Shown here: piece after piece, positions 1-57,177 of the stretch
How the letters are laid out: each line of letters opens with the position of its first letter
Position numbering within the stretch: position 1 is the first letter of the stretch
NCBI RefSeq assembly: GCF_001186125.1
Contig: NW_014040082.1
Span: forward strand, 1-57,177
Length of the DNA: 57,177 nucleotides
Origin: Sphaeroforma arctica JP610
Lineage: Eukaryota
Reading direction: 5' to 3'
Notes under the pieces: generated by a model
Told to the model about the DNA's origin: nothing
Databases searched by the model: none
Seen by the model: the letters and a program-made list of their open reading frames with translations, nothing else
Made by a program: the position numbers and the translations under genes

Positions 1-63
1 GTCACATAGACATATACATAGACATTTACGTATACATACAAAAAGAAAACGCACACACACCTT

Positions 64-94
<31 letters not shown>

Positions 95-154
95 ATAAAC
101 TTGGGTGGGCGTTTTCGATTTTGGAATGTAGACCTACAATTAGTGATACAATAC

Positions 155-247
155 CTGTTGGCGAGCCTTGTCTTCTTCCGGACTTTCCTGTTTATCTAGG
201 AAATTGTCTTTGTTCATATCATCGTTGTTAGCTCGCTTGTTAGACAT
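155..247 (-). CDS. Probable first coding exon of a gene running off the left edge; weakly NUP50/Nup2 N-terminus-like
   Basis: ATG at 247 (minus) gives MSNKRANNDDMNKDNFLDKQESPEEDKARQQ, ending exactly at a CAG|GTATTG donor (93 nt, phase 0). The KR..KDN..acidic pattern loosely resembles the Nup50/Nup2 importin-alpha-binding N-terminus. Divergent from the BSD gene. Confidence 0.35.
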
Positions 248-812
248 GTTTGCAGATTTCCCTATGAAATTTTCTATATATTACAATGCTCTGTGATTTG
301 TTCGCCTTATGTATTTCCTGCATATAAACCAAAGTCGTCCCTCTTGATAGCATTAACAGGGAATTGAAATATGTTCTACGTGTCGACAAATGGGCTATTT
401 CTTACACATCTGCTGTACTACCACCTCGTATAAATACATCAGTTATTTACATACATATGTTATTTTTTTTAATCGCCGACATATCGCGGTCATGTGAATA
501 CTGTACGGGATATAAATAGGCGACCCTTTGCGGCAAATGACACCTTTTGACTTGTCCTGTGAAAAGACCTTTTCTTTCTAGAGAAACAATTCGAAAAAAA
601 ACGTTTACTCCTTCCCCCAACATCTCAGTTGTTTTTTTTTAAAAAGCAGTAAAAATATTTACGAAAAGTAAAAATAATAATAAAAGTAAAGATAAAATAA
701 ATAAATAAATCGAATAATCGATGCAGTCTATGTATGTATCTTGAATATTCACCCCACCGTGTATCTAGTTGGATCAATCTGGTCCGTATTCTACTGAAGT
801 AGCAACGTCAAC

Positions 813-3800
813 ATGTCGGGTGGGAGTAAGAGAGATCAAGCGAGCTCGTCGGACTGGTGGGGCTGGGGAGCTAGTTTGGTGGCAGATCTGCAACAGCAGG
901 TATGTGTGTACATGTGTTGTATGGGTGTACTAATGTACATGTGTTGTATGGGTGTGCTACTGTACATGTGCTGTATGGGTGTACTATGACTTCATGAGAT
1001 ACTTCTTTTGAATTCGGTGTTATGTGATTCATGTAGGTGATTATATGGGAATTATGGAGACACGTATACGTATATAGCTGTAACATGCTTGTTCACATAT
1101 CGACATGGGTATTTGTGGGTTGTGCCATTAGGCAGATGCACGTCCTAGCGACGCACATCTAGGTATAGGAGTTAGAGACGCACGTGTGGGGTTGAAGCAA
1201 GCGTACATAACTGTCGTGACAACAGTTACGAACTAAGTTCTGCACTTCAATGATCGGCATGATTGTGCAAACTGTAAATGGGAGGTGTGTCGAGATAGAC
1301 TGAGACGTTGGTATGCACACACCTTCAATCAGCGAGTGAATGCTCCTATACAGTTGTGTCTCTATAATTGTGACAGGTACAGGTGTACATCTGTGCTGTT
1401 CTGTGTCGATTTAAATTTTGCATATGAAACTTGAAGTTTAGAATATGTCCAAGTAGATGCGTGTGCCATAAGTTGCCTGAGAAGGTTGCTAGGCAGGTGA
1501 GCTCATGCACAATGCTGAGTTGTATCTGTGGTATCAGAGTATTCTTAGATAATGACGTTGAGGCTTCTTTTTACCCGTATAACGTGTTTGTCAGACTTAT
1601 CCCTGTAGCGCAGTTGTACTGAAAACCGAGTTCTTGCCATGTATTTGTCTCTCGAATTGCGAAAAGAGTTTCACAGGTTCAATAGGTTAAGGTTGTGTAA
1701 ATGTATATGAATTGGTTAGATCAGATTTCTACACCTGTCCTTGGACTGGGTTAGATTTAGGCTTGCCTGTTCTCGTAAGTCCTAGAATCACCCATATCTG
1801 CACTAGGCGCCGGGAGTCTATATTCGGACCTAATCTATTTCAACACGTATTCTCGACCCTCGGTGTAGGCTTACATTCGATTACTCTACCCAAGGAAGTG
1901 GTTTCTCAATACTCAAAAGGAAGACATACTACATTTCTATGCATACCTCCCCCATTTTGTACAAAGATAGTCTCGGTTGATACACTCGTGCGCAGGTGTT
2001 TACGATCTCCGCTCTTTCATTCAGCAATATTAGAGTGGATGCGAGTAGACGCACTCATGCTCACTTGGTGACTGAATTGCTCTGTGACAATCTGTTGTCA
2101 CTCACGTATAGACCCATAGTGATAGGGCTTACAAAGCACACATAGCAGCAATAACAGAACACGCCCAAAGACTCGAGTGTTGGAGGTATCATATGCACTC
2201 ATGCCTGAATACAAGCAAACAAACAAACGTCCTATATCACGCATATGTCAATTGAGAGCTTCCATACTACACATCTGATTTGATACTTCTCGTAGAGTGA
2301 AAACTCATTCTTCCATACCAGGCGGCTTAGGACCTCTCAAGTGTATGTTTGTCGCTACTAAATTAAACGAATACTTGATTGGCCGTCTTAATTTGGAAGA
2401 AGCATTGTACCTCTATAGCCTACACCAGAGAAACTGTGCATTATCTGCATCCATACCATCATACATGCGACACCTGTGTTCCCATCTCTTCCAATGTACT
2501 CTATTCCTTCTGCTTGTCGTCATACCCCGATCGAGTAGCACCCCTCATCTATGCCACTCGATACCGCTTACAGCCTGTCGCCTCTTTGTCTTTGCTCGTG
2601 TACCATTGTATGCCTACTAACCCCCATCTGTTTTCCTCCAAATCGCTTATATATCTGCGACAGACTCAGGAACTTGTGGAAGCCACCAAGAGCGACCTGG
2701 GAGTGTTTGTGGATACCGTCACCACCGAATCGCAACACATCGCACAGGACACGGCCAGTATGACAGCAATAACTATAGCGAAGCGTATGCAAAATACCCT
2801 GACTGACGTTGATCTCGTACTTCATACTGTGACACCGGTTCACCATCGGTTTACGGATGTGCGGTGCATTTATCCGTGGTATCGATGTGTCGCTCGTACG
2901 ATTAGCTTGTTTTGGTTCGGTGACATGTGTCTCTGGTTACAGCAGAAACTATAGCGAAACGTATGCAAAATACCCTGACTGACGTTGATCTCATACTTCA
3001 GACACCGGTTCACCATCGGTTTACGGATGTGTGGTGCATTTATACGTGGTATTGATATGTCGCTCGTGCGATTAGCTTGCTTTGGTTCGGTGACATGTGA
3101 ATCTGGTTCTGTCTTTTGCATGGCCGTTGGCTCCAGGGCCCCACCTGGACTGTATTCTGCTCAATCGCACCTGCTGAGGCTTATGACCTTTGTTTAATCT
3201 TTGTATAACCACTGGTAGTATCAGCTATGTTGTATCTGGTTTTACAGAACAAGCAGGCAGTCAGTGGTATATTCAGTCGTATTTTGGCATGGTTATTTTA
3301 GCTGCTCAATTCTTCGTGACGGCCCATTAGTCACCTCGTCTTCTGGTGCCACTCAGGCGTGTACATGCTCAGCCACATTTCAGATTCACCCGACTATATT
3401 CTTTTCTAGTTGTAAAGCCCTTGCGACAATTGCCTGAGAAGAGCTAGCGTGCCATTGCCTAGTAGCTGGGAAGCCTTCTAGATCGCTGTGCCTCTCTTTT
3501 CTCATGCTACCTACCTTACCCATCCATCCCAGTCATATTCCGGTAGAGATTGAAAGGTTTAATGTTTGTCCTCGTGTTCACCATTCCCAGATGTGCCTAA
3601 AGAAGCGGAAGAGTTTTTCAACTCGCTCGATCTTCCACAAAGTTCATCCAGACAGCAACGACAGAAAGATCAACCGAAGTATGCGCCACCTCAGGGTGCG
3701 AGGGCTTCTCCAGCGAAGAAACCGGTCGCGCGATATACGAGGTGGGTGATTACTGACCTTTTGCAAAGCAGATATGAAGAGCACCTATCTGTCTGTATTT

Positions 3801-5770
3801 GAAGCCGCTTATTCTGCTGTCCAACTATGGGCATGGGATAAAGTTCTGGTCTGTGGCTATGTATTTCTAGCTCGACGAGTGCCCATGCAGGTCATGGTAA
3901 TCACCACCATGTGGAAGCTCACTCAGCCACCCACTCACTCACCTTGTATTCATTACAGGCGGGATCTGCACATATTGCAGCTGCAATCCACACCCACCAC
4001 ATTCATCACTGATCCCGAGAACACCGAGGCCTTCCGAAAATGGCAGATAGAAAACCCATTTATGAGCCAGAGAAAAGCCGAAATCGAGACGTTGCGGTCT
4101 CAATCCAACAGCATCGCCAACATGGAAGCAAATCTGGTGCCCAATGCAGTCTCATTCGAGGTGTTTTGGAAACGGTATTTTTTTCAGCTGGATATGTTTG
4201 ATGGGGCAGTGCAGCAACGAGAGGAAATCAAAAGTAAGGAAAATACCCTGGTATCATACATTGAATCTGCTCTACCTCTATCACATTAGTTTATTCACTG
4301 ATATCTTGAGTTTTACATCGAGGTATGTTTCCACACTTCATAATATATTAGAATTCCAAACTTCTCCGGTGCACGTTCCCGTGGGCAGTGAACAAATCCA
4401 ATGGGGTATTGCTTGGCGCGGGAAATTCCAAGGGTTGCTGGTCTGTGCGTGTGTGCGTATCTGCTAGATAGCCCTACGTGTGCGATACGTTTGACCGACA
4501 GCACGACACCGGTCACCATATTCCCTCAATACTCATTCCAATCGTCTCTTGGTATTTGAATAGTAGTAAGCAAGTAGTCTGCACGTCATGTGTGTGCGTA
4601 TGCTACTTATGAATCTCTGATCATAGTCTGATATCGAATCGTGTGCACATCTCAGGGGCAATGGAATCCGATCTTCAGAAGAATGATTCCGAGGGTTGGG
4701 GTGATGATGACGACGACTGGAGCGACGGAGAAAAGGGCTGGGATGAGGGAGACACCGTCACTGTCAAAGACCCGTTGCCAAGTACGAGTAAAGTTTTGAA
4801 TACAGAGACAGATACACCACACGATGATGGGTCTCAAATTGAGATCCCGTACAACGCGGCAACGGTGTGTGACCAAGCGATGGAGAGGTCTGATAAAACA
4901 AGTGCGGAGTGTGACATTGAGGCAAACGAGCCCGAATTAACAGGAGCGCCAGCGGCCCAATCAGATATTTCATCGGCGATACGTGACACAGTAAACACAT
5001 CACTAGACACCCCAGCTGAAACGGCGGGCGAAGCAACAAGGGGGCTCGCAAATGAAAGCCCCAACCACGACCCACACCCGCTGCAAGTGACTGGGCCAGA
5101 GGATACAGAGGAAGCTGCAGATCCTCATGCAGATGTACATGCGGAGCACGAGCCACAACCGCAATCGCACCTGCAAATACCACAATCCTCGGCACTCGCG
5201 TCTGACGGTGTGTTGTCAGCGGGCGACACGGGCAGCGAGCGCGACGACGAGACAAACACTAGTGCTTACGCCTATGCTCACGACATAGAAAGCGAAACTA
5301 CCGCATTCCCGGGGAGTGAGACTACTGAGCCCGAGTTGGAGACGGATGGCGACCGGAGTGCGTGGGGCGAAGAGAGTGAGGACACATTGTACCCTAATTG
5401 GTCGCATGCGGAGGACCAGGGCCAATCGGATGGGAAGAGAGCGAACTCCGCCAATGTCATGGAAGAAATGGGCGGTGACGACCAATGGGACGAGAGTGCG
5501 GAGGATGGCTGGGGCGAGAGTGCGGCCGAAGACGGAGCAGCATTGAGATATGTGAACAAGGATGATGGGGATGAAGATAGTGATGTAGAAGAATCGAGGA
5601 ATACAGTGGATATCCAACAGGAAGATACATTGCGCGGGTCTAAGGCCAACCAGGTCCAGCAGGCAGGGTCAGAGGTGCAAAGCCAAGCACCGGTACAAAG
5701 TCCAAAAGTGGACAAGGAAGCAGCAGCGGTCTCAGAGGGATCGGATTCCGATTGGGAGAAATGGGAGTGA
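813..5770 (+). CDS. BSDC1: BSD domain-containing protein (BSDC1-like), spliced; exons approx. 813-899, 2664-2757, 3591-3741, 3959-4233, 4656-5770
   Basis: Exon phases are consistent at GT-AG junctions. N-terminal 'DWWGWG', 'KSDLGVFV', BSD core 'LVPNAVSFEVFWKRYFF', long acidic disordered tail ending 'DSDWEKWE*', all typical of BSDC1-like proteins. A small extra exon cannot be excluded. Confidence 0.85.
907..987. repeat. 27-bp minisatellite, 3 copies, in BSDC1 intron 1
   Basis: TGTACATGTGTTGTATGGGTGTACTAA-like unit repeated three times with 1-2 substitutions. Confidence 0.9.
2771..3108. repeat. Diverged tandem duplication (~170-bp unit, 2 copies) in BSDC1 intron 2
   Basis: AACTATAGCGAA.CGTATGCAAAATACCCTGACTGACGTTGATCTC...GGTTCGGTGACATGTG occurs at ~2771-2938 and ~2947-3108. 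Confidence 0.9.
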
Positions 5771-7661
5771 TCCAGGCTGAGTACATCAAAGTGCAAGCGC
5801 GGAAACATACGCGCTGCTACCCCAATTGGCCTGCTTCTGCTATTGATGGGTGTGTGAATTGAATACTATCGGCATATACACCCATTTATCACTCTATACA
5901 TCAATATTGACAAACAAAGGTATCTTCAATGCACACGTAAGAGACATACAAGCATATTTTCTTACCTACGTGGTGATTCTCGATGTATATGCCAACGTGT
6001 ACATATTCTTTGAGGCCGGTAGATGAGTATGTTCATTTTATTGATATTTGAGCCCATTCTGGCGCAATCAATAGGATTTAACGAAATCTATATACACCCA
6101 TACACTTCTATGCGCGTTCGAGTAGTCCATGCGTCACAGCGTACAGTTGTGCACGTTCATGCTTCCTTTTCTGTGTCCACTAACTATGATCAATCATGCA
6201 TATATCCGGCTTGGTAAGGAGTATCAACTACAATGTAGCTTCGCTCACATTTGTATCCACAAGATTTCAATAATTGATGCACGCTCAGTATATTCACTTA
6301 GATTTTGTGAATCTGAGCAGAAGAAAGAGGCTGAAGGGCTGAAGCAAGTAGCTTAGAAATCCGACGACCACAGTCAATTGTAGTAGAAGCTTAAATGTTT
6401 ACAGTCGAAACTTCAGGGTCTCCGGGTGAATGAGTTTCCCGATTGTGGCAGGTACTATTGAAATGGCTGAGTATAATATTTGTGATGAATACATGACCTC
6501 GAAACACTAATTAAGAATACACGAAGAACACAAAAAAAGCAATACTATTGAATATGCATAGTAGTTTGCCCTAGTTAGCCATATTTTATATCTATTCGGT
6601 TGATAGGCCGGTGCCCGTTTTATTTTGCACACCTCAGTAATATTCTCTCATTAACGAAGCCCAACCAGTGCAGATAGGAATGTACACACATCAACTAAGA
6701 GAGCACGGAAAATGATGTTGTTTCCGTTGTGACTATTAGTGGTTGAAAGCTCAACCATACAAACTACACGCAAAGAAACGATTGTTTGTAAGTACTGATA
6801 TTAAAAAGAATACTATACATAAACTAAATAAACCAATACATATTTGCAATTCTCATGTTATATGTGTACACGTACAAATGTCAACGAATAAATTCTGTTT
6901 TGCGGATCATATTTCTGTCACAATTAGAATATAATCGCATGGTTGAAGAAAAAGAAACCCCCACAGATATAATATATTACCCTGAGCTGGATCACAGGAA
7001 ATATCCACCTTGAAGTCCAGGCGCGAATAGAAACGCTTCACCTCAAATTGGATTGTATACATTCGTGTGTGTACATCGTGGCCCAAGTATAGTACTATTT
7101 GCTTGAAAATTTGGAGATGAACCTAACAAAGCACGACGACAATTCTAAACAAACCAGCGCCTAAAGTACCGTGTTCTCGTACTTGAAAATTTGTAACCAG
7201 TCATGTGCACCTTTATTTATAGAATAAACATGCGGTTAAAGATCGTCTCCAGAGATATGTGCATATGCATGTAAGTGTACAGGTGTACGTGAATATCACA
7301 ACATGCGCGTTGAGAACACGTGGTGCTTTGAATGAATCAATACAATACCAGTGCGTCATATACTATGTTTGCTTACGCAAAATACAGATATATCTAAATC
7401 AATAAACTATCCTTGTACAACCAAACAACACAAACACTGCAGAGCTATGCGATTTCATTTGAAATCCACAAGAGTATCATATCTCCCTTAATTGACCACA
7501 ATCGTCGAAAGCGTTCGTATCATCTACTCCACGGGCTCTACATTCTCATAGTGACGACTGCCAGGAGAACCCAGGACGGTTATTCGTTGATACTCTTTCG
7601 TTGATACCCTAGTGTTGTGCATGCATACTTGATCAACACTACCACTCAAATGCGAAATCAG

Positions 7662-10600
7662 TTATGAGCACAGCGTCATGGGCGTTATCCATGACAAAGC
7701 ACTACATGTTTCATATAGTATGTCATAGTGATCTGGTCTGTACAACAGCGTGATACTGTCCTCCGCGTCATCGGCATCTTCCCTGCCGATGTCATGCACA
7801 TTGCACTCGTCCCCGGTCGACTGATCCAAGTGCACTATCTTCAGCCTAATCTTCAAATACCGACACAGTGCGGCTATTTGTATCTGAAGGCAGAGCAGGA
7901 GAAGGGTGAACGGGTCAGAAGCACTGTGTGCCAAAGGTTGCTTACGCACAGATTGCCATGTGAGAATGGGTCACTGTTTGCTAAAGGGTGCTCACATATA
8001 TATTGTAAAGGATGCTCACGTATAGATTGTACGTCAATGATTTCTGAGTGTGCTGACACACGAAACAAGCCTTGCATATGTGTAGTTGTAACCGGTGACA
8101 TCAGACGCACATACATTATCTGCCTCTTTGCCGTAGCATTCGACTTGAGTGTTGCAAAACTTCTCAACTGTCGTCCCATCCTCCAGAAAGTGGATATACT
8201 GTAGAATACGCATCAGAAACACCTTGTGAGTAAACTGTAGAATAAGCTCGAAAAAAGCCTCGTGAACAGTCTGTAGAGTGAGCTCAAGGAAGGACTTAGT
8301 GAGTAACGGGAACGAAAATTGGTATACTACATACGTGTTGAGCCAATTGATTTCATGCAGAGCCTTGCGATTGCATCGGCAGTGGGTGCCTACTATTTGC
8401 AACTGCCAAGTGTGAAAGACTGCGCAATACACCTTTGCCTAGGTTGCACCGTAACTCTGATGTACTTTTTTATATTGCAGCGTAGCACTTCACATCAGAA
8501 TGCGAACATGATACAATAACAATGTTGTCACAGAGTATGTTACGGAAAAATCGTATCCCGGACTGCCAAGTTTAGGGCATCACACCTTTGCGACCAAAGA
8601 GGATAACTGGTACCATACAAAAATCGAGGCAATACGAGTGAGTGCTGTAGCCGGGCGCTGTGCTATGCAAAACACCTTACAGCTGAGGCGCTAGAGGATT
8701 TTGTACCCAGCCAAGAATGAACCAATATTGTACAGTACCAAACGGCTGGACTTGTGAGTATCCGGCAAATCTATATTGACACCAGTGAGATGCAAAACAG
8801 TATGATGATTGAAAAGAACTATGATCACTACGGCAGCATACTGTGTGTGTACCACTCTATAGGGCAACCCGCTGTTTGGCTTAGACGTTGAACAAGCTGC
8901 TGGTAGAAGACCAAACGGGACAGCAAAAATCGGGTATAACAGTACCCTGTCGATGGAATATTACCTAAAAACAAATCAGGGAATTCGTGCAATACAAGTC
9001 TACACAATGACAGCCCAGTAACTAAGATGTATGACTACCTAGGGCATAATAAATACAATGAATACTAACATATTGCTCTACAACTGTCAACAGAGCACCT
9101 CTCCTTGAACGCTGTATGTTATATCGTACCTCAGATGCATTGGTCCGTAACTCCACCGCGGTCATAAACCTGTAGTACAATCCTATGGCATTCGACATCT
9201 CGCTGTCGTTGAAGAGCTCATGCACCCACTGACTGTCCTTCTCCTTCACTTGCATCCAGCTCTCCAGAGTAGCCTCGTAGAAGTCTTCGAATACATACTC
9301 CTGGAAGCCTGCCTCGATCAGAGCCTGTAATCGCAGCCGTAGGCACCCAGTGGGTACCACACGTAATTGACCACATTATAGTGAGTACCACACGTAATTG
9401 ACCACAATATGAAAACCACACGCACTTGACCACATTATAGTGAGTACCACACGTAATTGACCACACTATAGTGAGTACCACACGTAATTGACCACATTAT
9501 GAGTACCACACGTACTCGACCACATTATAGTGAGTATCACACGTATTTGACCACATTATAGTGAGTATCACAGGTAATTGACCACATTATAGTGAGTATA
9601 ACACGTATTTGACCACACTATAGTGAGTGTCACACGTAATTGGCCACACTGTACTGTTGTTCAGTAGCTTTGCATTCATCTCTCCAGCTACGAGCACGCA
9701 ACATACCGGCTTGCTCTTCACTATTTGCACCTGGCAGCGTTCTTGCAGTGTCTGTGATTCTGTTTGCAGCAGTTTCTCATGCAAGGCATAGCTGACAGCT
9801 CTGTATAAACAGTTGCCATCTCTTCGACACCTTCGAAAGCTCTTGTAAGTCTTTGACAGATTCTGTGCACAAAGTAACACGCGATTAGATCAGACAATAA
9901 ATGTGGCTTAGATAGTTTATCTATTCATACACTCATAGCTACGTGCTTTATAACTGCAAGAAACCAGACAATGCACCCCTTCAAAGGACTGAAAATGTCC
10001 TCAACTATCGATCCACGTATCGGCAAAAAAGCTATTAGAGGAAGACCTTCAGTAGAACAACTTCTGAGATCATGTCTTTGAAAGTCAAACCGCCAAGAAT
10101 TGATGTCGAGAGCCAATTGATCTTCTGCACAAGTGTGGTCCAAAAAGTATGGCAAACGACAGTGTACAAGCATAGACAGCCGCGCCAACCCATATCACAG
10201 CACTAAATATATAGTGCCAAACTGTAGACACAGCGATATTTAAAGAGGAACTTGCAGATAGAATACAACAGACAACTACACACGGTATCAAAACTCTGTC
10301 AATCCCGTGACCTCACGTGTGTACTGATATCTCACGCTTATATACACACGCTTAGCTCCACTTGCAGATACACAGCGCACGTGCACATGCATATACACAT
10401 TACCACAGGGTATACCAACCTCTATTTTGTTCACGTACACAGCCGATCCATCCTCATATTCCTTCGCCAATTCTCTGATATCCATGGGCACACTCACCAT
10501 GGGGTTTAGCATCTGGATAGCCTCTAAGGTTTCTCTCTGTGAGCGATTGAGTGTATGAGGCCAAAGTAGAGTTTCGGTATCAGTTGCTTCTAAGTTTTCT

Positions 10601-11320
10601 CTCCACAGGAACCATAAACAAGATAGATCTAAACGATGTCACAATTTGCTTGCTCTTAGACTTCTCTGATCAGAATGAGATTCGAAATGTTTCAATGTGC
10701 ATGTGATGAATACAGAGACAATTCCCAGTGATAATGTCTTTATATCCACAACACTGAACTTTAAGTCCAGTGTGAGAAAATAGCAAACGATAGCTTCAAG
10801 TTGTCATACTAGATGCTTCGATGTGACGATACGAATAGAGCAGCGTTGGTTGGGGCGTAGGTGGGCTCACTAACAAAACACAGCGCTGATAGCGGCTTCA
10901 GGTATGCAAAGGCTCTGTGTGAACACGATCAGTCTTAGACGACACCACCAAACACTTTCTTGAGGGCATGTGCATATATCAGTGATGCTTTTATATATGA
11001 TAAGAAGGTGTGCAGAGATGTGCAACTGTATGTTATAGTGTACATGAGGTTGGAACGTGTGTTGGACGGGGATGCTGAAAGTAAGCACAACATCTTACAT
11101 GTATCCTTTTACCACAAGCACTTCTGCAAATATATTGCCGAGCAAAAATTCTGAGACAATCCGAAAATGGTCTGTATCATTCGATCGTTTACTTGCTTTG
11201 CCCTTGCTTTACATCGATGACGTGTTCAAGGTCAACAGGAACGAATCCTATACATGCACTCCTATGCACACTACAACATACTTGCTTCAGGATAGCTTCA
11301 TCCGACGGTGTGGCCTCCAT
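7662..11320 (-). CDS. OTUB1: Ubiquitin thioesterase otubain (OTUB1-like, peptidase C65); exons approx. 11282-11320, 10420-10536, 9707-9862, 9130-9324, 8115-8198, 7662-7883
   Basis: All six exons join in phase 0. Motifs: 'DEAILKQ', catalytic Cys box 'RRCRRDGNCLYRA', 'FEDFYE', 'EKFCNTQVE..GKEADN', His box 'LLYRPDHYDILY'. Confidence 0.92.
9349..9650. repeat. ~31-bp minisatellite (~10 copies) filling most of OTUB1 intron 3
   Basis: Unit GTGAGTACCACACGTAATTGACCACATTATA repeated head-to-tail with scattered substitutions and indels; no unique spacers. Confidence 0.92.
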
Positions 11321-11838
11321 CACGTCAGGTCGTGCAAGTGAGAGACGTACTAAGTGTCTCTGCTACGTGTATGCACGTAGTTATAATCTATGCCACTTGT
11401 ATGCACGGAAAGCTACAGGATATACATCAAATATATACTACAACTCAATATTATTCATATGTAAATATACCCGTCATCATATACATATTCATTTATTTAT
11501 AAATTTATTTTGATGATAAACATCTATGTGTCATCAATATTTGACACCTTCCCGTTCAATCCTGGCCCACTCCAGATATCAGAAATATGCACTCATATAT
11601 AAGTACACATACATGAGGTACACAATCTACTATGTACGTATAGACATCATACACTGTCCCACGAATATTCTTGTGTATACTTCTGTGCCAGGAATATATA
11701 GATACATACGCTTCATCATAGCCCCATACAATAAACCGTATAAGTCAACTCAAGCAAGATAAATTGTAAACTACCGGTGCCTTATGCAAACAACTTATTA
11801 CACTTGAACACGCCAACGAAGCTGAAAATTTACAAATC
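11321..11838. promoter_or_regulatory. Putative bidirectional promoter region between divergent OTUB1 and NDUFAF7
   Basis: Start codons at 11320 (-) and 11839 (+) are only ~520 bp apart, with an AT-rich spacer. Confidence 0.5.
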
Positions 11839-15498
<3,660 letters not shown>

Positions 15499-15866
15499 CC
15501 AAGCTTAGAAACAGAAACGAGCCACAAAAATGAATAATTTGAATGAAAGACGTTTAGATGTTTATGTGTCGGCTAATTGGATAGTCTGTACAGAAGTTTT
15601 GTCGTAGTCATCGGGGTCGGCACTAACTCCCGGCGAGTATCTATGGACTCCAACCCGTTTACGACTACGATCAACGAGTCACTCTTTATGTATTCTGTTG
15701 GCGTGTTTGGGCGTGTCTGTGTGTATCGTCTCGTCGGATTGCGTACCGGGGCTATGCAGTGAAACGAGATTACCCTCGGCGGACGTGTACGGCAGCACAG
15801 GTCAGAGTTATCAACAAATCCATCAGTTCCGGCCTCACACCCACCAGAGTGCCGTACCAGCTAGTT

Positions 15867-17595
15867 TTACTTTAGAAGCGTCGTTACCAATTGGTCCCTC
15901 GCGGATTGGAAAGCCTGTGATAGCGGGAAGCAACGTGTGTGAATATATGCAGTATGATAGGAACGGATAAGGCACTTGCAGTGAGTAGACTATAGTACAC
16001 AGTTGGGAGAGGTTTAGAACTCACGACTCGCGTTTTGTTTTCGTCTGTGCTTCCAATCGTGGTGTTTCTGAGCAAATTAGCATTTTTCTATTTGCTCATA
16101 ATTACTTTTTTTCCCGCCAATTTGGGACTGTCGGATATTGTATACGACAGGATAGCACTATTTTGCAATGGATAAAACTTAAACTATGCCATGAGATTAC
16201 TAAGCTGCATAGGAATATTCATAGAAGTCTGTCATACCTGTGAGATGCTCTGTTCCGCAAGCGAGATATCTTCGCCACCACGCACAATCGCCCGGGAGGC
16301 AATGATAGATCCATCGGCTTCGAACACAATACTACAGAGGAAAAAAAATCGAGCTCAATAATAACAAAAAAAACTCTGAACCTAAAAATAAGCTTTACTG
16401 TAGCGACGGTAGCTAGTGCAGTGAGCGGCAATCACATTAGTAAGGATCACGATGTAGTATCACCTGATGCCAACTATAGCCAAAGTGAATAAACAATCAT
16501 CCTCAACTGTGAAGGGATCGCCGTATCCTTGATCAGGGTAGTTGGAAGTACAAGGTGCACATATCCTTCAAGTTATGCCTAGCTATTCGCTTTCATACTC
16601 AAAGAGATCAGATAGTCTTGCACGCACTCCAGTTCAGCACTTACCCATTGTCAACCATCTCGTCCACGACCAAGAATATGGCGTCTAAGTTGTCGAAAAC
16701 TAGCCTCTTCTCAACTTGATTTCTGCAGTGACAGATATAGCGGGACGGGTTAAACCAAACCGAGAGAACGAAAACGGTACTACATCTCTCAGGCTCAATT
16801 AGTGTGTCGAGTATAAATCACCCGCTCTGGAAGCATGTACCAAAAATACCTTAATAATATAGCCACGGCATCGTAGAATGTGGATAGTACGCTCATGAGC
16901 ATTAGCTCGTTCTCGTCAGACGATCCCACGATGTAGAAGAACAGATCAACATTGCTGCGGTACACGGTGGTCAGTCCATCGAACATCACAATCTCGGCTG
17001 AGGTCAGGTAAGAATATAGTGGCCAAAGGAAAAGTAAAAAAACAAGTCGTGATAGTCGCAAAAGGTTAAGTAAAGACAAGTGGTGAGAGTGAGAGTCGCA
17101 GACCAGACTACAGTGCAAAAGGGAAGTGTTCCAGGAGCCGGGCTTATGATTGAGGCAAACGACGAATACTCTGATGTCAAGCGAATGAGGTACATAGGCA
17201 GGTGTGCTTCTCTTAAGCAAAGCCATTTGTCTATACGGGGCAGCTGTCACTTGACTATAGGAGCACACGGGCGCAATATCCAACAAGCCTATTATAGGTG
17301 GACACAGCACTAATAAAAGTATATATAAAAGATCACAATACTTTGGGGATGGCACACTGAATTGCATCCCAGGGTAACGAAATAGCACACAGTCATAAGG
17401 CAACGCAAACAGGTGGACAGTCATTCTCAACGACATACAATGTTGTCGACACGTCTTGTTGAACAGACTCTTCTCGAAGACCAGTTGTTCTTTTGCTGTG
17501 GGGAATGTGTCGTCGTAGTACTTTGCGATGATGCGGTTCCCGTCATTGTCCATCAGGATGACGGCCTTTATCGAGTATAGGGAGAGACTCTGCAT
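15867..17595 (-). CDS. COPZ1: Coatomer subunit zeta; exons approx. 17439-17595, 16850-16997, 16645-16722, 16238-16331, 15867-15914 (start may lie in a small upstream exon)
   Basis: '[23 protein letters not shown]', 'FEKSLFNKT', '[21 protein letters not shown]', 'VDEMVDNG', C-terminus '[15 protein letters not shown]'. Exon phases are consistent. Confidence 0.93.
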
Positions 17596-18139
17596 GGATC
17601 ACAGACCCATAAACATCACACACAAAGTACGATAGACAGGGTGCAACGTCAAACAATAACAGAACGGAATTAACACAAAACATAGTCATGAGGTAACACC
17701 GAACATGTTATGTACGACAAAACACATACGACAAGTCCAACACAACAATACATACAACACATTCATGGTATTGGTTGTTTCATAGCACGCAGTAAGGGTG
17801 CAACAAAGCAAAGGGAGGAAGAGCAGATTTAAGTTAGTGACCGACATGAGCAAACAAAGTTTTCGAATATTACGCGCGAAGTGCTTCATAAGAGAGCTGC
17901 ACTTCAAAAAGTTAGTCCACACAGTTTTCTATAGAAATGTCATGGTAGAAATTTGTTCTGAAAACATAAAAGCTCTCCCAGCCAGGTCCAGCCAGTAGTT
18001 ATGTACGTACGCAAAAATGAATGACCGAGATTGAAATCTCCATAAAACTATTACAGAAAATAGACGTATCCAAATTAGTTTAACGTAGAAAACAGACAAG
18101 ATAGCACAACCAAACCGACACTCAGCGCATACACACAAA

Positions 18140-18846
<707 letters not shown>

Positions 18847-19677
18847 ATGCTGGTCTATCTTCTGGTGTCGCCTTTGATAGAGATGATAATGTCATCGGTG
18901 TTGACTTTTCGCTAAGAGTATTTTGGTGCGGTGCTGTTATTTTTAGGTGTCTGAAGACGATCTATCGTTTGCAAACTATACCTCGCTTCCGCGACGATAC
19001 ACTCGTGGGCAAACAGAAATCATAGCCGAAACATCGTGTGCACAACCATTCCATAGACAAATAGTTAAATTTTTATGAAGAAGTTAATCTTGATATATCC
19101 GACACTTGCTCTGCTAAAAATCAAAGACTATACAAATAATCAACACTCATGACTAACCATCGTGGCAAAGCTTGTTACGGCACTGTGTTCGTGTGTAACA
19201 TGATTATACGAAGCTTCTGGTAACTATGGGCTCTGAGATACGGTAGACACGGAAAACGCAAAACAAAAATCCAATACAAATAAAGTGTAAAGGTTCGGTA
19301 CAAAAGCCTTTTGGCTTTTCGCGGGCTGTGAGATTTTTTTTCTCAAAATTGCACATGAGTGATGAGCGGGCGCCGGGCGAGCGGCTCGTAGTCACAGGAT
19401 CGTTGCTCGATTATACAAATTTTAAAAAATTAAACCCAAAAAATTAACTGTCCTAAATATTGAATATTCCCGTGTGAATACATATATTTATATGTATTTA
19501 TATATGAATACGAATGCGTCTATAAAACAGTGTTGTGTAGGTGTATGTCCTGACATAACATATAGGTCTATTAAGTACAGCTCATAGGCAGAATACATAC
19601 AAGGCTTTGCGGAACTGCCCTTCAACGTCGGGCTTTATCACATTCTTCTATAGTAGAGTATCATATTATTAATCAGC

Positions 19678-20185
19678 ATGTCGTTGCAAACTAAGGGCGA
19701 CCCTACTAAACAGCACTGGGAAGATTCAGATTTCCCTATTCTGTGCCAAACATGTTTGGGAGATAACCCATATATGCGCATGACTAAAGAGAAACACGGC
19801 AAAGAGTGTAAAATATGCACGAGACCCTTCACTGTGTTTAGATGGTGTCCTGGGCGTGGCATGCGATTCAAGAAGACCGAAGTGTGCCAGACGTGTGCGA
19901 AGGTTAAGAACGTTTGTCAAACGTGTATATTCGATCTGCAATATGGCCTGCCTGTGCAAGTTAGAGATCAAGCCTTGGGGATTGTCGATAATGTACCGAA
20001 GTCAGCGGTCAATAAGGAATACTACGCACAGAACATGGAAGCACAGGTATGTATGCATGTCCGAAACAGTCAAAACCGGCTCCAAATATTACTTTTTGCT
20101 TGTATGAGGTTTAAAATCCTCCGATCTGTGTTCACGTCACCACAAAGTATCGTTTACGAAGACATATACACATACATCCGCGCAA

Positions 20186-20230
<45 letters not shown>

Positions 20231-20584
20231 CGACATACACACACTATTATATATATACACACACATATATATATTATATATATATTATATATATNNNNNN
20301 NNNNNNNNNNNNNNNNNNNNNNNNNNNNNNNNNNNNNNNNNNNNNNNNNNNNNNNNNNNNNNNNNNNNNNNNNNNNNNNNNNNNNNNNNNNNNNNNNNNN
20401 NNNNNNNNNNNNNNNNNNNNNNNNNNNNNNNNNNNNNNNNNNNNNNNNNNNNNNNNNNNNNNNNNNNNNNNNNNNNNNNNNNNNNNNNNNNNNNNNNNNN
20501 NNNNNNNNNNNNNNNNNNNNNNNNNNNNNNNNNNNNNNNNNNNNNNNNNNNNNNNNNNNNNNNNNNNNNNNNNNNNNNNNTTTA

Positions 20585-20669
<85 letters not shown>

Positions 20670-23223
20670 TGTGTGTGTGTGTATATATATTCATATATTT
20701 ATATATTTATAAATACGAATACTATGTATATCGCGGACATCGTATGTATATAAAAATCACACAGTCAAATTGAATTAGAGTACGTGGTACATAGGCATTT
20801 ATAATATATACTTGTACTTCTCTAATATTGAGTGTTTAGCTATGTATTTATATACATGTTGTATTAAACCATATTCACACAATTTTTAGTATATAGTTTG
20901 AATGCTTCTTTATAGTCGGACTCTATGCAATCGCGAGTGTGTGAGCGGGAACGTCTACCATTGATACTTCGCTCGTCTGTATGTAAAAATTAAATTACAA
21001 ATGCAGCATTTTATGATTATTGTCCTCAGCAACGGAGACACAGTTGATGCTTGGCAATAGTACTATCCTCTATAGAAATTTGTTTTATATCCTGTCTGTA
21101 TGCATTCCTTACTTTTATAGTCCGTTAACATAACTATCCACCGTACCCTCTCAGATGGCAGTTGCTGAACCTGGTGCGTTAGCTATCGATATGTCGGGCA
21201 GCGGAACTCTGTCTGTGGGCGGAGTTGGTGGTGCAGTTGGAGGTGTGGGCGGAGGCGGTGGAGGCGCACCAGGGGGAGTAGGGGTTGGTGGGAAGGTAAA
21301 TAACGCGTACCTGAAAACTCTGGCCAGGACCGGTCCATACTACAAGCGGAACAGGGCGCACATATGCTCGTTCTGGGTGAAGGGAAACTGTAATCGTGGC
21401 GAAGAGTGTCCGTACAGACACGAGATGCCCACCGACCCGAATAACCCACTGGCCAAACAGAATATCAAGGATCGTTATTATGGAGTCAATGATCCCGTTG
21501 CGGACAAGGTATGTTGTAGTAGGCGACAAAATCCACGTCCTAATTTTGATTTTTCTTTCGTCAGCAAACTGACAATGAGTGGCAGCTGGTGTATACGTAC
21601 GGCACGGTTTAGCTGTGTTTCGTTGAACATGTGATGTACATTTGTGTTTATATACACTTGAATAACATGTGCAGATTATCATATACAGTGCTATAAATTG
21701 CAACAAGACCATCCCCCGTTCATCTATTCAATGTGCCACGCTTAACCAGTGATTTGATTGCTACACACTTTCGCAGATTATCGAACGGGCTGCCAGCCGA
21801 CCCAGGTTAGAACCGCCCGCAGACAAGTCGGTGATGACACTGTACTTGGGAAATATAGACCCGGCCGTCACGGAACAGGACATCCGCGACGTGTTTTACC
21901 AGTAAGTGGCATATCTAATTTCAGTGTTTGATTTGCTTGGCCGAGTATTGAGATGTTCATAACTAGCCGTTCTCACTATTTTTCGTCAGTTTGACGATTG
22001 AGCCGTGGCTAATGTGCACAACACCACTAAGTATTGTATTTGGCTGTGCTATATCCTGCTTTCAATGATTGCTGTAAATGCACTGAAGATCACCTCATGC
22101 AAACAAGATTTATTATAGGAAGGGCATGCTTCTTTACAACTAATTCGTTGACATTCTTACACGTCTCCTGCTGATACGTTCACCGTCTTCCCTTTGAACA
22201 GGCACGGAACCATCACAAACATCACACTTGTGTCGAAACAAGGCTGTGCGTTTCTGGAGTACTCCGCTCGGTCGGAGGCTGAGAGGGCCGCGGAGAAGAG
22301 CTACAACAGCGTGTTGCTAAAAGGAAAGAAGATCAAGATCTTGTGGGGCAAGTAAGTTGATGTGGCACATCTCGTTTATTGCGAAGTGTAAACATTTTTG
22401 TTTGTTTGTGGTGTGGGTGCAAGCGGTGAGTGGCGGGGATTACATAACCAGCAGAGACGTCATGCCGTCACGTTTTCTGTTGCGAGAGTTATGCGTGACA
22501 CATCTCATTGCTTAGTGAGACTACGATTCTGGTGGGGGTTTATTGTTTGTCGAGGTGACTACTTGTCTTTGTCTCCTAGGGACTACAACCAAAGTATATG
22601 TATCCGTCTGTGCCGAAAATAAGAGCCAATTTCCACTAGTTCTTGATTGGGTGCTGTAGGGTTTGGATTCGTGACTTACGCTGCATAATTTTCTTGTCTG
22701 ATTCAGGAGCAAATCACAACAGTCACAAAACAACGCTTCAGCGAATATCAATCTGCAGCCTGTTCCTGGATTGCCACCGAGCGCAAAGACCGGTCCTGGC
22801 CCTGGCCCCCCAGGTGTAAGGCCACCCCAACAAAAAGGACTCCAAGGCATCCACTACCCATCACAAGTAAGTTTGTCAGGTTTTTTGTTGCTGCTTGAGG
22901 CTTGGCTTGTATTGTTGCCTGTTGTGCGTGCACGGACACGGCTGCAACAAATAAAATATGCACAGCGATGTTGTGGTGGTTTGTATACATATAGCTATTA
23001 TGCGAGGGTTAAGCGTTTCCAGGTTTACTTCCTATCGATGTTTGTACGTGCTCACTCTCATATTTGCAAGATAATTTAAATAGTCCTACAATGCTGGAAT
23101 TCCATGCTATAGAAATTATGCACCTGTTATTTCATTTGTATGGGCCAGCCAGTATATCTCAACGACTATTTGCCCAATTCCTTGCAGGATCCGACTCGTA
23201 TGGGTACCTCCGGGAAGAGGTGA
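19678..23223 (+). CDS. RBM22: Pre-mRNA splicing factor RBM22/Slt11; exons approx. 19678-20046, 21155-21508, 21777-21901, 22202-22351, 22707-22866, 23188-23223
   Basis: '[22 protein letters not shown]', '[16 protein letters not shown]', CCCH finger '[21 protein letters not shown]', RRM ('TLYLGNI', 'GCAFLEY'), C-terminus 'IHYPSQDPTRMG'. Exon phases are consistent. Confidence 0.96.
20186..20690. repeat. (TA)n-rich microsatellite around an assembly gap in RBM22 intron 1
   Basis: Direct reading; N run ~20295-20580. Confidence 0.95.
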
Positions 23224-23483
23224 AAGCCTTGGCTTTTCTTGGAAAACTTATTCTGCTCCATCGCCGCTCGCGACTGACGCATAAAGGACGATCGCTTGCT
23301 AGATGACTATTGGACTACTAGTTGTGCTCATTTCTTCAGTTGCCGACATGTGGATGTTATGTATTGCTAGACGAACTGTAGATGTAGAGGCACTGGATTG
23401 AACGCTTTATTTTCCTACGTCGATGAGATACTGAAGTGGCCGAGATGCCCGGTTCTGCTATTGCTCGAGCGAGAATGTAACGA

Positions 23484-23528
23484 CAATAGGGTCGGACAAC
23501 AAATAAATAGGCATTTTGAAGCCGGAAC
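23484..23528 (+). repeat. Left terminal inverted repeat
   Basis: CAATAGGGTCGGACAACAAATAAATAGGCATTTTGAAGCCGGAAC. Confidence 0.88.
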
Positions 23529-23689
23529 GTATCTACCCGAATTCAGTGAAACCCTAAATCCTGCACACATCTCATTGTACTTTTGACTATAAATCATATA
23601 AACAAACACTATTTGGTTCACACACGCGCGTAATATCGGCGTACAAATTAGCATACTTTACTGTGTAGTAGACCATTCGATAAACAACA

Positions 23690-25660
23690 ATGAGTGAAAG
23701 TAGTACAAACGTTCGTCGCCGAATCAGTGATGAGTTCAAAAGTCCGGCTTCGGTGCGTAGAGTTTGTTTATGTTCAAAGGATCTATGCAACAAAATCGAT
23801 GCAACAACATCGATGCAACATCGATGCATAAAACTTGTAGATCATTACTTCAATCTACCCAAGCGATCCAGAGCGCCTGATAAACGTCGACGTTGGTTAA
23901 AAAGAGTTCTGCCCAAAGATAAAAATACTTTCAAAAGTCTATACAACTCAGACACACGATATTCCATCAATGCTAAGCACTTTTTATTTCAATCGTTGAT
24001 CTGGAAGCAGAGTAGACTTTTCCCTGGACCTACGGCAGAACCATATGAAGAGCTACATCGGCACAATTTGAATCAACTATCGCGTAGACCTAACTTTCAT
24101 CGCGCACGAGTACAGTGTGTATGTACACAAAGTGATGATGTATGTGGTGAAGATCTAATATATGTAGGACTGAGTTTACCGTTGAAAGCAGATGTCAGAG
24201 AGAAGTGGCTAACAATACTAGTGAGAGATACAACACAGAGACAAAAGATAAAGAAATTGCCTGTAGTTAAGGAGGGAGAGAAATGTAAAAGACAACGCTC
24301 GAAAGTAGCGCATCACCACTTCCGTACAGACCAGCTTAATACAACGGCAAATGGCCGTATACGTGTTAAGCCAGGTGAGCTACCAACGTTCTATCCAATC
24401 CTAGAGGATGTTTCAGATGAAGCCAAGAGACCAACTCCAGATGATAGACGCGATATTACAAGTATAAGAACGATAGTGGCATCGGGTACAACGAATCTGC
24501 CCGAGAAGAATGTTAAGAAGAATGTTAAGAATGTTCAAGTACGTAAGCATGTTGTAGACATAGTCACCCATATATTAAAAACTCATATAGAGTGTGCACA
24601 ATACACATCACCCGTAACACCCGAGGCGATATCAATCAAATCACAGAGCTATATCAAACTGCTAGAAAACGACAATGCGCTGTGCAACACAGTAACAGGC
24701 GAACCGTCAATGGCGTGTGTGAAGAAGCTGTATGATCTACTCAATGCGGTGGCATCTTTCGACGTGATGCGCCAATACTCACCTCGCGTGCGTACATTAT
24801 TGGTTGAAGTAAATTTCCCTGAGGAGAGTGAGGAAGGGGAAAGTGGGAAGATAATAGAATCGGTCATGAAAGAATACGCATAGCATAGAAATTTATTTAA
24901 ACAGTCTCTATTTGAGCAGTTTGTTCTTTGGCTTGTGTACTATGTTTAATACGCTACATACTGTATATAAATATAGCAGACGCACGGACGCATTTTGGTG
25001 TTAGCAAAACTTCAGCGAAAAACAATTATGTAACGTGGACGTATGCGATTGCAACCATTATAAGAAAAGCAAGCCTATACCAAGCAACAAACAAAACGCA
25101 GCCAAAATGATGGAGGATTTGTGAGAACGACTTGGTCTACTGCCTGGATGTTCTTCATGGTTTTCAGATTGTACTGAGAAACCAATGGAGGACCCTTGCT
25201 ATATTGCCCCAGCACTAAATGCTTTTTTATTTTCACAGTGTAACAAAGAAGTAATATCTAAACATTGCACCATTGCTGGTGCCAATACAAACATAGCGGT
25301 TGTCACTGCACCCTATCCAGTGTCGGAAACTGACAATCCATATGTGCCAATGAGCGTTTTGGTGCGAGAAAACGTTGCGACTGTTATCCCTGACGGATCG
25401 TCAAGAACTTGAAGTAAATAGAATGCATGTAACATGTCCAAGAAAGAAGATGGCGGGTCAGATCGTACTTGACTCAGAAACAACACGACAAGACAAACAA
25501 CCTGCAAAATAAAGATTACATATAGAAAGGAACAACGAGGAATTGCATAACTACCATGCTTGGGACGGCGGAAGACTTACTACATCTGATATTGATTTAC
25601 ACAAGGAGGAATCCGAATGTATACGAAGTTTGACGAACCTAAAGCCGCGTATGTAACACC
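23690..25660 (+). pseudogene. Disrupted ISL2EU/Harbinger-type transposase (2x THAP-like, HTH, DDE_Tnp_4-like)
   Basis: ORF 23690-24883 has two C..C/P/W/HF THAP-like units, 'RVKPGELPTF' (AVPTIF-box-like) and 'TGEPS..LYDLL'. Downstream fragments read 'LFEQFVLWLVY', 'DARTHFGVSKTSAKNNYVTW' (HTH) and 'DCTEKPMEDP...LFSQ..K...VTAPYP..TD' (25167-25412; first catalytic Asp region). Stops and frameshifts intervene, and the 3' end is approximate. Confidence 0.75.
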
Positions 25661-28077
25661 TATATATAACTGGTGGTTGTCAAAAAAGGAGCGTAGAACT
25701 AAAACTAATAAACGCAGTATTCCACAAGGGGCTACTACTTTCCTTTAGATAACAAAAAGACTATGCTCTCACAGTTGTAAGCCAGAGATATACATTAAAT
25801 AAAAAATTATTCACAAACACCTATCGGTTTCTTTCGCTCTCCTCCCTATCTCTGAAGGTAACCACATCAAGTTTCAATCCTAGTTTAGGATTTGTGCCTC
25901 TCGCTTCTGTACGCTAGAAGTTTTCCAAGTGCCTCACTATCTTCATTGTAATCTAGTTTAGAGATCGGGATTATATTATTTATTTCAAAAAAGATAAGTT
26001 ACAAGGTATGTACATACTGTATGGCTCTCATAGCCGTTGTAGTGGTTCGGGAAAGATCGATGGGAAGAAGTGGTCAGTAAATTCCCGTTTGAAGCTTGGG
26101 TCAAGTGAGTCGACGATGGAGGATATGCGCTGGGTCAATTCAGGCTGGTGCTGACAAAAAAATGGACACCATCGAGTGTGCCATTTATTCGCTTGCTGAC
26201 CTACTAAGTAGCGTACCCACCTCTGTGGTACGGATCGGGTCTGTGCCGTGTAGTGCCGTGGAATAGGTTAGTGCAGAGTACAAAATACCAAGTAGGACCA
26301 GGTTATCCGTCATAATTCGGTCGAGGAGCGAAGTTGGGGATGAGCCAATGCCGCACCAGACCACGGATGCACTCGGTATGTGCTGGCTGGCCTGGATCGG
26401 AAGTATCATAGGCTGAACCAACAAGCGCGCGATGACTTGGTTTGTACCGAAATTTGGAAGTAGTACTTCAGCAGCGTAATTAGCCGGGGTACGCGGAACA
26501 TCTGTTGATGTGTTAGAGACGGGTGAGGGTACGGTGGTTGTTCTACATGCTGGAGAAAGGATCCAAGGTGTTCGTGGAGGGTACAGATACCGTGGAAGTC
26601 ATGGCGCTCCTGTAATTGCTGGAGGAGGTCAGGGCCAATGAGCGGCAGTTTCGGGCCTACCAGGATGCGTCGGATCAATTGTTGGATGCAGATAATGTGG
26701 CTGGTTTTAATGACAGAGACAGCCGTCAGTGCGGTAGTCGAGCAATGTAAACATAGCACAGAGCCGGATTGGTGTAGACTCGAAGCAGCGGTTGAAGCTG
26801 TCGTGTCTGGCTTTGTCTCGATTTGAGGTTGGCGGTTTACCCATGGCCAGTTGGTAGTAGTATTGGCGCCGGGCCGTTGCCGCGATCTCCTTGTTGGACC
26901 AGCGTTTTGTTGAGTTCTTTCAATGTCGTCACAGTGTTGGCGGAGGGTTACATGGTCGGGTGTACGCCAGCCTGTGATTTTGTGCACAGTTCTCAGGTGG
27001 GCATAGATACTGTACGGGAAACGCAGTGATGGTTTGTCGTGGGCCCTGGCGGGTTGCGTCAGAGGGGTGAGTGGATTTGTACTAGTCATTGAGTCGAGTT
27101 GTATTCCCAGGCAACCTCCGAGGTAGTCCGCGAATGAGGGAGCAGGCCACAAAGGTGGAGTAGGGTTGTTTGATGTTTGGGAAACCTAGGGTATTTAGTG
27201 CCCGTGATGATGGCTGCTGCTTGGATGAGTTCTGAGTCATAGCGCTCGAACAGGGGGTCCAGCGCATTCTTCCATATAGGCGGAGCCCAGGTAATATGCT
27301 GCCAGTCGGTTGCGGGGGTGTCGCCAGCTGAAGCCATGGAAGCCATAAGCGAGGAAAGAGGCGATACCCAGGGACAATGCAGCAACCAGGGATTCAATAT
27401 GTCTGGCGAGGTTGATTCCTGGTATTCCGTGAGAGAGTGGGAATCCCAGATATTTGGAGCGTTTCGGCTTGTCATGTGTGGGCTCCATCTTCAGGGGGAG
27501 GTAACGTGTGTTCCATGGTGCGTCTGCGAGCGTCGACGTGATAAGCTCACCATTTATACGGAGGGTTGGCGCCGCGTGTCGCAAAGTCGGTAGATCGTAT
27601 TCGGGGTTTGATGACACCCTGTTCGAGGCCAGATTTGCGTCCCCACGCATCAATGTCGTCTAAGAAGGGCTGGAGAGAAACCGGATGCGGGGCTTGGATC
27701 CGTGTATCGTCAACAAATAAATAAGAGTGAAGGAGCTTGGGCCGAAATTGTGCTAGCGTGACAGCTAAGGAATCCATGTAGACAATAAATAGCTGGGGGT
27801 CGATAATTGAGCCTTGTAATATGCCATTCGTTCTATGGAATAGAGCAGAGAGCGTGCCGCGGTATGTCACTCGGATAAGGACCCTCTCAAATAGAGCGCG
27901 GAGGCAGTTGATCCAGTTTCCTGGCAATACAGCGTGGCGCACGTGTACCCACAGGCGTGGGAGAGCAACCTTGTCGTATGCTTTGGTACTGTCCAGACAC
28001 ACGTCGTTCCACTCCTCTTCCGACTGTGTTTCAGATTCCATGGCGGCGAGTGCTTGGGTATTGTAGGATTTGGTCTA

Positions 28078-28826
28078 TTAAAGCGATACTAATGCCTTGG
28101 AATAAATAAACGCGTAGGTAAGTTCTAAGTATCGTGTAAATATCAAAGTAAATAAACGAAATGAGACATTTGGTAAAGTTAGGTATGCCTCGTGAAAACA
28201 GCAATACTCTGAGGGATTGTGAGACTGAGTATATAATCCTCTCAGTACTGTTTCCGCCGAAGGGATTTTATTTAGTGTTTCGTTGTCGCTCTATTAGAAA
28301 CTATGGTATGTTTCACTGGGGCGAATCCGAGAGACTCATAAAATCCTATCTTTAGAACAAATAAAGAAAAAATAAAAATACTCTTGATGTCCTTAGTTAT
28401 TGTCTTATCCAATAACTTGCCACTATCAAGAATTACCGACTTAGCCTTCATCAGACTGGCACATCTGGTTCGCTGGTCGGAGGATCAACTAGGTAACGTC
28501 AATAGTCCCTAGAAACCTATATTCCGTTGAGCCATCTCGCTACCGAAGTTTTCAGATATAAATAAAGTTGGAAAGTAAATAAAGTTATATTAATAGAACT
28601 AGACTAACTCTTTATGTTTGGTATTTTACTGAGGCCTTTTAATGGTCTTGTCCAAATATCTGATATGTAAAATGGAAAAGGTATTAATTAAAATCATTAA
28701 AAACCATTTTAGGAAACTTAAGTTCCTCGTACTATTAAGAGTACATTTAGGAAACTTAAGTTCCTCGTACTATTAAAAGTATGTTTATAATTTACGTACT
28801 GCTTAAGAGTACGTTTATAACATAGA
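28078..28826. mobile_element. AT-rich ~750-bp non-coding insertion interrupting the LINE RT (solo LTR or non-autonomous element)
   Basis: Abrupt composition change between RT motifs 'QAGF' and 'D..KAYD'. Flanked by GTCTA at 28073-28077 and 28827-28831. The minus strand starts TGTTATAAAC (from 28822) and ends ...CTTTAATA, LTR-like. Internal tandem TAGGAAACTTAAGTTCCTCGTACTATTAA. Confidence 0.55.
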
Positions 28827-29226
28827 GTCTAATGTGGAGGCCCAGCATATTACAGTATGACAGGAGCATCGTGATTTGAAGCCAGCCTGGGTAGCATGGG
28901 TAGCAGAGCCGGGGTGGCTCGTAATCAGCGTAAGAAAGCACTTCTCAAAGATACGCGTCCAAATATCTGATATGTAAACTGGAAATGATATCAATTAATA
29001 AAACCATTAAATCCCATTTTAGGAAACTCAAGTTTCTCGTACTATTAAGATTACGTTAGGAAACTTACGTACTGCTTAAGAGCACGTTTATAACATAGAG
29101 TCTAATGTGGAGGCCCGGCTTATTACAGTATGACAGGAGCATCGTGATTTGAAGTCATCTTGGGTAGCATGGGTAGCAGAGCCTGGGTGGCTCGTAATCA
29201 GCTTAAGAAAGCACTTCTCAAAGATG
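28651..29226. repeat. Diverged tandem duplication (~270-300 bp) spanning the insertion/RT junction
   Basis: TCCAAATATCTGATATGTAAA...CATAGAGTCTAATGTGGAGGCCC...GCACTTCTCAAAGAT occurs at ~28651-28951 and ~28958-29226. Confidence 0.9.
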
Positions 29227-31614
29227 TGTCTGACTATTTGCGTAAGCGTGATAGGGCGGAAGTCGGGATATCTGCATCGGCTTTCTATGGGTGCGCTGTC
29301 AGGAGGCTGCAGTTCAGGGCTACAGGGAAGGTACTCATCTTCAGTAGCTCAGTGAATGCTTCGGCAAGGAGTCTAATCAGTGGGCTATTGGCGTCGGGGC
29401 ATCCTAGTGTCCTACGTTTGGTGGAGCGCTCCACCGTGGCCTTCAGGAGGAGGATGTGGATCCCATCGGGGCCAGGTCTCTTATTGGGATAGCGTAGTAT
29501 CGCCCCCATTACATCGTTGGGGCGTATGGCGAAAGTTACATCGGGCGAGGGTTCGGCATCCGGTGGAACCACGTACGGGTTTGTAGAGCTGAGTAGGTCT
29601 TCAAATGTGTCATCGGAGACATTCGTTGGTATGCAATATATTTGAGCATTTGAGTATTGCTTTGGGCAGTCAAATGTGGGCGGAACGAGTGGTTTGGCAG
29701 CAGCTGAACCCAGGGTATATTTAAGTCATAGTAGAACCCCCTGACGATTTGTGGGTTAGCGGTATAGCGCCAGATACGGTCGAGGATCTGTAGCAGCCCT
29801 TCCACTGGTTCGTACAAAGAGAGATACGACCGTAGTAGGTTCTGATGCGCTCGGATTTTGGCTTGGAATAGTCGCGCGCGGGTTTTGTTGCGTAGGTAAT
29901 ATAGTCGATGGCGGTATCGGTTATATCCATGAGAGGGAAGGAGTTAGTCCGGAGGCGGCGGTATTGTTGGCATTTGTTGGGGCCGATGGTATTAATTCGT
30001 TGGAAGTATCTGGAGATCGAGTCCAAAGGTGTGGTCACCACAGATACTGTAGTTCGTCAGCTTATAGATCTAGAGGGAGGCGGGCGTGGTAGGCCGATGA
30101 TACGCATGTCCTGTACCAGTTGGGCCACCAACATTGAGGTAGTCCAAGGGCCACGTATTACGCAGGGTAGTTTCGATTGTGATCATACGTGGTCCATGAT
30201 TCGTAGATGCGTGGCCATATTTCCGGGCTTTGAAGTTGAAGTCTCCCCAAACGACATCTGGTTGGAAATTACCAATCTCGGGGGGATTCATGTATCGCCT
30301 GACGTCTTCTTTGGTAAATGATCTGAGTGGAAGGTAGAACACGGCCGCCATATGAACACCAAAGTACATAAAGAACATCGCGTACGGCGAGGAGTGTACA
30401 AATTGAAATCTCAATGGGTGGTGTTTGGAAAAAAAATCACACCACAGTTTGAAGGGTGAAAGATATTATGCCGTGTAGTGTGATGTAGAATATGGTAGTG
30501 TGTGTTCGAGCGTATATGATTAGGGAATTTGGTGTTATGCCAGGTTTCAACCACAAACATAACATCAATCTGACTTAAAATCGATATAGCGTTCAAACAC
30601 TTATCTGTATGTGCTGCGTTGTCCATATTGAGTCCTTATGGGTTGAAGAGCGTCATCCTCATTTAACTGGGCTCTCTTCCTTATCGATGTCAGCCATTTC
30701 TATACCATTGCCTGTCGTCGAAGAGTCTCTCGTGAAAGGTTGAAGCTGCGTATTGGTAACCATCGTGTCGGTTGATTGTGTCAGGAAGACCGTTGGTACG
30801 TGAAATCGTCCGGATTGCGCACGCGCTGGTTCTTTAGCGTTTGTCGGGATTCGCGGGATAGGTGAGAAGAGGGTTGTATCATGTTTTGCTTGGTAAGTCT
30901 TCTGGAGATGGTCCACGGTAGATCGGAGGATGTCTGCGTTAGTGGAATTGACAAGGGGAATCAGTAGTGCATCCATGCTGCGGGCAAGAATTTTTGACAC
31001 TCGTTAATGTGTGCAGCGGGTCTCCCGCTTGGGGCGGAGATAGTGGATTAAGACTGCTTTCGTAGCGTCGGTATGTTGTTGGGAGCGGGGGTCGATGTTT
31101 TCATCAAGTTGCCATTTCCACGTAAGTGCTGCATGTCGTTTCACCTGGGCGACAGCGTCGCTAGGAATACAGACGGACGAAATTGGTGGAGCTCCACGGC
31201 GATTTAGTTGAAATAGTTTAGACAGAAGATACCAAAGAAAGTGGTGGCGTTTGAGGAGTGGTTGGACATGCCAGTATTTTTCAAATACTGATTGGGATGG
31301 GGGCTTGCCGTTAGGAAAAATTGCCCGGAAGAAGAGCCATACCGGAGTTGTCACCATTTCGTGACGAGTTTTGTCCGGCATCGGGCGGCCCACCACTTTC
31401 GTCAAAAGGTGTGCGGGTACTGGCGGCTGCGGTAGGAGCTGAGAAGCTGGTGGGGTCGGGCGTTTAATAGGGCTCGGTTTTGCGGGTTTGTCCACTTTTG
31501 AGTGGTAGCTGGGAGGCTCACTGCTGCTATTGGGCGCCGGTGACCGCGGTCTTTTTGCTGGCGGAGCAGGCGGGCTTGTGGAGCCAAATCGGAAAGTGTT
31601 GGGTGTGCCTTCAG

Positions 31615-33604
31615 TTATAAGTGCACGGGTTTGTTAGAGATAAGTCTATCCAACCTTGGATCAAATTTGTGAAGCACGCAAACAGTGTAATAATCTCTGC
31701 TCTCACCCATGAAGGGTTCTACAACGTCTATCGCGGGTCTGTGTGAAACTATTGTTGCCAATACACCCCTGTCTCGCCAGGTATTATCAGCATCAGTGCT
31801 GCCATTGCTTCCTATCTCCACTATGCGTTCAAGTGTTGCTTGTATATGAATACACCCATTGACATAGTAGCAGGGTCTGTATTCACCTCTAGTTTCTTTG
31901 GGAATAAAGCGCAAAGCAACTTGTATTTCACGACATACGCGCCGAGCAGGATTGTTTATCACTGCGCGAGTTCATTCTAATATCGCAAATACGGTCGCGA
32001 GGGTATGTTGATATATCTTCCTGTTTCAGTTTATAAGTATATGCTGATCACATCGTCGGCTTGCTACGTTGCGCCCATCAACACTGAGGCAAATCTAGTA
32101 CGCTTTTGTGTATCTTGTCTTGTTGAGTGCTATGTATCCTCGCGGTCAAAATAGTCCTCGACAAGATGTTTATCAATCACAACTTTAATGACACTGTCTT
32201 GTGAGCATGGCTCCAACTTTACAGTTTTCAATTCCTCCTCGTATACTGGTTTATGCTTGGCTAACAATTTAACAGAATCCTTTACGTACAGTCGATCTCA
32301 CTCTAGACGTTGAATCAGCGGTTACATATTCTTTTAAATCAGAAACTCTGGTATTACTACCAGAAATACTCAAACCATGAGCCGAACAGTATGTACGCAG
32401 TTGAACTCCATTCAGCATAGAAATATCAATCGGCGGCTCATCCTTCTCGAAGTTTGTTACACGCAATACACCTTTCCACTCGGCGTCTCTCGCAAAACAT
32501 GACGTATTGTCCACATCGATAGCGCCAAATAGCCCAGCCGCACAATACTCGTAACTCAGCTTGTTTACAATCACCCGATTACACCAGGGCGCGGGTTTGC
32601 CTGGCCCAAAGGCATGATAATAAGTGAGATATACAAATTGTTTGACATCTTGACGCTGAGTATCGAAATACGATACGAACAGACGCGACACTGGATTGTA
32701 AACGGGTTGACAATAACACATATATGCTGCTTGCCTGACTTCTAGTCTGGCCACCTTCAATTTCTTCTCATCAGATGCAAATTGGGCTTTCAAAATATCG
32801 TCTACTGTACACAACCCTCTTTTCAGATGCTTCAGCAAAGTCGCCACTCCTGTTCGATGGATGTCTATAGTCGGTCTTAAACAGCATCGCACACATAAAC
32901 AATATATGATCAAAACCATACACGGTGATATAGTACAATTTTTTTCTTCTGCATTTGATGCTGAGTCGAGATCAGGACAATGTACTTTTCAAGTTTAGAA
33001 CGTACTTCACTTCTCCTAAAGATTCGCCCATATCGTCTCAGTAAATGCTTGTCAACAATCAGATTGTCTCCGTAGTGAACTATATAATCACTATCATTAC
33101 AGATAATATATTCTACAAGACCTTCCCTCTGAAGATACACAAGATGATGCTCAGCCTCTTGCGGTGCAACTAAAAAGTTGACGTTACTTGCAGCTAACAT
33201 ATCCATCACACGATTCGCTGCTTTTAGATTACGTGCACCAACTGCCTTTTTACATTGCATGTACAAACTATCATGATCGTGATTTTCACCCTCAAGCATG
33301 CACAACACACTATCAAGTGCGGTCTGTCGATCTGACGTACGAGATGTGTTGGCTAACTTACCTGCCACACGCTGACCGTCAAAAACAGGTAAGATTGTAT
33401 TGGAATTTCACTCCTTAATTGACTGTAGTGTTCTCCATACATCTATATCAAAGCGCTTGTAACAGTCTACTTCGTCCTCCGCTAGTTTAAAAACTTGTGG
33501 ATAATTGCGAACATATCACAACCAATGACACTATTCCCTATAGCTGTGTAGTCTCCATATACAAATATACCCCCTAGGACAGGTAGCAACCCGTCAGTAC
33601 CCAT
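31615..33604 (-). pseudogene. Disrupted transposon accessory gene: EXO1/XPG/FEN1-family PIN nuclease followed by SAP-like and SWIM-like motifs
   Basis: From ATG 33604: 'MGTDGLLPVL', 'GNSVIGCDMFAIIHKF', 'ILPVFDGQRVAGK', 'FLVAPQEAEHHLVYL', 'IICNDSDYIV', 'TDY' plus frameshifted 'TGVATLLKHLK', 'QPVYNP'. Then 'LNGVQLRTYCSAHGLSISG..RVSDL' (SAP-like) and 'PCYYVNGCIHIQATL' (SWIM-like). Several stops and frameshifts. Confidence 0.8.
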
Positions 33605-33765
33605 AACTACGCTCTCTGTTCTTGTATCTCTAAGTAAAGTACTACAAGTGTAATGACGAGAGGCGCGTATACGCGTGCAAATACATATGTTGTTAAATGA
33701 ATTACAGTAAAAACTACCATAGCATGTGTATTGGGTTTAGGGGGTTTCAGATTTTATGTTTGCGA

Positions 33766-33810
33766 GTTCCGGCTTCAAAATGCCTATATTTCTGTTGTCC
33801 GACCATATTG
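33766..33810 (-). repeat. Right terminal inverted repeat
   Basis: Reverse complement is CAATATGGTCGGACAACAGAAATATAGGCATTTTGAAGCCGGAAC, 4 mismatches versus the left TIR. Weaker similarity continues inward (GAAACCC..TAAA). Confidence 0.88.
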
Positions 33811-33997
33811 CCACGTGGTATAAGTGCATGACTTCCAAAATGCTCGGGACGCTGAATGCGTATGTAAATATAAAATAAGCGAAAAGAATAAAGCAATTCC
33901 AATGGTAATACTAAGATATCTTTACTTCCTGCTTATATATATACATATATATTACAAATGTACATCTAAATTATTTACTAAATATTTTTGTGCTAAA

Positions 33998-36900
33998 TTA
34001 GGAATCATCACGCAGTAATTCGAACCACTGTCGCAACGCATCCGCCAGAATATCAGGAAGTGTGTTGATATTTCGTAACACAACATAGTATGGGAACGGG
34101 AATGTTTCCAAATAAGGAGTCAACGTAAGCGCGCCATTGGGGTAGGTGACGGTTTTGTAGTCCAGAATTGAGAATTTGGCCTTGGGATTGTCCAGCACGA
34201 CAAACACCAGAAGTATACCGGCATCTACATAACGAGAGGAGATGACAGAGGAAAATATGATCAGTTTATAGAAGGACTCACAAAGGAACAAAGGCCCAGT
34301 TTCACCGACGCAACTACTTAAGCACGCAAACAATGTCGAGGGATAGGAGAGGCGCACATGTGTGCATGTGTACATCTTAATATATATATATGTGTGAATG
34401 CAAGAGTAGGTAATATATCTGCTTACTCGTGTATTACAATCTCACACATTTCAAACCCACAGATATTTGAAACTGAACTTGCTTGCGTGGGGTGAGGCCG
34501 ATACCGACAAGGCGAGACATAAAGGTTTGGATTTGTATATCATATGCCAGTTTGCGCATTTCCACAGGTAAAATTATACGATACGCCGTTTCCTTCTTCA
34601 AACAACAAGACGAGCCAAAAATAAAAAAGTCGCTTCTAGCGTACGTACACGTACAGGCAACACCCACAAGCAGAATTGGACACAGCCACGATCGCGGTGG
34701 ATCAAAGATTGTACCCTGAACGATACACACGCGATGTTTTATGGCCAATATACACGGAATGGAGTCAACGAACAATCAAGACGCATACCAGAATAGGCAC
34801 GGATCCATTTGCGCACACTCTCAACATCTGGGCAGACACCATCTGAGATCACAAGCTGGAGCTGACTGACAGGCAAGTCCGTGGACACCACCGACGAAAT
34901 AAGATGCGAATAACTGGTTTCCAAGAGCTGTTCAAAATTGGTATTCTTCTGGTTGAAACTCAACTGCTGCAAGATCGAGCCGCCGGTACCATCCCCGAAC
35001 TGCTCGTGGAACGGGTGCAGCAGCTTCACCTGGTCGCCAAAACTCATCACCGACAACTGGCCCACCTCCAGCGTAGTCAGGGCCTTGCTTATCATAGTCA
35101 CTGCCTCGTAGGCCAGAGATGCCGAGTGCGAGTCACTCATCGACTCAGAGTCGTCTATCGTCAGAAGCACCTGGTACTCTCGCTTGGCTGGCCGTGTCCG
35201 CCTCAGCCAGATCTTGTCCTTTTTAAAGTGCGATGCAATGTACGGTATGACGCGCTTTAGATTGAGCCGTTTACCGGTGCGGTAGTCGCCCTGCAGGCGC
35301 GTGGCGAGCGTCGGCTCCAGTATAACACGCAGTTGTTCACACAAATCCTGCGACAATCCCGAAGTAATGGCTTCGTACTCTTGCCACAGCCGCTCTCCCA
35401 CTGCGTCGGCATTGGGGTCGTGCGCCCTGTCCTGCCAGGCTTCCAGAATCTTCTCCACGGCCTCCCGTTTCTCCACAATCTCATCCTCTGTGGGTAACGC
35501 CAGGTCGTCAGCGTCTTGACTAGCATCAGTGCTATTTTTCTGGGTGTATATCGAGCTATCGGGCCCATCATTCGCATCCTTATCGTCGCTTTTGTCTTCT
35601 TCCGTAGCGTCTTCTGCATCCACACTGTCAATCTCCTCCTCCTCCACATCCGCTTGAGAGTCCTTCGCCTCAGCCTTGTCGGCATTGCGTGCGCTCTTTG
35701 CCTGCGACTTGCTACTCTCCTTCTGCCCACTCTCCTCACTATCCTCCGGCTTCTTCTCGCCTTCCGTCTCATCCACATCCATCTCTGTCTCCTCCTCAAC
35801 CTTTTCTCCCTCTGGTTCGTCAGGCATGCCTTGGTTCTGCTGCAGCTGTTCCTCCGTAGCCACCCCGAGCACCTGGTCGTCTGCCTGGCCCTCATCCTCG
35901 TCCTTCATAAACTGTCTCATACCTTCTCCTCCCATTTCTTCATCGTTGTCACCGTCGTTCGCGCCGTCCTCCGCATTCGGGTCCTCCTCCTCTACATCCA
36001 TGACGTTGAGTTTCTCCTTCCATTTCTGCAGCGTACTACCCAGACTTCGGAACGGATTGACCTCCGGCATTGCCTGAGGCTTGCTACCCGAGTCATTCTC
36101 ACCATCATTGCCTCGTTCCAGCGACGCTTGCTTGTCATCCGTGCCACTCTTACTCTGTCCTGAGGTCGCATCGGTGGCTGAGCTCGGCCCGTCTTCGGTC
36201 TCCATTTCCTCAGTCTCGCCTGAGTTCCGCTGCCCGCCCTCCGCATTGACTCCTACCGACGTCGTGTCCATCTTGCTGCTCTCAGGCTTGTGCTTCTCCT
36301 CCTCCTCCTCATCTGCACCCTCCCCCTCTTCCCCGTGGTCTTCCTTGATGCCCTGTTCCGCACCTATTTCCACATCGTTGTCATCTTCCATTAGCTTGGG
36401 TGGCTGCCCCTCGTCTCCTTCCTCCTCATCGTCTCCCTGGTCGCTCTCACCCGCTGCCTGCAGCGAGTCCTCGCCCTGTTTCCCGTCCTCCTCTTCCTCC
36501 TCATCATTGCCCTTCTGCTCCGTATCCGTCGCCACATCCCCTTCTGGATCCGCATCGTCGCCCTCCTCCGGGTCATTCAGCTCCTGGGCCCCATCATACT
36601 CCTCCGCCATAGCCTTCTCATCCTCCATAGGCGCCGTTTCCTCCCCATCGCCATCGGGCCCATCGTGCTCGTCTTTGTCATCACCCGCGTCATCATCCAG
36701 TTGCATGTCCTCGGGTAGGTCGACATCGGGATTCTCGTCGTCCGCTGCTTGGTCGTCGTTGGGCTGTTCCTGCGGATGGTGGTGGTGGTCTTCTTCTAGC
36801 TCCTGTACTTCGTTGACCAGGTCCTCGTTGTTCTGGTCCTCCTCTTGGCTGGGCAGAGGTTCTGGCTGTGGTTTCTCAGCATTCTCCTATGGCGGATGAG

Positions 36901-39900
36901 CATACAATAGATGTACAATGGGTTATACACTGATGTATGCTGCCAACACATTAAGTGTGTATGTGGGACCTTAGTAAGCTTACGTTCAGCGCGCGGCAAT
37001 GCAAAACTACCAACATCACACACCGAGTCGCAGCAATGCACAAAGTACAGAAGTACGCACTTCAGACCTACCTGCTCTTCCTTCTTCTTGTCGTCTTTTG
37101 GCTTCTCATCGTCGCCGTCCTGTTTAGCTACAATTTCACTCTCCTCGTTCTCATTGGTCATGGACTTGCCATCCTCCTTCTTCTCTTTCTCGCTAATCTC
37201 GTTGTCCTCTTCGTCATCTCCCCACATCCGTTCGTCAACGACATCAGCGTCGTCCTATTGAGGTACCCATGCAATCAATATATCAACACTTTTCTTACAT
37301 CAGATGGAGACACTAGCATCACTTTCTAAGCAGGACAATCCAACTGCCAAACGTACAATTCCGTCTTTTCAACAGTTCACAACAGAAACTGAGCACATGC
37401 GTGAGTAGTTCTAAAAGATCCCATAAGCATCAGTCAGTAGCCGATTCAACCCGGCATGAACAACAATACACGGAGTCAAAAGGTACCTACCATGTTGGTG
37501 TCACCCATTTCATCGTCCATATCCTGCTCTTCCTTCTCTTCGCCGTCGTCCTTATCATCCTCCATGTCCTCCAATTCTTTCTTGTCCATGTCGTAGAGGT
37601 CACCGTCGAATTCTTGTTCCATTTCAATGGCGTTGTCCTGCGGCGAGTTCGACAACAAGGAAGAGGTGGGTGAGTGACAGATTGTTCAAAACGGCAGAAG
37701 AAACAATCTAGCGAATAACGTGATATTGATAGTAAATCTGTTCCAATTGGTGGCACACAATATATATATGCATACATGCATGCATACATACACCATATAT
37801 ATATATATAAATATATACATACATATATATATAGAACAAAACACAGCAAGGGGTACAACACAGTACATTACACATACATACATATACTTACATACATACA
37901 TCATATACACATATATAAAAATATACATACATATATATAGAACAAGACACAGCAAAGGGTACAACACAGTACATAACATAACCCAGGAGAAACCCAGCAC
38001 CACACCTCTTCCGGTACATTGCCGCCCTCATCATTCTGCTCCTCATCTTTAGTGCCTGTGAGTTGGTCTTCGTTCTCGATCTGTTCAGAGACATCGTTCT
38101 CGCCTTGACCCTCGCCCATGCCCGCCATCTCCCCTCCGGTCTGTTCGTCGGCCGTTGCGTCCTGCAGATCCGGGGGTGTGCAAAAGCCCTTGGCCAGGAG
38201 ATCGCTGAAGAGGTTCAGCAGGATGTAATACATCTTGCTCACCGACTTGTGCAGACACACAAACTCGTCCATGGCCTGGCTCAGTATGACACCGTACCGC
38301 TCCAGTACGGGCACAGCACGCACCAGCATACCCGCACACGCCGTCAGTAAATCCGCGTTGTATTCGGCGTCCACGTCGTCGCCCATGGCGGCGATCTGGG
38401 CGCTGAGCGATGCAAACGCGGCGTTCATTGCGGGCAGCTTCGCCGCCTTGAGGACAGATGTCATGTACGTGTGCGAGCGCGTAAGATAGTTCGGCGTGAA
38501 CTTGGACGGGTCAAATCCGTCCTCCCATTCTGCAGTGGACTCGGGTGTATCCTGCTCATGCTCCTCCTTCAACTTCACGATGCGCTGTACCCGAATGAGT
38601 ACGTTGGCAATAAGCGCATCAAAGTCTCGCTCAAACGCATAGGCTCTTTCTCGGACTGTCTCGGGCACGGCTCCCATATCCGCTACTGGGGGAGTTAACT
38701 CGGCGCTAAAGTGTGGTCGAAGAGATGTTCGGTACCGCGATTCGGCTGCGTGGGTCGCAGCACATACATCCCGCAACGAGTTCAACAGACTGCGCTGCTC
38801 GGGCCAGTTCGGACTATCCACTACTCCAGCCAAGAAACCGGATAATCCCTCAGACACCTTACCTACCCGTGCGTACACATCATCCAACCCTGCAGTCACG
38901 ATACCTACCTCCACCACCATGGGCGGCGGTGCCGTGTCAATACGCTTGGACTCGAACACACCGATATGCTCGTGCTTGAGTGCATGTAGGGCAGTGCGCA
39001 CCCGGTGCAGCTCTGCGAGCGCCGAGGAGAGCCTGTTTCGGATTGTCGACTCTGTCCTGGTCGATTCCTCATGCAAACTTATGGCCGCAGTGGTCTCTCT
39101 TACTACGCGTGCCATGGTGTTGACGGTGTCCATGGTCTCATTCCAACACTCCAGTACGAGTGCGTGGGTGGCCACAACTGGGCCGGAACCGTTGGTTGTC
39201 ACTAAGCGGTTTCCAAGGTGGACGGTGTGCTTGAGGAAACGTTTGAAGTTGGAGAGCTCCTCCGAAACATCGCCGAGGAAGCGCCGTTGTGCCACCACCA
39301 AGCGAAGGAAGTGCTCGGAATACCCGCGCGCTCTATCGGCGTCTTGTGGCGTCAGATCTGGTTCGCAAAAATGAAATTGAATGTAGTTTAGAGCGTAGTT
39401 AGAGCTAGCAAGATAGAACTGTTATGGACTGACAGAAGAGAAGGCTGGAAGAATATAATATCGGGGCTGGGGCGCATGGCTCACACAAAGGTGACTAGTC
39501 CGAAAAATTGGGTACGGTCACAGGAGGTACAGTGGAGTGAAGGCGTACGATGTCACATTTGTCACCAGAGAAACTCAGTACTCAACACAACGGGAGCCAA
39601 GCGCGACAAATAAATGCAGCACTACACTACACAAACCCTATAGGGAACTAGAAGAGCAAATGTAGAACCATTATGTATTGACTTACCCTGAGCGCGACCT
39701 CCGAAGTATAGCTTTCTGATGATCACCATGCGGGACACACATTTGTAGAAGTAGTCATTGATCTTCGCTGCAAGATCGGCCACATCGCTGGTTTGAGGAC
39801 TGTTTTGCGGTGGAGCAAGGCATCACATCAGAAACAGAAATGAATGTACGACGAGGATTTGAGTGGAAACAGGCACGGATTCAGATATAAGGCATTGGAA

Positions 39901-42900
39901 GAGGGCTATGAGCCATCACGCTAACATTCTGAAGAGGCATGCGTGTGTGATAAGTACAACCAGAGAGGCCTCTGGGTAAGGGGTGGTGGAGTGCATTCGA
40001 CGTACCACAACTGGTCATCCTCGAGATGCGCCTCAGTGAATAAATGAGACAGCAGGGCGCTCTCATCCTCTGCCGCAACGCTTCTGTACGACAGCCCAGC
40101 GGCGGATAGTTGACGGAACAACTCAGCCAGATCCTTGCGTTTCATCACTTTGTGTAACGCCCGCGAGTCCTTGTCTGCGGGTTTCTCTTCGTCGGCGCCC
40201 GCATCTGCTTGTTCCTGAAGGTAATGTAATGTACCGCATGTTTGGTTAGTAAGAAAGCTACATACACTTGGCGAGCCGCCGAGAGATCTTGTATTCGATC
40301 TCACTTCAAGGCAAAGTATACGACAAATATGATATTTTCGGCTTGAGTCTCGTATGAAGAATCATACTTTCTTGCGGGCTAAGGTGGCCTCGGTATCCTT
40401 GATATCCTGCGCATCCCACAGGCGGTACTGCTCTACGCGTTGGATGATATGAACTGCGAACTCCTCAATGCCCAAGATGGTCGACGGGTTGAGTGCTGGC
40501 ATAATCTGCTTATCGCACACTTTGGTCAAACGCCCAGTCAGTGCCGCCAACCGACTGTGGAAGCGCGTGGGGTCGGACACGTGGAACCACTCTGCGTTCG
40601 AGACAAGAATGAGAGAATGCCAATGTCAGTGTCAGGATTCACGAAAAGTACTTCCAAGTATCTACCAGACACATTCGTAACCATGTCATAAACAATGGAT
40701 AATGCCAGGTAGTTCTTTATCACAGAGACACTTGCAGAGTTGTACGGTGACATTAACGAGTTTTGGCGAAACAATCGAATAGTGTGACAATTAAATCTCC
40801 GTTTCTGCAGACTAGCTTTTAGGTAGCCTTGGCAGATATGCGACAGACCGACAGGCACACACACTACAATAAATAGATTGCCGGGCCAATCTGACCGATG
40901 ACTTAGGTATGGTAAGAACCATTACAGATATAACCTAGTAAATTTAGTATACATGCATCGCGTATTTCTACGCTAAACCCCACCTTCATATCTACTTAGC
41001 ACCGGAGAGCTCAGGGCACCGATGGCCTGAACACTGGTCGACGGTTTCCAATTGTCCCTATGGCACACGCGTGTTATGATACTTCCCATAGCAGCAGCTG
41101 CGAAAGAACATACGATGTCAAGCAAAGAGAGGAGCAGGGAAGGAATGAGTTACAAAGAAAGTTATAGAATGACAATTGTGACCCGGACTATACGCAGACC
41201 CACATAAAAACAATACATACACGGCTGTGCAGGCGGGTACTCTATAGTGGCGGCCTCGATTTCCGTCAGATATGTCCGCAGTGGCATCTCGAGGACAGTG
41301 GACCATTTGGTGGTGAACTTATGCAGCGCGCGATGTGTTTTGTCACCTGCAGATTGGGTCATTGAGAGATAAAGTGTGTGACAACTCCAACTACCGGTCG
41401 ATACTTCGATAGAACACACCATGTCGCACCGCACAATTAAACAGCATCCAATCAAATCAACGCATAATCTAACAGCAGCCAATCAAATCAACGCACGCAG
41501 CAGTACTCACCCGCTTGCTTCATGGCCCAGTAGTTGATGTCATTCCATTTGGCTAGCTTGACATGCTCTCTCAGCTGCCTCTCCAACGGTTTCTTGGCGC
41601 CGTGCAATTTGGCCTGGATACCAGGTAGGTACTGGCGGTAGTAGGCGTAGAAGCTGCCCAACATGTCGTGTAGCTTCACCTTAGCCTGAGTGTGTCAGAG
41701 TGGGTAAAAGAGGCATTTAGATGGGGGCTTTACACCAACAGTGACACGGGCGGTCTCAACACGGACTGTGAAGATTGAGAGATTCCCCACACCTTCCAAA
41801 AGCCCAAAAAAAAACGTTCATCGAACGCAAAGACATATGGGATGAACTAACTAGCCCCCATTTATGTATTCCTATTTGCAACATACCGAGATGGAGTAGC
41901 CAGCGATGCCACTCTTCAGCTCGGCTTTCAATTGCATGTGGAACTGGGCAATCAGGCGCAGTCGGCATGCGAAGTTGCCCATGGTGGATGTCTGTGCGAT
42001 TGGGTGTATAAGCAATCCAAGCGTCAACACGGGGCGAACAAAGCAATGGATTGGAGCAACGTATCACATACCAGGAAAGACCTTGCACTCGACACGTGCT
42101 AAGTTGTACAGAGATTTCGGTTTGGGTCTGCTGTGATTAAATGGTACTTGATCCTTGGCCAATTCTTACCTGCACCATTTCCTCAACGACAGTGAATATC
42201 TCTTTGTGATGGCTCTCTATGGCGTCTTCTCTGCCCAGCTCACTCTCCAGAGTCGGGTCGGCGTTGATGACTGAGTATAGGTGGAACCACAGTCTGCGCG
42301 ACAGGGCTTCGTGCTCTTGATGCTGTGAGGCATGGTGTGTAGGTGATGAGCATGGGGAGAGATGAGACGAGTACAAGCTAAACGTCTGACTGGTAAATAG
42401 GTTAGCTATACATGCATGGTAGTTATCTATCGATAAATGACTATTGAGAGACGGTAAGGCGTATACGATGAACTATATGCGCAAACTGGTATTCAAGATA
42501 TGATCAAAGGGTTTCAGTTTACTCGCACAGCAACTACCACCAACTAACAATACGACCACCGGTGGTCCCTTTATCCGTTTGAATTGCACAACACGGGCGG
42601 TCTATCCGAGCATAGAGACATACCGTTGAGTCCAGGGCTAACGACCACTGATCCAGTTCCTTCTTCCTCATATCTAGAATGAAACGTGTGACCGCTTCTG
42701 TGTGTACCTTCAGCGACACGTGCGAGGCGGCAAACGCCTCCCATTCCATGCCCTGTGATAAAAATAACATCCAATGAGCGTCGCAGGTTTAGTGAACGCT
42801 ACAAAGTGATAGAAAATACAACCGCTGACTTGGGTGGTTGAGTTGGTATCCATACACCAGAAGTAGTGTGTCCGTTGCACGTCTGTCGACGCACATGGAC

Positions 42901-57177: not shown

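What the first reader, a model, noticed from the sequence alone, without database searches (positions are those of the whole stretch)
23484..33810. ISL2EU/Harbinger-like DNA transposon whose partner gene is an EXO1/XPG-family nuclease instead of YqaJ
Seen: 45-bp TIRs bracket a + strand THAP-HTH-'DCTE' transposase remnant and a convergent - strand gene with EXO1-like PIN motifs in the right order (MG..GLLP, D, VFDG, APxEA, DSD, TDY, VYNP), followed by SAP-like and SWIM-like motifs. Established: ISL2EU elements pair a THAP/DDE transposase with an opposite-strand gene carrying a YqaJ/lambda-type exonuclease, while XPG domains are known from the unrelated Academ transposons. Inference: this may be an undescribed two-gene transposon lineage in which one 5'->3' exonuclease fold was replaced by another (possibly a captured host EXO1), implying a conserved need for 5' end resection in transposition or donor-site repair.
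Basis: partly seen in the sequence, partly recalled or inferred. Interest (0 to 1): 0.9.

Follow-up and report, generated by a model that had tools for sequence, protein, structure and literature searches.

The report
Transposon carrying its own EXO1-like nuclease
This is a dead copy of a two-gene jumping element of the ISL2EU type whose helper gene carries an EXO1-like DNA-trimming enzyme where known relatives carry a different one or none, which suggests that the helper is a DNA-binding scaffold with an exchangeable nuclease that likely trims DNA ends during jumping.

Summary
Observation confirmed, with corrections. The TIRs are 41 bp (23488-23528, 33766-33806), with an AT duplication in an A|AT|T target, as described for ISL2EU. 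The decayed + strand gene is a THAP-HTH-DDE transposase that groups inside ISL2EU. The convergent gene is XPG/EXO1-like + SAP + SWIM-like, with no YqaJ signal. DNA assemblies hold a second copy, about 87% identical, whose listed nuclease changes favour third codon positions (19 of 31). An independent GC-rich metagenome contig (L054) has the same gene pair; its transposase is sister to this one (96/96) and its nuclease shares motifs with it. So this is a lineage, not a chance passenger. I found the pairing in none of 9 paper searches; Repbase/Dfam could not be checked, and earlier notes of this scan report it in algae.

The parts
23486..23487 (.). left target-site duplication AT (preceded by A)
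   Evidence: sequence; same A-AT|AG.. ends in L134-L136; A|AT|T target of ISL2EU in PMC4482050
23488..23528 (+). left TIR, 41 bp, 4 mismatches to the right TIR; weaker inverted similarity continues about 200 bp inward
23690..25656 (+). decayed ISL2EU-type transposase: open to 24883 (THAP 24173-24391), then HTH about 24890-25060, DCTE 25167-25178, E-motif RLHIERNN 25513-25536; stops and frameshifts
   Evidence: tree
25885..25965 (-). 3' tail of the nuclease gene beyond the LINE: 26 codons in frame with the part at 31634 and above; the original stop is uncertain (about 25810-25885)
25958..25965 (.). LINE target-site duplication, left copy (8 bp; twin at 31634-31641)
25966..31633 (-). nested decayed LINE (ORF1-like region, endonuclease, reverse transcriptase); depth hundreds of times that of the transposon in four runs
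   Evidence: RVT_1 E 1.9e-11, Exo_endo_phos_2 E 0.21; depth table
28060..29130 (.). AT-rich insert inside the LINE reverse transcriptase, with a partial duplication 28789-28952 / 29062-29225; limits approximate
31634..33604 (-). decayed partner gene: XPG-N (33604-about 33350), XPG-I (33185-33045), H3TH TDY (32875-32867), EXO1-type QPVYNP (about 32700), SAP (32427-32356), SWIM-like YRPC..CIH (31884-31837)
33766..33806 (-). right TIR
   Evidence: a further end with another flank
33807..33808 (.). right target-site duplication AT (followed by T)

Best explanation
This is a decayed 4.6-kb ISL2EU-type cut-and-paste transposon, split by a later LINE insertion, whose second gene encodes an EXO1-like nuclease fused to SAP and SWIM-like domains that likely trims 5' DNA ends made during transposition. 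Shown: ends, target duplication, both genes, a second copy, and an independent relative with the same pair. Inferred: the SAP-SWIM part is the conserved core of the ISL2EU second protein, binding DNA and probably the transposase; a nuclease is an add-on that comes as C-terminal YqaJ, N-terminal EXO1-like, or not at all. Most likely job of the add-on (untested, about 40% among the jobs considered): resecting the broken donor ends 5' to 3' after excision, so that repair copies the element back from the sister chromatid and the copy number rises. This would help spread without being required for the jump itself.
For: Ends and AT duplication fit ISL2EU; 4,643 bp without the LINE against about 4,840 bp in PMC4482050. 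Transposase profile score 40.1 vs shuffle max 23; of 28 single transposases, L054 scores best on the window DNA (39.5, next 36.5; Harbinger-like 16.5; archaeal IS 16-24). Tree of 29 rows: window + L054 96/96, inside ISL2EU 99/97; each alone stays inside ISL2EU (95/100 and 94/97) and does not join the other long branches. L054 partner: XPG_N E 0.0097, XPG_I E 1e-5; 54% identity to the window over 41 aa, E 4e-8; SWIM-like block matches. Acidic residues matching human EXO1 D78, E150, D152 (as E), D171, D173 and K85 are kept; D30 and D225 equivalents read by eye. Second copy: 19 of the 31 listed coding changes are at third positions (P 0.0013), 13 of 31 lie in codons with an unchanged residue (P 0.04). 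Three partner states: SAP-SWIM-YqaJ in L081, SAP-SWIM only in L134-L136, XPG-SAP-SWIM here and in L054.
Against: Only 1 of 120 metagenome loci had an XPG partner against 27 with YqaJ, and that contig has a 550-bp inversion and a hairpin at its start, so it may be partly artefactual. Both XPG rows are very long branches, the window row was threaded on an ISL2EU profile, and L054's lead is small. No single contig bridges the second copy's nuclease to its TIR (loose ends at 33300 and 33609). The 31 changes are those listed, of about 136. Homology of the SWIM module to that of YqaJ partners is motif-level only: the profile did not score above shuffles on the window or on L054; L054's SAP has no Pfam hit and does not match the window's. 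H3TH and the EXO1-type helix did not align significantly to L054. Nuclease-free copies L135/L136 are 99.9% identical at different sites. Nothing here tests activity.
Confidence: 0.78

Rival explanations
1. Same element, other job: the nuclease cuts the non-transferred (5') strand or clips 5' flaps after strand transfer, as TnsA does beside TnsB in Tn7 (recalled), and so is part of the cutting reaction itself.
For: FEN1/EXO1 enzymes cut 5' flaps and gaps (established); YqaJ and TnsA share the PD-(D/E)xK fold (recalled); PMC10045372 links the accessory enzyme of Academ lineages to their duplication length.
Against: Nuclease-free, YqaJ-type and EXO1-type elements all show AT-flanked ends, so the accessory nuclease does not seem to set the cut; nuclease-free copies have moved (L135/L136), unless helped in trans.
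Confidence: 0.25
2. The EXO1-like gene is a host gene captured once by this element, a passenger without a role in transposition.
For: Best solved relative is EXO1; no homologue found in three protein searches of window pieces; the second copy's linkage is not bridged.
Against: Fusion to SAP and SWIM-like parts as in other ISL2EU partners; the same pair in a 66%-GC contig with a sister transposase; shared EAE, NDSDY and K-x5-R spacing with L054 and not with human EXO1; third-position excess between copies.
Confidence: 0.07
3. The architecture is real but already catalogued in Repbase/Dfam under ISL2EU or Harbinger family names of algae or protists.
For: Earlier notes of this scan see it in much-studied genomes (Ostreococcus, diatoms), which Repbase covers (recalled).
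Against: PMC4482050, PMC4122938 and PMC9179366 name only YqaJ as the ISL2EU partner; 'ISL2EU'+'XPG' finds 0 papers.
Confidence: 0.25

Closest known systems
ISL2EU group of the PHIS superfamily (Han et al. 2014 PMC4122938, passages; Han et al. 2015 PMC4482050, first quarter of the text)
   Same: THAP-HTH-DDE transposase with DCTE, convergent second gene, TIRs, AT duplication in A|AT|T, length about 4.6 kb; SAP and SWIM in the partner (seen in L081).
   Different: No YqaJ; an EXO1-like XPG domain at the N-terminus of the partner; TIR starts AG rather than GG as I place it; long-branched transposase with TDN and IE..N.E motifs.
Kolobok lineages with exchangeable accessory enzymes (Kojima and Bao 2022, PMC9587614, passages)
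   Same: One transposase superfamily whose lineages carry different accessory nucleases (DEDDh, lambda-exonuclease-like, His-Me finger).
   Different: Unrelated transposase, TTAA duplication; no XPG-type enzyme named in the passages read.
AcademX transposons (nuclease and 3-4 bp duplication per PMC10045372, passage; the XPG label is recalled, the AcademH paper was not held)
   Same: A DNA transposon that encodes a nuclease, recalled as XPG-type.
   Different: Different transposase, no THAP/DCTE, longer duplication; not compared by sequence here.
Human exonuclease 1 (PDB 3qea and others)
   Same: Best PDB match for the window and for L054; most catalytic acids kept.
   Different: About 44% identity over the best 41 aa against 54% to L054; E for D152, NDSDY for EDSDL; followed by SAP and SWIM-like parts.

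Membership tests
ISL2EU | DDE transposase with THAP and HTH that groups with ISL2EU | tested here: met
   long branch, few outgroups (3 archaeal IS, 1 Harbinger-like), no Spy or Pangu rows
ISL2EU | AT target duplication within A|AT|T | tested here: met
   both window ends and one more end; same pattern in L134-L136; a TA reading cannot be excluded without an empty site
ISL2EU | TIRs of 6-259 bp, usually starting GG | tested here: inconclusive
   41-bp TIR; starts AG/AT followed by GG as placed here; L134-L136 and L033 also start with A after AT
ISL2EU | second ORF with YqaJ exonuclease | tested here: not met
   YqaJ profile of 13 sequences gives no signal on either strand; under 500 nt remain between SWIM and the transposase stop once the LINE is removed. 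Hence a variant, not a typical member. Sensitivity on a decayed YqaJ was not simulated
PIF/Harbinger | Myb/SANT partner and 3-bp TWA duplication | tested here: not met
   no Myb hit; Harbinger-like L146 scores at shuffle level
Academ (AcademX) | Academ-type transposase, 3-4 bp duplication | tested here: inconclusive
   duplication is 2 bp and the transposase is DDE_Tnp_4-like; no Academ sequence was on hand for a tree
FEN1/EXO1/XPG nucleases | XPG-N and XPG-I regions with catalytic acids, helical arch K/R, H3TH | tested here: met
   XPG_I above cut-off; residues against EXO1; XPG-N and H3TH in the window by motif only, XPG_N E 0.0097 in L054
EXO1 subfamily | groups with EXO1 rather than FEN1/GEN1/XPG in a tree | not testable with these tools
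   only ranks of PDB hits: EXO1 7e-5, Rad2 0.048, FEN1 0.057; no eukaryotic EXO1 sequences could be fetched
FEN1/EXO1/XPG nucleases | 5' exonuclease or flap activity | not testable with these tools
   needs an assay on an intact member

The most novel reading that the evidence does not exclude
The second ISL2EU protein is an old SAP-SWIM scaffold that has recruited two unrelated 5' nucleases at opposite ends (YqaJ, EXO1-like). The EXO1-type lineage spans distant microbial eukaryotes and uses its own resection enzyme to push the host into copying the element back after excision: a cut-and-paste transposon that controls donor-site repair, with nuclease-free families borrowing the enzyme in trans.
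Probability: 0.3. Interest if true: 0.8.

Novelty: new variant of a known kind. Interest (0 to 1): 0.55.

Why it matters
The role of the second protein of ISL2EU elements is untested in the papers I read. Three natural states of one scaffold (no nuclease, YqaJ, EXO1-like) give a ready comparison for asking what an accessory nuclease does for a cut-and-paste transposon: cut, trim or steer repair. It also warns annotators that some 'EXO1' genes in microbial eukaryotes are transposon genes. This copy itself is dead, Kolobok and Academ give precedent for swapped accessory enzymes, and the scan has noted the pairing before, which limits the surprise.

Tried and rejected
No whole genome is held. Protein searches were blank: XPG piece, longer proteins; THAP frame; C-terminal half against 1.84 billion representatives; L054 XPG part; weak evidence, as decayed pieces share few words. 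Scans for relatives of the nuclease found nothing in viral contigs or metagenome contigs. A motif scan of the collections for the nuclease itself was not run, so XPG-partnered relatives are undercounted. The transposase motif gave 12 loci in viral contigs, none a transposase, and none by alignment. Single-sequence structure models were unusable (pLDDT 37 and 35), so no fold search was made. The protein atlas did not answer or did not hold the sequences. No RNA holder listed. One search was swamped by LINE copies, so left-end flanks and a LINE-free joint were not shown. The SWIM-module profile was not significant on the window. XPG_I search of G001/G002 found only an archaeal FEN1. The supplement of PMC12730594 gave no text hit for ISL2EU; the AcademH paper is not held; supplements of Han et al. 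2015 were not read and may list partner domains. Rejected: a host repair gene beside an unrelated transposon (it lies inside the TIRs and has a second copy); YqaJ hidden beyond the LINE.
Full report
Setting. The window is gene-dense eukaryotic DNA; I did not identify the organism, and no whole genome is held. The element lies between an RBM22-like gene on the left and the 3' end of a midasin-like gene on the right.

Ends. Its outer four bases are target DNA: both ends read C-A-AT and then the element. That is the A|AT|T site with an AT duplication that Han et al. 2015 give for ISL2EU (PMC4482050, first quarter of the text), and three intact ISL2EU elements fetched here end the same way (L134-L136). 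The TIR proper is 41 bp with 4 mismatches, about 1e-8 by chance. A further end in the sequencing runs matches to 33809 and then has another flank. A TA reading of the duplication is not excluded without an empty site.

A nested LINE. Between 25966 and 31633 lies a decayed LINE (RVT_1 E 1.9e-11) with an 8-bp duplication, at hundreds of times the depth of the transposon. With it and one duplicate removed, the second gene's frame runs on for 26 codons and the element measures 4,643 bp, near the 4,840 bp average of ISL2EU.

Transposase. THAP scores E 3.6e-4. The rest is broken, and Pfam does not see it. Their profile, aligned across frameshifts, scores 40.1 on 24928-25653 against 15.5 +/- 2.1, maximum 23, in 100 shuffles. 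In a tree of 29 rows (20 of the 53 that were 235 aa or longer, 4 more ISL2EU, L054, the window, 3 archaeal IS and 1 Harbinger-like row) the window falls inside ISL2EU at 99/97, and stays there without L054 in a 14-row tree (95/100). The window row was threaded on the ISL2EU profile, which favours this result; unthreaded pairwise scores point the same way. No Spy, Pangu or Academ rows were on hand.

Partner gene. XPG_I passes Pfam's cut-off, SAP does not. Human EXO1 is the best solved relative (E 7e-5; Rad2 0.048; FEN1 0.057), with D78, K85, E150, D171 and D173 kept and E at D152. A YqaJ profile that finds 27 of the 120 loci gives nothing in the window, and under 500 nt are left between the SWIM-like motif and the transposase stop.

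Second copy. Contigs of DNA runs show two versions of the nuclease gene, one identical to the window and one about 87% identical, a second right subterminal piece and a second transposase. The second version runs on for 255 nt or more past the point where the LINE sits here, in one single-depth contig, so it likely lacks the LINE (inference). It is broken too, and no contig bridges its nuclease to its TIR. Of the 31 coding changes listed (about 136 exist), 19 are at third positions (P 0.0013) and 13 lie in codons with an unchanged residue (P 0.04): the gene was likely under selection while the two lines diverged.

Independent relative. One of the 120 loci, L054 (66% GC against 42% here), has a DCTE transposase and a convergent XPG gene with SAP-like and SWIM-like parts and no YqaJ. 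Its XPG-I core is 54% identical to the window's over 41 aa (E 4e-8); by my count human EXO1 reaches 18 of the same 41. The SWIM-like block matches (0 of 100 shuffles), the N-terminus weakly (1 of 100), H3TH and SAP not at all (regions chosen by me). Its transposase is the best single match to the window (39.5, next 36.5) and its sister in the tree (96/96). Both are long branches, but neither joins the other long rows when alone. L054 has a 550-bp inversion at a 6-bp inverted repeat and a hairpin at its start, so it may be partly artefactual.

Three partner states. L081 has SAP, SWIM and YqaJ. L134-L136 are 3.2-3.35-kb elements with near-perfect TIRs, open transposases, and a partner with SAP (E 7.6e-4) and a SWIM module (E about 1e-14 to my profile) but no YqaJ hit; L135 and L136 are 99.9% identical at different sites. 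The window and L054 have XPG, SAP and SWIM-like parts. The window's SAP matches those of L081 and L135 weakly (1 and 2 of 100 shuffles); its SWIM module does not score against the YqaJ-type profile. A common scaffold is therefore likely, not shown. The nuclease-free copies argue against a strict need for a nuclease in cis, though help in trans is possible.

Mechanism. Shown: anatomy and kinship. Inferred: SAP binds DNA, SWIM the transposase, and the EXO1-like domain trims 5' ends. I favour resection of the donor break, which would steer repair to the sister chromatid and restore the element, because it explains why a nuclease is gained twice yet can be missing and why the ends look alike in all three states. 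Second-strand cutting or flap removal is the main rival. Neither is tested.

What is known. Three papers name only YqaJ as the ISL2EU partner (PMC4482050; PMC4122938 and PMC9179366, passages). Kolobok lineages carry different accessory nucleases (PMC9587614, passages), and AcademX a nuclease (PMC10045372, passage; its XPG label is recalled). Nine searches (listings, plus passages of PMC12730594 and PMC5963040) showed no ISL2EU or Harbinger element with an XPG-type gene. Repbase, Dfam and most subscription journals were out of reach. Earlier AI notes of this scan report the pairing in Ostreococcus and diatoms; I could not check those genomes, and they are not counted as evidence.

Verdict. A real, dead member of an EXO1-partnered variant of ISL2EU. 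Interest 0.55.

Noticed in passing
L134:5034-8384, L135:4957-8167, L136:4950-8174: Intact ISL2EU elements whose partner gene has SAP and SWIM but no detected nuclease; two copies 99.9% identical. A third partner state that I did not see described.
   Followed up: partly
L134-L138, L140-L148 (G001, G002): Two prokaryotic genome bins of the genome collection hold eukaryote-type THAP/ISL2EU and Harbinger-like transposons on large contigs, likely host DNA in the bins.
   Followed up: no
window 23488-23690 and 33604-33806: Both start codons lie 202 nt from their element ends, within weak inverted similarity; L081 and L053 also have inverted repeats next to both start codons, as if both genes share one promoter design.
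   Followed up: partly
window 28060-29130: AT-rich insert inside the LINE reverse transcriptase with the highest depth of the whole stretch and a partial duplication of LINE sequence; type not determined.
   Followed up: no
window 23690-24100: A cysteine/histidine-rich stretch before the THAP hit looks like a second, degenerate THAP-like unit; no Pfam hit. L081 and L053 transposases also show a doubled N-terminal unit by eye.
   Followed up: partly
L054:2109-2660: Inversion at a 6-bp inverted repeat that fuses the transposase C-terminus in frame to the nuclease gene; real or an amplification artefact.
   Followed up: partly
window 9349-9680: Minisatellite of 28-31-bp units, about 10 copies.
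   Followed up: no
window 16795-17598 (-), 19657-22900 (+), 34739-55963 (-): Host genes: clathrin-adaptor small chain/zeta-COP-like, RBM22-like, and a midasin-like gene with a 3,799-aa open frame.
   Followed up: no

What the first reader, a model, noticed from the sequence alone, without database searches (positions are those of the whole stretch)
31615..33604. EXO1-like PIN + SAP + SWIM domain fusion
Seen: the nuclease motifs continue (through frameshifts) into 'DISMLNGVQLRTYCSAHGLSISGSNTRVSDLKEYV', then 'EYRPCYYVNGCIHIQATLERI...STDADNTW...KFDPR'. Established: cellular EXO1 lacks a SAP-SWIM tail. Inference: SAP/SWIM/FDPR-type segments resemble the non-nuclease scaffold of ISL2EU accessory proteins, so this may be a chimera with the nuclease placed N-terminally. 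The acidic PIN residues look largely retained (the usual EAD reads EAE), suggesting the nuclease was once active.
Basis: partly seen in the sequence, partly recalled or inferred. Interest (0 to 1): 0.72.

Follow-up and report, generated by a model that had tools for sequence, protein, structure and literature searches.

The report
Dead transposon-borne EXO1-like nuclease gene
This is a broken, dead copy of an EXO1-type DNA-cutting enzyme gene that lies inside an old jumping gene (a DNA transposon) rather than being a host repair gene; it likely once trimmed DNA ends for that transposon, its SAP motif is only weakly supported, and the proposed SWIM zinc finger is not supported.

Summary
The minus strand of 31615-33604 holds a real but dead XPG/EXO1-family nuclease gene. 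Pfam XPG_I scores 39.5 bits and the best solved match is human EXO1. There are at least four frame breaks and one in-frame stop, and independent public contigs reproduce them base for base. A diverged second copy also has EAE.

The SAP motif is sub-threshold (17.3 bits, cut-off 23.9). No profile supports SWIM, and its histidine is tyrosine in the second copy.

The gene starts about 200 bp inside the right arm of a 45-nt, 91% terminal inverted repeat (23484-23528 / 33766-33810). A 399-codon open THAP-like frame sits inside the left arm. A very high-copy LINE (about 26000-31637) is nested between the two genes. Three element ends lose likeness at the same base, so this is a mobile unit of about 4.7 kb once the LINE is removed.

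No DDE, YqaJ or other transposase domain was found, there is no clean target-site duplication, and no relative turned up in any sequence search.

Best reading: the accessory nuclease gene of an unclassified two-gene DNA transposon. It resembles ISL2EU in layout and AcademX in nuclease type, but is a shown member of neither.

The parts
33766..33810 (-). Right terminal inverted repeat, core 45 nt. Weaker likeness runs inward to about 33690. The outermost base of the element is 33810.
   Evidence: 91% complementary to 23484-23528, with 0 matches in 100 shuffles; three ends lose likeness at 33809/33810.
23484..23528 (+). Left terminal inverted repeat, core 45 nt. Weaker likeness runs inward to about 23605. 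The outermost base of the element is 23484.
   Evidence: In one search the loose end behind 33810 is the reverse complement of the window's left flank.
33485..33604 (-). Start of the nuclease gene (ATG 33604-33602; MGTDGLLPVL...), an XPG_N-like remnant. The frame is lost near 33490.
   Evidence: There is no Pfam hit on this 40-aa piece; the likeness to the XPG_N start motif is by eye and recalled.
32910..33515 (-). Second frame of the nuclease gene: the rest of the XPG_N-like part, an in-frame TGA at 33408-33410, VFDG, and the XPG_I domain (32982-33185) with EAE and DSD.
   Evidence: Pfam XPG_I, 39.5 bits. Alignment to human EXO1 residues 76-180. Third-position excess of differences from the second copy.
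32272..32988 (-). Third frame, 239 open codons: the post-XPG_I helical part, then the SAP-like motif at 32323-32424.
   Evidence: SAP E 0.0038, below the cut-off. No relative among 1.84 billion representatives.
32133..32297 (-). 55-codon piece in the frame of the XPG_I part. Its coding status is uncertain.
   Evidence: No family found.
31618..31971 (-). Coding, but of no known family.
   Evidence: 11 of 18 listed differences from the second copy fall on third positions of this frame. No Pfam, PDB or Atlas match.
25885..25991 (-). Possible last 35 codons and stop of the nuclease gene, separated from the rest by the LINE.
   Evidence: The frame runs on in phase across the candidate 8-bp duplication. 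Weak: an open run of 35 codons is expected by chance about 1 time in 5.
26000..31637 (-). Nested non-LTR retrotransposon (RVT_1 at 27547-28074). It carries an AT-rich, still more abundant insert or repeat at about 28000-29225.
   Evidence: Pfam RVT_1, E 1.9e-11. Depth 1e4-4e5 against about 75 for single copy. GC-skew switches at about 26000 and 31600. Candidate target duplication AGATAAGT at 25992-25999 and 31638-31645, which is not significant on its own.
23684..24883 (+). 399-codon open frame (Met at 23690) with two THAP-like stretches. It is the left-end gene of the element.
   Evidence: Pfam THAP E 3.6e-4, 21.7 bits, below the 23.9 cut-off, 2 stretches. No relatives found.
24884..25884 (.). 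About 1 kb between the two convergent genes, with no recognisable coding.
   Evidence: 27 ORF pieces of 30 aa or more on both strands gave no transposase family. The second copy also covers this region (depth about 2x).

Best explanation
The stretch is a frameshifted, stop-bearing dead copy of an XPG/EXO1-family nuclease gene lying just inside the right terminal inverted repeat of a low-copy, TIR-bounded DNA transposon, where the enzyme likely once served as the element's accessory DNA-end-processing nuclease. Shown: the nuclease homology, the breaks, the TIRs, a second diverged copy at another locus, the nested LINE, and the THAP-like open frame at the other end. Inferred: the two convergent genes formed one mobile unit of about 4.7 kb. 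Also inferred: the THAP-like protein would have bound the element's ends, and the EXO1-like enzyme, perhaps held on DNA by a SAP-like helix-turn-helix, would have resected or removed 5' strands or flaps at excision or integration, as is presumed for the YqaJ exonuclease of ISL2EU and the XPG nuclease of AcademX. The family is unresolved. The catalytic transposase is either lost from both visible copies or of a type that Pfam cannot see.
For: XPG_I scores 39.5 bits against a cut-off of 24.9. Human EXO1 is the best solved match, with VFDG, EAE and DSD aligned. The gene is colinear with EXO1 and has no introns, whereas host genes in the window are split: otubain lies in at least 4 pieces at 7665-9889 and AP sigma in 2 stretches. 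The 45-nt, 91% inverted repeat has 0 chance matches in 100 shuffles, and likeness extends about 125 nt. Both genes start about 200 bp inside an arm and point inward. In contigs of run X1, the left arm, the right arm and a third copy all lose likeness at 33809/33810, and the third copy runs on into a different flank. The arms have about twice single-copy depth. A second copy, 87-90% identical, spans both the nuclease gene and the THAP side. Of 31 listed differences between the copies in the XPG_I frame and the tail frame, 18 fall on third codon positions (binomial p 0.004). This fits copies that diverged while the gene was still under selection. The EAE codons are unchanged in the second copy, so EAE is a family trait and not decay. 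Literature: AcademX transposons carry an XPG nuclease (PMC10045372, passages). ISL2EU elements pair a THAP-bearing transposase with an exonuclease ORF and average about 4.8 kb (PMC4482050, passages).
Against: No DDE, RNase H-like, YqaJ or other transposase domain was found anywhere in the element. There is no perfect target-site duplication: the flanks read ..AACGA and CCACG.., and the best candidate is a 3-bp CGA/CCA with one mismatch. THAP and SAP are both below Pfam's cut-offs. No relative of any part was found, so 'family' rests on two copies in one genome. The searches were three word-indexed protein searches, one exhaustive phmmer search, one metagenome protein scan, one viral scan, the Atlas and the PDB. 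The THAP-like frame is fully open while the nuclease gene is broken at least five times, which is odd if both have been dead equally long. The codon-position test used only 31 of 136 differences: 40 were listed, and 9 in the non-coding leader were dropped.
Confidence: 0.6

Rival explanations
1. It is a decayed member of an ISL2EU-like (PHIS) lineage in which an EXO1-like nuclease, with a zinc module, takes the place of the YqaJ exonuclease. On this reading the DDE part of the THAP-bearing transposase was deleted or decayed in both visible copies.
For: The layout matches ISL2EU as described: a THAP-bearing gene plus a separate 5'-3' exonuclease gene, about 4.7 kb after removing the LINE against an average of about 4.84 kb (PMC4482050). 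Earlier unchecked notes of this scan describe such XPG/EXO1-SWIM partners of Harbinger/ISL2EU-type transposases in other genomes. The gene is about 690 codons, close to the 2106-letter gene in those notes.
Against: DDE_Tnp_4 and every other transposase profile are absent. The termini start CA, not GG, and there is no AT duplication. SWIM is not detected, and its His is not kept in the second copy. No sequence link to those other elements was found.
Confidence: 0.25
2. It is a remnant of an AcademX transposon, the one published superfamily with an XPG nuclease. Its Academ transposase part would be lost or unrecognised.
For: AcademX encodes an XPG-type nuclease and makes 3-4 bp duplications (PMC10045372). 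A 3-bp CGA/CCA near-duplication is possible here. The Academ RNase H-like domain has no Pfam model (PMC5751038), so Pfam would miss it.
Against: From recall of Kojima 2020, which is not held, AcademX has one long protein joining transposase and nuclease. Here the nuclease gene is about 690 codons with only about 270 non-nuclease codons, and a separate THAP-like gene stands opposite. An exhaustive phmmer search with the 239-aa piece found no Academ-like protein.
Confidence: 0.1
3. It is a host EXO1 paralogue, or a captured host gene fragment, that decayed and only by accident lies between two inverted repeats.
For: Human EXO1 is the best solved match. No transposase was found.
Against: The gene has no introns in an intron-bearing genome. 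It starts about 200 bp from a terminus shared by three ends. It is duplicated together with the arms. It has a non-EXO1 tail.
Confidence: 0.05

Closest known systems
ISL2EU group of the PHIS superfamily (Han et al. 2015, PMC4482050; Han et al. 2014, PMC4122938; passages read)
   Same: A two-gene TIR element of about 4.7-4.8 kb. One gene has a THAP-type N-terminus and the other encodes a 5'-3' exonuclease-type accessory protein.
   Different: The accessory nuclease here is of the XPG/EXO1 type, not YqaJ. No DDE/HTH transposase core was found. The termini begin CA, not GG. There is no AT duplication. ISL2EU was reported only from animals.
AcademX lineage of Academ DNA transposons (Kojima 2020, cited in PMC10045372; the original paper is not held)
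   Same: A DNA transposon that carries an XPG-family nuclease. A short (3-4 bp) duplication is possible.
   Different: From recall, AcademX joins nuclease and transposase in one long protein. Here the nuclease gene is short, no Academ-type transposase is recognisable, and a THAP-like gene is present.
Cellular EXO1 (human EXO1 structures 3qea, 5uzv)
   Same: XPG_I core with aligned VFDG, E-A-(D/E) and DSD acidic motifs, colinear over EXO1 residues 76-180.
   Different: Only 26 bits to human EXO1. It has a SAP-like motif and an unrelated tail, lies inside a TIR element, and is dead.
XPG/EXO1-SWIM partner genes of Harbinger/ISL2EU-type elements noted earlier in this scan (AI notes, unchecked)
   Same: An EXO1-like nuclease of about 700 codons travelling with a THAP/PHIS-type gene.
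   Different: No sequence likeness to them could be shown. SWIM and DDE were not found here.

Membership tests
XPG/Rad2/FEN1/EXO1 5' nuclease superfamily | XPG_I domain | tested here: met
   Pfam PF00867, E 7.8e-10, 39.5 bits against a cut-off of 24.9, model positions 1-63 of 89.
XPG/Rad2/FEN1/EXO1 5' nuclease superfamily | XPG_N domain | tested here: inconclusive
   No Pfam hit on the 40-aa and 35-aa pieces. MGTDGLLP.. and ..GCD.. resemble the N-terminal motifs by eye only (recalled). VFDG aligns to EXO1 residues 76-79.
XPG/Rad2/FEN1/EXO1 5' nuclease superfamily | Metal-binding acidic residues | tested here: met
   The D of VFDG, E-A-E (for E-A-D) and D-S-D align to human EXO1. EAE is unchanged in the second copy. 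The H3TH aspartate was not assessable.
EXO1 clade within the superfamily | Closer to EXO1 than to FEN1, XPG or GEN1 | tested here: inconclusive
   PDB phmmer gives EXO1 26 bits, Rad2 16.9 and archaeal FEN 16.6. No tree was possible.
SAP domain | Pfam SAP profile at or above the gathering score | tested here: inconclusive
   17.3 bits against 23.9, E 0.0038, model positions 1-24 of 37. No PDB match for the segment. The AF2 model is of low confidence.
SWIM zinc finger | CxCxnCxH signature / Pfam SWIM profile | tested here: not met
   No Pfam family at E<=10. Only C-x5-C-x-H is present. The His is Tyr in the second copy.
ISL2EU (PHIS) | DDE transposase with HTH and THAP | tested here: not met
   THAP is sub-threshold (21.7 against 23.9 bits). 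No DDE family in the ORF or in 27 downstream ORF pieces.
ISL2EU (PHIS) | Second ORF with a YqaJ exonuclease domain | tested here: not met
   The second gene is XPG/EXO1-type. No YqaJ hit.
ISL2EU (PHIS) | AT target-site duplication and GG termini | tested here: not met
   The termini read CAATA(G/T)GG. The flanks are ..AACGA and CCACG...
AcademX | XPG nuclease encoded by the element | tested here: met
AcademX | Academ RNase H-like transposase, joined to the nuclease | not testable with these tools
   Pfam has no Academ model (PMC5751038), Repbase is not held, and Kojima 2020 is not held.
AcademX | 3-4 bp target-site duplication | tested here: inconclusive
   CGA against CCA, one mismatch in 3.

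The most novel reading that the evidence does not exclude
The element is complete as seen. On this reading, a THAP-type end-binding protein and an EXO1-like structure-specific nuclease are its only proteins, so a FEN/EXO1-family nuclease rather than a DDE transposase would be the cutting engine of a TIR transposon.
Probability: 0.06. Interest if true: 0.85.

Novelty: new variant of a known kind. Interest (0 to 1): 0.4.

Why it matters
Accessory nucleases of cut-and-paste transposons (YqaJ in ISL2EU, XPG in AcademX) have no shown role. A further lineage that pairs a THAP-type gene with an EXO1-like nuclease would add a case of unrelated 5' nucleases being recruited to the same position. That would suggest these elements need a second, 5'-strand nuclease. 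This copy is dead and has no visible relatives, so its value is as a pointer to a family, not as a test object. For annotation it matters that this is not a host EXO1 gene.

Tried and rejected
- Whole genome: none is held.
- Word-indexed protein searches found nothing: the 239-aa piece with 'longer', the THAP ORF with 'near' and the XPG_I piece with 'longer'. These need shared 5-mers, so they are weak evidence.
- The exhaustive phmmer search of the 239-aa piece against 1.84 billion representatives gave 1 hit. P0001 is an FG-GAP-like repeat protein matched through its repeats, and I rejected it as spurious.
- The metagenome protein scan gave 0 relatives among 63 pattern matches. The TIR 21-mer in metagenomes gave 1 contig (L001), a 21-25 nt chance match in GC-rich DNA. 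The viral scan gave 0 relatives among 17 pattern matches.
- The Atlas gave no usable hit for either the 239-aa or the 118-aa piece. PDB phmmer found nothing relevant for the 239-aa piece, the 118-aa piece, the THAP ORF or the SAP segment.
- Single-sequence AF2 models had mean pLDDT of 36.8 (239-aa piece) and 34.9 (THAP ORF). They were too poor for fold search, and none was run.
- Rfam found no family in the window.
- The LINE target duplication AGATAAGT is not significant: 411 of 2000 shuffles share an 8-mer. I keep it as a candidate only.
- Expression: no RNA holder is listed. Run X7 is only guessed to be RNA, and it shows both copies and flanks like a DNA run.
- Introns instead of frameshifts: rejected for the N-terminal breaks, because the pieces are colinear with EXO1 with no extra length. 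This stays open for the 32000-32300 stretch.
- Papers: 0 hold ISL2EU plus XPG. The 5 that hold XPG, THAP and transposase are irrelevant. The 1 that holds Harbinger plus XPG is irrelevant. Kojima 2020 is not held. No supplements were opened.

Full report
**1. Observation**

On the minus strand between 33604 and 31615 there is a chain of open pieces:
- 33485-33604: MGTDGLLPVL..., with the ATG at 33604.
- 33411-33515 and 32910-33407: one frame, with an in-frame TGA at 33408-33410.
- 32269-32988: 239 codons.
- 32130-32297: 55 codons.
- 31615-31971: 118 codons.

The frames run 0, 2, 2, 1, 2, 1, so there are at least four frame changes and one stop.

The second frame carries a clear XPG_I domain: Pfam E 7.8e-10, 39.5 bits, cut-off 24.9. 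Its best solved relative is human EXO1 (E 7e-5). Rad2 and archaeal FEN score lower, at 16.9 and 16.6 bits. That alignment is colinear with EXO1 residues 76-180. It pairs VFDG with VFDG, VAPQEAE with VAPYEAD and NDSD with EDSD.

**2. The breaks are real**

Contigs of an independent public run (X1, a different study from the likely source sample) match the window with 0 differences and 0 gaps. They cover 31713-32893, 32864-33244 and 33225-33774, which includes every break. Low-depth runs under two other organism labels also give identical contigs.

**3. SAP and SWIM**

- **SAP.** The motif ISMLNGVQLRTYCSAHGLSISGSNTRVSDLKEYV (32323-32424) gives Pfam SAP E 0.0038 and 17.3 bits. That is below the 23.9 cut-off, and only the first 24 of 37 model positions match. 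A junk ORF from the spacer of the same element gave a comparable sub-threshold hit to an unrelated family (E 0.0059, 1 of 27 pieces). The 51-aa segment finds no solved SAP protein. SAP is possible but not shown.
- **SWIM.** The 118-aa piece matches no Pfam family at E<=10, no PDB chain and nothing usable in the Atlas. The sequence has C-x5-C-x-H, not CxC...CxH, and the His is Tyr in the second copy. SWIM is not supported.

**4. Context**

The gene is not alone.
- **Inverted repeat.** A 45-nt inverted repeat, 91% complementary, lies at 23484-23528 and 33766-33810 (0 matches in 100 shuffles). Weaker likeness runs about 125 nt inward.
- **Gene placement.** The nuclease ATG lies about 200 bp inside the right arm. 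A 399-codon open frame (23684-24883, plus strand) starts about 200 bp inside the left arm. Pfam sees two THAP-like stretches in it, together 21.7 bits against a cut-off of 23.9.
- **Nested retrotransposon.** Between the two convergent genes lies a non-LTR retrotransposon on the minus strand, at about 26000-31637. It has RVT_1 at E 1.9e-11 and GC-skew switches at both edges. Its contig depth is 1e4-4e5, against about 75 for single-copy DNA.
- **Element size.** Without the retrotransposon the element is about 4.7 kb.
- **End of the nuclease gene.** The LINE sits in or just after the last codons of the nuclease gene. Across a candidate 8-bp duplication (AGATAAGT, not significant alone) the tail frame runs on for 35 codons to a stop at 25885-25887.

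**5. Mobility**

In run X1, three different ends lose likeness at base 33809/33810:
- the right arm itself;
- the left arm, whose loose end is the reverse complement of the window's left flank;
- a third copy, which runs on into an unrelated flank.

The arms have about twice single-copy depth. A second copy, at single-copy depth and 87-90% identical, covers the nuclease gene and the THAP side. This second copy is also broken:
- a Trp-to-stop change in the tail frame;
- six deletions of 2-9 nt at 32761-32804;
- a 73-nt skip;
- a replaced 63-nt stretch;
- a part unlike the window at 33300-33609.

Its contig runs at least 255 nt past 31683 without breaking, so it seems to lack the LINE at that site (inference).

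**6. The tail is coding**

One search reported 136 differences between the two copies and listed 40. I dropped 9 that lie in the non-coding leader. Of the other 31, 18 fall on third codon positions: 11 of 18 in the tail frame and 7 of 13 in the XPG_I frame (binomial p 0.004). The two alternative frames show no such excess. The copies therefore diverged partly under protein-level constraint, as expected for lineages of a once-active element. The 118-aa tail is real coding sequence even though no family claims it. The EAE codons do not differ between the copies, so EAE is a family trait.

**7. What is missing**

- **No transposase domain.** No DDE, RNase H-like, YqaJ or other transposase family was found in the THAP ORF, in 27 ORF pieces of the 1-kb spacer, or in the nuclease tail.
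- **No clean target-site duplication.** The flanks read ..AACGA and CCACG... A 3-bp CGA/CCA with one mismatch is the best candidate.
- **No relatives.** Every search for relatives of any part was blank. The one phmmer hit was a repeat artefact.

**8. Interpretation**

The gene is best read as the accessory nuclease of a low-copy two-gene DNA transposon, now dead. I infer, but have not shown, how it worked. The THAP-like protein would have recognised the ends. The EXO1-like enzyme would have processed 5' strands or flaps at the excision or integration intermediates.

Two published systems are closest.
- **ISL2EU.** These elements pair a THAP-HTH-DDE transposase with a YqaJ exonuclease ORF, make AT duplications, start with GG and average about 4.84 kb (PMC4482050 and PMC4122938, passages read). 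This element shares the layout and size but fails the DDE, YqaJ, duplication and terminus tests.
- **AcademX.** These elements carry an XPG nuclease and make 3-4 bp duplications (PMC10045372, passages). Here the nuclease type fits, but the single long transposase-nuclease protein (recalled; the paper is not held) is not seen. The Academ transposase cannot be tested with Pfam (PMC5751038).

Unchecked earlier notes of this scan describe EXO1/XPG-SWIM genes travelling with Harbinger/ISL2EU-type transposases in other genomes. They raise the prior for an ISL2EU-like affinity. I could show no sequence link to them, and I found neither SWIM nor DDE here.

**9. Novelty and score**

I found no paper pairing an XPG-family nuclease with THAP, ISL2EU or Harbinger elements. 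Transposon-borne XPG nucleases as such are known from AcademX. I rate this a new variant of a known kind. Interest is moderate (0.4) because the copy is dead, its family cannot be placed, and the most striking claim (SWIM) fails.

The boldest reading not excluded is that the element is complete as seen and the EXO1-like nuclease itself is the cutting enzyme. I put that at about 6%.

Noticed in passing
window 26000-31637 (minus strand): A non-LTR retrotransposon (RVT_1) nested in the DNA transposon. Its contig depth is 1e4-1e5 against about 75 for single copy, so it belongs to a family of very many copies. Several internally deleted variants appear as joints.
   Followed up: partly
window 27941-29225: An AT-rich stretch inside the LINE, with 38-nt tandem units and about 273-nt direct repeats. 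Its depth is even higher than the LINE's (up to 4e5-8e5). It is probably a separate short, very abundant repeat inserted there.
   Followed up: no
window 23684-24883 (+): The THAP-like frame is open for 399 codons, while the nuclease gene of the same element has at least five breaks. This is unexplained. It may be chance, later gene conversion, or retained use of the THAP protein.
   Followed up: partly
window 23560-23575 and 33735-33750: Both subterminal arms of the element keep a CCCTAAA motif, a plant-type telomere unit (recalled), within the weaker part of the inverted repeat.
   Followed up: no
window 7665-9889 (-), 12896-15029 (+), 16798-17598 (-), 19657-21631 (+), 34739-55963 (-): Host genes around the element: otubain in at least 4 exon-like pieces, a Methyltransf_28 protein, an AP-complex sigma chain, an RBM22/STL11-type splicing factor and a midasin-like giant gene with a 3799-codon open stretch. 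The element lies between the last two, which converge on it.
   Followed up: partly
window 12074-12139, 18371-18739, 20295-20580: Runs and scattered single N, 630 in all. One run falls inside the RBM22-like gene.
   Followed up: no
window 31997 and 32104: The second copy has +1 and -1 indels relative to the window at these two places. They bracket the stretch where the window's own reading path is unclear, so one copy may keep the older frame there.
   Followed up: no
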